Assembly: GCA_963750165.1 (NCBI GenBank)
Contig: CAVVPN010000003.1
Location: 1,696,001 to 1,760,000 of the forward strand
DNA: 64,000 nucleotides
Reading direction: 5' to 3'
Origin: an uncultured Gemmataceae bacterium
GTDB taxonomy: Bacteria; Planctomycetota; Planctomycetia; Gemmatales; Gemmataceae
A program made the translations under genes and the position numbers. The notes beneath the pieces are model-generated. The model made no database searches. It was not told where the DNA came from and saw only the letters and a list, made by a program, of their open reading frames with translations. Positions 1-64,000 of this stretch are shown here, one piece after another; position 1 is the stretch's first letter, and each line of letters begins with the position of its first letter.

Positions 1-3000
1 CCACCGCTCTTGTCCACCGTCCCGGGGCCGACCTGCGGCGCCTGCACCGACACCGTGGTCCGCGCCTCGGCAGGCCCGTGGATGACCGTCACGGTCACGG
101 TGCCGGGCGCCACCGCCGTCAGCAGCCCGTCGGGGCTGACCATCACCACGCCCGGTTGACTCAGGTAATACTGCGTCCCGGTGGCGCCAGCCGAGAGGTT
201 GTTCGCCAGTTGATAGTCGTCGCCCGGGTACACGTCGAGCTGCCGGGTGCCGCCGGCGCTGCTCAGGGTCACCGACAGCGGATACAGGTTCAGTCCGGCG
301 TTGAGCAGTTCCTGGTCGAGCCCGTCCGACGGTTTGCCGACGGTGACGGCGGTGGCGGCCTGCAGGCCCTGGGCTGTGGCGATCAGGGTCGTCGTCCCCG
401 TGGCCACACCGACGAGCCGGCCATCGGCGGAGATCGTTGCCACCGAGGAGTTCGTGAGCTGCGTTGCCACATAGGACGGATCGAGCACGACGTTCTGCTG
501 GTCGGCGAAGTTGCCGACAAACACCTCGGGTACGAAGCCGCCGATGGCCAGGCGCGGCGTGCGCTGCTGGAAATCCAGGCTGACCAGCGGCGCGGCACTG
601 ACGTTGACCGTGACGGTGGCTGTGGGAGACACTTCCAGGCCGTCGTCGGCCGTGAACTCGAAGTCCGCCGTGCCGGTGAAACCCGCGGCCGGCACGAACG
701 TGACGGTGTGGCCGTCGGGATTGAGGGTTGCCGTGCCGTTGTCCGCCCCGAGGAGGTGGAAGTACACCGGCTCGCCCTGAGGGTCGCTGGCCAGCGGAGC
801 CAGGTCGAACTGGACCGGCAGGCCGGCGTGGGTCAGAACCGTGCCGTTCTGGGCTGTCGGCGGCTGAGTCACCTGGAAGCCGTAGTTGGCCGCGACCAGC
901 TGCACGTCGGCCGCGTCAATGGTGCCGTCGCGGTTGGCGTCGGCGGCGACGGAATAACCGGTCTGTCCCGCCATCGTGCCGACGAGACTGGCCACCAGCG
1001 TGCCGTCCGTGCCGTTCACGTCGCCGTCCTGGTTGGCGTCGCCGGCGATGAAGAGGTGCAGCGTGTAGGCCCCGGAGGTGGCGGCGTTGGCGCCGCTGAT
1101 CTGGAGCAGTTCCAGACCGGCACGGCTGACGGCGAACAGGGCGAACGCGCTATCGCTGCTGCTGTGCTGCACCAGCGGCGTCAGGCCGGCAACGGCCGGC
1201 ACGGCCGGCTGCACCGTACTGCCGGCGGCGGCATCCACCTCGACTCCCAGGTAGACGGTCCCGCTCGGGGGCGAGGCGACTTCCGAGGCGGTCAGCAGGA
1301 AGGTGAAGGAGTTGGTACTGCTGGCCGCCAGGTTGCCGTTGTAGTTCCCGGCCAGGAACTGGCTGGTGCCGCCGAGGTCCGCCGTCAGCGGCACGACCTG
1401 GACGGGGTTGCTGTAGTTGATGGCCGCGCCGCTGCCGGCCACGGGCGCGGTGGCCAGGGTGAGCAAGTGTGGGTCGTTCATGGCGTAGCCGTAGCGGCTA
1501 CTCAGCCCGGTGGCCGCGTTGTGAGCCGAGACCAGGTTGCCCGCGGCGTCATAGGTGTAGACGATCCGCGTCCCGTCCGGCGCCTCAATCGTGCTGATCC
1601 GCCCGGCCGCGTCACGGATGAAGCGCACCGCGTCGCCGGTGGAGCTGGAAATACCGCCGCCGCTGAAGTAGAGCGTCTGGCCGCCGTGCAGGATTTCTTC
1701 CGTCACGCCGCGGGTCGCACTCACGTAGTACACCGTGCCATCGGGGCCGGTCAGGGTGTACTGGGGACCGGTGAACTGGCCGCTGGCGGGGTTGTACGGC
1801 AGGGCGGTCTGGGCGTCGTAGAAGCCGCTGCCGCCGCGAATCAGCACCGCCCCTGCGGAAGCGAGTTGCCAGCCCACGCCGGGGTCGGACTTGTACGCCG
1901 GGGTGTAGTAGGAGACGCCCGACTGGTCGTGGCGCTGCGGGGCGAAGGTGAAGCCGACCCGTTCGCCGTCGGGCAGAGTCAGGTAGACGCGCGTGCCCTC
2001 AACGAAGGGGTTGTAAACGCCGTCGGCCTCCAGTCCGGTCGGCGGCACACTGGTCCGCAGGTCGGTGTCCTGAACGGCCAGGCTCCAGCCGTAGCCGAAG
2101 CTGCCCAAGTCGTTGCGGTCCAGCGAATCGTACACGCGTGTCAGGTTGACCGTGGCCGCGCCCAGTTGCACCGTCAGGTCGGTTTCCGATCGCAGGTACT
2201 GCCCGGTCTTGGTGGCCGTGTCCACTTCCAGAGTCAGGGTGGTCTGGCTGGTCCGCCCGGAGATGTTGGTCGCCGTCAACAGCAACTGATAGACGCCGTT
2301 GCGCAGGGTGCTGGGATCGAGGGTCGCCAGGGTGGCGTTGTTCACGGACGTGGTGCCGCTCGCCAGAATGGTGTAGGTGGTGTCGCCGAGCGAGACGGCC
2401 TGCAAGGTCCAGGTATCGAGATTGCTGTCGCTCACCGTGCCGGTCACGGTGGTCGCGGTGGTAAGGATGACCCCGTTCAGGGTAGGGGCGAGTTCGACCA
2501 CGGGAGATCCAGTGTCATTGGGATCGCGGACCTTGACCACGGCGCTGGCCTGGCCCGTGTTGCCATCCACGTCCGTGGCGGTGGCTGCGAATTGCGCACG
2601 GCCCGGGGCGGTGGGCGTGTACTGATGGCGGCCCTGGGCGTCCAGCGTCACTGGCTGGCCGTCCTGGGTCAGCGTCAGCCCGGCAATGCCGGCAACGCCG
2701 GTGGCGGTGACGTGGACGATGACCGACTGGCCCGGCACGGTGGGGAAGCTCGGCGTCACCGTGACGGTGACGGTCGGGGCCTGGCTGGCGAGCAGAGCGT
2801 GCATCACCGCCGTCTGCTGGGCGGACAGCTGCCCGTCGGAAACCGAGAAGACGACGGGGTAATCGCCCGACTGGCCGGCGGCCGGCGTCCACGTGAACAC
2901 GCCAGTGGTGGCGGAGAACGCGGCCCCGGCCGGCAGTCCCGTGGCCGAGAAGGTCAGGACATCGCCCACGTCCGGGTCGCTGGCAGTGACCGTGAACTGC

Positions 3001-6000
3001 AACTGCTCCCCGACCAGGACGGAATGATCGACCACCTGAATCGTGGGCGGCCGATCCACGTTAGCGATCTGGATGGTCACGTTCTTGGTGTTGCTCAACC
3101 CGGACGGGTCAGTCGCGGCGAAGGTTAACATGTAGGTGCCGGCCTGCGTGTAGTCCGGCGTCCAGGTGAATTGCCCGGATGAGGAATCGAGCTGGGCGTG
3201 CGCTGGCAGGGTCGTGAGCGCGGAGAAAGTGACGGAGTCGTTGTCCGGGTCCGTGGCCGCCAGGGTGAACGCCACCGGCGCCCCCTCGCGTCCCGACTGG
3301 TTGCCGACGGGCAGCAGGGTCGGCGGCTGGTCGGTGTTGGTGACGTGGACGGTGATGGTCTGGAACACAGTCTGGTTGCCGTCGCTGGCCCCGAACACCA
3401 CGCTCGGATAAGTACCAGCCTCGAACAGGTTGGGCGTCCAGGTCAGGATGCCGTGCTGCGGGTCGAAGGTCGAACCGGGCGGCGCGTTGGCGACCGAGTA
3501 AGTCAGGCTGTCGCCGTCCGGGTCCGTGGCCGCCAGGGTCACCGTGAGCGGCTGGCCCTCCGCGACGGTCTGGTTGCCGGGGTTCTGCAATACCGGCGCC
3601 TGGTTGCTGGTACGCACCACCAGATGAATGGTCTGCTGATCGGAGGCGACCAGCGCGGGGTTGCCGTTGCCGGTGTTCGTCACCACGAAGGTGACGCCGT
3701 AGTCGCCCACCTCGTCGGCGGTCGGCACCCAGCTGACGGACGCCTGGCCGTAAATGGCACTGGGCACAATGGTCGCCCCGTCGGGCAGGCCCGTGGCAGT
3801 GAAGGTCAGCGGCTGCTGGTCCAGGTCGGTCGCCTGGAGGGTGAGCTGGAAGGGGGTATCGACGACGGCCACCTTGTTGCCAATGTAGCTCAGAGAGGGC
3901 GGTTCACTGGCCACCTGGACGGCCAGCACGAAACTCTCCTGCGTGGACCGCGGCGTGGTCTGGCCGTTGCGGCCGTTGTCGGCGGCCGTCACCGTGATGG
4001 TGTAGTTGCCCTTGTCCGGCAGCCCCGGCGTGAACTGGAACGTTCCCGTGTTGTTGCCGTTGTCGGTAAACGTGCCGAAGGCGGGCAACCCGGTCACGGT
4101 GAGGGCGACGTGGTCGCCGTCCGGGTCCGTGGCCGTCACCGGAACGGTCAGGGTGGACCCGCCCGGCACCGTCTGATCGACGATGGGCGTGAGCACCGGC
4201 GGCCGGTCCACCGGCAGCACGTTGAGGGTGACGGTGTCCGACGTGCTCAGGTCCACGCCGGTGCCGTCGCCGGTGTCCGTGGCCGTGAACGTCACCTGGA
4301 AAGGGCCGACCTGGGTAAAGCTCGGCGTCCAGGTGAACAGCAGTGTCTGGTTGTCGAAGGTGGCCCCGGCGGGCAGGCCGCTGACAGTGTAATTGACCGT
4401 GGCGGGCGGCCCGTCCCCGGGCGTGAGCGAGCCGTCGGGATTGCGGGTCGGCGGCGCGAAACTGGGGTTGTCGGGGTCGAACGCCTGGGCGATGAACTGG
4501 AGCTGTTGGTTTTCCAGCACCTGGAAGGTGGTCAGGTTCTGGAACACCGGCGGAGCGTTCACGTTCAGGATCGCGAGGTTCGCTGTTCGGGTCGTGCTGA
4601 CCTGGCCGTTGCTGACGGTGAAGTCCACCTTGTAAATACCGTGCTGCGTGTAGCCCGGCGTCCACGTGAACAGGCCGCTGGTCGGGTCCAGGACCGAGCC
4701 GTTGGGCAGGTTGTCGCTGGAGAAAGTCAGGGGCACGCCCGCCACGTCGCTGGCCTGGAGTTGAATGTGGACCTGGGCGCCTTCCTGGCCGATGGTGTCG
4801 GCGGGCTGCAGCAAGGTGGGCGGCGGCGGGTTCGAGGCGATGATGATCGTGATGTCCTGGCTGACCTGGCGCAGTCCGTCGCTGACGGTCAGGGTCACGT
4901 CCGGGTAGGTCCCGGCGGCCCCGTAGGCCGGTGTCCACGACAGGACCTTCAGGGTTGGGTCGAACACGGCTCCGGGCGGCAGGTTATCGGCCCAGTACGT
5001 CAGCGGGCTGTTTTCGGGATCGGTGGCCGCCACCTGAACGGTCAGGGGCACGCCCTCCGTGCCGGTGACCTGGGTGGGTAGTCCCGTGAACGCCGGCGGC
5101 TGATTCACACCACCGATCACCACGGTATACACCTGCGTGGCGACGGAACCGGCGTCGTCGTACACCTGCACCACCACGGTCGCCGAGGCCGGGCTGTTGG
5201 GGGTCGGTGTCCAGGAGACCAGGCCGGTCGCGGGGTTCATCGTCATCCCGGCCGGGCCGCGCACCAGCAAGTAGCTCAACTCGTCGCCGTCGGGATCAAA
5301 GCCGATGGCCTGGTAGCTGTAGGTCTGGCCGACGGTCGCGCTGGTGATCGGTTCGGTGACGAACACCGGCGGCTGATTCGCGGCGGTCAAGCCACTCACC
5401 GAAGGGTCGAAGGCCACGGGCTGGCCGTTCTTCATCACGACGGTGATGGTCTGGCCGGTGGAGCTTTGCCCCGGATTCAGGATGCCGTCCGCCGGCAGGC
5501 TGCCGCTCAGGTCGATCAACCACGAGCCGTCCGGGCCGCGGCCGAGGTTGCCTTGCGGTTCGCCCGGGAACTGATTCAGCGGGTTGAGGTGCAGCACCAC
5601 GGGCAGCAGGATCGCGTGACTGCTGACGTTGGTCACGGTCACGTCGAACGACACCGTCCCGGTGTTCCGGTCACTGCGGGACAGGCCGAACTGCAGGTTG
5701 AGGATGCCCGACAGGTCCGCCGTGGCGGTAAAGTCCGAATCATACTCCGCAGGCAGGGGAATGCCCCGGGCGCTTTTCAAGCCCGTGAGCACGCGCAGTT
5801 TGTAATGGTCCGCGCTGAGGGCGTTGAAGGACAGGGTGACCGTGCGGGTGGTCGGGTTGTAGGTGACAGCCTGGATGGCTTGCGGCCCGGTCGAGTCGCC
5901 GGTGAGGCGGTAGTTGTTCGGGTTGAGCACCGAGTTGGGGTCGGCGGCGCTGTCGGCCTGCATGTCCTGGTCGAAGACGATGCTGATGCTGCCCAGGGGC

Positions 6001-9000
6001 AGGGCCACGTCACTGCCGGGCGGCGGGTTGACGGCGATCACGTGTGGGGCCGTGATGGGGCCGAGCACATCGACCTGGTGCGACTGGCTGAGCAGCACGC
6101 GACCGTCCGCCGTGGTCTTGATCTCGTCGCCGCGGCTGCCACCGGTCGCCACCGCCAGCACCTGCATGGTCGCCAGGTCCACCATCGACAGCTCACTGCC
6201 CTGGGTGGCGGACACGGGTTCATCGTGACTGGCGAACAGCAGACCGGAGAGCGCAGTGCCTGTCTGGCCGAAGGCGATGGAGTCCACCTCGTCGGCGAAT
6301 TCCAGTTCCTTCACGGCCGTGCCGTCGGCGTTGAAGCGGATGATGTCGCCCGGGTCGGTCGGCCACAGGGCCGCCCACAGACTATCGTCGGCCGGGTTGA
6401 AGGCCAGGCTGCCGACGCGCAGGTTGCTGAAGTGCGTGAACGTCGCCGTGCTGGGGTTGAAGATTTCGACGCCCTGGCCGGAGGAGACGTAGATCAGGCC
6501 CGTCGCCGGGTCGATGGCCAGCGACTGTGTCAGGCTGTCGCCGTACTGGCCGAGGATGGCCCCGGTGTTCGGGTCGAGCTGGAGCAGGGGGCCGCCGCCG
6601 GTCGTGGCCCAGAGGTTGCCCGTGCCGGTGAAGGCGAAGTCGTAGATCGGGAACGGCAGCGTCGCCAGGGGGGCACCGACCGCACCGCCGGAGACGGGCA
6701 GCAGGAAAAGCTGATTGCGGCCCGGCCCGCCGCTGACCAGCACCGAGCCGTCCGGCCGCACACCGATGGCCACGGGGCCGATGTTGGCGTGACTCTGGGC
6801 GATGCCCGTGGCGAAGGCGCCGCCCGCGAACGGCTGCAACACCTTCGTGAACTCCGGCTTCTGGGTCGCCGGCAACGCCGAGGGGATGCCCTGCTGGGCC
6901 TGGGTGAACAGGGCGTTGGGCGTCGGCGGCGTGTTGTTCTGCGGCGGCGGCGCCGGCGGCACGTCGGGCGGCGTCTCCTGCGGCACAGACGGCAGCGCGC
7001 CCAGGTTGGCCTGCCCGCCGGCCGCGGGGACGGTGACGCCGGTGGACGGCTGCTCCTGGTTGCCGGCGTAGTCCGTCGCCAGGGCCAGGAAGGTGTAGGT
7101 GTGGCCCGCCTGGCCCTGGTACACGTCCGTGGTGTCGGTCGTCTGGTTGAGCCAGATTTGATAGTTGCCGCCGTTGTCGGAGACGTAGACGGTCACGCCC
7201 TTGACGCCCGAGCCGTCAGCGTCGTCCTGGGCGTTCCAGGTCACCTGGTAGTTCGAGCTGCCCGCCATCAGCGGCGTGGCGGTCAGCGTCGTGGTCGGGG
7301 CGGTGCCGTCGATGGTCCAGGTCTGGCTGCCGGTGTCCAGTGGCGGCGCGTTGTCGAACAACACGGTGGCATCGGCGCTGATCTGTGTGCCGGTGGCCAG
7401 CCCCTTCTGCGGCTGGACGGTGTAGCTGATGAAGCCCGTCTGCCCCGGGGCCAGCAGGCCGATACTCGGGTTTTGCAGGACCTCGCCGGTGTTGGGGTCG
7501 ATGGCCTGGATCAGCCAGGTGGCCGTGTTGGTGTCCAGGTCCATGCCGGCGCTGATGCGCAGGATGAAGCCGTGCGACTGCGAGTAGTCGATGTCGCCCT
7601 GGAAGGTGCCCCCCGCCGTGTCGGGCAGCGGCACGGACAGGTCGCCGATTTCGATGCTGCCCAGGTGGAAGGTGCGCGGGTCGAGGTTGGGGTCGAGTTG
7701 CTGCACGACGCGGATCTGGTGTACCGCGGCGCCCGCGTTGTCGGGGTTGGCGAAGCCGACGGTGAACGGCAGGTCCTGGCCCTCGGGCAGGAACTGCTGC
7801 GGCCCGTAGCCGGTCGGCCCCATCAGGGTGGTGTTGGTGCCGGCAACCGCGGAGCCGCTCAGGAACTGGTTGATGTCCGCCGCCTGCGGCCCCTGGGCAC
7901 CGACCAGGTCCGGGTAATAGATGTCGCCGTCCGGCTCGTCGCCGTCGCCGCTGTCATCGTCGTCGTCCAAAGTGGACACGTCGCGCACGTAGACGTTGAA
8001 CGCCTCGAAGGACGCCGGGGCGGCGCCGCCGAGGTTGAACTGGCTGGCGGTCGGCAGCGGGGCGGTGACGCCGATCGAGACAGGGTTGACGCCCGGCTCC
8101 ACGTTCGACTCGCTGCTGCCGTACCACTGCGCCACCTGGGCGAAGAACGCCGGCAGGTTGCCGGTGGTGATGATCTGGTCGCCCTGCGAGCCGGCGAGGA
8201 TGCCGGCCGCCAGCGTGTCGGTCAGGCTGGCGACGTCGGGGTCAAGGTGGACAGCGGGCGGCACGTCCACCGGCCGCAGCAGCCCCGCCTGCTGCAGTGC
8301 CGTCAGGTACAGCGCGTCCCAGGAGGTGGCGTCGGCCGCCAGCGCCTTCAGCGCCGGCATGGCCGTCGAGTCGTTCAGCACGCCCTGCCGCAGCGTCTCC
8401 GCGTACTGCGTCTGCTCGGCGACGTACTGGTCGGGCGTCAGCGGCGACGCCGCCGCCACCACGTTGTACGTGAAGGCGACGCCGCTCGCCGGTTCCTGCA
8501 TCGTCACCGCGTCCTTGGTCAGGTCGGGGTAGGTCTTGGCGGTGAAGTTCAGGCCGACGTAGCCCTGGTCGGCCAGGTCGATGGCGAAGCCCGTGGCCAG
8601 GTCGTAGCCGCTGGTGTCCGTGCTGGCGCTGAGCTGGTCCCAGGGCACGCCGGCCACGTTCGGGTTGCCCTGCAGATTGCTGTAGAAGCCCAGGTATGGC
8701 GTAAACGCCTCCTCGGAGTTGACGCCCAGGTTCGGCACGCCGAACTCGAACTGGACGTAGGGGATGTCCACATTGGTCAGGCTCTGCAGCGAGAAGCCGT
8801 AGTAGCCGGTGTCGCCGGCGTAGAGGATGCGTGTGCCGCCGAGGCCGACGGTCACCTGCGGCGGCAGGGCCGGCTCGACCAGGTAGCGGTACGGCGCGTC
8901 CGCCTCGGAGCCGTCGGGGTTGATGACGGTCACGTCATACAGGCCGTGCGGCGCGTCGGTCAGGTCGAAGACGGCGATGATCTCGGTGCTGTTCACCACC

Positions 9001-12000
9001 TGATAACTGACCGGCTCGTACTCGGCGAAGCCGGGCCGCACCAGCTTGACGAGGGCCTTCGGGTCGAACTGGGCGCCGCTGATGACGGTGGTGACGTACC
9101 GGCTGTCGCCGCCGCTGTCGGGGGTGACGTTGGTGATTTCAAAGGGCAACAACTGGGCCAGCAGTGTGACCGGGTTGGTGCTGCCGCGCACCAACACGTA
9201 GTAGGTGCCGGCCTCGGTGCCGGGGATGGTCGCCACCTGGTTGGCCATGAGTACGCCGCTGTAGCTGGCGTCGTACTGGAAGGCGTTGGGCACGGCGTTG
9301 TAGCGGATGTAAATCTGATTGGCCGCGTTGGGCGTCGTCGAGGTGAGCGACACCTGCAGCGTCTGATTCTCGGGCACCGTCACCTGGAACAATTGGTCCT
9401 TGCCGGCGGTGATGGTCGCGGCCAGGGGCACGCCCAGCTGCAGGCTCGGCACGGTCACCGCCATCTGGGCAGCGGACGGCGTGATGTTGTTCTGGAAGCC
9501 AGCGTCGCCCTCGTACACGTCATCGAACAGGTTGGTGCGCACGATCAGGTAATACGACCCCGGGACGGCCGGCGGCAGGACTGCGGTCAGCGTCCCGGTG
9601 TAGGTGCCGCCGTTGGCCAGGCTTGACTCCGAGTGCTGGACCTCGCCGACGAGCGGGTCGGTGACGTTCCAGATCGACGTGGGCGACAGGTAGACGGCGT
9701 CGGTCCAACTGCCGGCGGCCGGAAACTGGCCCTGGTTGGTGACGGTCCAGCTCACGGTCGTCGGCTGGCCCGAGCGCCCCGTCGCCTGGGGCGTGACGGA
9801 CGTGACCACCAGGTCGGCCGGCGGCGGCTGGTTGATGATAACCGGCAGCGGGCTTGCGGTGGTGTTGTTGAGTTCGTTCCCCTCGAGGACGGCGCCGTAC
9901 GTGGAGACTGACGGGTTCACCGGGTCCGTGACGATGATGACGTAAAACGTCCCGGTCAGGTTGTGGGGCGGCCGGATGGTGGTGTTGACCGTGTAGTGGT
10001 CGTTGACGGGGTCGCTGTTGCCGGCCAGGGCGCCGTTGTGGGTCAGCGTGCCGAGGTAGTAGTCGCTGTTCGGATCCAGGAACTGGTCCACCGACAGGTA
10101 GATGTTGTCGCCCCACTTCGTCTGCCCCGGCAGCGTCGCCGCCGGGCTGTTGTTGGTGACGGTATAGCTGAGGTTGAACGCCTGGTTCTCGGTGGCCTGC
10201 TGGTCCGGGGTGACTGCGGTCACCTGCAGGTCGGGCAGGACCGTGGGCAGCACCTGCTGGGGCACGGCTGTGATGTTGTTGCCCTCGTCCTGGAACTCTC
10301 GCACCAGGCCGCCGTTGGCCCGGTTGCGGTCGTCATCGACGAAGACGAGCAGGTAATAGTTCCCGGAGATGCCATAGGGGATCTGGACGTTCGCGGTCTT
10401 GGTGTACGACTGCCCCAGCGCCAGACCCTGGTTGCTGGCGACACTGCCCAGGTAAATAGACTGCGGGCCGAGCGAGGGGTCCGGCGCCAGGTAGATGCCG
10501 TCGTACCACAAGTTGGTGCGGGTGTCGCGCGTGCCCTGGTTGGTGACGGTCCAGGTCACAGGGATGATGTCGCCGGCGTGCGGCGTCATGGTCGGCGGCG
10601 TCAGGTGGCTGACCACCAGGTCCGGCTCGCGGTAGTAGACCGGCAGCGGCGCCGAGCCCTGGTTGTTCTGTTCGTTGGCGCCCTCGCCCTCGTAGACGTG
10701 GCTTTGGTAATAGTTGACGCCTGCGAAGGCGTTCAGCATCGGGTACGGGTCGGTGAAGATGTAGATGTAGTACGTGATGGGGGTGACCTTGGCCCCGATG
10801 CCGGCCGGGAGCTGGATGGAGGCCGTCCCGTTGTAGCTGGCGCCCGTCCCCAGCGGTTGCGTCGCGGTGTGAGTGACGGTGCTCGCCAGGATGGCCCGGT
10901 TGACGATGAAGGTCGGGTCGGGCGAGAACCACACCTGGTCGAGCCAGTACTGGGTGCCGGACCAGACTGGGGCGCCGAAGTTGGTGACGGTCCACGTCAC
11001 GGTGGTGGTTTCGCCCGAGTACGCCTGCGGCTGGGTGCCGACCGCGGTCACCTGCAGGTCCGCCGCGGCGGCGGTCACGATGCTCGGGGCGGAGGTGGCG
11101 TTGTTGGTCGAGTACGGCCCTTCCCAGATGCCGTCGGGCGGCGGGTTGGTCACCACGATGACGTACTGGCCGGTGAAGGACGGCGACAGCAGGATGGTCT
11201 GCTGGGTGGAGTACGACTGGCCGGGCAGCAGCGCACCGTTGTGCGTGAACGAGCCGAGATAAATCTGCTTCGCCCCCGATGCGTTCCAGGTCGGCGCCGT
11301 GGACAGGTAGACGTTATCGCCCCACTGGGAACTCTCGGTGGCGCCGTTGCCCTGGTTGGCGACGGTCCAGCTGACGGTGTAGTTGGTACCGGCCGCGGCA
11401 GTCGCCGGCGCGTGTACGGCGGTCACGACCAGGTCCGGCGGCGGCTCAGGCAGCACCGTGATCGGGGCCGCCTTGAAGTTGTCGGCGCGCAGGTCGTTGA
11501 GATCGTCGGGGTTGACGTTGGCAGGCAGCGTCGTCTCGGTGGTCTGCTGGTACAGGTCGGCCTGCGGCACCAGGTACAGCTGCCCGGAGGTGTGCGCCGG
11601 CAGCGTCACTGACACCGTCTGTGTGTAGCTGGTCGGCAGGTCCGGGTTGTGGATGTCGTTGGTGAGCACGCCGGTGTGGGGCTTCGTCGCCAGCAGCGCG
11701 CCGGTGACGTAGGGGTACTTCGACTTGTCGCTGGCCAGCCAGACGCCGTCGGTCCAGGCTGACAGGTCAGTGTTGCCCAGGCCGAGGTTGGTGACGGTGT
11801 AGGTCACCTGGACGGTGCTGCCGGCGATGGCCTGGCTGGGGACGATCACGTTGGAGACGACCAGGTCGGACGGCTGCAGCGGGTCGATGGTGATGGGCGC
11901 GGCGATCAAAGCGTTGTTGCTCTCGTTGGGGAATTCGTCCACGTCGTTGTTAACGTCGGCCTTGACGATCAGGTAATACGGCCCGCTCTTGTCCTTGGGG

Positions 12001-15000
12001 ACGAGCACGCTGGAAAGCGTGCTCAGGTAGTCCTGGCCCGGCTGCAGGGCGGACTGGTTGCCGATGGTCGCCAGCAGGAGGTCGTCGGGGCTCAGGGTGC
12101 TGTCCAGGGACAGGTAGACGCCGTCGGTCCAGTGCGGCGTGGTGGTCGCGACGGGGCCCTGGTTGATGACGCGGAACTGCAGGCCGAGAGTGCCGCCGGC
12201 CTGGAAGTGGCCCGCTGCCGGCGTGATCGACTCCACCTGCAGGTCAGGGTGCGATGGCAGAGTGATGGTGAGCGGATTGAAGTCGGTGGTGACGTTGTTG
12301 TTGGTGTTGGTCCCTTCCCACTGCTGCCGGCCGAAGCCGAGATCGGGGTTGGTTTCCACCACCACCTGGAAAACGCCCTGGATGTCCGTCGGCAGTGTGT
12401 ACTGCTCGGTGCGCGTGTAGGAGTGGCCCGCGGCCAGGGTGCTGCTGTAGCGGAAGCTGCCCACGTAGAAGGTGCGGTTGGCGCCGCCGATCTCCTGCAG
12501 CTTGACCTGATCGGGCCACGAGTCGTCGGCGTCGCCGGGACCGAGGTTCTCGACCGTCCAGGTGATGTCGATGTTCGACCCCGCGGGGGCGGTGTCCCTT
12601 GTCTGCACGTTGGTGACCGTCAGGTCCGGCGGGGGCGTGTACGTCACCGCGACCGCGCCCGAGGTGGCGGTGTTGTTGTTCGCGTAGAGGAACTCGTAGG
12701 GAGCGGTGAGGGCACCGGCGGCGTGGACCACCAGATAATAGGTGCCGCTGATGCCGTTGGGCAGCGTCACGGTGCCGGAGAGGTAGTAGTAGCCACCCGG
12801 GGACAGGGCGCCGGTGTGGCTGATGCTGCCCAGGATGGCGACGACGTGCTGGCCCTGCGGGTCGGTGGCCAGGCTGATCGTGTCGTACCAGCTGTCGGGG
12901 TTTGTGATGCCGATGCCCTGGTTGGTCACCATCCAGGACAGGGTCACGGCCTGGCCGCTGGCCGCGGTCGCCGGGGCGGTCACCGACGAGACGATGAGGT
13001 CGGCGTAGGGGATCGGCGTGACCGTGAACAGGCCGGACGCCGGCTGGGCGTAGTTGTTGGCGAGCAGGCCGTTCTCGAACACAGCGCCGCCCGAGTCGGT
13101 CTGGACGAACAGGTGGTACTGGCCCGAGAAGGCCGGCGGCAACAGGAACGTCTGGCTCTGGGGGTAGCTCTGGCCGACGCCCAGGTCGCCGGTGTGGGTG
13201 AACGTCTTCAGCACGATGTCGTCGCCGTTGCCCGGCACGTTGTCGGGCGAGGCGATGACGCGGTCCACCCAGGAGCCGGCGGTCGTGGCCGCGGTGCCGC
13301 TGTTGGTCACGGTCCAGTTGACGGTCACCTGTGCCGGGTCGCCGATGATCGGTGAGGCGGGCGAGAAGCTGACGTTGGACACGGCCAGGTCCGGGTAGGG
13401 GGCCAGGCCGCTGGTGGCGTTCAGGACTGCCGTGTCGTCTGCCGTGGCGTTGTGAGCGGCGTTATCCTCGAAGAGTGCGCCGCCGGAGTTGACCGTCAGC
13501 GTGAACGTCAGGTTGCCGACGCCTGCGTTGCCCGGCGGCAGCAGGACCGTCGTGTGCTGCATGAGGCCCTGACCCGGGGCGAGCGGGCTGTTGCCCGGCT
13601 GGGTGGGGTCGTAGGGGAGGGAAACGGTCGCCAGGGTGGTGTTCGTGGACGTGTTCTTGACCACTAGGGTGTCGGTCCAGGCGCTGGCCGCGCTGCCGGC
13701 GCCGTTGTTCACGTCACTCCACTGCACGGCGATGCTCTGGCCGGACTGCAGCCCGGTCGCCGGGCTGATCTGGAAGCCGGTCGGCGTCAGGTCGGGGTAG
13801 AGTGCCGCCGTGGTCGTGATACTCGCCGAGCCGGTGTTGTTGCTCTCGCCGGTGCCGGCGGCGTTGTACTCGGCGACCTGGTTGTAGATGTCGGTCGTGA
13901 CCGTGGCCGTGATGGTCCCGGTGCCGCCGATGCCGTCCGGCAGGTGGACGGAGTAAGACCGGGAGGCCGACGCGCCGGCCGCGAGGGCGCCGTTGGCGTT
14001 GGTGTCGTAGTACAGCGTGACGGTGGCCAGGGTCTGGTTCGTGGTGGTGTTCTGGACGACGAGGCGGTCGGTCCACGGCCCGGTGGTCGGGGCAGTGCCG
14101 GCGTTGGTGTCGCTCCAGCTCACCTGCACGGTCGCGCCGGATTGCACTCCGGTGGTCGGCGTGATGGCGGCGTTGGTGACCGTCAGGTCGGGGTAAGCCG
14201 CCAGGGTCGCGGACTGGGTGATGCTGGTGGTGTTGTTGGTAGTGGCGGTGCCGGCACTGTTGTACTCAAAGACGGTGCTGGTAGTGTTGACCGTGATGGT
14301 AAATTGCAGTTGCCCAACGCTGGCGTTCCCGGCGGGCAGCCGGAACATGTAGTGCTGCGCGGCGGACTGGCCGGCCCCGAGGTTGGAGCCGCCGGTGATG
14401 GTCGTGCTGAGCAAGATCGTGTTGGTCGTCAGGTTCTTCACGAGCACTGCGTCCACCCAGGGGGGGGTGCCGGTGCCGGCGTTCCCGGTGTTGGTGTCGT
14501 TCCATTGCAGGGTGACGCTCTGCCCGGATTGCAGGCCGGTGGCGGGCGTCGTGGTCAGACCGGTCACCTGCAGGTCGGGGTACGGCCCCGCAGTCGCAGT
14601 TGCGGTGGTGGTGGCGGTGTTGTTCGACTGGGCTGTGTGGCCGGGGTTGTCTTCAAACAGACTGCCGGTCGCGTTGGTGGTCACGGTCACCTGGACGGTG
14701 CCGATACCGGGGGTGCCGTCGGGCAGCGTCACCATGGTTTGCTGCGCATACGACTGGCCGGCAGCCAGGGGGCCGGCTCCCGTGGACGTGGCGTTGTACG
14801 GGACGTTGACAGTGTCCAGCGTCTGGTTCGTGGTCGTGTTCTTGACCACGACCGTGTCGGTCCAACTGGTCGCGGCGTCGGCGTTGCCGGTGTTGCTGTC
14901 GTCCCACTGGATGGTCAGTTGCTGCCCAGATAGCAGGCCGGTCGCCGGGCTGAGTTGCAGGCCTGTCACCTGCAAATCCGGGTAGGGGGCCAGGACCGAG

Positions 15001-18000
15001 GTCTGGGTGATGGTCGCGGTGTTGTTGGTTTCGCCGGTGCCGCCGGGGTTGTACTCGAAGATGGCGTTGGCCGAATCGACGGTCACGGTGAACTGAATCG
15101 AGCCGACGCCGGCCGCGCCGTCGGGCAGCGTCACCTGCGCCGACTGGGCGAAGGACTGGCCCGCGCCGAGCGGGCCGTGGCCGGACGCCGAGCCGTCGTA
15201 GGGGACGTTGACGGTGGCCAGCGTCTGGCTGCCGTTCTTGACCACGAGCGTGTCGGTCCAGGAGTTGGACGTGGCGGCGGTGCCGGTGTTGCTGTCGTTC
15301 CATTGCACCGTCACCGTCTGGCCGGACTGCAGCGTGCCGGACGGGTTCAGTTGCAGGCCGGTCGGCTGCAGGTCCGGGTAGGTCGCCAGGGTCGAGGTGA
15401 CGGTGGTGCTGGCCGTGTTGTTCGTCTCCCCCGTGCCGCCCGAGTTGTACTCGAAAATCGCGTTGGTGCTGTCGGTCGTGACGGTCACCTGAATCTGGCC
15501 GACGCCGGCCGTGCCGTTCGGCAACGGGTAGGAGAACTGCTGGTCCTGGGCGGCGCCGCGGCAATCGGCCCGCTGGCCGCGGCGTTGTACAACAGGTTCG
15601 TCGAGGTCAGCACCTGGTTGGTGGTCAGGTTCTTGACGGTGACGTTGTCGTCAAACGACGCATTGACCGCCCCGTTGCCGGTGTTGGCGTCGCTCCACGA
15701 CACCATCAAGGTGGTGCCGGACTGTACGCCGCTGGCCGGCTGCACGGCCAGGTTGGTGACCTGCAAATCCGGGTACGGCGCCAGCGTCGAGGTCGTCGTC
15801 AGGGTGGCGCTGTTGTTGGTCGAGGCGGTGCCAGCGGTGTTGGCTTCCTGGAAGGCCACGGTGCTGTTGGTGGTGACGGTGACCTGCAGCTGGCCGACCC
15901 CGGCCGTGCCGTTCGGCAGCGTGAACTGATACGAGCGGGCACGTTGTTGGCCGGGCTGGATGGCGCCGTTGCCGTTCTGGGTGGGGTCGTAGTAAACCTG
16001 CTGATTCACCAGCGTCTGGCTGGTCGTCTGGTTCACCACGGTGACGTTGTCGTAGAAACCGGCCGGCGTCGGGATGTTGCCGGTGACGGTGTCGTTCCAG
16101 TTGATCGTGACGGTGTTGCCCGACTGCAAGCCGGTCGCGGGCGTCACCGCCAGGTTGACCACCTGCAGGTCGAGCAGGTTGGTGCCGAGGTTGGTGACCG
16201 AGACGCTCGGCGGCGTCAGCTGGCTGTAGGCGGGGTCGCCGCTGACGGCGGCCGTGGCGTTGATCGTGTAGGCGATGTTGCCGTCCACGCGCTGATCGTT
16301 GGCCCCGGTGACGGTGACCGTCTGCGGCACGTTCCAGTTCGCCGGGGTGAAGGTCAGGCTGGCCGGGGACACGGTGCCCGCGCTGGTGTTGCTGCTCGTC
16401 AGGCTGAAGCTGACGTTGGCTTGCGGCAGAGAGGTCAGGGCCACGGTGAAGGTGGCGGTGCCGCCGGCCTGGCTGGTCTGCAGCCCCGTCGTCGGCGTGA
16501 CCGCGAAGCCCGCGAACACGGTGCCGAGGTTGGTGACGTTCACGTCGCTGGGATCGAAGCCGTTGTAGAGCGGGTCGGCGGAGACCGCCGGGGCCGTGAC
16601 GATGGTGTAGGCCACGTTGCCGTGGGCGATGTTGTCGTTGACGCCCGTGATGGTGACCGTCTGTGGCACATTCCAGTTCGCCGGCGTGAAGACCAGTTGC
16701 GACACCGACACGATCCCGGCGCTGGTGTTGCTGCTGGACAGGCCGATGGTGACGTTGGCGGCGGGCTGGCTGTCGAGGTAGACCGAGAAGGTGGCGGTGC
16801 CGCCGGCCTGGCTGGTCTGCAGGCCGGTGGTCGGCGTGACCTCGATGCCCGGCCGCTCGCTGACCAGGGTGAAGCCGGCCGGGGCATAGTTGGGCACCAG
16901 GGTTACCTGGCTACTCGTCAGCCCGTTGGTGGCGCCGAACTGGCCCGAGAGGCTGGTGTCGGTCACAACCGGGAAGGTGTTGCCGTTGGCGGGCGTGAAG
17001 CCGTTGATCTCATCGACGTTCAGGATGCCGCCCAGCGTGGCGGTGCCGTTGACGTTGAGCTGGTCGAACAGACTGCCGGCGGTGAGGCCGCCGAGGTCGA
17101 TGTTGAGGCTGCCGGCGGCGGTCTGCGTGTAGTTGCCGTTGACCAGCAGGGCGCCGGCCCCGGTGCCGCCCGGGCTGAGCGTGGCGGCGTTGGTCAGGTC
17201 GGCGTTGACCGTCCCGGTACCGGACAGAGTGCCGCCCTGCAGGGACACGGCGGCGTGGGTGACACTGACCCAGGACGCGCCGTTGACGGTGCCGTTGAGG
17301 TGGTTCGCCGTCCTGTCGTTGATGACCGTACCGGACCCCTCGTCCATCGGGTAGTAGGCGAGCAGGCCGGTTTCGCTGCCGGTCAGCGTGGAGTTGAGGC
17401 TGGCGGCAATTTCGGTGGCGCTCAGGGCGCGGTTGTAGACGCGCACGTCGTCGAGGCGGCCGCCGTAGTAGCCGTCGCTCGACCAGTTGCTGTGGCCGAG
17501 GTAGTTCAGGGTGCGGTTCACGTTGCGCGGCACCGCCGAGTAGCCTTCACCGATGGCCACGCCGTTCTTGTACAGAGTCACCAGCCCCGAGGGCTGCAGG
17601 ACCACCGCGAAGTGCTGCCAGGTGTTGAGTTGAATGGCGTTCGGAGCGTAGATCAGGGCGCCGGCGGTCGTGCCGTTGTACGACTGGAAGACGAGGTCGT
17701 TGGAGGTGCCCGACCGGGCCAGCAACAGGTTGTCGCTGCCCGCGCCGTTGCCGAAGTCGAAGAACCGCTGGTAACTGGCGACCGAGGTGGGGTACGCCCA
17801 CACCTCGAAGGTCAGTCCATTGCTGAAGTTGCTGAAGCCGGTGGCTGGCAACTGGACATAATTGTTGCTGCCGTTGAACGACAGCGCGGCGCCGATAGTC
17901 GGGTTCGGGCTGCCCAGGGCGGCGTTCGGCCCGGTCAGGCCGGCCAGGGTGACGGCGGTCCAGGTCGGCTCATTGGCCGGGACGCCGCCGCCGAGCGTGC

Positions 18001-21000
18001 CGTTGTTGCCGTTGGCCGTCAGGTCGTAGGCGGTGATGCCGCTGCCCTCGTCCAGCGGCAGGTACGCGGCCAGGTTGGCCTCACTGCCGGTGAGCGTCTG
18101 GCTCATGTCGGACTGGATCTGCGCCTGCGTCCGGGCGACGTTGTACAGGCGGAAATCGTCGAGGCTGCCGGGCAGGAAGTAGCGGATCGGCCCGCTGTCG
18201 ATGTCGGCGCCGAGCAGCAGCGGGTGGTTGTCGTAGACGATGGAGGACGCGGTCGTGCCGGTGGCGACCACGTTGCCGTTGATGTACAGCACCATCGTGT
18301 TGGACGGGTCGTCGAAGGTGAAGGCGACGTGATACCACGTGTTCAGCGTCGGGGACCAGCCGACGCTGATCTGGGACTGGCCGGAGGTGTCGGCGATGCC
18401 GCCGTACAGGGCGCCGCCATTGATCCAGACCGCGTAGGAGTCGAGGAACGAACTGCCCAGAGCCCGGCCGAACAGCGACAGCACGCCCGAGGGGTACTGC
18501 GAAAAATTGACCCAGCCCTCCAGGGTGAGGTTGGTCGGCCGCAGCGAGGCGGCGTCGGGGATGGTGACGTAGTCACTGGTGCCGTTGAAGGTCAGGGCGT
18601 TGCCGACGGGCGGGTGCTGGACGGGCAGTGTGCCGGCCTGGAGCTGGGTGGTGCCGCCGGTCTGCGTGTAGGTGCCGCCCAGGCCGAGGGTGCTGCCGCC
18701 GCCGACCGTCACGTTGCCGGCGTTGGTGAAGGCACCGGGGGTGTAGGTGCGGCCGTTCTGGACGGTGAGGCTGCCGCCGGCGGCGTTGGTGGTCAGGCCG
18801 GCCAGGGCGTCGGTGGTGGCGGTGTCGCGGTAGAAGTTCGAGCCGCTGCCGTCCAGGAGGATGCTGGCCGCGTTGGTGGTGATCGGCGTCGAGAGGATGA
18901 CGCGCAGGGTGCTGCCCGCGTGGACTTGCCAGTTGCCGCCGGTGAGGGTGCCGCCGCTGAAGTTGGTCACCGTGGTCGGCTCGACGTACAGGGTGCCGCC
19001 GCCGCCGGCCTGGAAGGTGCCCTGGTTGCTGGCGCTGGCGCCGGTGATGTACGTGGTGCCGGGGCTGTCGGGGCCGATGGTGCCCTGGTTGATGACGACG
19101 ACGTTACTGGGGCCGCCCCAGTAGCTGGAGTAGCCGACGGTGCCGCCGAAGCCGTGGACCGTGATGCCCGCGGCGATGGTGAGCTGGCCGGCGTTGCTCG
19201 TCGGCCGCAGGTTGTTGCGGCTGTCGTCGTTGGCGAAGTAGACGGCGCCGGTGCCGGCCAGCGTGGCCGGGGTGCTGTTGAAGTCGAGGCGGGCGCCGCC
19301 GGTCAGGTTGACGGCGGCGTTGGTGAGGGTGAGGTCGCCGGTGATGCCGGCGTAAGTGCTGTAGCCGTTCAGGTCGAAGACCAGCGGCTGGTTCTGGCTG
19401 GGGTCGCCCTGCAGGGTGACGCCGTTGAGGACGCCGCCGGACGTGGTGCCGACCAGCTTCGAGCCGCTCAGGCCGAGCACGGTGCCGCCGGTGATGGTGC
19501 CGCCGAGCAGCACCCAGTTGCCGCTGTTCGCGTCCAGTTGCAGGGTGGTGCCGGTGTTCACCAGGGTGCCCGTCAGGTTGACCGTGCCGCCGCTGCGCGT
19601 GAAGCTGCCCAGCTGCGCCAGCGTGAAGGGGCCGCCCCCCAGGTTTACGGTCGAGTTGGTCGAGGTGATGGTGCCGGCGTTGGTCCAGGTGTTGGCCAGG
19701 GTGAGGGTGCCGCCGTTGAGGCTGATCTGGCCGGCCGCGGCGTTGCTGCCGCCGGTGCCGCTCAGCGACAGGGTGCCGCTGTTCGCGGCCTGGAAGCTGC
19801 CCTGGTTGGTCCAGGCGGGGGAGGTGGTGCCGCCGCCGACGTAGACGGTGCCGCCGGCGTCGGCGGCGATGGTGCCCTGGTTGACGACGGCGACGGCGGT
19901 CGAGCCCTGCCAGTAGCCGCTGTAGCCGACCACGCCGCCGTTGCCATGCACCAGGACGTTCGGGCCGATGGTCAGGGTGTGGCCGTCGGTCGAGAACAGG
20001 CCGTTGCGGGTGTCGCCGTCGGCGAACAGGACCGTGCCGCTGCCGCCCAGCGTCTGGTTGGACCCCAGGAAGTTCAGGTAGGCGGCGGCGCGCAGGTCAA
20101 TCTGGGCGTTGCTCAGGGTCAGGCCGCCGTTGATGGTGACGCCGGCGTTGTAGCCGGTCATGTCCAGGGCCAGCACCGGCTGGCTGGCGTTGCTGGGGTC
20201 CAGCAACGTCACCCCCGCCAACGTATTGTTGTAGTCGCTGCTGGTGACGATCAGGCGCGAGCCGCCCGCGACGCTGACGGTGCCGCCGGTGATGGTGCCG
20301 CCGGCCAGCACCCAGTTGCCGGTGGCGGCGGTCAGCGCCAGCGTCGTGCCGGTGTTGGTCAGGGTGCCGTCGAGGTTGACGGTGCCGCCGCTGCGGGTGA
20401 AGCTGCCGAGCTGCGCCAGCGTGAAAGTGCCGCCCAGGTTGGTGGTGGCGTTCGTCGAGGTGATGGCGCCGGTGTTCACCCAGCTGCCGCTCAGGCTGAG
20501 GGTGCCGCCGGTCTCGCTGATGGGCCCGGCGTTGGCCCAGGAGCCGGAGAGGTTGACGGAGCCGCCGTTGGCGGTGATGGCCTGGCCGGTGGGGTTGCTG
20601 CCGCCGGTGCCGTTCGGCAACAGCGTGCCGCCGTTGGCAGCCGTCAGCGTGCCCTGGTTGAGCCAGGCGTTGGCGCTGCCGCCGCCGACGTAGACGGAGC
20701 CGCCAGCGTCGGCGCTGATCGTGCCCTGGTTGACGACGGTCACGGCGGTCGAGCCCTGCCAGTAGCCGGAGTAGCCGACCACGCCGCCGTTGCCGTGCAC
20801 CAGGATGCCACTGCCGATGGTCAGGGTGTGGCCGTCGGAGGACAGCAGGCCGTTGCGCGTGTCGCCGTCCGCGAACAGCACGGCGCCGCTGCCCGTGAGC
20901 GACTGATTGGCCCCGAGGAAGTTCAGGTAGGCGGCGGCGCGCAGGTCCACCTGGGTGTTGCTGAGAGTGAGGTTGCCGGTGATGGTGACGCCGGCGTTGT

Positions 21001-24000
21001 AGCCGGTCATGTCCAGCGCGAGCACCGGCTGGCTGGCGTTGCTGGGGTCCAGCAACGTCACCCCCGCCAACGTATTGTTGTAGTCGCTGCTGGTGACGAT
21101 CAGGCGCGAGCCGCCCGCGACGCTGACGGTGCCGCCGGTGATGGTGCCGCCGGCCAGCACCCAGTTGCCGGTGGCGGCGGTCAGCGCCAGCGTCGTGCCG
21201 GTGTTGGTCAGGGTGCCGTCGAGGTTGACGGTGCCGCCGCTGCGGGTGAAGCTGCCGAGCTGCGCCAGCGTGAAAGTGCCGCCCAGGTTGGTGGTGGCGT
21301 TCGTCGAGGTGATGGCGCCGGTGTTCACCCAGCTGCCGCTCAGGCTGAGGGTGCCGCCGGTCTCGCTGATGGGCCCGGCGTTGGCCCAGGAGCCGGAGAG
21401 GTTGACGGAGCCGCCGTTGGCGGTGATGGCCTGGCCGGTGGGGTTGCTGCCGCCGGTGCCGTTCGGCAACAGCGTGCCGCCGTTGGCAGCCGTCAGCGTG
21501 CCCTGGTTGAGCCAGGCGTTGGCGCTGCCGCCGCCGACGTAGACGGAGCCGCCAGCGTCGGCGCTGATCGTGCCCTGGTTGACGACGGTCACGGCGGTCG
21601 AGCCCTGCCAGTAGCCGGAGTAGCCGACCACGCCGCCGTTGCCGTGCACCAGGATGCCACTGCCGATGGTCAGGGTGTGGCCGTCGGAGGACAGCAGGCC
21701 GTTGCGCGTGTCGCCGTCCGCGAACAGCACGGCGCCGCTGCCCGTGAGCGACTGGTTGGCCCCGAGGAAGTTCAGGTAGGCGGCGGCGCGCAGGTCCACC
21801 TGGGTGTTGCTGAGGGTGAGATTGCCGGTGATGGTGACGCCGGCGTTGTAGCCGGTCATGTCCAGCGCGAGCACCGGCTGGCTGGCGTTGCTGGGGTCCA
21901 GCAGCGTCACCCCCGCCAACGTATTGTTGTAGTCGCTGCTGCTCACCAGCAGGTCGGCGCCGCCGGCGACGCTCACCGTGCCCCCCTGGATGGTGCCGCC
22001 GGCCAGGGTCCAGCTGCCGGTGGCGGCGGTCAGCGCCAGGGTAGTGCCGGTGTTGGTCAGGGTGCCGTCGAGGTTGACGGTGCCGCCGCTGCGCGTGAAG
22101 CTGCCGAGTGTGGCCAGGGTGAAGGTGCCGCCCAGGTTGGTGGTGGCGTTCGTCGAGGTGATGGCGCCGGTGTTCACCCAGCTGCCGCTCAGGCTGAGGG
22201 TGCCGCCGGTCTCGCTGATGGGCCCGGCGTTGGCCCAGGAGCCGGAGAGGTTGACGGAGCCGCCGTTGGCGGTGATGGCCTGGCCGGTGGGGTTGCTGCC
22301 GCCGATGCCGTTGGGCAAGAGGGTGCCGCCGTTGGCGGCCGTCAGCGTGCCCTGGTTGAGCCAGGCGTTGGCGCTGCCGCCGCCGACGTAGACGGAGCCG
22401 CCAGCGTCGGCGCTGATCGTGCCCTGGTTGACGACGGTCACGGCGGTCGAGCCCTGCCAGTAGCCGGAGTAGCCGACCACGCCGCCGTTGCCGTGCACCA
22501 GGATGCCACTGCCGATGGTCAGGGTGTGGCCGTCGGAGGACAGCAGGCCGTTGCGCGTGTCGCCGTCCGCGAACAGCACGGCGCCGCTGCCCGTGAGCGA
22601 CTGGTTGGCCCCGAGGAAGTTCAGGTAGGCGGCGGCGCGCAGGTCCACCTGGGTGTTGCTGAGGGTGAGATTGCCGGTGATGGTGACGCCGGCGTTGTAG
22701 CCGGTCATGTCCAGCGCGAGCACCGGCTGGCTGGCGTTGCTGGGGTCCAGCAGCGTCACCCCCGCCAACGTATTGTTGTAGTCGCTGCTGGTGACGATCA
22801 GGCGCGAGCCGCCCGCGACGCTGACGGTGCCGCCGGTGATGGTGCCGCCGGCCAGCACCCAGTTGCCGGTGGCGGCGGTCAGCGCCAGGGTGGTGCCCGT
22901 GTTCGTCAGCGTGCCCGTCAGGTTGACCGTGCCGCCCGTGCGGTTGAACGTGCCCAGCTGCGCCAGCGTGAAGGTGCCGCCCAGGTTGACCGTGGAACTG
23001 GTCGCGGTGATCGTGCCGGCGTTCGCCCAGGTGTTGGCCAGGCTGAGGGTGCTGGCGCTGCCGGTGATGCTGGCGACGGCGTTGATCTGGCCGGTCGCGG
23101 TGTTGGCGCCGCCGGTCCCGCTCAGCGACAGGCCGCTGCCGCTCACCGCCTGCAGGGTGCCCGCGTTCGACCAGGCGGTGATGCCGCTGGCGGTGCCGCC
23201 GCCGACGTAGACGGTGCCGCCGCCGTCGGCGGCGATGGTGCCCTGGTTGACCACGGCCACGGCGGTCGAGCCCTGCCAGTAGCCGCTGTAGCCGACCACG
23301 CCGCCGTTGCCGTGCACCAGGATGCCGCTACCGATGGTCAGCGTGTGCCCGTCGGTCGAGAGCAGGGCGTTGCGGTTGTCGCCGTCGCCGAACAGGACCG
23401 TGCCGGTGCCGGCCAGGGTCTGGTTGGACCCCAGGAAATTCAGGTAGGCCGCAGCTTTCAGTGTTGCCAGGCCGTTCAGCGTCAACCCGGCGTTGACGTT
23501 GATGCCGGCGTTGTAGCCAGTCAGATTGAGGTTGCCGTCCAGCGTCACGCCGTTCAGCGTCGATACCGTGCCACTGCCCTCGGTCAGGGTGGTGCCGGAC
23601 TGCACGGTGGCCGCGGCGAGGGTGCCGCCGGCCAGCGTAAACGTGGCACTCGACTGCAGCGTGGTGGTGACGTTGAGGGTGCCGTTCGACAGCGTGATCG
23701 CCGTGCCCGAGGTCAGACTGTGGATCGTGTCCGTGACGTTTTGCGTATGCGTAATGGTCGCGCCGGCGAGGGTGCCGATCGTCACATCATCACCGGACCC
23801 CGGCACGCGGTGAGCGCCGAGGTTGTCCGTCCAGTTCGCGGCCGTGTCCCAGTCGCCGCCGCCCACGGCGGTCCAGTTGACGTTCGCGGGCGCGATCCGG
23901 TCTTCCAGCAACTCCAGCCGGAGACGACGCGCTCCCCAGGGCCCACGCCGTTCGGGCCGAAACCTCCGGGCGCGAGCGTTCGCTCTGGGCAGAGATGAAG

Positions 24001-24016
24001 ATCCCGAACGTGTCAT
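1..24016 (-). CDS. Giant secreted/surface multidomain adhesin-like protein (beta-helix repeats, 2x LamG, Calx-beta-like, ~17 CARDB-like, Ig/cadherin-like He_PIG-type repeats, RHS/YD-like, dockerin-like); 3' end outside window; 1-bp frameshift at ~15558
   Basis: ATG at 24016 preceded by GAGG; N-terminal RRLRLELLEDRIAPA planctomycete export motif; ORF 15485..24136 gives the N-terminal part; after ~15558 the same repeat text (GAAQDQQFSYPLPNGTAGVGQIQVTV..., repeated (Y)PDLxV units, NQPP Ig units) continues in another frame, apparently to position 1 (spot-checked, not read codon by codon). Confidence 0.88.
19540..23530 (-). repeat. Intragenic 849-bp (283-aa) near-identical tandem repeat, 3 full units plus diverged flanking partial units
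   Basis: TAGCCGGTCATGTCCAG recurs at 20151, 21000, 21849 and 22698; protein repeats LALDMTGYNAGVTI...GYSGYWQGSTAV. Confidence 0.93.
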
Positions 24017-24357
24017 GATAAACCTCAGAGAAAAGGGGCAATAATGCAGGAGAGGGGACCGAAATAGGTTCCCCATCCGACAGTCACGAGTCTTTGCGCG
24101 ATAGCAGGGAGTAAGTGCTGGAGTCGTCAGTCGCACTCAGGGCTCTTGTATACCTCGTACACAGGTGGAAGTCGAAAGTTATCTTGAAAAAAATGCGCAC
24201 CCGGTTCTGACCGCCGCGCTCGCGCACCCTGGCGTCGTGGCGGAGCAGGTCGTCCCCTGCCCCGGCGTCCCGACGAAACCCCCCTGAAGAATTCCAGGAA
24301 ATCCTGCGGGAATTGACGGAAGGTGCATGACCCGGCTTAGAGCGTTCGGAAGCAAAG

Positions 24358-24518
24358 AACCACGGATCGCGCGGATAACACGGGAGCACGTTGCGCCCGG
24401 GGGTAGCGGAAGTCGCCAGACTTCCGTGCGACGCTGCGCGGAAGTCTGGCGACTTCCGCTACACCCCAACGCCGCGCGCGCTAACCATTTTCTGTCGTGA
24501 TCCGTGTGATCCGTGGTT
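24358..24518. repeat. 9-nt-periodic inverted repeat element with a nested REP pair
   Basis: AACCACGGATCGCGCGGATAACACGG (24358) versus CCGTGTGATCCGTGGTT (24502-24518). Confidence 0.6.
24403..24462. repeat. GTAG-type REP doublet (REPIN-like), copy 1
   Basis: GTAGCGGAAGTCGCCAGACTTCC ... GGAAGTCTGGCGACTTCCGCTAC; same arms at 37327-37382. Confidence 0.85.
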
Positions 24519-24545
24519 CATGCTTTCCGCACGCTCTTACTCGAT

Positions 24546-24788
24546 GTGGCTTGGTCTCCTGACCAAGCCACCCGGTCCGACCCTCGATGTGGCTTGGTCT
24601 CCTGACCAAGCCACCCGGTCCGGCCCCTCGTTGTGGCTTGGTCTCCTGACCAAGCCACCCGGCCCGACCGAAGGTCTCCTCCGGGTGGAAGCAGAGGAGA
24701 CCTTCGGTCGGGGGCCGTGGAACGGTCAGGAGACCGTTCCACAACGTTGGAGACCGTTCCACAACGTTGGAGACTGTTCCACAACGTT
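24546..24788. repeat. GTGG-type REP cluster: 3 tandem palindromes, a hairpin, an inverted variant and 3 x 20-nt tandem repeats
   Basis: GTGGCTTGGTCTCCTGACCAAGCCAC at 24546, 24589 and 24633; GTGGAACGGTCAGGAGACCGTTCCAC at 24717; GGAGAC(C/T)GTTCCACAACGTT x3. Confidence 0.85.
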
Positions 24789-24810
24789 GTGTGTCTGCCC
24801 ACTTTCCCGG

Positions 24811-24895
24811 TCTCGACGTGTGAAAAAGTTGGCCCCCTTGGCCTCCTTGGCCCCCTTGCTGTGGCAATGCAGGCCGCTGGAGGTCAGCCCGTGCC
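24811..24895 (+). repeat. Dispersed ~85-bp repeat with internal 9-nt period, copy 1
   Basis: TCTCGACGTGTGAAAAAGTTGG(CCCCCTTGG)n...CTTGCTGTGGCA; two further copies at ~45679-45873. Confidence 0.85.
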
Positions 24896-25017
24896 TGCTA
24901 CCCTACCACCCGTGCGCGAATCGCGCGGGAACCGCAGCCTCTTGCCCCCATCCCGCCAGCGGGCGACAATCACTCCGACCAGGCCAACTGTATCCCCGAG
25001 GTTCGGAGGTTCCCGCC

Positions 25018-26010
25018 ATGCGCTGCTTCGGATGTGCGCTGTTCTGGATGTCGTTGTTGTGCTCGCGCGTCACGGCCGGCGAACCAATCTTCGAGCCCGG
25101 GGCCAAGCTGAAGGTGGAAGCCGCGAAGGGCTCCGGCGGCGAGGGCCCGGCGTGGGATCCGAAGCTGGGCGTGCTGACCAGCGGCAACGGCCACACCTAC
25201 CGCCTCGACCGCGACGGCAAATCGACCATTTTCCGCAAGAACTCGGGCACCAACGGCCTGCTCTTCGACCGGCAGGGCCGGCTGCTGGCCTGCGCGGCAG
25301 AGGCGCGGCGCGTCACGCGCACCGACCCGGACGGCAAGGTCACCGTGCTCACCGACCGCTACCAGGGCAAGCGCTACAACCAGCCCAACGACCTGACCGT
25401 GGACTCGAAAGGCCGCATTTACTTCTCCGATCCGCGCTACGGCAGTCGGGACGGCATGGAAATCCGCGACGCCAGGGGGCAGACCATCGAGGGCGTCTAC
25501 CGTATCGACCTGGATGGCAGCGTGACGCGCGTCCTGGGCCGCGAGGTGGATCGGCCCAACGGCGTGCTGGTGTCGGCCGACGACCGTTACCTGTTCGTCG
25601 CCGACAACAATAACAACACGAAGGGCGGTGCTCGCAAGCTGTGGCGCTTCGACCTGCGCAAGGACGGCAGCGTGGACGTGACCAGCCGCAAGTTGCTTTA
25701 CGACTGGGGGGAGGGCCGCGGCCCGGACGGCATCAAGCAGGACCAGAAGGGCCGGCTCTACGTCGCCGGCGGTCTGAACAAACCGAACCCGCCGTTCGAG
25801 CCGGCGAAGGACAAAAAGGGGGGTATATACGTCCTCAGCCCGGAAGGCAAGTTGCTGGACTTCCTACCGGTGCCGACGGACGAGGTGACGAACTGCGCGT
25901 TCGGCGGCGACGACCTGCGGACGCTGTACGTGACAGGCGGCGGCACGCTGTACAGCATCCGCACCACAGCGCCGGGCCGTGTCGTGTGGCCGAAGGTCAA
26001 ACCAGAGTAG
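25018..26010 (+). CDS. SMP-30/gluconolactonase/LRE family protein, secreted
   Basis: GEGPAW, NGLLFD, YNQPNDL, PNGV, PDGI, TNCAFGG motifs; signal-peptide-like N-terminus; GGAGG upstream of ATG 25018. Confidence 0.92.
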   Translation: MRCFGCALFWMSLLCSRVTAGEPIFEPGAKLKVEAAKGSGGEGPAWDPKLGVLTSGNGHTYRLDRDGKSTIFRKNSGTNGLLFDRQGRLLACAAEARRVTRTDPDGKVTVLTDRYQGKRYNQPNDLTVDSKGRIYFSDPRYGSRDGMEIRDARGQTIEGVYRIDLDGSVTRVLGREVDRPNGVLVSADDRYLFVADNNNNTKGGARKLWRFDLRKDGSVDVTSRKLLYDWGEGRGPDGIKQDQKGRLYVAGGLNKPNPPFEPAKDKKGGIYVLSPEGKLLDFLPVPTDEVTNCAFGGDDLRTLYVTGGGTLYSIRTTAPGRVVWPKVKPE

Positions 26011-26159
26011 TCCCAGGACCTCGGAGAAAAAGGGGACATTCAAGATTATTTTGGCCGAATCAGTCGTTGCACGTGACTGGCCAACTGAGGTTAGTAGCAT
26101 ACGCCCAGGTCACTCGGCCCGCACGTGAACTGGGCTTGTCCGGACAGGAAATAAAGCGC

Positions 26160-26185
26160 CCCTTCCGGATCGCCAACCGGAAGGG
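26160..26185. terminator. Possible intrinsic terminator hairpin between convergent genes
   Basis: CCCTTCCGG-N8-CCGGAAGGG with short A/T-rich flanks on both sides. Confidence 0.45.
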
Positions 26186-26272
26186 ACATTTCGTATCAGG
26201 TTGCTGACTATCCCGGATGGGGAGTCGGAGCCCGAGCGCCAGCGCGGGACAGCGCTGCCCCTCACGCGCGCA

Positions 26273-26343
26273 GATTACTCCGTCTCGGGCGGCTCGGGGA
26301 TGCGGAACTCCGCGGTACCGCTCACGTCCACCGTCAGCGGGCT
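26273..26343 (-). repeat. 71-bp direct repeat of the histidine kinase 3' end (other copy 26857-26927)
   Basis: GATTACTCCGTCTCGGGCGGCTCGGGGATGCGGAACTCCGCGGT... at both sites, 3 mismatches. Confidence 0.93.
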
Positions 26344-26351
26344 TTTCATCA

Positions 26352-26609
26352 TCACGGGCCAACTCGCCAGACCTTCAACACCCGGACCAGGCAATCGTCT
26401 TCAAGCACCTCGTAATCCACCGCCAGGGGCGGGACGAATAAAACTCGCAAGTTATCGGTGCGCGATTCGCCAACCCCCAGTGGATCCCGCTTGAGCAGCG
26501 CATCAATCGTATTCGCCGCACGGGTGACCGCGGCGCGGTCAGGGGCGTTGTTCCACAGGTCAGCCAGCGTCGCTTCCGCGGTGGGCTGCCAAACCACCGT
26601 GAGGTTCAT
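26352..26609 (-). CDS. Type II toxin, RelE/ParE-like
   Basis: 85 aa; N-terminal TVVWQPTAEATLADLW and C-terminal VDYEVLEDDCLVRVLKVW pattern of the RelE/ParE fold; ATGA overlap with upstream gene. Confidence 0.75.
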   Translation of the reverse strand: MNLTVVWQPTAEATLADLWNNAPDRAAVTRAANTIDALLKRDPLGVGESRTDNLRVLFVPPLAVDYEVLEDDCLVRVLKVWRVGP

Positions 26610-26845
26610 GGCTGCCCCAATCGCGCCCAGATTTCGGCAAGGGACTTGCCACCCAGTTCCTGGCTGATCTGGCGCAACTCCTCCTCCGTGGACTGCGCCT
26701 TCACCCAGTCGTAGACCAGGCGCCTGTACACCGCGTCGGGCAAAAAATGGCCCACCGTCTTGCCCGTTTCGTCACACACCTCCAGTTGATCGTCGAGCCC
26801 GTTCAGCACCGACCGCAACTGGGGATCCAGCGTGATTTTGCTCAT
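26606..26845 (-). CDS. Putative antitoxin
   Basis: 79 aa, acidic, directly upstream of and overlapping the toxin; GGAGG RBS; C-terminal GGKSLAEIWARL. Confidence 0.7.
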   Translation of the reverse strand: MSKITLDPQLRSVLNGLDDQLEVCDETGKTVGHFLPDAVYRRLVYDWVKAQSTEEELRQISQELGGKSLAEIWARLGQP

Positions 26846-26858
26846 AAGAAACCTCCGA

Positions 26859-28589
26859 TTACTCCGTCTCGGGCGGCTCGGGGATGCGGAACTCCGCGGT
26901 GCCGCTCACGTCCGCCGCCAGCGGGCTCTTGAGCGGCAATCGCAGAATGAACTTGCTCCCCTTGCCCGCCTGGCTCTGCACCAGAATGTCGCCGCCATGC
27001 TCGCGCAGAATCTTACGACTCACCGCCAGCCCCAACCCGGTGCCCCGCGCCCCCTTGGTGCTCACGAACGGCTTGAACAGGTCCGCCATCTTCTGCGGCG
27101 GTATGCCAACGCCGTTGTCCACCACCAGAATCCGCAGCCAACCGGGCTCCGGGTCCAGCCGCGCCCCCACCGTCACCTGCGGATTCTTGCGGTCCTCCAC
27201 CGCGTCCAGCGCGTTGCCCACGATGTTCAGCAGCGCGTGGTGCAACCCCTCCGGATCCACCGGCACTTGCGGTAGATGCTCGCCCGGGCTGTGCTCCAGC
27301 TTGACGCCCAGCTCCTTCGCCCGCGGCGCGCACAGGTCCACCACCTCCTGCGCCAGGGCGTTCACGTCCATCGCCTCCACCGCCGGCTCACGCTCCTTCG
27401 AGTAGCTGAGCATGTCCAGCACCAGATGGTAAATCTTCTCCTGGGCGCTCTCGGAAATCTTCCAGCCCTGCTGCAAATAGGCGTCGTTCTTCTCCGTGAT
27501 GCCCATGCGGAGGATTTCGTTGCCACTGCGCAGCTTTTGCAGGATGTTCTTGATGCCGTGCGACAGCGCCGCAATCGTCTGGCCGATGGCCGCCAGCCGC
27601 TCCGCCTGCAGCATCGCATGATGGTAGCGCGTCTCCTCCACCGCCAGCGCCGCCTGGTGCGCCACCGCGATCGCCAGCGCCAGGTGGTCCTCGGTGAACT
27701 TGCTGCCCGGCACCGGTTTGTCGAGGATGTCGCGCGGATTGCTGCGCGTATCGACGTAGAGCACGCCCAGCGTCTCGTGACGGCCCTTCATCGGCACGCA
27801 GATCACCTCGCGGATGCCGATGCGCACGATGCTCTGGCCGGTGTTGAAGCGCTCGTCCTGGGCGGCGTCGGTGACCAGCACGCCCTCCTTTTGCCGCAGC
27901 ACGTGCTCGACGATGGTGCTGCTCAGGTCGAACTTCTCGCCGCCGGCGCCGCCGTGCCGCCAGCGCACCGCCTTGGGCTCCAGCTGGTCGTCGTCGTTGC
28001 GAATCAGCACGCAGCCGCGGTCCGCCTCAATGGAGCGGAACACCAGCTCCAAAATGCGGTCCAGCAGTTGATTGAGGTCGAGAATGTGGCTGACCGCCTG
28101 CGACGCCTCATACATGATCGTCAGGTTGGCCAGCGCCGTCTTGAGCCAGGGGTTCTTGGCCTTATCGGGCTGCTTCAACAGCCGGCTGCCCTCGGTCTCG
28201 CTGATGGTCTTGATGATCGCGCTGGACATCTCCAGGTCGTGCCGCGTAATCATGCTGATCTTTTCGGCCAGGTCGCTGGCGGCGGCCGGGGTGTCGCCGC
28301 GGCCAGTGCTGTAGACCAGCGTGGTCTGGCCGATCTGGATGTGGTCGCCGGCCTGCAGTGCCGCCTCGGTGACCGGCTGGTTGTTGACGAAGGTGCCGTT
28401 GGCGCTGCCGACGTCCAGCACGCGGTAGGCGCCGTCCTCGGTCCGGACGAACTCGGCGTGGCGGCGCGACACCTCGGTGTCGTGCAGCCGCACGGCGTTG
28501 CCGGCGTCCCGACCGACGCCGAGCCGCGCCCCGGTCAGCTCGAATTGCTTGCCCTCGTCGGCGCCCTTGATGACCAGCACGCGCGGCAC
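26859..28589 (-). CDS. FHA-GAF sensor histidine kinase
   Basis: FHA (GR...VSRRHA...GSANGTFVN), GAF (ICVPMKG...GVLYVD), H-box LSHGIKN, N-box NALDA, DNGVG, F...GTGLGL; GTG 28589 with GGGGAG RBS. Confidence 0.92.
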   Translation of the reverse strand: MPRVLVIKGADEGKQFELTGARLGVGRDAGNAVRLHDTEVSRRHAEFVRTEDGAYRVLDVGSANGTFVNNQPVTEAALQAGDHIQIGQTTLVYSTGRGDTPAAASDLAEKISMITRHDLEMSSAIIKTISETEGSRLLKQPDKAKNPWLKTALANLTIMYEASQAVSHILDLNQLLDRILELVFRSIEADRGCVLIRNDDDQLEPKAVRWRHGGAGGEKFDLSSTIVEHVLRQKEGVLVTDAAQDERFNTGQSIVRIGIREVICVPMKGRHETLGVLYVDTRSNPRDILDKPVPGSKFTEDHLALAIAVAHQAALAVEETRYHHAMLQAERLAAIGQTIAALSHGIKNILQKLRSGNEILRMGITEKNDAYLQQGWKISESAQEKIYHLVLDMLSYSKEREPAVEAMDVNALAQEVVDLCAPRAKELGVKLEHSPGEHLPQVPVDPEGLHHALLNIVGNALDAVEDRKNPQVTVGARLDPEPGWLRILVVDNGVGIPPQKMADLFKPFVSTKGARGTGLGLAVSRKILREHGGDILVQSQAGKGSKFILRLPLKSPLAADVSGTAEFRIPEPPETE

Positions 28590-28711
28590 GGTGCTCTCCC
28601 CGGAAAAAACGCCGCCCACCGCGGCGAAGCGCGTCGCCCTCCGTCGATGTTCACGATAAGCAGCGGCGCGGCCGGGGTCAACGGCAGCGCCGACCCAAGC
28701 TGGAGGAAGCG

Positions 28712-28805
28712 GATTCACCACAAAGACACAAAGAACACAAAGGGAAGACAGGGAGGAGAATGAGAATCCTTTTCCCTTTTCTTCTTTGTGTCTTTGTGGT
28801 GAATC
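28712..28805. repeat. 9-nt-periodic inverted repeat element
   Basis: GATTCACCACAAAGACACAAAG / CTTTGTGTCTTTGTGGTGAATC, 22-bp perfect arms. Confidence 0.85.
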
Positions 28806-28809
28806 TCCT

Positions 28810-30633
28810 CTACGCCCCTGCCCGTTCGCGCTGCTCCTGTTGCCGGCGCCACAGCGCCGCGTAAGCACCGCCCAGTGCCAGCAGTTCGGCGTGCGTGCCG
28901 CGCTCGCGCAGCCGACCGTCCTCCAGCACGAAAACGTGGTCCGCCGTCACCACGCTGCTCAGCCGGTGCGTGATGGTAATCACCGTCCGCTCCTTCGCCA
29001 CCTTGCGCAGCGTCTCGGTCAGCGCCGCCTCCGTGGCGTAGTCCAGGGCGCTGGTGGCCTCGTCGAGCACCAGAATGGCCGGGTCGCGCACCAGGGCGCG
29101 GGCGATGGCCAACCGCTGCCGCTGACCGCCCGACAGCTGGCTGCCGCGCTCGCCGACCAGCGTGTCATAGCCCGCCGGCAGCGCCGCGATGAAGTCGTGG
29201 ATCTCCGCCGCCCGCGCCGCCGCCTCGACCTGTTCGCGACTCGCGTCGGGCCGGCCCAGGCGGATGTTCTCCAGAATACTGGCGTTGAACAGCAGGCTCT
29301 CCTGAAAGACCATGCCGATCTGCGCCCGCAGCGACTCCTGCGTCACCGTGCGCAGATCGTGACCGTCGATGCGCACCGCCCCCTTGTCCGGATCGTAAAA
29401 GCGCAGCAGCAGGTTCAGCACCGTGCTCTTGCCGGCGCCGCTGGTGCCGACGAACGCCGCCACCGAGCCGCGAGCGATGCGCACGTCCAGGTCCTCCAGG
29501 GCGAACGAACCCTCGGCGTAGCGGAAGCTCACATGGTCGAATACGAGGTCGCGCTGCAGGCGCGGCAGCGGCAGCGCGTCCGCGGCGTCGCGCACCTGCG
29601 GTTGCTGAGTGAACAGGTCGTTCAGGTGGTGAATGCTGCCGGCGGCCTGAGCCAGCGTCGGCACGTACTGCATCACGTAGGTCAGGGCGTAGCCCATCGA
29701 CAGGAACGTGGCCTCGAAGGCGACCAGGGTGCCGACCGTCAGTTCGCCCTGGTAGGCCCAGTAGGCGCCCAGGCCGAAGGTGAGCAGGTGGATGAGGTAG
29801 ACGCCGGTGTGCGACGAGCGCTCCACCAGCGCACCGAGAAAGTTGACGCGGAAGGCGACCGCCAGCCAGGCCCGATTGAGGCTCTGGAACCGGGAGCCGA
29901 CCAGGGCGTGCAGGCCGAACGCCTTGACCACCGTCTGGCCGGTGACGTTCTCCTGCACGGCGCTGAGCACCTCCGCCTCGCGCTGCCGCTTGTTGTAACT
30001 CAGGGCGAAGGAGCGCACGGCGAACGGCCGCGGCCCCAACAACAGCAGCGGAAACACCAGCAGCCCCAGCAGGCCCAGCCAGAAGTTGAACATCAACAGC
30101 AGCACGACGGAGTACATCACTTCCAGCAGCGGCACCAGGCACCACGGCACCGCGGTGATGAGAGTGCCCTCCAGGGCGACCAGGTCGCCGCTGAAGCGCG
30201 ACAGCACGCCGCCCGCCTGGGTGCGCGTGAAGAACGGCATCGACAGCCGTTGCAGGTGATCGAAGAGCCGCTGCCGCACGTCCAGGATCATGGTGGAGAA
30301 GACGCGGGCGTTGAGGTAGTCGCTGGCCAGGCCGAGCGCGGCCACCGCCACCGCCGCGACGCCGAGGAAGACCAGCACCAGCACGACCGCGTGAAAGTCG
30401 TGGCGGATCAGGCCCTCGTCCACGAGGTACTGCGTCGCCAGGGGGAAGGCGAAGTTGAAGACGGTTTCGATGAGCAGGACGACCGCCAGCAGCGCCAGGG
30501 GGCGGCGGTGCGGGCGCAGGTACGGCCCCAGGAAACGGGCGATGTCCCACAGGTCGCGGGCGTGGACTTCCTCGGTTTCTTCGGAGTCGTCCTCGTCTTC
30601 GTCAGCCTCGTCGGGAAGCGGCTCGGTTTTCAT
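28810..30633 (-). CDS. ABC exporter, fused permease/ATPase (MsbA/MdlB-like)
   Basis: Six hydrophobic segments; GTSGAGKS Walker A, LSGGQRQR signature, ILVLDEATSALD Walker B. Confidence 0.95.
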   Translation of the reverse strand: MKTEPLPDEADEDEDDSEETEEVHARDLWDIARFLGPYLRPHRRPLALLAVVLLIETVFNFAFPLATQYLVDEGLIRHDFHAVVLVLVFLGVAAVAVAALGLASDYLNARVFSTMILDVRQRLFDHLQRLSMPFFTRTQAGGVLSRFSGDLVALEGTLITAVPWCLVPLLEVMYSVVLLLMFNFWLGLLGLLVFPLLLLGPRPFAVRSFALSYNKRQREAEVLSAVQENVTGQTVVKAFGLHALVGSRFQSLNRAWLAVAFRVNFLGALVERSSHTGVYLIHLLTFGLGAYWAYQGELTVGTLVAFEATFLSMGYALTYVMQYVPTLAQAAGSIHHLNDLFTQQPQVRDAADALPLPRLQRDLVFDHVSFRYAEGSFALEDLDVRIARGSVAAFVGTSGAGKSTVLNLLLRFYDPDKGAVRIDGHDLRTVTQESLRAQIGMVFQESLLFNASILENIRLGRPDASREQVEAAARAAEIHDFIAALPAGYDTLVGERGSQLSGGQRQRLAIARALVRDPAILVLDEATSALDYATEAALTETLRKVAKERTVITITHRLSSVVTADHVFVLEDGRLRERGTHAELLALGGAYAALWRRQQEQRERAGA

Positions 30634-30645
30634 GAGGGTGAGAGG

Positions 30646-32769
30646 TCACCGGGTCCGCGACAGCACCCGGCCGCGCTTCTTCGGGGCTGGCGGCCGCGGC
30701 GCGTTGGGCTTGCTGTAGAAGCAGTAGCGCATGCTCTCCGCGTCCGGATACCACGGAGCGTCGCCCTCGTTGGCGTCCGTCTCGATCTTCCACGCCCGGC
30801 GCAGCACCCTGGGGTTGCTCGTCGCCACGCGCCAGCCGTTGCGCACGAAGAGTTCGGACCACTCCCAGAGCGTGAACAGCGACCGTGCGTCCTCGAAGAT
30901 ATCGTACGCCTCGATGACCTCTGGCGTCATGTCCGCGGTGTAACCGCCGTAGAAGACGCCCACCCGGCAGACGCGGAACAGCTCGCGAATCGCCTGGTCC
31001 AGGTCCGCTTCCGGCAAATGGCACAGGCAGGTGTCATACGCGAAGTCAAAATGGTTGTCCGGGAACGGCAGCTTGCGCACATCGCCGAGGAGGTTGCGTT
31101 TCCGCCATTTCGCGGGAGTGCGGCGGTGGATGTACTCGCTGTTCTCGACGCCCCAGGCCTCGACGCCGAGCTTCGCGAACAGCGGCAGCGTCAGCCCACT
31201 GGCGGAGCCGCAGTCCAGCAGCCGATACGGCGGCGCCCAGCCCCAGATCGTTTCGATCAGGTCCGTCGTGTAGTGCTCGCAGAAATACTCCTTGAACGCC
31301 TCCTCGTAGGAGCGCTCGCCGTCGTACAGGTCGTGGTACTCGGCACCGACACAGCCGGTGTGGTAGCCGTTGGTGCCGGCGTGGCCGTTGACGGCGGCCG
31401 GCGGCGCAGGGGCGTACTTCTGCTTGCGCAGCCGCGTCATGATGAGATCGGTCACGTAGTCGGCGGAGTCATAGGTACCGTTGATGGTCGAGTCAAACAG
31501 GTAGTCGCCGGCGAGGTACAGGCCGGGGTGGCCGTGCGGCTCGGGCAGATGACGGCGGCGGATGTCGTGTGTCGGCTGGCCGCCGGGCTGGCCGCTGATG
31601 GTGCCGATCCAGCGATGCACCCGGCCTTCCAGGAACAGTTCGCGGCCGTGCGCCAGTGGTGCGGGCAGCGCGTCGAGGACCATTTCGATGAGTCGGGCTT
31701 CGTCGTGATTGCTCAGGGCCAGGGCGTCGTTACCGGCGAGCAGCCAGCCGAGCACGCCGTAGGGTTCGCAGGCGTGGCGGACGCCCTCGTCGTAGACGCA
31801 GCAGCCGCCGAAGGCGTCCGTCATGAAATAGGCGCCCGGCACCCGCTCGCGCCAGAAGGGCTGTTTGAATAGCAAGCTCACGCGCAGGTAATGGGCCGGC
31901 CGGTCGTAGTGGGCCAGGTGCTGCTGCATCGCCAGGCGCAGCTCACGGCTGCCCCAGTCCAGGCAGCCCAGCCAGTAGTTGGGCAATGCCAGCACCACCA
32001 GGTCGAAGTCGTGCTCCTCAAAGCGGCCCTGGCGGCGGGCGGTGACGCGGTAGGTGCCGGCGGCGTTTTTGCCGACGCGCACCACGGGGCTTTCGAGCAG
32101 CACCGGCGACTGAATACGCTTGCACAGGCCGTCGGTGAGGCGCTCGATACCGCCCTCAATGGCGTACAGCCGCAGGTAGTCCGGGTGATCCATCAGGACA
32201 TTTTTCAGACCATTGAGAGCGCTGGTCAGGTGCGGCTCGGTGGCCACGTCACTGCGGGCGGCGATTTCGACGTACCGGCGGGCGGTGTCGTCGGGGATCT
32301 CGTCAAGCACCTCGCGGAAGGTCTTGTTGGCCCAGGGGTGGCGGTTGTCGTCGTCGGTGTAGCCCTCGTAGTAGTCCGTCGGCGAGCACAGTTCACGGCA
32401 GCGCTGGTGGAAGGCACGCAGGGCCTGCAGCGTGGCGGGGCCGCAATGCCGCTGGATGTCGCGGTCGTGGCGCAGGATGGCGTCGCCAAGAATGACGGCC
32501 GGCCCGTGCATCGGAATGGTCTTCAGGCCGAACTTTTTGGCCAGCTGCCGAACCGGGTCGGGGCCGAAGTGGGCATAGCTGTACAGCTCGGCGACGCCGG
32601 CCTCGTAGGGTACGGGCGCGGTGCGGAAGCGCTCGGTGAGCACCTTCCCGCCCAGCCGCGGCCCGGCCTCGAAGAGGGTGATCTCGCACAGGTCGGCACA
32701 AAATTGTTCCAGCAAATAAGCGGTCAGCAGCCCCCCCGGGCCGCCGCCAACGATGGCAATGCGCGTCAT
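30646..32769 (-). CDS. FAD-dependent amine-oxidase-like oxidoreductase fused to class I SAM methyltransferase
   Basis: IAIVGGGPGGL...FEAGPRLGGK dinucleotide motif, LYLAGDY; C-terminal LLDCGSASG, LGDVRKLPFPDNHFD, AIRELFRV. Confidence 0.85.
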   Translation of the reverse strand: MTRIAIVGGGPGGLLTAYLLEQFCADLCEITLFEAGPRLGGKVLTERFRTAPVPYEAGVAELYSYAHFGPDPVRQLAKKFGLKTIPMHGPAVILGDAILRHDRDIQRHCGPATLQALRAFHQRCRELCSPTDYYEGYTDDDNRHPWANKTFREVLDEIPDDTARRYVEIAARSDVATEPHLTSALNGLKNVLMDHPDYLRLYAIEGGIERLTDGLCKRIQSPVLLESPVVRVGKNAAGTYRVTARRQGRFEEHDFDLVVLALPNYWLGCLDWGSRELRLAMQQHLAHYDRPAHYLRVSLLFKQPFWRERVPGAYFMTDAFGGCCVYDEGVRHACEPYGVLGWLLAGNDALALSNHDEARLIEMVLDALPAPLAHGRELFLEGRVHRWIGTISGQPGGQPTHDIRRRHLPEPHGHPGLYLAGDYLFDSTINGTYDSADYVTDLIMTRLRKQKYAPAPPAAVNGHAGTNGYHTGCVGAEYHDLYDGERSYEEAFKEYFCEHYTTDLIETIWGWAPPYRLLDCGSASGLTLPLFAKLGVEAWGVENSEYIHRRTPAKWRKRNLLGDVRKLPFPDNHFDFAYDTCLCHLPEADLDQAIRELFRVCRVGVFYGGYTADMTPEVIEAYDIFEDARSLFTLWEWSELFVRNGWRVATSNPRVLRRAWKIETDANEGDAPWYPDAESMRYCFYSKPNAPRPPAPKKRGRVLSRTR

Positions 32770-32917
32770 AAAACGGGGTGTCTCCGGTGCCGAGCACGGC
32801 AGGGGCGAACGGTCCATGTCGATATTCAACCCTGATTGTCGCGCCGGGTTCTGCCGCAGCAAGGCAGAGACCGCATTCATGAATGCTTTTTCATGGATGC
32901 AGGTCAAGAAGAAGACA

Positions 32918-32997
32918 AATCACGAAAGCCCGAAACCACGAAAACCACGAAAAAGGTTTTGATTTCGTGGTTTTCGTGGTTTCGGGCTTTCGTGATT
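32918..32997. repeat. 9-nt-periodic inverted repeat element (could also act as terminator)
   Basis: AATCACGAAAGCCCGAAACCACGAAAACCACGAAA and its perfect 35-bp complement. Confidence 0.85.
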
Positions 32998-33004
32998 CGC
33001 CTTT

Positions 33005-35674
33005 TCACAGCACGCCGCGCTCGAAGTTGGCCGCGTGGCCGCCCGGCACCGCCTGGCCCGCGCGCACCGCACGCCAGCGCTGCCGCACCACCGCCGGGTC
33101 GTAGGGTCGATAAATGAAGTCCGCCCGCAGTTGCACCGCGCCCGCCGCCGCCAGCTGCCGCAGTTTCGTGGACAGGCAGAACGGCCCCTGGTTGAGCACG
33201 ATGGTGCGGCAATGATAATCCAGCGCCGTCACGCGCTCGCCGTGGCTGCTCATCATGTCCATGCTCTCGAACCGGCAGTTCGCCTTGCCCGGACAGCCGC
33301 CGATCAGGTTCGCATACGCACACGACTCCGCCAGGAACTGCGGCGTGTCCTGGTAGACGATGAGCACCGCCCGCGGCCCAAACTCTACCAGCAGCGGCCG
33401 CAGGTTGTCCAGGCCGTCCTCCGGCGACAGCGCGAAGCGCGTCACGCCCAGTTCGAGCAACTGCTGAACGGCCAGGCGGTTGAGCACGTACACCGACCAG
33501 TCCGTCGCCAGGTCGAGGCCGGCGGTCGGCGCCAGGTAGGTCCACGCGGACAGGTTCGCGGCCTCCCACCTGTGCCAGCCGGCGGCCCGCAGTTTTTCCA
33601 GCTTCAGCAGCAGACCGTGCTCCTCCCACTTGCGCGTCAACGGCGGCAGCGCCAGACGAATACGGTCGCGGCCCAGCGGCGCTTCCAGGTCGTGGAGTTT
33701 TTCCAGCAGCGCGGTCGGATGGTCGCGCGCAATGTCGATGACCAGCTCGTCCACGTTGTCCCAGTCCGCGGCCTCGAAGTGCTCGACGAAGCCGACGCGA
33801 TCCACCTTGAGCGACCAGCGGAACGGCGCGTGGGACCGGTGGGCCGCCGGTCCGACGGAAGCGGGGCACACCTCCGCCTGCACCTGCTGAATGCGTGCGC
33901 TGAGCGCCTGGTGCAGCGCTGCTTCCACGGCTTCGGTCAGTTCGCGGCGCAGCGCGTTGAGTTTCGAGACAGGTACGAACAGCCCCTGCGGGTTGTCGAA
34001 GTGGAAGGCACCCAGCGTCAAGCGTGTGTCACCGAGCTTCTCGAACGCGGCCCGCGCCGCGGCGGTCATGGTGTCGGCGTGCTGCGCCGGCGCGAACGGC
34101 CCCGACAGTGTGCGCGTCACCTCCGCCCCTGCCACCCAACCTATCACCGTCAGCGCGTCGGCGCCGAGCGTCGCCGTCACGTCCAGCGACCGTCGCGTAC
34201 GGAACAGGCCCGGTTTCGGCCGGCTGTGGCGGTAACGCTGCTTGACCGCCTGCGACGACGAGCAGTAAATCGGTGCGTCCGCCGGGATCTGCGGATGATC
34301 CGCCGGCAGTGCCACCTCAACCACGCTGCCCGCCGGCGCCTCGACCACCGGCCGCCCCGGGCCGCGCTTGCCGCCGGTCAGCCAGAGAGTATCGACCGCG
34401 AAGCCGAAGGGCTTGCCGAGCACCGGCAGGTCGATCTGCAAACCGTCGTGCCGCTGCAAGGCGCGGGCGGTACGGAAGCGCAGCCGCGCCGGAGAGCCGC
34501 CGCGCACCGCCAGCACGTGGCCGATCAGCGTGCCACGGTGGCCAACCGTGTCGCGATCCGCCACCTCCTTGTCCCTGTGCGACGCCACGAACAACCGCGT
34601 CCACGGCCGGCTGAAGACCGTTTGCAGGTCCGCCTCCTGCACGGCGCGCTCGTCCGGGCTCAGGTTGCCGTCGAGCAGTTTGCGATAATAGTCCGTCGTG
34701 GTCGCCACATACAGCGGGCTCTTTTTGCGGCCCTCGATCTTGAAGCAGGCGACGCCGGCGCCGCGCAGCGCCGGCAAATGGTCCGGCAGCGCCAGGTCCT
34801 TCATCGAGAACGGAAAGCCCGTGGCCGGGTCGCGCTTGACCGGCGTGCCGTCGCGCAACGTCGTCGGAGCGTCGGCGACCTCGTAGGAATCGCGGCAGGA
34901 GTACGCACACTTGCCGCGGTTACCGCTGCGGCCCAGCGTCTGCGACGAGAACAGACACAGGCCGCTGTACGAGTAGCACAGCGCTCCGTGGACGAACACC
35001 TCCGTCTCGATGCCCGCCGTGGCCGTCACGTCGCGCACCTCCTCGAAGGTCAGCTCGCGGGCCAGCACCACGCGCGTGAAGCCGAGCGCGTGCAGCGCCG
35101 CGGCGCCGGCGCGGTTGTGGACCGCCAGCTGCGTGCTGGCGTGCAATTCCAGCGTCGGGAAGTGGCGGCGCACCAGGTGGTAGACACCCAGGTCCTGGAT
35201 GATGAGGGCATCGACGCCAATGTCGGCGAGGTGGGCCACGGCGTCCACGAGTTCGGCCAGTTCGTCCTGGCGGATGAGGGTGTTGATGGTGACGAACACG
35301 CGGCGGCGCGGCGTCAAACTGTGGGCGTAGGTGGTGACCTCCGCAACCTCATCGAGAGTGAAGTTCTCGGCTTCGGCGCGGGCGGAGAATTTTTGAAGGC
35401 CGAGGTAGATGGCGTCGGCGCCGTAATGGAAAGCCGCATAGGCTGCGTCCGGCCCGCCCGCCGGGGCCAGCAATTCCGTGGCGTGGCGAGCGCTGGTCGA
35501 AGCCGGGAGCGGCGACGTATCCGGGACGCTGCCGGCGCCGTAGGCGCCCTGCGGCGCATCGGGTTCGGGGGCCGTGGCGGCGCCGACGGACGGCAACGGT
35601 TCGACGGTGCTCCAGCCATGCCACTCGGCGGGGGCCTGGACCAGGGGAAGGCTCAACGTGCGGCCGTGCAGCAT
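33005..35674 (-). CDS. U32-family protein, long form (RlhA/TrhP-like RNA hydroxylation family)
   Basis: ELLAPAG, GADAIYLG, HASTQ, RVVLARE, EVFVHGALCYSYSGLC, NRGKCAYSCR, FKIEGRKK; start uncertain. Confidence 0.88.
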   Translation of the reverse strand: MLHGRTLSLPLVQAPAEWHGWSTVEPLPSVGAATAPEPDAPQGAYGAGSVPDTSPLPASTSARHATELLAPAGGPDAAYAAFHYGADAIYLGLQKFSARAEAENFTLDEVAEVTTYAHSLTPRRRVFVTINTLIRQDELAELVDAVAHLADIGVDALIIQDLGVYHLVRRHFPTLELHASTQLAVHNRAGAAALHALGFTRVVLARELTFEEVRDVTATAGIETEVFVHGALCYSYSGLCLFSSQTLGRSGNRGKCAYSCRDSYEVADAPTTLRDGTPVKRDPATGFPFSMKDLALPDHLPALRGAGVACFKIEGRKKSPLYVATTTDYYRKLLDGNLSPDERAVQEADLQTVFSRPWTRLFVASHRDKEVADRDTVGHRGTLIGHVLAVRGGSPARLRFRTARALQRHDGLQIDLPVLGKPFGFAVDTLWLTGGKRGPGRPVVEAPAGSVVEVALPADHPQIPADAPIYCSSSQAVKQRYRHSRPKPGLFRTRRSLDVTATLGADALTVIGWVAGAEVTRTLSGPFAPAQHADTMTAAARAAFEKLGDTRLTLGAFHFDNPQGLFVPVSKLNALRRELTEAVEAALHQALSARIQQVQAEVCPASVGPAAHRSHAPFRWSLKVDRVGFVEHFEAADWDNVDELVIDIARDHPTALLEKLHDLEAPLGRDRIRLALPPLTRKWEEHGLLLKLEKLRAAGWHRWEAANLSAWTYLAPTAGLDLATDWSVYVLNRLAVQQLLELGVTRFALSPEDGLDNLRPLLVEFGPRAVLIVYQDTPQFLAESCAYANLIGGCPGKANCRFESMDMMSSHGERVTALDYHCRTIVLNQGPFCLSTKLRQLAAAGAVQLRADFIYRPYDPAVVRQRWRAVRAGQAVPGGHAANFERGVL

Positions 35675-36037
35675 ACAAGGCGTCCGGTCAAGGAGTCAAC
35701 GAGAGCAAGATCAGAAAAGTTCATGATACCCGGTTCGGGGCACGCAGGGAACAGCGGCGGGAAAAAGATCGGGTTGGAAGCGGCGAGTTCCCCCCGCCAG
35801 GGAGGACGCTTCCAACCCGCGAGCGAATGGGAAGAGGTGCCACTTCCCCGGCGCCAGGCCGGTACTGCGAAGGCGGGAGTTGCATGTGTGTGGAAGAAAA
35901 TAACCGAGAATCGTGCAAGTTTGGTGAACGGCGGGAAAAAAAATTGCGAAACCTGGCAAGCCTCAGCAAGATGAACCTATTGCATACCAGGCACTTAAAG
36001 CAAAGTTTCAAATTTTCCGATTTTTCCAATTATTCCC

Positions 36038-36065
36038 TTGCCAGCGGGGAGAGGTCGGATAATAT
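36038..36065 (+). promoter_or_regulatory. Putative sigma70 promoter
   Basis: TTGCCA-N16-TAATAT preceded by an AT-rich tract. Confidence 0.5.
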
Positions 36066-36069
36066 GTGG

Positions 36070-36137
36070 GTGTCCCGCTGGCTGGTAACTTCGGTGACTG
36101 GGCGACGCCGAGGAAATCAACAGCGGGACATTTTTTT
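36070..36137 (+). ncRNA. Candidate small RNA or attenuator (~70 nt)
   Basis: TGTCCCGCTG/CAGCGGGACA closing stem, internal cTTCGg-capped hairpin, followed by T7. Confidence 0.4.
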
Positions 36138-36164
36138 CGCACCCAACTCCAAACTTCCCAAATA

Positions 36165-36286
36165 ATTCACCACGGAGAGCGCAGAGAAAAGACCAATTCA
36201 ACTGTCTTTATCGGTGTTTATCTATGGCATCTGTGGATCGATTCTTCGGTCTTCTCTCTGCGCTCTTCGCGTGCTCTGTGGTGAAT
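36165..36286. repeat. 9-nt-periodic inverted repeat element
   Basis: ATTCACCACGGAGAGCGCAGAG ... CTCTGCGCTCTTCGCGTGCTCTGTGGTGAAT. Confidence 0.7.
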
Positions 36287-36293
36287 CATCTGA

Positions 36294-37330
36294 ATGTCTG
36301 AACCCATGACGGTCCTGGTCACGGGCGGCGGCGGCTTTCTCGGCCGGGCCGTCGTCGAGCGTCTGCTGGCCCGCGGTGCGCGCGTCCGCAGTTTCGCCCG
36401 CGGCCCCTACCCCGAACTGACCGCCCGCGGCGTGGACGTGCGCCGGGGCGACCTGACCGACGCGGCCGCTGTGGCCGAGGCGGTTCGCGGCTGCGGCCTG
36501 GTGTTTCACGTCGCGGCGCGGCCGGGCGTCTGGGGCCGCTATCGCGACTTCTACCTGCCCAACGTCGTCGGCACGCAGAACATCCTCGTCGCCTGCCGCG
36601 CCGCCGGCGTGCGCCGCCTCGTCTACACCAGCTCGCCCAGCGTCGTCTTCAACGGCCGCGACATGGAAAACGTGGACGAGCGCGTGCCCTACCCAGGCCA
36701 CTACGAGGCCCACTATCCGAAGACCAAGGCCATCGCCGAGCGGCTGGTGCTGGCCGCCAACGGCCCGGACCTGGCGACGGTGGCGCTGCGGCCGCACCTG
36801 ATCTGGGGGCCGGGCGACAACCATCTGGTGCCGCGCATCCTGCGCGCGGCCGGGCGGGGGCGCTGCGCCGCTTCCGTGGGCCGGCCAAGCTCGTCGATAG
36901 CGTCTACATTGACAACGCCGCCGACGCCCACCTGCTGGCGGCGGATCGGCTGCACCCCGGCAGTGCCATCGGCGGCCGGGCGTACTTCATCGGCAACGGC
37001 GAACCGTGGCCGTTGTGGGATCTGGTGGACGGCATCCTGCAGGCGGGCGGGCTGCCGCCGGTGCGGCGTAGCGTCTCACCACAGCTGGCGTACGCGCTCG
37101 GCTGGCTCATCGAGTTAGGGGCGACGATGCTGCGCCTGGAGGCGGAACCGCGCATGACGCGCTTCGTGGCCCGCGAGCTGGCGACGGCGCACTGGTTCGA
37201 CCTGGGCGCCGCCCGCCGCGACCTCGGCTATGTGCCGTGCGTCGGCGTCGAGGAGGGGCTGCGGCGGCTGGCGGCGTGGCTGAAGGAACAGGAGGCGGGC
37301 GGAAAGATACTTCCCAGCGCTTCGGGGTAG
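36294..37330 (+). CDS. 3-beta-HSD/OleD-like NAD-dependent epimerase/dehydratase; 1-bp frameshift at ~36842
   Basis: [32 protein letters not shown]; continues in the other frame as [15 protein letters not shown]...ARRDLGY. Confidence 0.88.
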
Positions 37331-37382
37331 CGGAAGTCGCCAGACTTCCGTTGCGCGTCGGAAGTCTGGCGACTTCCGCTAC
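37327..37382. repeat. GTAG-type REP doublet, copy 2
   Basis: Same arms as 24403-24462. Confidence 0.85.
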
Positions 37383-37528
37383 CCCAGTTGCTACAACAGG
37401 GCACCGTAAATAACATTGATAACTCCTGCACGATTGATTCTCAAGGGCAAGCGTAGTCGTGCTGCCCAAGTGGGGGCGGAACACCCGCCTCCACATCTTC
37501 CTTCGCCCGGATGGCTGGGAGGCTTTCC

Positions 37529-38723
37529 ATGCGCACGGCCGTGGTGGTAGGGATGCTCCTGACGGTCAGCCTGCTCGCACCGCTTTGGCTGCCCGCGGGC
37601 CAGCCTGGCCCCACCAACGACCAGCCTGCGGCGACCGTGGAGGAACTGGTCCGCCGCCTGGGCAGCAAGCGCTTCCGCGAGCGCGACGAGGCGATGCGGC
37701 GGCTGGTGGAACTGGAAGTGGACGTCTCGACGTTGCGCCCAGCCCTCGAATCTCCCGACCGAGAAATGGTACGGCGAGCCGGCCTCGTGCTGGAGGGGGT
37801 TGCAAACCGCAAACGAGGCCGGATGCTCGGCCGGCTGGGGGAGTATGCGAAAGTCGGGGCGGTGGACCGGTTCGCGGAGTTGGTGGCGCGCTGGCCCGTG
37901 GGATGGGAGGAGGAGTTTTGTTGGCGTACCACCTACAACCTCGCCGTGGCGCTGTTCAAGTTCTGTCCGAAGCCCAAGGAGGTTCCGAGCGACGTTTGTC
38001 TGGATTTCCTGGCGGGAAAATCCCGTTTCCCTTGTCACGTCGTGGCCGCCACACGGGTCACTAATTTGCGCACCGTCTTTGATGAATTTGCCTTCTTCTT
38101 CCGAGGGCAAGAGGTGTGTTTTGATGGCTCACATTACGGCTGTGGTGCGTTCGTTTGCTCCGGGCCGGTCCACATCAAAGACGGAATCGGGTTTGGCGCC
38201 GTGTTTGCCGCCGGACCCGTCGATGTGGAAGGCCTATCCTGCACGGTCGTCGTCGCTGACGACGACATTACGATCCGGGACGGGCCAGCGGGGTTGGGGG
38301 CGAGATACTCCTTGGTCATCAGCCGGGGCACGGTCACTTGTTGTGAGAAGTTGACCAGCTGCCACATCGTGGCCGGCAAGAAAATCATTGTTACCCGCTC
38401 GAAGCAAAATGAGACGAGCCGGTTCACCGAGGGCGAACAGGAGCCCTTCGGCTTCGTGCGCTACTTCGACCCGACCCGGGAAGGCGTCACCGTTGAGGCC
38501 GCCAACGGCGGGGTGCGCGTCCGTGCGGCGGACGTGGCCAAGCCCTTCGCCAAGGCGGGGTTGAAGGCGGGCGACCTCATCACGGCCGTGAACGGCGCCG
38601 TCGCCAGTGACCCGGAGGCGTTCCGCCGCTTGCTGCGCCGCGCCATCGTGGCGGACAACGGGCTGACCCTCCGCGTCCTGCGCCGGCAAAACCCTGGATG
38701 TGCGCGTGCCGGCCACGTCTTAG
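37529..38723 (+). CDS. Secreted protein with N-terminal HEAT-like segment and C-terminal PDZ domain; probable frameshift at ~38683
   Basis: Signal peptide; LVRRLGSKRFRERDEA; PFAKAGLKAGDLITAVNG PDZ motif; last strand GKTLDVRVPATS* lies in a shifted frame. Confidence 0.7.
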
Positions 38724-38980
38724 TGCGTGCCCAAGCAACCTGCTGTGCGACCGGGTGCGCGCGGTTCGCCCCGCGCCGGCAACACCCGGCGCTCTTCGGC
38801 GCGGCCGTGCGCGGACTGGCGGCTTGACTCCGACAACACCGGGCGCTGGCTGGCACGGCCGTGCCCGGTGGGGCGCTCTCTGGCCAATCGGGGTCTGTGA
38901 GAAACGTGAGATGAAACGGCAACCCCAATGCCACCGTGGGGTTATTTCATATCACCCTCGTGAGATGAAACGGCGTCTTC

Positions 38981-39034
38981 TGAGCCCCAAGCACAAGCGC
39001 GGGAGTCAGCGTCCCGCGCTTGCGCTTCGGGCTC
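38981..39034. repeat. AGCCCGAAGCGCAAGCG-type REP palindrome
   Basis: GAGCCCCAAGCACAAGCGCGGGA...TCCCGCGCTTGCGCTTCGGGCTC; related to 55724-55776 and a partial copy at ~26229. Confidence 0.75.
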
Positions 39035-39055
39035 AAAAGACTCAGCGCCAGCCGC

Positions 39056-42000
39056 TCAATCGTCCATCTTCTTCCCAAAAGCCTGAACGCGGAGCGTGTA
39101 CGGCCCTGTTTGCCCCAGGTCCGCAGTGGCGATGACGACGGTATACGTGCCGGTTTGCGGCGGCGTGATGTCGAGCTGCACCCGCCGGCCGCGCGGCGTG
39201 CCCGGCTCAGGGCGCTGCACCAGGCCCTGCTTTCCGGTCGGGTCGATGAGCAAGACCAGCGGGTCGAACTTGGTGCTCTCAATCACAAGCGTGTGCGGCC
39301 GGCCGCCGGTCAGCTCGACCTTGTGCCGGGCCTCGAACCGGCCCTGCACCTTGTTGCTCTTGTCCGTCAGCTCCTTCGCCAGCTCCATCGGCTTGCCGAA
39401 CGGCATCGTCGGCAGCAGTTTCAGCAAATACTGCCCGGTCGCCGCGGGCGTGAAGGACGCGACCACGAGGCGATACGTGCCGTCCGCCGGCGGCGTGAAG
39501 ATCAGGCGCGAGTCCAGCACCTTCGGCGGGGTGACATCGTCGTTGTACAGCAACAGCTTGCCGGCGCTGTCCTCGACACGCAGGAAGGTGTCGAACTCGC
39601 CGGTCAGGTCGATCTGGTACGTCTTGCCGGCCGACAGTTTGACGGCGTGGACGCGGCGGTGGCTCTTCTGCGTCGGTGGGAAGGTGTCGAACGGGTCGTC
39701 CTTCGTCAGCGTGCCCTTGATGCCGGCCGCGGCGGCGGCCTCGTCCACGACCGGCACCGGCTTCAGGGCGGCGAGCCGGCGGTCGCTCTCGGCGATGACG
39801 ACGCGGGCCAGCTGCTGCAGCGGGAGAACCGACGACAGGGGTTGCGTGCTGGCCGACAGCAGTTCCAGGCCCTTGCGGGCGGCGGCCCGGGCGTCGGCGA
39901 ACCGGCCAGCCTTCAGCAGCCCCTCGGCCATCACGACGTGGTAACTGCCCTCCCGCGGGTGCAGCCGCGCCGCCTTCTGCATCCACATGACGCCCTCGTC
40001 GGTCTGGTTCAGGCGGAACAGCGTGGCGCCGAGCACCGAACACAGCAGCGGGTCCTCGGGGGCAAGCTTCAGGCCGCGCCGGTACAGATCGGCGGCATCC
40101 TGCATTTTGCCGTATTTCATGTGATACAGGCCCAGGTACATCAGGTTCATGGGGCTGCGGTCGTTCAGCTGAACCGCCCGTTCCAGCGCGGTCAGGGCCG
40201 CGGTCTTCTGGTTCCGCAACAGCAGGGCGTAACCAAGTGCGCGGTAACCGTCCTCGTTCAGCGGGTCCAGCTCCGTGGCCCGCCGCGCCGCCTTCTCGGC
40301 CCCGGCCGTGTCCTGCAGCCGGATCAGGACGTTCGCTCGCTCGGTCAGCAGATAGACATCGTCGGGTTGTTTTTTCAACTCCCGGTCGAGGATGGCGCGG
40401 GCGTCGGCCAGGTGGCCGGCGTTGGCCAGCACCGCCGCCAGGCTGCCGTGGGCGAGCGGGTTGTCGGGCTGGAGGGCGACGGCGGTCCGCAGGTAGCCGG
40501 CGCTCTCCGAGTACTGCCGGTCCCGGGACAGCAGTTGGCCGGTTTGCAGCGTAAGCAAGAAATCGGTCGGGTGCAGGGCCTGCGCGTTGCGCAGAAAGGC
40601 GACCGCGGCCGCGCGGGGGCCGCCTTTTTCGAGCACAACGCTGATCGTGTACAGCAGCGCCGGGGACAGCCGGCCCAGCGGCGCCGCGGTCACGTGCTTC
40701 ATCAGGGCGGCCGGATCCCCCCACAGCGATGCGTCCCGGAACCGCTTCGCCCACGGGTCCGGGTCGGCCGCCTGCGCCGCCGCCAGGAGGGCGGCGTGCG
40801 TGCGGGAGTGCTCGGCATCCCCGGTGAGGGAGACGGCCCAGTCATCCAGGGCGGCCACCAGTTGCTCGCGGATCGGCGCGCGGCTGATGCGGGCGACGAC
40901 CGCGGCCTCCTGGCCCGGTGTCGGGACCAGCCCGGCCTTGCGGAACAGCGCTTCATACCGCCGCGCGGACTTCTGGAAGCCGAACGAGTGACCGCTGCCA
41001 CGCGCCAGGGCGGCCTTCTGTTGCCGGACCTGGTTGAGGTCCACGGCCAGCTGGCGGTCGGCCTCGTCGCCCTGGAGCTGCGCCTGCAGGGCGACGAGCC
41101 GCCGCACCAGTCCCGGGTCGAGGTCCACGCCGGCGCCGTCGGCCTGCTGCCGCGCCGCCGCCACGACCGCCGCCGGCTTCTGCAGCTGGACCTGCCAGTC
41201 CGCCGGGTTGTTCAGCAGCCGGAACACCCCGCCCTGCTCCTGCAACTTCTTCTGCAATTCCGTGCGCTCCCTCTCCGCCTGGCCCAGCACCGCGACGAGT
41301 TGCGCCTCCACGCGCGCCCGCTTCTCCGCCCGCGCCACCCGCGCCGCCAGTTCCTGCCGCTCCTGCTCCTGCGCCTGTTCGATGGCCGCGCGTTCCCGTT
41401 CGGCCTGGTCCTGCTGATACCAGAAGCCGCCCGCCACCGCCGCGGCCGTGGCGACCAGCAGCGCCGCCGCCAGGCCCGTCACCAGTGCCTTGTGGCGGCG
41501 CACCCAGCGGCCGGCCCGCTTCGGCAGCGGCTCCCGGTACGCGCTGATCGGCTCGTCCGCCAACCAGTGCTCCACGTCTTCCGCCAGCGCCCGCGCCGAG
41601 GCATAGCGGTCCTGCGGCCGCAGCGCCATCGCCTTCAGGCAAATGGCCTCCAGCGTCTTCGGCACCGCCGGCTGGACGCGGCGCGGCGGCGGAAAGTCGC
41701 CGCGCTCGGCCCGGCGCAGGGCCTCGGGGGTGTTGGCCACGTCAATGGGCGGCTTGCCGGTGAGCAGGCAGAACAGGGTAGCGCCCAGGCCGTAGACATC
41801 GCTGGCAAGGCCGAGGTCGGGTTGCCCACCGGCCTGTTCGGGGCTCATGTAGGCGGGCGTGCCGATCACGGCGCCGGGCCGCGTCAGCCCGGGGTTGCTG
41901 CCGGTCCAGGTCAGCGTCGCGCCGTCCGTCAACTCCGGCTCGGCCTGGTCGAGGGCGCGGGCCAGGCCCCAGTCCACGAGCAGGGTTTCGCCGAAGTCGC

Positions 42001-42807
42001 CGAGCATGACGTTGGCCGGCTTGAGGTCGCGGTGCAGCACGTTCTTGCTGTGCGCGTAGGCGACGGCGTTGCACACCGCCACGAACCGCCCCAGCAGCAG
42101 CCGCAGTTCCGGAGCGTTGGCCGGCCCGCCGCCGCGGTGGAAGCGCTGGATGGCGGCCGCCAGGCTCAGGCCCTGGATGAAGCGCATGGCGTAGAAGGGC
42201 CGGCCGTCGGCGTGGAAGCCGAGGTCGTAGACCGGCACGATGCCCGGATGCTCCAGCCGACCCGTCACCTCGGCCTCGCGCACGAAGCGCTCGCGGTTGG
42301 CTGGGTCGGCGGCGCGCTCGGCCTGAATTTCCTTGAGCGCGACCTGGCGGCCCAGGCCGGCGTCCTCGGCCAGGTAGACCTCGCCGAGCCCACCGCGGGC
42401 GTGCAAGTGCAGCACGCGGTAGCGCCCCCGCGCTCGGCGGTCGGCGGGGCCGGGGTTTCGGCCGCAGCTGCCGTGTGGTCCGTGGTGGCGGCGGCCAGGC
42501 TGGCCTGCACGTCGGCGTCGCCGAGGATGCGCAGCCGGGCCACAAAGCTCTGCGTTTCCGGCAGCGCTGCCAGGCACTGCTGCGCGTCCTGGTCGTGGGC
42601 CGCGAGCGTCTCGGCCAGGGCCGCCGCCAGCGCCGCGGCCTGCTCGGCCGACAGCAGGCCGCGCTCGGCGAGCAGCGTGGCCAGCGACTGAGACGGGTCG
42701 TGCTCCCACGCGCGCACGGCGTCGGCCGCGGCCTCTTGCGAGAGAAAGCCGAGCTTCACGGCCAGCAGCCCGGTCAACAAACTGTCGGCAGTGGACGGAT
42801 GGAACAC
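39056..42807 (-). CDS. Ser/Thr protein kinase with TM helix, TPR repeats and two C-terminal PPC-like domains; 1-bp frameshift in G5 run at 42425-42429
   Basis: GGLGEVY, VALK, HRDLKPAN, DWGLA, GTPAYMSPE, SDVYGLG; upstream frame gives the typical planctomycete kinase N-terminus (LLTGLLAVKLGFLS) from GTG 42807 with GGAGA RBS. Confidence 0.9.
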
Positions 42808-42983
42808 GGGCGTTCTCCGTAAGGATGCGGCGACGTTATCGGGTTGATGGTAACACGTTGGCAGCCGAGTGCAACCGTCCAGCCGGCCACTTGGGCTTGA
42901 TTCCGCCCCCGTCCCTGTTACCAGATATGCTGGCCGCCTCACGGACGGGGCGGCGCCCCCGGGACCGGAACCCCTGAGCGACC

Positions 42984-43748
42984 ATGACAATCAAAACCGC
43001 GGTCATCATTCCCGCCCGCTACGCCTCCACCCGCCTGCCTGGCAAACCGCTGCTGCGCCAGACTGGCAAGTACCTCATCCAGCACGTCTACGAGCGCGCC
43101 TGCCAGGCCCACGCCGACCTGGTGCTGGTCGCCACCGACGACGAGCGCATTGCCGCGGCCGTGGAGGGCTTCGGCGGCCGCGTCGCCATGACCCGCGCCG
43201 ACCACCCGACCGGCACCGACCGCATCGCCGAGGTCGCCCGCACCCTGGACGCCGAGGTCATCATCAACCTGCAGGGCGACGAGCCGTTGATCGAGCCGTC
43301 GTGCCTGGACGCCTTGCCACGGTTGCTGGAGAACGACACCGCCGCGGACGTGGCCACGCTGGCGACGCCGATCCGCAGCCTGGAACTGTGGCGCGACCCG
43401 GCGTGCGTCAAGGTGGTGCGCGACGAGTGCGGCCGGGCGCTGTACTTCAGCCGCAGTCCGATTCCGTATGTGCGCGACGGCGAACCGAATTTCGCCCAGC
43501 ATCCGGCGCTGTTCCTGCAGCACCTGGGGCTGTACGCCTATCGGCGGCCGTTCCTGCTGCGGTTGGCCGCCCTGCCGCCGGAACCGCTGGAAGAGGTGGA
43601 GAAGCTCGAACAGCTGCGGGTGCTGGCGCTGGGGCGGCGCATCCAGGTCGGCATCGTGGAGCAGGCGGCGCGGGGCGTCGATACGCCGGCGGACTACGAG
43701 CGCTTCGTGCGCGAGTACCGCGGCGGCTTCAGCGCGGCGGCCGCATAA
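42984..43748 (+). CDS. kdsB: 3-deoxy-manno-octulosonate cytidylyltransferase
   Basis: IPARYASTRLPGKPL, TGTDR, NLQGDEP, ALYFSR, HLGLYAY, EKLEQLR, GVDT. Confidence 0.97.
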   Translation: MTIKTAVIIPARYASTRLPGKPLLRQTGKYLIQHVYERACQAHADLVLVATDDERIAAAVEGFGGRVAMTRADHPTGTDRIAEVARTLDAEVIINLQGDEPLIEPSCLDALPRLLENDTAADVATLATPIRSLELWRDPACVKVVRDECGRALYFSRSPIPYVRDGEPNFAQHPALFLQHLGLYAYRRPFLLRLAALPPEPLEEVEKLEQLRVLALGRRIQVGIVEQAARGVDTPADYERFVREYRGGFSAAAA

Positions 43749-43750
43749 AA

Positions 43751-43858
43751 GGAATTCGCCACAGAGAACACAGAGAGCGCAGAGAAAAGACAAAAGAAAA
43801 AAAGATAAACATATTCTGTCTTTTCTCTGCGCTCTCTGTGTTCTCTGTGGCGAATTCC
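43751..43858. repeat. 9-nt-periodic inverted repeat element
   Basis: GGAATTCGCCACAGAGAACACAGAGAGCGCAGAGAAAAGACA and its perfect 42-bp complement. Confidence 0.9.
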
Positions 43859-43917
43859 TCTTCGATGCCAGCGGCATCGGCTATACTAGACTTTTGTTGT
43901 TCCCTGGCGGTTGGTGA

Positions 43918-45594
<1,677 letters not shown>

Positions 45595-45678
45595 TGCCGA
45601 CAGAGGCACCATCCCCGTTGAGAGTGGTTCGCAGTTGTGTGGACCACGAACGGCAGGCCGGCGCTGCCAGGCGGCGAT

Positions 45679-45873
45679 TCTCGACGTGTGAAAAAGTTGG
45701 CGTTCTTGGCGTCCTTGGCGTTCTTGCTGTGGCAACCGCCGCCGCTGGTGGTCGCGCCGTGCCAGCCGTGCGGGGCCAGGGCGCCAATTCTCGACGTGCG
45801 AAAAAGTTGGCCCCCTTGGCCCCCTTGGCCCCCTTGCTGTGGCAGTGCAGGCCGCTGGTGGTCAGCCCGTGCC
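45679..45873 (+). repeat. Two tandem copies of the dispersed ~85-bp repeat (see 24811)
   Basis: TCTCGACGTG(T/C)GAAAAAGTTGG...CTTGCTGTGGCA at ~45679 and ~45789. Confidence 0.85.
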
Positions 45874-45914
45874 CGCCGCCCACTCGTGTGCAAACCGTGC
45901 GTGAACCGCTCCAG

Positions 45915-46907
45915 TCAGATGTGCAGTTCCACCACGTCCCTGTCGTGCAGCACGTGATCGCGCTTGATGGTCTGGCCATCGAAGACGCCCGTGCCCCAGA
46001 TGCGCGCCGACTTGAGGTTCTCCTGAAAGTCGTGGTGGACCCGCGCCGCCATCTCCACCAGCGTGCTGCCAGCCGGGCAGGTGAATGGCGCAGTCATGTC
46101 CGCTGGCTTGCCCGGCAGCTTCGTGTAAACGCGGATCACGTTCAGGAAGCGATAAATGCGCTTGCGCAGCTCCTCCAGGCCGGTGCCATGTTCCGCGGCA
46201 ATCACCTGGATCGGGAAACGTTCGCCGAACAGTTCGCGCACCAGGTCGAGGCGTTCCTGCGCGTCGGGCAGGTCGAGCTTGTTGGCGACCAGCAACGTGC
46301 GGACGTACTGCACCGTCAGGTCATCCTGCTGCGCGGGCGGTTGGCCGACCAGCACCGTCTTGGTTTCCGCCAGGCGGTCGAGGGCCGCCTGCGCCGCGAA
46401 GGGGCCGTCGTCGTCGCCGAGGTCCACCAGCAGCAGCGCCGCCTCGGCGGTGCGCACCATTGTCGAGACGTAGCCCTCCAGGAAGTCCGCGGTGATCGGC
46501 GGCAGATCGATGAGCTGCACGCGCACGTCCTCGAAGTCCATCATGCCGACGTGCGGCTCGCGCGTGGTGAACGGATACGGCGCCACCTCCGGCGTCGCCC
46601 GTGTCAGCCGCGACAGCAGCCGGCTCTTGCCCGCGTTGGGGCCGCCGACCAGCACGTATTGCCCGGCTCCCTGCTTCGGTATCTTGTGGCTGACGCTCGC
46701 CTTCTTCGGGCTTTTTTTCTCCTTTTCGATCTCGTCCTTCGTCTCGCTGATCTTGGTTTTGAGGTCCGCTTGCAGTTTTTCGCTGGCCTTGTGCTTGGGC
46801 ACCAGCGCGTACATCTTCTTCAGACAGGCCAGGCGCTCCTCGGCCGTCTGCGCCTTCTTGTACTCGGCCTCCGCCTCGTGGTACTGCGGGGTCAGGTTGG
46901 TGGCCAT
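45915..46907 (-). CDS. OBG-family GTPase, DRG-like, with C-terminal TGS domain
   Basis: PKHKASEKL...LK N-terminus, GGPNAGKS, YPFTT, DLPP, NKLD, IRVYTK, HVLHDRDVVELH. Confidence 0.9.
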   Translation of the reverse strand: MATNLTPQYHEAEAEYKKAQTAEERLACLKKMYALVPKHKASEKLQADLKTKISETKDEIEKEKKSPKKASVSHKIPKQGAGQYVLVGGPNAGKSRLLSRLTRATPEVAPYPFTTREPHVGMMDFEDVRVQLIDLPPITADFLEGYVSTMVRTAEAALLLVDLGDDDGPFAAQAALDRLAETKTVLVGQPPAQQDDLTVQYVRTLLVANKLDLPDAQERLDLVRELFGERFPIQVIAAEHGTGLEELRKRIYRFLNVIRVYTKLPGKPADMTAPFTCPAGSTLVEMAARVHHDFQENLKSARIWGTGVFDGQTIKRDHVLHDRDVVELHI

Positions 46908-46926
46908 GTGCGTTCGGGGGTTGTAT

Positions 46927-46976
46927 TTTCTGCCGCTTGCGGCCTGGCGGGAGCGCCAGGCCGCAAGCGGCGGAAA
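46927..46976. repeat. Palindromic repeat (CCGCTTGCGGC type)
   Basis: TTTCTGCCGCTTGCGGCCTGGCG / CGCCAGGCCGCAAGCGGCGGAAA. Confidence 0.7.
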
Positions 46977-47072
46977 GGAAGAAAGCCTGCGCGTGCCTCT
47001 GTCACGCCCTCCGTGGTCACTGTATACTGCCCCAGGATTGGGGACAACCGCGTTACCTTCCGGACCACCGCC

Positions 47073-47897
47073 ATGCCTGAGCTGTTCGACCAGATCCAGG
47101 AAACCAAGCAGGTCATCGAGGCCCGATGGCAGAACACGCCGCGCGTCGGCATCATCCTGGGCACCGGCCTGGGCGGCCTCGTTTCGGAGATCCAGGAAGA
47201 GGCGTCCTTCCCCTACGAGGAACTCCCCCACTTCCCGGTCGCGACGGTTGCGTCGCACGCTGGCCGGCTGGTGTGCGGCAAGCTGGCCGGCAAGACCGTC
47301 ATGGCGATGGAGGGCCGCATTCACTTCTACGAGGGTTATAGTCTCAAACAGATCACCTTCCCGGTGCGCGTCATGCGGGCGCTGGGCTGCGAGGTGCTGG
47401 TCGTCTCCAACGCCTGCGGCGGCATGAACCCGCAGTACGACAAGGGCGACCTCATGGTCATCGAGGACCACATCAACCTCATGGGCGACAACCCGCTCAT
47501 CGGCAAGAACGACGACCGCCTCGGCATCCGCTTCCCCGACATGACGCACCCCTACGACCCGGAACTGATCCGGCTGACGCTGCGCCTCGCCCTGGAGGAG
47601 CAGATTATTTGCCACAAGGGCGTGTTCGTGGCGGTGCCGGGGCCGAACCTGGAGACGCGCGCCGAGTACCGTTTCCTGCGCGGCATTGGCGCTGACGTGG
47701 TCGGCATGTCCACGGTGCCGGAGGTCATTGTCGCCGTCCATGCGGGGCTGCGCACGGTCGGCTTCTCGGTGGTCACGGACATGTGTCTGCCGGACGCGCT
47801 GGAGCCGGCGAAACTCGAAGACATCATCGCGGTCGCCAACGCCGCCGAGAAGAAGTTGCGGGTGCTGGTGCGGCGCCTGGTGGGAGAACTACCTTGA
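47073..47897 (+). CDS. punA: Purine nucleoside phosphorylase (trimeric family)
   Basis: IILGTGLG, HAGRL, GRIHFYEG, NACGG, DHIN, GPNLETRAE, VGMSTVPE. Confidence 0.93.
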   Translation: MPELFDQIQETKQVIEARWQNTPRVGIILGTGLGGLVSEIQEEASFPYEELPHFPVATVASHAGRLVCGKLAGKTVMAMEGRIHFYEGYSLKQITFPVRVMRALGCEVLVVSNACGGMNPQYDKGDLMVIEDHINLMGDNPLIGKNDDRLGIRFPDMTHPYDPELIRLTLRLALEEQIICHKGVFVAVPGPNLETRAEYRFLRGIGADVVGMSTVPEVIVAVHAGLRTVGFSVVTDMCLPDALEPAKLEDIIAVANAAEKKLRVLVRRLVGELP

Positions 47898-48616
47898 GCC
47901 GCCGCGGACTGGTGCTCGCCTTCGCGTTGGTCTTCCCCAGCGTCATGACCTGGGTCTCCTTCGTGGCGCTCGCTGAATCGGGGACTCGGGGCGCTGCATT
48001 TCGAGTCGCCTACGTCGCCGGCAAGGTGGTGCAGTTCGGGCTGCCGGTGGTGTTCGTCGGCCTGACGGCGCCCGGCCAACTGCGGCCGGCCCTGCCGACG
48101 ATGCGCGGACTGGGGCTGGGGCTAGCGTTCGGCCTGCTGGTCGCGGCGGGTATCGGCGGGCTGTATCTGTTCTGGCTGCGCGGCAACCCGCTCGTGGGCG
48201 AAACGCCGGATCGGCTCCACGCCATTCTGCTGCGCTACGGGATCGAAACACCGGCGGAATTTGTGGTCCTGGCGTGCGTGATCGCCGTCGGCCATTCGCT
48301 GCTGGAGGAGTATTACTGGCGCTGGTTCGTGTACTTCGGTTTGCGGCGGCTGTTGCCGGCGTGGGCGGCGCTGGTGGTCGGCAGTTTGGGCTTCATGGCC
48401 CATCATGTGATCCTGCTGGCGGTGTATTTTCCAGGGCCGCAGGCGTTCGCGACGCTGGTGGTGCCGTTCGCGCTGGCGGTGGCGGTCGGCGGAGCGTTCT
48501 GGTGCTGGCTGTATGAGCGCAGCGGCACGTTTTACGCGCCGTGGCTCAGCCATCTGGTCGTGGACGCGGCGCTGATGGCGGTCGGCTATGACCTGGTGAT
48601 GTGCTACTGGGCGTGA
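47894..48616 (+). CDS. CPBP (CAAX/Abi) family intramembrane metalloprotease
   Basis: LLEEYYWRWF, FMAHH, SHLVVD motifs; multiple TM segments; TTG overlapping upstream stop. Confidence 0.88.
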   Translation: MSRRGLVLAFALVFPSVMTWVSFVALAESGTRGAAFRVAYVAGKVVQFGLPVVFVGLTAPGQLRPALPTMRGLGLGLAFGLLVAAGIGGLYLFWLRGNPLVGETPDRLHAILLRYGIETPAEFVVLACVIAVGHSLLEEYYWRWFVYFGLRRLLPAWAALVVGSLGFMAHHVILLAVYFPGPQAFATLVVPFALAVAVGGAFWCWLYERSGTFYAPWLSHLVVDAALMAVGYDLVMCYWA

Positions 48617-48655
48617 ACTGCTTCTTCTGCCGCTTGCGGCGGAACAGCGGCGTCA

Positions 48656-49132
48656 TCACTCCGCCTCCTCGTCGTCTTCGAAGTCAAACCGAGGCGGGTC
48701 GGCGGGCTGGGCCGGTTTGGCCGAGCGTTTCGCCGCGCTCCGTGGCGGCTTGATGAGGCCCGCCTTCTCCAGCAAGGGCGTGCCCAGGATGTCCTCTTCC
48801 TCTTCCATGATCGCTTCCAGCGCTCGCTGGCCGACGGGTGGGGTGTATTCGATGGTGTAAGTGCGCCTGGCGATGCTGATGGTGTCGCCGGGGTGCAGCA
48901 GTTTCTTCGGCACGCGCGTGCCGTTGACCTTGGTGCCGTTGGTGCTGCCGTGGTCGAAAATCCACCAGAAGCCGTCGCGGAAGATCATCTCGCAGTGCAG
49001 ACCGGAGACGTTCGGCAATCGCAGACACACATCGCACGAATCGCGCCGGCCGAAGGTCAGCGGGCTGCGCACCAGTGGGATCGTGTCGCCGCCGCCGACC
49101 GGGATCAGTTCCCCGTGAGGTTCGATGCTCAT
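48656..49132 (-). CDS. FHA domain protein
   Basis: FGR, VSGLHC, GSTNGTKVNG, LHPGD. Confidence 0.92.
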   Translation of the reverse strand: MSIEPHGELIPVGGGDTIPLVRSPLTFGRRDSCDVCLRLPNVSGLHCEMIFRDGFWWIFDHGSTNGTKVNGTRVPKKLLHPGDTISIARRTYTIEYTPPVGQRALEAIMEEEEDILGTPLLEKAGLIKPPRSAAKRSAKPAQPADPPRFDFEDDEEAE

Positions 49133-49322
49133 GACGCCTCTCCATTCCCCCGCCGGAACTCGATCCGCCGACGTACCGCGGGTCGGGGCCTAAAGATGTG
49201 TATAAATTGATCTTAGTCTGCAATCGCCCAGCCGTCCAGAGAAACCGCGGCCGCCGCGCCGGCGATTTTTAATGTGGTCCTGTTCCGTGCCAACGGGTTT
49301 CGCCCGAAAATGAGAACCGTAC

Positions 49323-50318
49323 ATGAGTGCCACCGCTCCGCCACAGCGCCGCTATCACGCCTTCAGCCGCTTCCTGCGCGAGCGCTTCGGTGGCAAGGTG
49401 TACCGCGTCACCGTGGACGCCGGCTTCACCTGTCCCAACGTGGACGGCACCGTCGCCGTGGGCGGCTGCGTCTACTGCGACAATCGCAGTTTCAGCCCCA
49501 ATCGCCGGCTGCCGCGTGTCGGCATCGCCGAGCAGTTGCGCCGCGGCACCGCCGTGCTCCGCAAACTCTTCCGCGTCGAGCGCTTCATCGCCTACTTCCA
49601 GGCGGCGACCAACACGTACGCCCCGGTCGAGAAGTTGCGCCGCCTTTACGACGAGGCGCTGGCGTACCCGCAGGTGATCGGGCTGGCGGTCGGCACCCGG
49701 CCGGACGCGGTGCCTGACGAAGTGCTGGACCTGCTGACGGACTACGCCCGCCGTTGTTACGTGTGCCTGGAGCTGGGCCTGCAAAGCCGGCACGACCGCT
49801 CGCTGGACTGGATGAACCGCGGCCATCACTTCGACGCCTTCGTCGATGCGGTGCGCCGCAGCCAGGGTCGCGGCCTTGACCTGTGTACTCACGTCATTCT
49901 GGGGCTGCCCGGTGAGGATCGGCAGGACATGCTGGCCACGGCCGACGCGGTGGCGGCGCTGCCATTGCACGGCGTCAAGATTCACAATCTGCACGTGGTG
50001 CGCGACACGCCACTGGAGCAGATGTACCGAGCGGGGGCGGTGCGAATGCTGGAGCGGGCGGAGTATGTGGGGCTGGTGTGCGATTTCCTGGAGCGGCTGC
50101 CGCCGGAGATGGTGATTCATCGGCTCACCGGCGACGCGCCGCCGGACTACCTCGTGGCGCCGGCGTGGTGCCTGGACAAGCCCGGACTGATCCGCGACAT
50201 CGAGGCGGAACTGGAGCGGCGCGCCAGCTGGCAGGGCAAGCACTGGGCTGGCGCGGCGGGCGCCGTGGTGACGGAGTCCGCCGTGCCAGCCCGGGTGTCG
50301 TTACCGTTGGTGGATTGA
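49323..50318 (+). CDS. TIGR01212 (YhcC-like) radical SAM protein
   Basis: GFTCPNVDG...GGCVYC, YFQAATNTY, GTRPD, ELGLQS, NRGH, HVILGLPGE, GVKIHNL, IHRLTG. Confidence 0.93.
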   Translation: MSATAPPQRRYHAFSRFLRERFGGKVYRVTVDAGFTCPNVDGTVAVGGCVYCDNRSFSPNRRLPRVGIAEQLRRGTAVLRKLFRVERFIAYFQAATNTYAPVEKLRRLYDEALAYPQVIGLAVGTRPDAVPDEVLDLLTDYARRCYVCLELGLQSRHDRSLDWMNRGHHFDAFVDAVRRSQGRGLDLCTHVILGLPGEDRQDMLATADAVAALPLHGVKIHNLHVVRDTPLEQMYRAGAVRMLERAEYVGLVCDFLERLPPEMVIHRLTGDAPPDYLVAPAWCLDKPGLIRDIEAELERRASWQGKHWAGAAGAVVTESAVPARVSLPLVD

Positions 50319-50322
50319 TTTC

Positions 50323-50378
50323 GTGGGCAGGCTTTCCAGCCTGCCGTGTCGCTCGGCAGACTGGAAAGCCTGCCCCAC
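50323..50378. repeat. GTGG-type REP doublet
   Basis: GTGGGCAGGCTTTCCAGCCTGCC / GGCAGACTGGAAAGCCTGCCCCAC. Confidence 0.8.
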
Positions 50379-50389
50379 GAAAAGGGGCA

Positions 50390-50776
50390 TCAGCGCCCGT
50401 ACCAGTAACTCGGGGCCTGGTAGTAATAGCCAACGGGCCGCACGCCGGAGGGCGGCGCGGTCGGCGGCGCGGCGAAAGCCGGCGGCGGGTATTGCGGCGC
50501 ATACGCGCTGCTGGCCTGGGGCGCCGGCCAGTTCGGGAACTGGAAGCCGGTGGGCGACGGCACCGTGAAGTAGGCGTCGTAGGGGAAGTAGGTGTACCAG
50601 GGCGGCAGGTACGGTCGCGGGCCGGGGTAGGTGAGGTTGATGTAAGCCTTGATCCCAGCATCTACCTTGAACGGCGGGCAGAAGGGCAGTTGCAGTGGCG
50701 CGCCGTCGGCCGACGCCCGGGTGGGCAGTGCCAGCAGCGGCAGCCCCACCAGGGCCAGCCAGACCAGTCGTTTCAT
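50390..50776 (-). CDS. Secreted Pro/Tyr-rich hypothetical protein
   Basis: MKRLVWLALVGLPLLALPTRASA signal peptide; GAGGA RBS; ends QAPSYWYGR. Confidence 0.8.
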   Translation of the reverse strand: MKRLVWLALVGLPLLALPTRASADGAPLQLPFCPPFKVDAGIKAYINLTYPGPRPYLPPWYTYFPYDAYFTVPSPTGFQFPNWPAPQASSAYAPQYPPPAFAAPPTAPPSGVRPVGYYYQAPSYWYGR

Positions 50777-51027
50777 GGGGGTCGTCCTCGGGGTTCGCAC
50801 GATAGGAGCGGGAAGGCCGCCGGCGACCGCTCCAACGGTGCCGGCGCGTTTTGGCACACTCCACCATTGCCCGAGGAAGCCGCGACGGCCAGGGAAAACG
50901 GCCGCCTTACCGCGTCGCGACGGCGCCGCCACCGTCTCAGACGGTAGTAGTCGCGCAACCGGCGCGCGCAAACGGGCGTCCCGGGCAGGAACCCGGGACG
51001 CCGTGCGAGGCTTACTGGTATTGTGGT

Positions 51028-51630
51028 TTAGTAACCGTACCAGTAAGAGGGAACCTGCTGCCCGCCATACGAGTAGCCGTAGCCCTGGTAGTAGCCATAG
51101 CCCTGGTTATAGTTATAACCCTGGTTGTAGTTGTAACCCTGGTTGTAGTTGTACGGGTTCTGCTGTTCGTAGTTCTGCGTTGGGGCGTAGTAGCTCTGAC
51201 CCTGGTACTGGTAGACGGCCGGTTGGTAGCTGGAGTTGCCGTACCACGACATCTTGGGTTCCTCCTTCTTGCCGTTCGCGGGCACCTGCTGCGGCACCGG
51301 CGGCATGAAGGTCGGGGCCACGGTTCCCGGCACCGCGGGCGGCGGGTAGGCGCCGGCGACGGGGTAGCCGCCAGCGACGGGGTAGCCGCCGCCGCCGACG
51401 GGAGGAGGGGTGACGGTCCAGGCGTTGGCGTGCCAGCCCTGGGCCACGTCGGTCGGGTAGCCGGGCACCTGGCCGCCGCGGAACATGCCATAGAACGAAC
51501 TGTTGTTGGCGCCCTCGTAGGTCCAGCCCAGGCCGATGAACAGACTGCTCTTCGACCAGGCCGACGCCTGTTGCTGCGCCAGCAGCGCCACGCACAGGGC
51601 CGCCGCGCCCACAATCATAAACTTCTTCAC
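51028..51630 (-). CDS. Secreted Gly/Tyr/Gln-rich low-complexity protein with YNQGY repeats
   Basis: GTG start with GAGAGGAG RBS; signal peptide ending QASA; 18-nt repeats; ends QVPSYWYGY. Confidence 0.82.
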   Translation of the reverse strand: MKKFMIVGAAALCVALLAQQQASAWSKSSLFIGLGWTYEGANNSSFYGMFRGGQVPGYPTDVAQGWHANAWTVTPPPVGGGGYPVAGGYPVAGAYPPPAVPGTVAPTFMPPVPQQVPANGKKEEPKMSWYGNSSYQPAVYQYQGQSYYAPTQNYEQQNPYNYNQGYNYNQGYNYNQGYGYYQGYGYSYGGQQVPSYWYGY

Positions 51631-51962
51631 GGTCAAACTCCTCTCAATTAGGTTCCCGATCCGGCGACTACTCGCGTGTTGGTGAGAACCATCGTCACCG
51701 GGTTGTCTAATCTTTCCCCATGACAAACCCTGAGGCCAGGCAAAGGTGTACGGATTGGCGAAAAGATTCGGGCCGCGCGACGTTTTCCGCCGCAGGTCGT
51801 GCCAGGCCGGTGAAAATCTCGTGTTTGGCTCAAGTGGCCGCTTGCGTGCGGAAGGCGCGGCTGGCGCGGCTGGCAGATTGGACGGCTTTGTCGGCGCGAC
51901 CCGGAGAAGTGCTGTTGACGCGGCGACCCGACAGGTTTGCGCAGCTGCGCAGGGTTCACAAA

Positions 51963-52030
51963 GGCGAGCGGCGCGGCGTCAGCCCGCCGGTACGGTGAAG
52001 CACCGGCGGCCTGACGCCGCGCCGCTCGCC
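51963..52030. repeat. Palindromic REP-like element
   Basis: GGCGAGCGGCGCGGCGTCAG...CTGACGCCGCGCCGCTCGCC. Confidence 0.75.
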
Positions 52031-52036
52031 GGGAAC

Positions 52037-52723
52037 CTACTTCAGCTCGCGTACCTTGATGTTCTTGAAGTGAATCTCCGCTCCCTCGGATTGCAGGCCG
52101 AACGGCCCCTCGGTCAGCTCGCCCTTGCCGCTGCCGACGACGGCGCCGTTCACCTTGCTGGTGATGTTGCCATCCTGAAAGACGATCTCCGTTGTATTCC
52201 ATTCGCCAACCGGCTTGCGCGCCTTCTTCAATGCCGCCGCGTCGAACTTGTACGAACCCTTGGCGCCATTATTGATGGCGAAGATTCTGCCGTGTTCCTT
52301 GTTCTGCCCCTGGATTTCGACGCACTTCGGCCACACCTTGTGGGCGCCGGTGATGTGGGCCAGGTAACCGCTGTTGCCGCCGAACTTCTCATCGTCCGTG
52401 AGGTTGGCCGGCCGCTTGTACTTCCAGTCGAAACGCACGATGTAGTTCTTGAAGCTCTTGTCGGTGTAGAAGTAGCCGTTGGGCTTGCCGCTGCAGATGA
52501 TGACGCCGTTCTCGACACGCCAGGTCTTCGTGGACGACTTGAGCGGGTCGTCCCCCTTCTCGCCGTTCGCGAGGACGTACTTGAAGCCAGTCATGTCCTT
52601 GCCGTTGAACACGTCCTTGAAGCCTTCCTGGCCGCGGGCGGCGGGGACGTGGGGTGCCAGAGCCGCCAGGCCGACCGCCAGGGTCAGCACGGACAGCCAC
52701 CACCGGGCCAATGTGCGCGTCAT
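52037..52723 (-). CDS. DUF1080 / 3-keto-disaccharide hydrolase family, secreted
   Basis: FNGKDMTGF, WRVENG, GNSG, EIQ, GEWN, GLQSEG...FKNIKVREL. Confidence 0.92.
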   Translation of the reverse strand: MTRTLARWWLSVLTLAVGLAALAPHVPAARGQEGFKDVFNGKDMTGFKYVLANGEKGDDPLKSSTKTWRVENGVIICSGKPNGYFYTDKSFKNYIVRFDWKYKRPANLTDDEKFGGNSGYLAHITGAHKVWPKCVEIQGQNKEHGRIFAINNGAKGSYKFDAAALKKARKPVGEWNTTEIVFQDGNITSKVNGAVVGSGKGELTEGPFGLQSEGAEIHFKNIKVRELK

Positions 52724-52874
52724 CGATGCTCCTCCAGATGCTTCGCCGCCGCGGCCGTGAGCCCCCGTGGCCCCGGACGCGGCGCCGAGCCGATTGTATG
52801 GCCGGGGTTGCGGCGGAGCAACCGGCCTGGCGCGCCGCCAGGTTTGGAATGTGTAAAATTAATGATGAATTTTC

Positions 52875-52902
52875 TTGACCGCGGTCGCTAACTGAGTATA
52901 GT
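52875..52902 (+). promoter_or_regulatory. Sigma70-type promoter
   Basis: TTGACC-N16-TATAGT with an AT-rich upstream element in a GC-rich background. Confidence 0.75.
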
Positions 52903-52907
52903 AGGAA

Positions 52908-53465
52908 GTGTTTTGGCAAGACTTCTCTCGCTGAGGCACCGTGCCTCACGTCCACCTTAATTCAGGTCGCCGCGGCGGTTGAACTCTCGTCTTCATCCCG
53001 ACCGGCGGCCGCATCACGGTGCGCCACGGACGTTTCGAGAGAAGGTTCCCAAACGCGAGCCTGCTTGCGCTCGGATCTCGGCTCATACGGTCTCAGGTGC
53101 CCGGCGTGTGTCGCCGTCAAGACCGGAATCTCCGGCGGACCCTGAGGATCCTAACGACGCTTTCCAACCCGAGCGCAAGTGACCGCGGGCTCTCTTACCA
53201 AGGAGGTGCACCGGTCGATACTCTAAACGAGAGGATTGGCGGAGCCCGTCGCTCGGTTGGATTTCGGCTGGGACGACCTTGAGGCGCTGTCCGGCGCCCG
53301 CGCTGGACCCCCCTCTGGTCCCTGGAGTCATTTGCCCGATCGCGACCCCATACGACGGGTTTCCGGCTGCGAAGATGTCCCCTCAAACTCTAGGGGAACG
53401 TCGAATTTGCATTTCCCACATGGGAACAGTAACCCGTTTTCCAGACGAAAACGGGTTGCTGTTTT
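52908..53465 (+). ncRNA. Candidate large structured non-coding RNA or long attenuating leader (~560 nt), family not recognised
   Basis: Bounded by promoter and terminator; no credible ORF; many nested helices (52922-30/53036-44, 52948-53/53028-33, 53063-74/53169-80, 53092-97/53141-46 and others). Confidence 0.62.
53425..53465 (+). terminator. Intrinsic terminator
   Basis: AACAGTAACCCGTTTT-CCAGACG-AAAACGGGTTGCTGTT then TT. Confidence 0.7.
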
Positions 53466-53478
53466 ATGAGACGCCCTT

Positions 53479-55703
53479 GTGAGCACTCCCCTACCGCTCG
53501 TGAACACCTCACACCGCCTCCGCAAAACTGTCGGCCTGCACCTCGGCGCCGCCACCGCCAGCATTGCGCTGCTCGACGCCACCGACAGCGCCCTCCGCTT
53601 CGGCCAGGACGACCAGGGCCGCCGCACGTTCCCGCTGACCGGCGACCCGGACTTGAAGCAGGTCGTGCAACAACTCCGCATCGCCCTGGCGCAGGTGCTC
53701 GACGACCGCCGCTACGTGCTGGACGCGGCCGTGTTGACCATGTCGGCGGCGCACGATCAGGACCGGCAAGCGCAGTTGAAACAACTCGTGCAGGAAGCCG
53801 GACTGGAAGTGGTCGCCACGATGCCCGAGCCCTTCACCACCCTGGTGTATTACCACTGGGCAAGCGGCCACGGGAACGCCCTGTATCTGGTTGCCTTCGT
53901 TGACCGCGGCCAGTGCAGCGCGACGGTCGCGGGCATTCTCCACGACGATCTTACGACCCCAATCGGATGGGAGAACTACAAGATTGAGGACGGTTCGGTG
54001 TCGGACCGTGTCGTCGACTGCTGCTGGCAAGCGCTGAACGACGTGAGCGTGTCGCCGGCCGCCATTGATTACGTTCTGCTGGCCGGGAGTTCCGACCAAC
54101 TGGCCGCGGTGGCCGCGGCGCTGCGGGCCGCCTTCTGCGACCCGGCGCTGCCGGAACACACCGTCCACCCCGAGCCGTTGGTACACGAGCCCGAGCTGTG
54201 CGCCACCGCCGGCGCGGCCATCCACGGCGCCCGCCTTGGCACCCACTACCTGCTCGGCGACAGCGGCGGCGCCACCGCGGACGTTCATCTGACCAGCCCG
54301 CCGAACACGCGCGTGACCGCCCACGAACTGACCGGCATCGTCAACGGTTCGCCGCCGCTACCGGCTGGCTCCTCGCTGCTGGTGCAGGCGCTGGCGACGG
54401 GCCTCGTGGAAGAAGCGTTTCTCGACGAACAGGGCGCCTTCCGCCAGGCGCTGGAGTTAACGCCCGACAGCGACAACGGTTTCCTGCTGACGCTGTGCGA
54501 CGACCTCGGCCGCGAGCTGGCGACGCTGCCGGCCACGGTCCGCCACAGCACGCAGGAGCGCCGCCTGGGCCAGACGGTTGCGGCCACCGAGGTGGTGACG
54601 CGGCCACTGCAAATTGAGGTGCTCGACCAGCGGCGGCGGCGCGTGCGGCAGACGCTGGCCCCGGTGGGCGCGACGCTGCCGAACACCTTCGCCTGCATCT
54701 GCCGCACCACCGACCAGGCCGGCCGCGTGGTCGTGCCGCTGTACGAGGACAACCGGTTGCTGCAGCGCGTGGTGGTCGGCGACCTGGACCCGACGCTGCC
54801 GGTCGGCGTACCGGTCGAACTTGAGTTGCAGGTGGACGCCGCCCATGCCCTGCGCCTCAAGGTGACCGTGCGCCACGCCGGCCGCATGGAAACCGTCACC
54901 CTGGCCGCGACGCCGCCGCCGAAACTGCCGACGAGCCAGGAAATCGACACCCTCCGCAAAGAAATCGAGACGGAGCTGACCCAGTTCACCGGCATCTTCC
55001 ACACGCGCAACCGCGAGCAGCTGACCCGCCTGCTCGGCGAGCTGGACGCAGCGCTGCAACGTCACGACGAGTCGGCGGCGCTGGAGCACGCCGCGGCACT
55101 GCGCGAGTTGCGTCAGGTGGTGCTGGGGGCGCGGTCGCAGGTGCTGGAGCCGCCCTGGCAGCGCTTCGCCCAGCTGGTCCGCCAGTGCCTGATTCAGGCG
55201 GGCAACGTCGCCGAGCGCACCGGCCGCTCACGCGAGGAACTGTTTGAACAGGTGTACGCCCAGGAACGCTACGCCGAGCAGGCGTACGCGGAGAAGAACC
55301 AGACGTTGTACCGCGAGTGCTTCGAGAACCTGAGCAAGTTCGCCGCGTACCTGGATCAGCTGGGCAACGACTTTTCACCCGGGGCGGCGGCGCGTGGGCG
55401 CGCAAGGTGCCGACGACGCTGGAGGTGCGCCGCGACGCCCGTCAGGTGACGCTGGAGTTGCAGGCACTGCTGCAGCGTGCGCAGGCGCAAGGACGGGCCG
55501 ATTTGAGCGAACAACTGGAGCAGATGTTGCGCATCGCGGCAAACGCGGACGACCGCGCCGCCCGCGACCCCGGCGGCGGCCAGCGCGACCTGGAACGGCT
55601 GCGCCAGGAGGCGGCACGGGTGGAGCAGGCGCTAACCGGCGTCCGGCTCAACACCCCGGATGACGACGAGGGAATGCTTGAAGGAACGGTTGAGGCGCGG
55701 TAG
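53479..55703 (+). CDS. Degenerate Hsp70-like protein; 1-bp frameshift at ~55372-55410
   Basis: VGLHLGAATASIA (phosphate-1 remnant), MPEPFTT, IDYVLLAGSS, PELCATAGAAI, SBD-like VVVPLYED...ELQVD; helical tail continues in ORF 55317..55703. Confidence 0.72.
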
Positions 55704-55723
55704 TTTGGGCTAGGGCGCCCCAT

Positions 55724-55776
55724 CAGCCCGAAGCGCAAGCGAGGGTTGCAGCAACCCTCGTTTGCGCTTCGGGCTG
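55724..55776. repeat. AGCCCGAAGCGCAAGCG-type REP palindrome
   Basis: CAGCCCGAAGCGCAAGCGAGGGTTGC / GCAACCCTCGTTTGCGCTTCGGGCTG. Confidence 0.8.
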
Positions 55777-55808
55777 GTAGGGGTGTCGAGTCTCGATAAG
55801 GGTCACCG

Positions 55809-58496
55809 ATGAATGTCGCGTCCATACTGCTCTACGCTGCCCTGGGCGGGGCCGTGGTCCTGCTCGTGGGGGCCGCGGTGGCGCTCTGGTTGATCTTCGG
55901 CGCCGGGCCGCAGCGCAGCCGGGGCTACCGGCGCGGTCAGCGGCTGCTGCGCGAGGGCAACTGGCACGAGGCATTGCAAACCGTCCACACCTATCAGGTG
56001 CCCGGTCTGTCGCCACTGTGGCAAGGTCGGCTGCGGTCGCTGGAGGGCGAGTGCTACCGGGCCGCCGGCATCGCCGCCGTCAAGGGTCAGGACTACGAAA
56101 AGGGCCTCGACTATCATCTGCACGCCGCCGAGCTGCTGGCGCTCAACTCGGTCGAGGCGCGCGGCACCGTCATCGAGTCCATGCTGAGCGAGGTCCGCCG
56201 CCGCTTCGCCGCCGGCGACACCTCCGCCGCGCAGGCACTGGTGTCGCGCACGCTCCTGCTGCAATCGCCGTGCGCCGAGGCGTCGTTCTGGCAGGGCCTG
56301 TGTCACCTGCACGCCGGCAACGTCGAGTTGGCCCAGGCGGCGCTGCTGACGGCGCGCGGCGAGACGCCGACCCTGCTGGACCCGTCGCTGTACCTGGGCG
56401 GCACACTGCTGAAAGCGGGCCAGGCCAAGGAATCGCTGCGCTACCTGACCGAGGCCAACCGGCTCGACAGCAACTGCCCGCTGGTGGCGCTGTCGCTGGG
56501 CACGGCCATCATCACCGCTGGCGGCGACGTGCAGATCGCCAACCGCGCCCTGCAAAAAGCGCTGGGGCCGCGCGGCCTGCTGCAATACGCGGCGGCGCCG
56601 CAGCGGCTGTGGGCGGAGGGTTTTCCCGAGGGCCGCTCCTACGTCCGCCGGCTAGCGCAGAAGTACCCATTCACCGACCCGGTCTGGGGCGGCGACGTGA
56701 CCCAGATCATCCGCGACGGCAACGCGGCGCTGGCGCAGGGCCTGTACCGTCAGGGCAACTTCCAGGATGCAGCAGACCTGTACGGCCGGCTGCTACAGGA
56801 ATCGGCACCGACGGCGCCGGTGCTGCGCGGCCTCGGCCTGGCGCTGACGCGGCTGGAGCGCTATGACCAGGCGTTCAAGCACTTGAAGGCCGCCTACGAG
56901 ATCGAGCAGGGCCGTGAACGCTGGACCGCCGGTTACCTGGCCCTGTGTGGAGCGAAGGGCAAGCCGAGCCGGCCGGAGGACAAGGAGCGCAACGTCGCCT
57001 GGGCGGTGCGCGTTGTCTGCGCCTTCCAGGCCCCCGGCGATACGGAGTGGGCGAACCTCATCAGCCAGATCTTCGCCGAGGCCCGGCAGTGTGGCGTGGC
57101 GCTGCCGGTGGAGGATCAGCTGTACCTGTGCGATCACCTGGCGTCGGTAAGTGCCATCGACCCGCTGGCGGCGGAGGCGTACCACTGGCTGGCGGTGACT
57201 CACCCCGAGGCGCTGCGGTCGCAGCACGCCTGGCTCTACAGCCGGGCGGCGCACCAGCACGGCGTCAGCGGCCCGCGCGCCGCCGACCTGTTCGCGCGCA
57301 CCTTCGCCGAGCAGGACGAGGCACGCGTCTTCTACCGTCAACTTGGCTGGGACTTCGACGACCTGGAGTACGCCTTCCTGGAGCGCGCGGCAGCGACGCA
57401 CCCGGGGCAGTTCCCGGCAGTGCTCGGGCTGGACTATCCGCCGCGCGGCGAACAGAGTTTGCTGGAGCGGTCGCAGAGGCAGGAGCAGGCCGGTCAGAAG
57501 GAGCAGGCGCTGGCGACCGCGGAGGTGCTGGTGCGGCTGGCGCCCGGCAGCGGCCGCGCTCACGACCGCGTGGCCCAGATGTACCACCGCCTCGGCAAGT
57601 CCGAGAGCGCCCTGGCTCACCTGCATCAGTGGCGGCTGCTGGAGGCCAGCAATCCGCTGCCGCCGCTGCGTCTGGCGATCCTGAGTCAGAACCTCGGCCA
57701 GCAGGACGCCGCTCAGCAGAATCTCCGCCGGGCGCTGGCGTTGACCGACGGCACCCGCCGGGCGGACCTGGCGCTGCTCGGTGCACGGCTGGCGCTGCTG
57801 GCGGCAAAGGACCAGCTCGCCGGCGCGGCGCCGGCCTTGCAGACGGCGCTGGAACTGCTCGACATCTGTCTTCACGAGGACGAGCAGAACCCGCAGGCGC
57901 TGTGGCTGCTGGCGGCGGTGAAGGCGGTGCTCGGCGACCGCGACGGGCTGGCGCAACTGGCGCCGCGGATGAAGCGGCAGGACGTGGACGACCCGCGCTT
58001 CCAGTTCCTGGCGGCGGTGTGTTTGCTGGCGGCTGGCGACTACCCGGCGGTGCTGGAGGCGTGCGGCCGGGCGGCCCAGGACGCGGCGCTGGCGGTGGAG
58101 TGCTCGTACCTGGTCGGCTGGGCGCAGCTGTTGCGGCACGAGATCGCCGCGGCGACGGAGGCGTTCCGCGTCGTCGCCCGGGTCAAGGACAGCGCCTCGG
58201 CGGCGCACGCGCAGGCGCTGCTCGGGGCCATCCGCTTCCACGAGGGCGGTTACGAGGAGGCGATTCACTGGTGGCAGAGCCTGGACGCGGAGCGGCGTGC
58301 CGACTGGAAGTTCGCGGAGCCGTTGCAGGCGACGGTGTGGCTGGCGGCGCTGAAGGCGCTGCAGTCGGGGCGGTACGAGAACGCAGCGGAGCGGCTGCGC
58401 GAGGCGGGCAAGCTCGGCTGGCGCGACCGCCGGCTGGGGCCATTACTGAGCTTCGCGCTGGTCAAGGCGGGGCAGCAGTTGTTGTACCGGAAATGA
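55809..58496 (+). CDS. Large TPR protein with N-terminal membrane anchor
   Basis: ILLYAALGGAVVLLVGAAVALWLIF followed by basic residues; many TPR-like units (e.g. LAQGLYRQGNFQDAADLY, LGLALTRLERYDQAFKHL). Confidence 0.85.
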   Translation: MNVASILLYAALGGAVVLLVGAAVALWLIFGAGPQRSRGYRRGQRLLREGNWHEALQTVHTYQVPGLSPLWQGRLRSLEGECYRAAGIAAVKGQDYEKGLDYHLHAAELLALNSVEARGTVIESMLSEVRRRFAAGDTSAAQALVSRTLLLQSPCAEASFWQGLCHLHAGNVELAQAALLTARGETPTLLDPSLYLGGTLLKAGQAKESLRYLTEANRLDSNCPLVALSLGTAIITAGGDVQIANRALQKALGPRGLLQYAAAPQRLWAEGFPEGRSYVRRLAQKYPFTDPVWGGDVTQIIRDGNAALAQGLYRQGNFQDAADLYGRLLQESAPTAPVLRGLGLALTRLERYDQAFKHLKAAYEIEQGRERWTAGYLALCGAKGKPSRPEDKERNVAWAVRVVCAFQAPGDTEWANLISQIFAEARQCGVALPVEDQLYLCDHLASVSAIDPLAAEAYHWLAVTHPEALRSQHAWLYSRAAHQHGVSGPRAADLFARTFAEQDEARVFYRQLGWDFDDLEYAFLERAAATHPGQFPAVLGLDYPPRGEQSLLERSQRQEQAGQKEQALATAEVLVRLAPGSGRAHDRVAQMYHRLGKSESALAHLHQWRLLEASNPLPPLRLAILSQNLGQQDAAQQNLRRALALTDGTRRADLALLGARLALLAAKDQLAGAAPALQTALELLDICLHEDEQNPQALWLLAAVKAVLGDRDGLAQLAPRMKRQDVDDPRFQFLAAVCLLAAGDYPAVLEACGRAAQDAALAVECSYLVGWAQLLRHEIAAATEAFRVVARVKDSASAAHAQALLGAIRFHEGGYEEAIHWWQSLDAERRADWKFAEPLQATVWLAALKALQSGRYENAAERLREAGKLGWRDRRLGPLLSFALVKAGQQLLYRK

Positions 58497-58909
58497 GAGG
58501 GCCAGGAGGGGGTCCGTGGGGCAAAAATCCGACGCAGACGGGTGGACAGGGGCGAAGCCCTGTTGCCCGGGTCGGTACCGCCCGACCCGGCACCACGGAA
58601 GTCGCTTTAGCCGACCTCCATCCTCTGCACGCGGTGCCCCGGCCGGAAAAACCGGCAAACCATATTCCGGATCTGGCAAAGACCATCAGGGCGAACGGCT
58701 ATGATGTAGGAAGGGCCATTCTCGCGGCCCGGATGCCGGACGGACGGTTGGTGCAACTGGGGGGACATCATCGTGCGGAGGCCAGGCGACAACTCGGCGA
58801 GACGATTGTCCCCACCCGGGTCGTGGATTGGACCGCTCTGTCCCCAAAGATTCAGGCCTGGTGGCGTCAGCGGTTCCCGAATTTTCCTTGGGGAGATTTC
58901 CTGACATGA
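58493..58909 (+). CDS. ParB/Srx N-terminal-like domain protein (138 aa)
   Basis: LAKTIRANGY...LVQLGGHHRAEARRQLG...VPTRVV; ATGA overlaps at both ends. Confidence 0.72.
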   Translation: MRGPGGGPWGKNPTQTGGQGRSPVARVGTARPGTTEVALADLHPLHAVPRPEKPANHIPDLAKTIRANGYDVGRAILAARMPDGRLVQLGGHHRAEARRQLGETIVPTRVVDWTALSPKIQAWWRQRFPNFPWGDFLT

Positions 58910-59235
58910 GTTCCGAGGCCCGACCCTGGTTCTCCGTCAGCCGGCCGGGGAGTTCCGTGTTGCGTTGCGCCGCGTGCCGCCAGGAGTTCGACCTCGGGGG
59001 GTCGGTCGCCGACCACCACCCAGCCGTGTGCCCGGTGTGTGGCGTCGAATGTATATTCGTTGACTGGAAGGATCGGATCGTTCAGGTCGTCACGGCCTCC
59101 GCCCCCGCACGGCTGCCCGAATTGATCCGCTGGCTGCAGAACAACTTCGACGAACTAGACTACGTGCAGTTGCTCTGTGCCCTGGAAGAACTAGCCGACG
59201 CCGTGGACTCCAGCCGCGAACCCCAGGTGCGATGA
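58906..59235 (+). CDS. Small Zn-ribbon protein (109 aa)
   Basis: CAAC...CPVC; acidic helical C-terminus; GGGAG RBS; ATGA overlaps at both ends. Confidence 0.72.
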   Translation: MSSEARPWFSVSRPGSSVLRCAACRQEFDLGGSVADHHPAVCPVCGVECIFVDWKDRIVQVVTASAPARLPELIRWLQNNFDELDYVQLLCALEELADAVDSSREPQVR

Positions 59236-60929
59236 AGGATACCGCGATGGCGATTCCCGAAGCGATTCCGATGGCGGCGCCCGCCGCGGCACCGCCGACC
59301 GCCCCCCGGGCCGAGCCCTGGGCCGACGCCGCGCGCCTGTTCGAACAGGCCCTCAAGACCGGACCTGCGGACCCACAGGTCGCGTACCTGCTCGCGCTGT
59401 GCTACAAGCGCCAGGGCAAGACCAACGACGCTCGCACTGCTCTGCGCAAGATCAGCAAGCCGGACGCCAACGTCCTCCTCCAGATGGGGCTGCTGTCCTT
59501 CCAGGAGAACAATTTCGCGCAGGCCGAGCAGGAATTCGCCCGCGCCCTGGAGATGGACCCGAACTCCTACGAGACCTGCTTCAATCTATTCCTGGCCCGG
59601 CTGTCGCTCGGCAAGATGGAACCCGTGCTGGCGCTGCTGCCCAAGCTCGGCGCCCTGGCCAGCGACCCCGACGAGCAGCGCTTCTTGCGCGTCACCGAGC
59701 CGCTGTTCCGCGACTGCATGAACCCGCGTTCCGGGCCGCCGCCGTTGCCCAAAAAGCAGGCCAACGGCGTCCTCGTCTATGACACGCTCATCCCGGAGAT
59801 GACTGCCGGCGATGAGGAGCGCTTCCTGCAGATCATCCGCAGCGTCAGCGACTTTGAGGTGATGTTCCCGCTGCTGCGCGGCCTGGCGACGGGCCGGCCG
59901 AACAGCCAGGCGGTGCAGGAGACGTTCCTGGAAGCGGTGCTGGTGCGCGGCAAACAGCTGGCCGACCACTGCGACTGGGACGAGGCCCGCCAGTTGCTGC
60001 AACCGCTGGCCCGGCTGCCGTTCGATCCCACCCGGGCGTCGCAGGAGGCGTGCGAGAACCACATCGCCATGCTCAACCTGCTCGGCTGTTGTGAGTGCAT
60101 GATGCAGGAGTTCGACGCCGGCATCCGCTACTTCCAGACCGCCCTGCGTATGGCCGGCAACGACGCCTGGCTGCACCAGAATTTGGCCCTGGCCTTCGAG
60201 TACCAGGGTCGCCTCGACCAGGCCGACACGCACTGGAACCGCTACTTCGATCTGCTCGACCGCAAGGTGCCGGTGCCGTCGCTGACCAATTACCTGGAGA
60301 CGCTGGCCTACGAGGGGCTGAACCGTTTGGCCGACACGTATCAGAAGAAGGAAAAGTGGAACAGCGCCCTGACATACCTGCAGCGCGCCCATCGGCTGCG
60401 GCCGGCGGACACCGAGACGCTGGAACGGCTGTTTCACCTGTATAATCAAGTGAAGCGGCCCGAGGACGCCCGGCGGACGCTGCGGCGGTTGCGCGAGATG
60501 CGGCCCAACGACCCGCAGTTCGAGTTGTACGAACTCGATTTGCGCGAGGTCAAGACGCTGGAAGACCTGGACCGCAAGCTGGCCGACATCCGCAAAACGC
60601 TGTCGCGCTATCCCAACGACGCCCGCGTTGAGGAGCGGGCCGTCAACATGGTCGGCGAGGTCATCCCGCTCATGGGCCGCCTGTGCGACCAGTTGACCGA
60701 CGAACTGAGCCGGGTCATCGACCAGGTGCGCAGCCTGCCGAACTACCAGATCAACTGGCCGGCGGTGCGCGACGTGATGCGCGACCTGCAGGAGCGCTTC
60801 CAGAAACTGCGGCGGATCACCAACAAATGCCTGGGACTGGTCACCAATGAGGAGCACCGCCGCATCATCCGCGACCTGAGCGACCACATTGACCGGAAGA
60901 TTGAGATGTGCCAGTCGATGGGGGCGTGA
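59232..60929 (+). CDS. TPR protein with C-terminal helical bundle
   Basis: TPR units (YLLALCYKRQGK, MGLLSFQENNFAQAEQEFARALEMDP, NLALAFEYQG). Confidence 0.88.
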   Translation: MKDTAMAIPEAIPMAAPAAAPPTAPRAEPWADAARLFEQALKTGPADPQVAYLLALCYKRQGKTNDARTALRKISKPDANVLLQMGLLSFQENNFAQAEQEFARALEMDPNSYETCFNLFLARLSLGKMEPVLALLPKLGALASDPDEQRFLRVTEPLFRDCMNPRSGPPPLPKKQANGVLVYDTLIPEMTAGDEERFLQIIRSVSDFEVMFPLLRGLATGRPNSQAVQETFLEAVLVRGKQLADHCDWDEARQLLQPLARLPFDPTRASQEACENHIAMLNLLGCCECMMQEFDAGIRYFQTALRMAGNDAWLHQNLALAFEYQGRLDQADTHWNRYFDLLDRKVPVPSLTNYLETLAYEGLNRLADTYQKKEKWNSALTYLQRAHRLRPADTETLERLFHLYNQVKRPEDARRTLRRLREMRPNDPQFELYELDLREVKTLEDLDRKLADIRKTLSRYPNDARVEERAVNMVGEVIPLMGRLCDQLTDELSRVIDQVRSLPNYQINWPAVRDVMRDLQERFQKLRRITNKCLGLVTNEEHRRIIRDLSDHIDRKIEMCQSMGA

Positions 60930-60975
60930 CCATAACTCCTCTCCCCCCTGAAGGGGCGAGGGGAGGAAGACGGAG

Positions 60976-61485
60976 ATGACCATGAGCAAGATTCCAACCG
61001 GGCCGGTGGTGCTGGAGCTGGCGCCGATGCCGCGCGAGCAGATCGGTCCGTTCCTGTTGCTTGGCCTGGACAAGACCGCGGACAAGACCGCCATCGACGC
61101 CAACTGGGCGCAGCGCATCAAGTGGGCCCGGCGCAATCAGCTCAAGGCACCGCTGGAGGACATCAACTGGGCGCGCGACATTGTCAGCGACCTGGACAAG
61201 CGCATCCGTGCGGACGCCGCCAGCTTCAACATTGACACCACCGAGGGCGTCCTGCGCCGCCTGTCCGAGCGCTATGAAAGCAGCCAGCACACGGCCACCT
61301 GCCGGCCGCTCGATGTCGAAAAGAACCTGGCCGACTATACTCCCCCTGCGGAACTGCCCGACCTCGCCGAGGCCCGCGCCGCCGTCATGGTGCCGGAGGT
61401 GCCGCAGGAGACGCCGGCGGTCGCGCACCTGCTGGAACAGTTTCTCCGCGAACCGCTGGACCCGTGGCAGGTCCACTTGTCCTGA
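60976..61485 (+). CDS. J-domain-like protein lacking the HPD motif
   Basis: PFLLLGLDKTADKTAI (helix I/II) and INWARDIVSDLDKR (helix III/IV) match the J-domain pattern; next to grpE and hsp70. Confidence 0.62.
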   Translation: MTMSKIPTGPVVLELAPMPREQIGPFLLLGLDKTADKTAIDANWAQRIKWARRNQLKAPLEDINWARDIVSDLDKRIRADAASFNIDTTEGVLRRLSERYESSQHTATCRPLDVEKNLADYTPPAELPDLAEARAAVMVPEVPQETPAVAHLLEQFLREPLDPWQVHLS

Positions 61486-61496
61486 GGAACGTCCGC

Positions 61497-62105
61497 ATGA
61501 ATGACGAATTGTTGCCGACCGCCCCGCGCTCCACCGCGCCTGCCGAAGAGGCCACGCTGGGCATGTCGGCGCTGTACAAATTGTTCGAGGCCTTCATCGC
61601 CCTGCGCGAGAAGAACGAACGCCAGCACAAGCTGTTTGAGCAGACGCTGACCAAGGCGCGCGACGCCATCCAGTCCAGCTTCAACAGCTTTGCCGCCGAC
61701 ACCCAGCGCGCCTACCAGCAGTTGCGCCAGGAGGTCCACGGCGAGAAGCGCGTCAGCGTTGCCCTGCTCAACGAATTGCTGGAACTGGGCTTCGACCTGG
61801 AGCACATCGTGGCGGCACGGCCGGTGCTGATGCTGACCGGCGCTGAGGCCGAGGCCATGAACCGCTGGGCGGACGGCATCGAGGTCGAGTGCCGCAAGGT
61901 GCAGGACGCCCTGCGCAAGCACGGCATCCTGCCGTACGACGCGGTGATCGGCGCGGTGTACGAGCCAGCCCTGCACGAGCGCGTCGGGGCCAAACGCGTC
62001 GAGGGCATGGACGCGCTGCGCGTCGCCGCACAGGTGCAGCACGGTTACGCCAGCAAGCAGCCAGAGTTCGTGCTGCGGCGGCCGAAAGTGATTGTGACGG
62101 AGTGA
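61497..62105 (+). CDS. grpE: GrpE-family nucleotide exchange factor
   Basis: N-terminal coiled coil; GAVYEPALHERV...QHGY...VLRRPKVIV. Confidence 0.85.
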   Translation: MNDELLPTAPRSTAPAEEATLGMSALYKLFEAFIALREKNERQHKLFEQTLTKARDAIQSSFNSFAADTQRAYQQLRQEVHGEKRVSVALLNELLELGFDLEHIVAARPVLMLTGAEAEAMNRWADGIEVECRKVQDALRKHGILPYDAVIGAVYEPALHERVGAKRVEGMDALRVAAQVQHGYASKQPEFVLRRPKVIVTE

Positions 62106-62123
62106 AATGAAGGTCTTTAGCCC

Positions 62124-62163
62124 GATTGATCGATTCGCGCTCGCCAGCGCGAATCGATCAATC
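62124..62163. other. Perfect 18-bp inverted repeat between grpE and hsp70
   Basis: GATTGATCGATTCGCGCT-CGCC-AGCGCGAATCGATCAATC. Confidence 0.85.
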
Positions 62164-62197
62164 AATGCAATAAAACTGGCACCCAGGATACCCCCCA

Positions 62198-63934
62198 ATG
62201 GCGTACATCGGCATCGATTTCGGCACCAGTAATTCCGTCGTGGCCAACTTCCAGTTCGGCCACGCGGAGGTCATCCCCAACAAGGAAGGGCACAAGTGGA
62301 CGCCCTCCGTCGTGACGCTGCGCCGCGACGGCAGCCTCGCGTTCGGTCAGGAGGCCAAGGAAAATTTCGACGAGCAGCGCTCCATCCGCAGCATCAAGCG
62401 CATCCTCGGCACGCCGGAGCGTGTGCCGCTGGTCGGCCAGAACCTGCGCACCGAGCAGATCGCCGTCATGCTCTTCAGCCTGCTCAAGCGCGACGCCGAG
62501 CAGCAGTTGAACGAAACCATTAGCAAGGCGGTCGTGACCATCCCGGCCAACTCGAAGGGCCTGGCCCGGCACGCGACCAAGCTCTGCGCCGGCGCCGCCG
62601 GCATGCAGGTACTCACGCTCATCAATGAGCCGACCGCCGCGGCCATCTGTTATGGCCTGAACGCGCAGGAAGATCAAACGGTCCTGGTCTACGACTTCGG
62701 CGGCGGCACCCTTGATGTGACGATCCTGCGCATCCACCACGGCCTGTTTGAAGAGATCAGCAGCAAGGGTATCGGCAAACTTGGCGGCGACGATCTCGAC
62801 CTGGCGCTGGCCAACGTCGTCGCCCGCCGCTTCCAGGACAAGACCGGCTATGACATCATGAACTCGCCGCACCGGCAGCAGTTCATGCTCGCGGTCGAGA
62901 AGGCGAAGATCGAACTGTCGAGCCAGCAGGCGACGGTGGTGCGCAAGGCCAGCTTGGTGCCGGAGCGCAATTTGAACCTCGAAGAGGAAATCGACCGCGC
63001 CACCTTCGAGCGCGAGATCATGCCGCTGGTGGTCAAGTCCGGCACCGCCATCGACGAGGCGCTGAAGTTGCGCGGCTTCCGACCCAAGGACATCGACAAG
63101 GTGCTGCTCGTCGGCGGCACCTCGAAAATCCCGCTCATCAAGCGGTTCGTCACCGAGCGCATGGCCGGCAAGGAGCCGGAGTCGTTCGAGAAGGTCGATC
63201 CGATGACCTGCGTCGCTCAGGGGGCGGCCATCGTCTCGGCCATTCTGCAGGGCGCCCCCGGCCTGGACAACCACGCTTACAGCGTCAAACTGGAGCACTC
63301 GCTGTGCGCCAATCCGATCAACGAACGCCGGCAGGTGTACCTCGACCCGATCGTCAAGCGCGGCAGCGACATCCCGTGCTCGTTCACCAAGACGTACCAT
63401 CCCGTGGCGGACCCGGCCGAGCGCGTGGTCATCTGCGTCTACGAGGGCGACCTGTACGACAACCCGGAGAGTCCGGAGAACGTCAAGTTGGCGGAGATTC
63501 CGTGGGAGTTCCAGCCGCCGCGGCCGCAGCGCGACGGTGCCCTGGAGGTCACGTTCGAGTACGGCGATGACGGCATTTTGACGGTGCAGATCACCGACCT
63601 GCACGCTGGCCACAAGAAGCGCTTCGCCATCCAGCAGAGCGGCCAGGATCAGATGGACGCGACGCAGATCATGAAGATGAAGCGCATCAACGAGGACCTG
63701 CTCAAGCGCGGCAACGAACTGGAGACCTCGCAGGAGTACCGCGACGCGCTGGAGGTGCTCAAAAAGACCGAGCAGGACGTGATCCCCAAGGTAGAGAGCC
63801 CCAGCGACAAACGCGAACTGGAGGAACTGTGCCGGCAGGTGCGCGAGGCGATGGGCGCCGGCGACAAGAAGCGCATGGAGGACGCCAGCGCCGCCCTGAA
63901 CGACCGCCTCCTGAATTACGCGTATTTGCTGTGA
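62198..63934 (+). CDS. Hsp70 family chaperone, non-housekeeping DnaK paralog
   Basis: IGIDFGTSNS, TPSVV, AVVTIPA, INEPTAAA, VYDFGGGTLDVT, LGGDDLD, VLLVGGTSKIP; atypical interdomain linker. Confidence 0.95.
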   Translation: MAYIGIDFGTSNSVVANFQFGHAEVIPNKEGHKWTPSVVTLRRDGSLAFGQEAKENFDEQRSIRSIKRILGTPERVPLVGQNLRTEQIAVMLFSLLKRDAEQQLNETISKAVVTIPANSKGLARHATKLCAGAAGMQVLTLINEPTAAAICYGLNAQEDQTVLVYDFGGGTLDVTILRIHHGLFEEISSKGIGKLGGDDLDLALANVVARRFQDKTGYDIMNSPHRQQFMLAVEKAKIELSSQQATVVRKASLVPERNLNLEEEIDRATFEREIMPLVVKSGTAIDEALKLRGFRPKDIDKVLLVGGTSKIPLIKRFVTERMAGKEPESFEKVDPMTCVAQGAAIVSAILQGAPGLDNHAYSVKLEHSLCANPINERRQVYLDPIVKRGSDIPCSFTKTYHPVADPAERVVICVYEGDLYDNPESPENVKLAEIPWEFQPPRPQRDGALEVTFEYGDDGILTVQITDLHAGHKKRFAIQQSGQDQMDATQIMKMKRINEDLLKRGNELETSQEYRDALEVLKKTEQDVIPKVESPSDKRELEELCRQVREAMGAGDKKRMEDASAALNDRLLNYAYLL

Positions 63935-63939
63935 CCGCT

Positions 63940-63991
63940 TCTCTGCGGCTTGCCGCTTAGCGGGCTAGCGCTAAGCGGCAAGCCGCAGAGA
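63940..63991. repeat. Long palindrome after hsp70 (REP-like / transcript 3' end)
   Basis: TCTCTGCGGCTTGCCGCTTAGCG / CGCTAAGCGGCAAGCCGCAGAGA. Confidence 0.75.
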
Positions 63992-64000
63992 CTCAGACCC

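Follow-up and report, generated by a model that had tools for sequence, protein, structure and literature searches.

A modular structured RNA family of Gemmataceae bacteria with a Shine-Dalgarno linker ahead of a conserved stem-loop domain

A structured RNA encoded just ahead of an Hsp70/TPR operon in an uncultured Gemmataceae bacterium proved to be non-coding, folded and conserved within one branch of the Planctomycetes. The RNA very probably represents a real and previously undescribed family. Its homologues are modular, and in many of them a strong Shine-Dalgarno (SD) sequence is followed at start-codon spacing by AUC or GUC in place of AUG. Judging from this arrangement, we propose, with a probability of about 0.4, that the RNA may dock on the 30S ribosomal subunit through its SD, the AUC/GUC triplet avoiding productive initiation. 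The analysis started from a 64,000-nt stretch of genomic DNA (the window), in which a sequence-only reading had described the RNA as either a new large non-coding RNA or a long attenuator of the locus that follows. The features are listed in Table 1.

Table 1. Coordinates of the RNA and of the neighbouring operon in the window.
Feature	Position	Strand	Basis or detail
Sigma70-type promoter	52875..52902	+	-35 TTGACC, 16 nt, -10 TATAGT; predicted transcription start near 52908
Module A, multi-stem 5' domain	52908..53056	+	invariant core GCGGCG ... CCCGA(A/C)C
Module B, first copy (B1), divergent	53057..53192	+	core at 53073; by eye and alignment
Perfect SD, AAGGAGGUG	53200..53208	+	complementary to the genome's own 16S 3' end; conserved in linkers
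Near-cognate GUC, then GAW-ACN-C(C/U)A motif	53214..53225	+	7 nt after the SD
Module B, second copy (B2), upper half divergent	53241..53364	+	core GGAUUUCGGC at 53259
Variable 3' hairpins	53374..53426	+	predicted fold; sequence not common to G012
Terminator-like 18-bp hairpin, short U tail	53424..53465	+	predicted fold, helix p 0.93 (hairpin 53424-53464)
Neighbouring chaperone operon, outside the RNA	53479..63934	+	ORFs and homology
Operon ORF starts	Hsp70-like 53479, TPR 55809, small ORF 58828, TPR 59232, J-like 60976, GrpE 61464, Hsp70 62198	+	

The promoter, helices and terminator proposed by the sequence-only reading were all recovered in place by promoter scoring and fold prediction. The promoter scored 10/12, the highest of the nine sites scoring at least 9 in the 64 kb, and is indeed the clearest sigma70 match in the window. 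Over its 561 nt, the RNA has a predicted minimum free energy of -251.1 kcal/mol (z -5.4), and 0/100 shuffled sequences were as stable. Every helix fell where it had been placed, with predicted pair probabilities that were mostly high: 0.67 for P1 (52908/53056), 0.97 for 52922/53044, 0.93 for 52948/53033, 0.65-0.88 in the core (52969-53009), 1.0 for 53065/53178 and 0.85 for 53091/53147. The ORF list and a fold check left no credible ORF in the ~560 nt, as had been claimed, and the Hsp70-like ORF does begin, with GTG, 14 nt past the terminator. The closing stem was confirmed by fold prediction. It was absent from the listing of the terminator scan, probably because its U tail is short, and the same hairpin ends the homologues in G012 and G149. 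One suggestion failed. Two complementary 8-mers (at 52936 and 53015), read as a possible kissing loop or pseudoknot, cannot kiss because they lie mostly within hairpin stems whose loops have 3 and 4 nt. Forcing them to pair costs 6.4 kcal/mol, and they lie outside the conserved columns of the homologues. What had been called domain 2 and the 3' part proved to be two divergent copies of one module, and the modular repeat with its SD/near-cognate-codon linker had been overlooked.

BLAST gave short matches in 5/60 relatives, and reading these revealed the modular RNA. A covariance model of module B, built from 8 copies with the window left out, matched 19/151 genomes of the order Gemmatales. A broader model matched 20 of the 151, namely the genome of origin, 18/135 in the family and 1/15 in the sister family, and 0/150 genomes from other Planctomycetota families held the RNA. 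Several well-sampled genera also gave no match (0/21, 0/14, 0/10 and 0/9). The only match among the 15 sister-family genomes searched (L042, G042:C15:23587-23703) is a divergent member with a promoter. A pattern scan of GTDB returned 30 loci, 24 of which score with the model; 23 of these 24 are titled Gemmataceae, Gemmatales or Planctomycetota/Planctomycetaceae. The last is in an 'Alcaligenaceae' bin that is likely misbinned, its copy nesting with a family member on the tree. The other six of the 30, all non-Planctomycete, were set aside as chance, since they lie within coding DNA and fail the model. The same pattern found 107 metagenome stretches and had 0 matches in the viral DNA of IMG/VR. 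There is one locus in the genome of origin, where a loose pattern search gave only noise, and one or two in the relatives searched. Given the low copy number and the IMG/VR result, a phage-borne or repeat-type element was rejected.

Loci of the family follow the order promoter, 5' domain A, one to three copies of B and terminator, in the architectures AB, A-B-linker-B, B-linker-B and linker-B, with one three-B record. Upstream promoters with a score of 9/12 or higher were found at 64/86 homologous loci, compared to 4/64 control windows. By eye, the usual 3' end of a locus is a U tract after B or a separate long hairpin, and many copies have their own terminator ahead of unrelated or convergent genes. 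One subgroup (L069, L082, L083, L100, L108, L113, L131, L136, L138 and L140) shares a ~100-nt 3' domain after B2; a tRNA gene follows in L069 and L082. In another case, a short linker-B copy (L036, G013:C86) sits, by eye, directly past the end of a grpE-like gene.

Both modules covary. Module B is an irregular stem-loop of ~125 nt. An alignment of 120 copies was fitted to the model, and many of its rows had been retrieved with a core-fixing pattern; in it, 89.5% of cells are paired and two-sided change is seen in 29/33 pairs, while 0/500 shuffles match this and slid controls pair at 33-58%. In a structure-blind alignment of 8 rows, two-sided change was seen in 11/33 pairs. For module A, 33 MAFFT-aligned copies have 92.3% of cells paired, and 18/25 pairs change on both sides. 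Every strong A match in the 151 genomes is immediately upstream of a B. Three weak matches in G063 and G088 were discarded; these lie within coding-like DNA without a B. Three copies of a 30-nt stretch that weakly resembles the end of module A (E 0.1; G000:C3:2807194, 2807977 and 2818270, L004-L006) are probably an unrelated repeat. In the genus g72, a variant 5' domain with a pyrimidine-rich loop substitutes for the canonical A (L220, L222, L223, L227, L035, L037, L039 and L051). Copies from this genus precede an Hsp70-like gene, and the A of the window has a similar loop.

The window copy, in the order A-B1-linker-B2-hairpins-terminator, is a divergent member of the family. Its module A does not have the GGAAGUGA junction motif that is common in other copies; a model of A built without the window matches 52914-53078 with 34.2 bits (E 4.7e-8). 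Both of its B copies are divergent. The window-free B model matches the second at 53239-53366 with 39.7 bits (E 4.8e-7). The first keeps the 5' core, is branched at the top and is missing the usual 3' core. Its 5' part was found by a window-free profile HMM (E 4e-5), and its covariance-model score of 15.2 bits (E 0.17) is not significant.

The sequence-only reading had seen no hallmark of RNase P, tmRNA, SRP, 6S, T-box, cobalamin riboswitch or group II domain V, and the Rfam searches agreed. None of the 4227 models of Rfam 15 matched the window at the gathering threshold. By E-value, the window and six homologous loci gave only weak lncRNA/miRNA noise, and ten further loci gave only two flanking tRNAs. 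6S RNA (RF00013) was rejected; the 6S of this genome is elsewhere, on C12, and the window RNA is multi-domain and not a single rod. tmRNA was also rejected, as ARAGORN found none in the window and the tmRNA of the genome is on C11. 5S is also elsewhere in the genome. ARAGORN gave 98 tRNA lines for the genome (G000), including two tRNA-SeC calls and a tRNA-Ile with a TAT anticodon. The full-text literature searched, which leaves most subscription papers and some supplements outside its scope, held no description of the RNA. The main text of PMC11109978 has no Planctomycete terms, and the passages of PMC7159879 consulted deal with other Hsp70/GrpE-linked systems and have no RNA term. Rhodopirellula-1 (PMC2864571) is likewise a structured Planctomycete RNA motif, with another consensus and a simple fold, and is unrelated by eye. 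The covarying homologues, the conserved promoter, the lack of an Rfam match and RNA-library contigs of close relatives support the claim of a new large non-coding RNA.

These contigs come from soil metatranscriptomes. In 4/4 runs from 4 studies, contigs of relatives cover 52920-53366 and barely cover the flanks. Their summed depth was tens to thousands over the RNA versus 0-11 on the flanking genes, but the contigs are from other organisms, were retrieved via this stretch and are without strand or DNA control, so the coverage is a hint of transcription and not a measure. Some of the contigs align over 150-300 nt with about 10-27 letters differing. Another 20 RNA runs, which have small word shares, were left out of this comparison. 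Three records of the metagenome collection (L083, L100 and L136) contain only two different copies joined tail to tail, each beginning inside module A without a promoter. Such records would be expected if a discrete RNA had been assembled, but their library type is not stated.

The linker was examined next to the 3' end of the 16S rRNA. Before the last or only B, it typically consists of AAGGAGG, 6-7 nt, a triplet and GAW-ACN-CCA. An SD-like site pairing with the 16S tail at -8.4 kcal/mol or stronger was found 50-67 nt before a B core in 117/123 loci, many of them close kin and many retrieved with a pattern in which the B core is fixed. Strong SD-like sites are missing from at least L013 and L134, and the window's own B1 has no strong site upstream (-5.4). 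Since an SD was part of the definition of a linker, the strength of linker SDs is circular. First-B copies, which were not selected for one, have an SD peak at the same distance in 42% of 72, compared to 0-4% in most other sequence windows. SDs this strong are rare at the gene starts of the genome: with a rough gene set, AAGGAGG precedes 1.1% of 2863 first ATGs, and an SD of -13 or stronger precedes 0.7% of 1500 sampled starts. The predicted accessibility of the SD is low, at only ~35% unpaired. Pairing beyond the SD reached -21.1, a modest gain over shuffled sequences (-18.1 +/- 3.2) and 89 SD+ATG sites (-18.8 +/- 3.8).

Of 96 linkers, 88 could be anchored on the downstream motif only and 8 could not. 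The triplet in the anchored linkers was GUC in 55, AUC in 28, AUG in 1, GUA in 1 and something else in 3, which places GUC or AUC at the start-codon position in 83/88; in 75/88 the triplet follows the SD by 6-7 nt. On a tree built free of the triplet, AUC and GUC exchange and AUC needs about 8 changes, with bootstrap values that are not fully settled. In one lineage the triplet is AUG, with the D-T-P-P frame unchanged. Most variation within codons 2 and 3 affects the third base. At codon 4, the third-base A is kept in 66/79 while the amino acid varies and, therefore, the constraint is at the nucleotide level. No conserved peptide was found, as the encoded peptides would have 7-50 residues, fall in all three frames relative to B and lose conservation after codon 5. 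In the window, the frame from GUC runs for 22 codons to the TGA at 53280-53282, and conservation also stops after codon 5. A small-protein or type I toxin mRNA was rejected because there is no conserved ORF with a canonical start and peptide.

In copies that begin with module A, GGA(A/G)GUGA is often present at this same distance upstream of B. Therefore, the linker may derive from the 3' strand of A. Support for this homology from a profile test was weak (24% above the 95th percentile), and the equivalent triplet in the A strand is mostly CUC or CCC. Several other roles for the linker were tried and rejected. Extended antisense pairing into 16S helix 45 was only ~3 kcal/mol past shuffles, and antisense pairing of the codon region to 16S gave no gain (-15.2 versus -15.1 shuffled). 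An anticodon mimic of the dicistrovirus IGR-IRES type was not supported by covariation between the B loop and the triplet. The loop of B, which equals a tRNA-Ile anticodon loop in which GAU would read AUC, has GAU at its centre in 50/61 first copies versus 33/86 linker-preceded copies, and the AUG loci retain GAU. Brief resemblances to 5S loop C (CCGAAC) and the 16S 3' end (CGGUUGGAU) were noted and count as no more than leads.

In the proposed mechanism, the SD would pair with the 16S tail, docking a 30S subunit on the RNA in the cell, and the near-cognate triplet would occupy the P site. With AUC or GUC in place of AUG, the subunit could be held without productive initiation, and IF3 would reject the triplet. 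IF3 discriminates against non-canonical starts such as the AUU of infC. A distance of ~25-30 nt downstream is beyond the initiation footprint, and B, which begins there, would be just past the mRNA entry channel, stay folded and contact the subunit or a partner protein. In this way, 30S subunits might be stored, tuned or checked for quality, possibly in connection with the adjacent Hsp70/TPR system. Where SD-B units occur in tandem, the RNA would have several docking sites, and the 3' strand of module A, with its purine motif at the same distance from B, may gate the first. Docking is favoured by the spacing of the SD-like sites, the first-B peak, the rarity of such SDs in the genome, the triplet spacing, IF3 genes with apparent ATT starts and the RNA contigs. 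Against it are the nucleotide-level constraint at codon 4, the variable frame and peptide past codon 5, the modest extended pairing and the loci without a strong site. Alternatively, the linker motif could bind a protein, have a structural role or be left over from the module A 3' strand. An extended form of the docking proposal, in which the RNA would load 30S subunits onto tandem decoy initiation sites (perfect SD plus AUC/GUC), display a conserved domain at the mRNA entry channel and hand stalled or faulty ones to Hsp70/TPR/GrpE as a kind of RNA-guided ribosome triage, seems quite unlikely. The genome has three IF3 genes (G000:C11:227615, 1092484 and 1531243; L287-L289), of which two are near-identical paralogues that, by eye, appear to begin at ATT behind an SD.

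Compared to known systems, the RNA would seem to work most like SprF1 or STAB-SD and to be built like OLE, with a family match to none. SprF1 of Staphylococcus aureus binds ribosomes by a purine-rich stretch and lowers initiation (PMC8938821), and is the closest working analogy. However, SprF1 belongs to the type I antitoxins and has an antisense target, and here neither a toxin gene nor an antisense partner was seen and there is no family match. The STAB-SD of the Bacillus thuringiensis cry3A mRNA is similar in having a perfect SD, here predicted to pair with the 16S 3' end, without a canonical start; AUG was present in 1/88 anchored linkers. It is a short mRNA-leader element acting against RNase J, whereas the SD here is repeated within a non-coding RNA, with constant spacing to a conserved domain. 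infC AUU-type starts also combine a strong SD with a start codon that is wrong at the third base, but they head real proteins, while no peptide is conserved here. OLE resembles this RNA in being several hundred nt long, with its own transcription unit, a covarying multi-domain fold, a narrow range and partial gene linkage. Unlike in OLE, the number of modules varies here (AB, ABB, BB, B), a near-cognate codon follows the SD and no internal anti-SD partner could be established as conserved. Other large orphan bacterial non-coding RNAs are ROOL, GOLLD and the raiA motif. OLE itself carries an SD-related element, and its SD and anti-SD pair internally as a bS21 site (PMC12054373).

The neighbouring operon has two Hsp70-family genes, GrpE, a J-like gene and two TPR genes, and is confined to part of the Gemmataceae. 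The first gene has no Pfam match and was called Hsp70-like from longer orthologues. It looks degenerate (53479-55703; 656 aa versus ~950 in the orthologues, with ~135 residues missing internally), and a 128-aa ORF at 55317-55703 may be its out-of-frame C-terminus. The J-like protein has no evident HPD motif; the DnaJ annotation on 45% of a neighbouring Atlas cluster (score 0.89) is a lead only. Apart from one weak TPR match, PADLOC reported no defence system in the operon. Elsewhere in the window, two neighbouring minus-strand ORFs (51028-51726 and 50390-50971) encode predicted secreted proteins with a high Tyr, Pro and Gly content; YNYNQG repeats occur in one, and both end in PSYWYG(Y/R).

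Linkage of the RNA to this Hsp70 locus held only in part. An operon gene lies directly downstream in 16 of the 70 loci with enough flank and is not there in the other 54. Adjacency was found in 11/29 loci with module A versus 5/41 without a recognised A, and those 5 have, by eye, a variant 5' domain. The neighbour is either the Hsp70-like gene or the first TPR gene, and the RNA stays with either one where the operon is split, which one ancestral gene order would explain. The TPR gene is present in 32/151 genomes. It occurs in 17/20 RNA-bearing genomes versus 15/131 others, and B is found somewhere in 20/30 genomes with the Hsp70-like gene, counts that ignore kinship. The RNA was absent from 15/20 fetched upstream regions of the Hsp70-like gene (20 of 35 matching genomes) and from 20/20 of the TPR gene (20 of 32, mostly where adjacency was not already known). 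We conclude that the RNA is not a required leader but a gene of its own, with a linkage to the operon that is old and has been retained in part.

The adjacency, the persistence of the RNA beside the Hsp70-like or TPR gene in split operons and the co-occurrence would also be expected of an OLE-like RNP scaffold, in which A and B bind the Hsp70, TPR, J-like or GrpE proteins and the SD is accessory. OLE is a precedent in that it binds bS21 via an SD/anti-SD mimic (PMC12054373). However, the co-occurrence ignores kinship while the RNA and the operon are both confined to one family branch, 3/20 RNA genomes have no TPR match with this query, 15 TPR genomes have no RNA match and the near-cognate triplet is left unexplained. 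We consider a scaffold rather unlikely. Another explanation, which appears quite improbable, is that B is the functional RNA, as a protein sponge or ligand, and that the SD stabilises it or sets its processing, as in the STAB-SD of cry3A. B is the only module common to all loci, with one to three copies in each, although loci were found through B, and STAB-SD binds the 16S 3' end without initiating (PMC4113751). STAB-SD blocks RNase J, however, and the RNase J C-terminal domain was not found in this 93%-complete genome. STAB-SD needs no codon-like motif at start spacing, and the contigs have no common 5' end at the SD, though contigs cannot show ends.

The attenuator suggested by the sequence-only reading, a cis-acting leader of the Hsp70/TPR operon, draws weak support from the operon genes that follow 16/70 loci. 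No second promoter was seen between the RNA and the operon and, therefore, the operon would depend on read-through; this may be the case where the RNA precedes it. Operons without the RNA often have, by eye, a promoter-like site directly before the gene. Since adjacency is limited and most of the checked operons are without the RNA, it is probably not an attenuator. Convergent genes or a tRNA follow several loci, many copies have their own terminators and no conserved antiterminator was seen. A riboswitch/attenuator leader was rejected in general, as the RNA has no consistent position 5' of related genes and its other neighbours are unrelated or convergent. Overall, a cis-acting role is very unlikely. 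Least probable is an initiation-fidelity sensor, in which low IF3 or faulty 30S subunits would allow translation of the AUC/GUC mini-ORF into B, unfolding B or freeing its 5' strand from the linker: 22/79 mini-ORFs do end after 12 codons (TAG/TAA) at the foot of B, and the linker can pair with the 5' strand of an incomplete B with at least 4 pairs in 51% of 85, but with the whole B such pairs form in only 12%, no switch output was identified and the linker pairs no better with its own B than with that of another locus (-11.5 versus -11.8), so there is no covariation and the linker/B 5'-strand switch was rejected.

This RNA offers a testable handle in a very strong SD that systematically lacks an AUG behind it and keeps a constant spacing to a conserved domain, in an organism that seldom uses such SDs. 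The natural variants (AB, ABB, BB, B and one AUG lineage) already dissect the modules. Large structured bacterial non-coding RNA classes are few, and their biochemistry is mostly unknown. Binding to the 30S subunit would make this RNA a novel means of tuning or storing ribosomes, and a scaffold role for the Hsp70/TPR proteins would link a non-coding RNA to a dedicated bacterial chaperone machine. With relatives present in soil metatranscriptomes, the RNA may matter in an abundant, little-studied group of bacteria.
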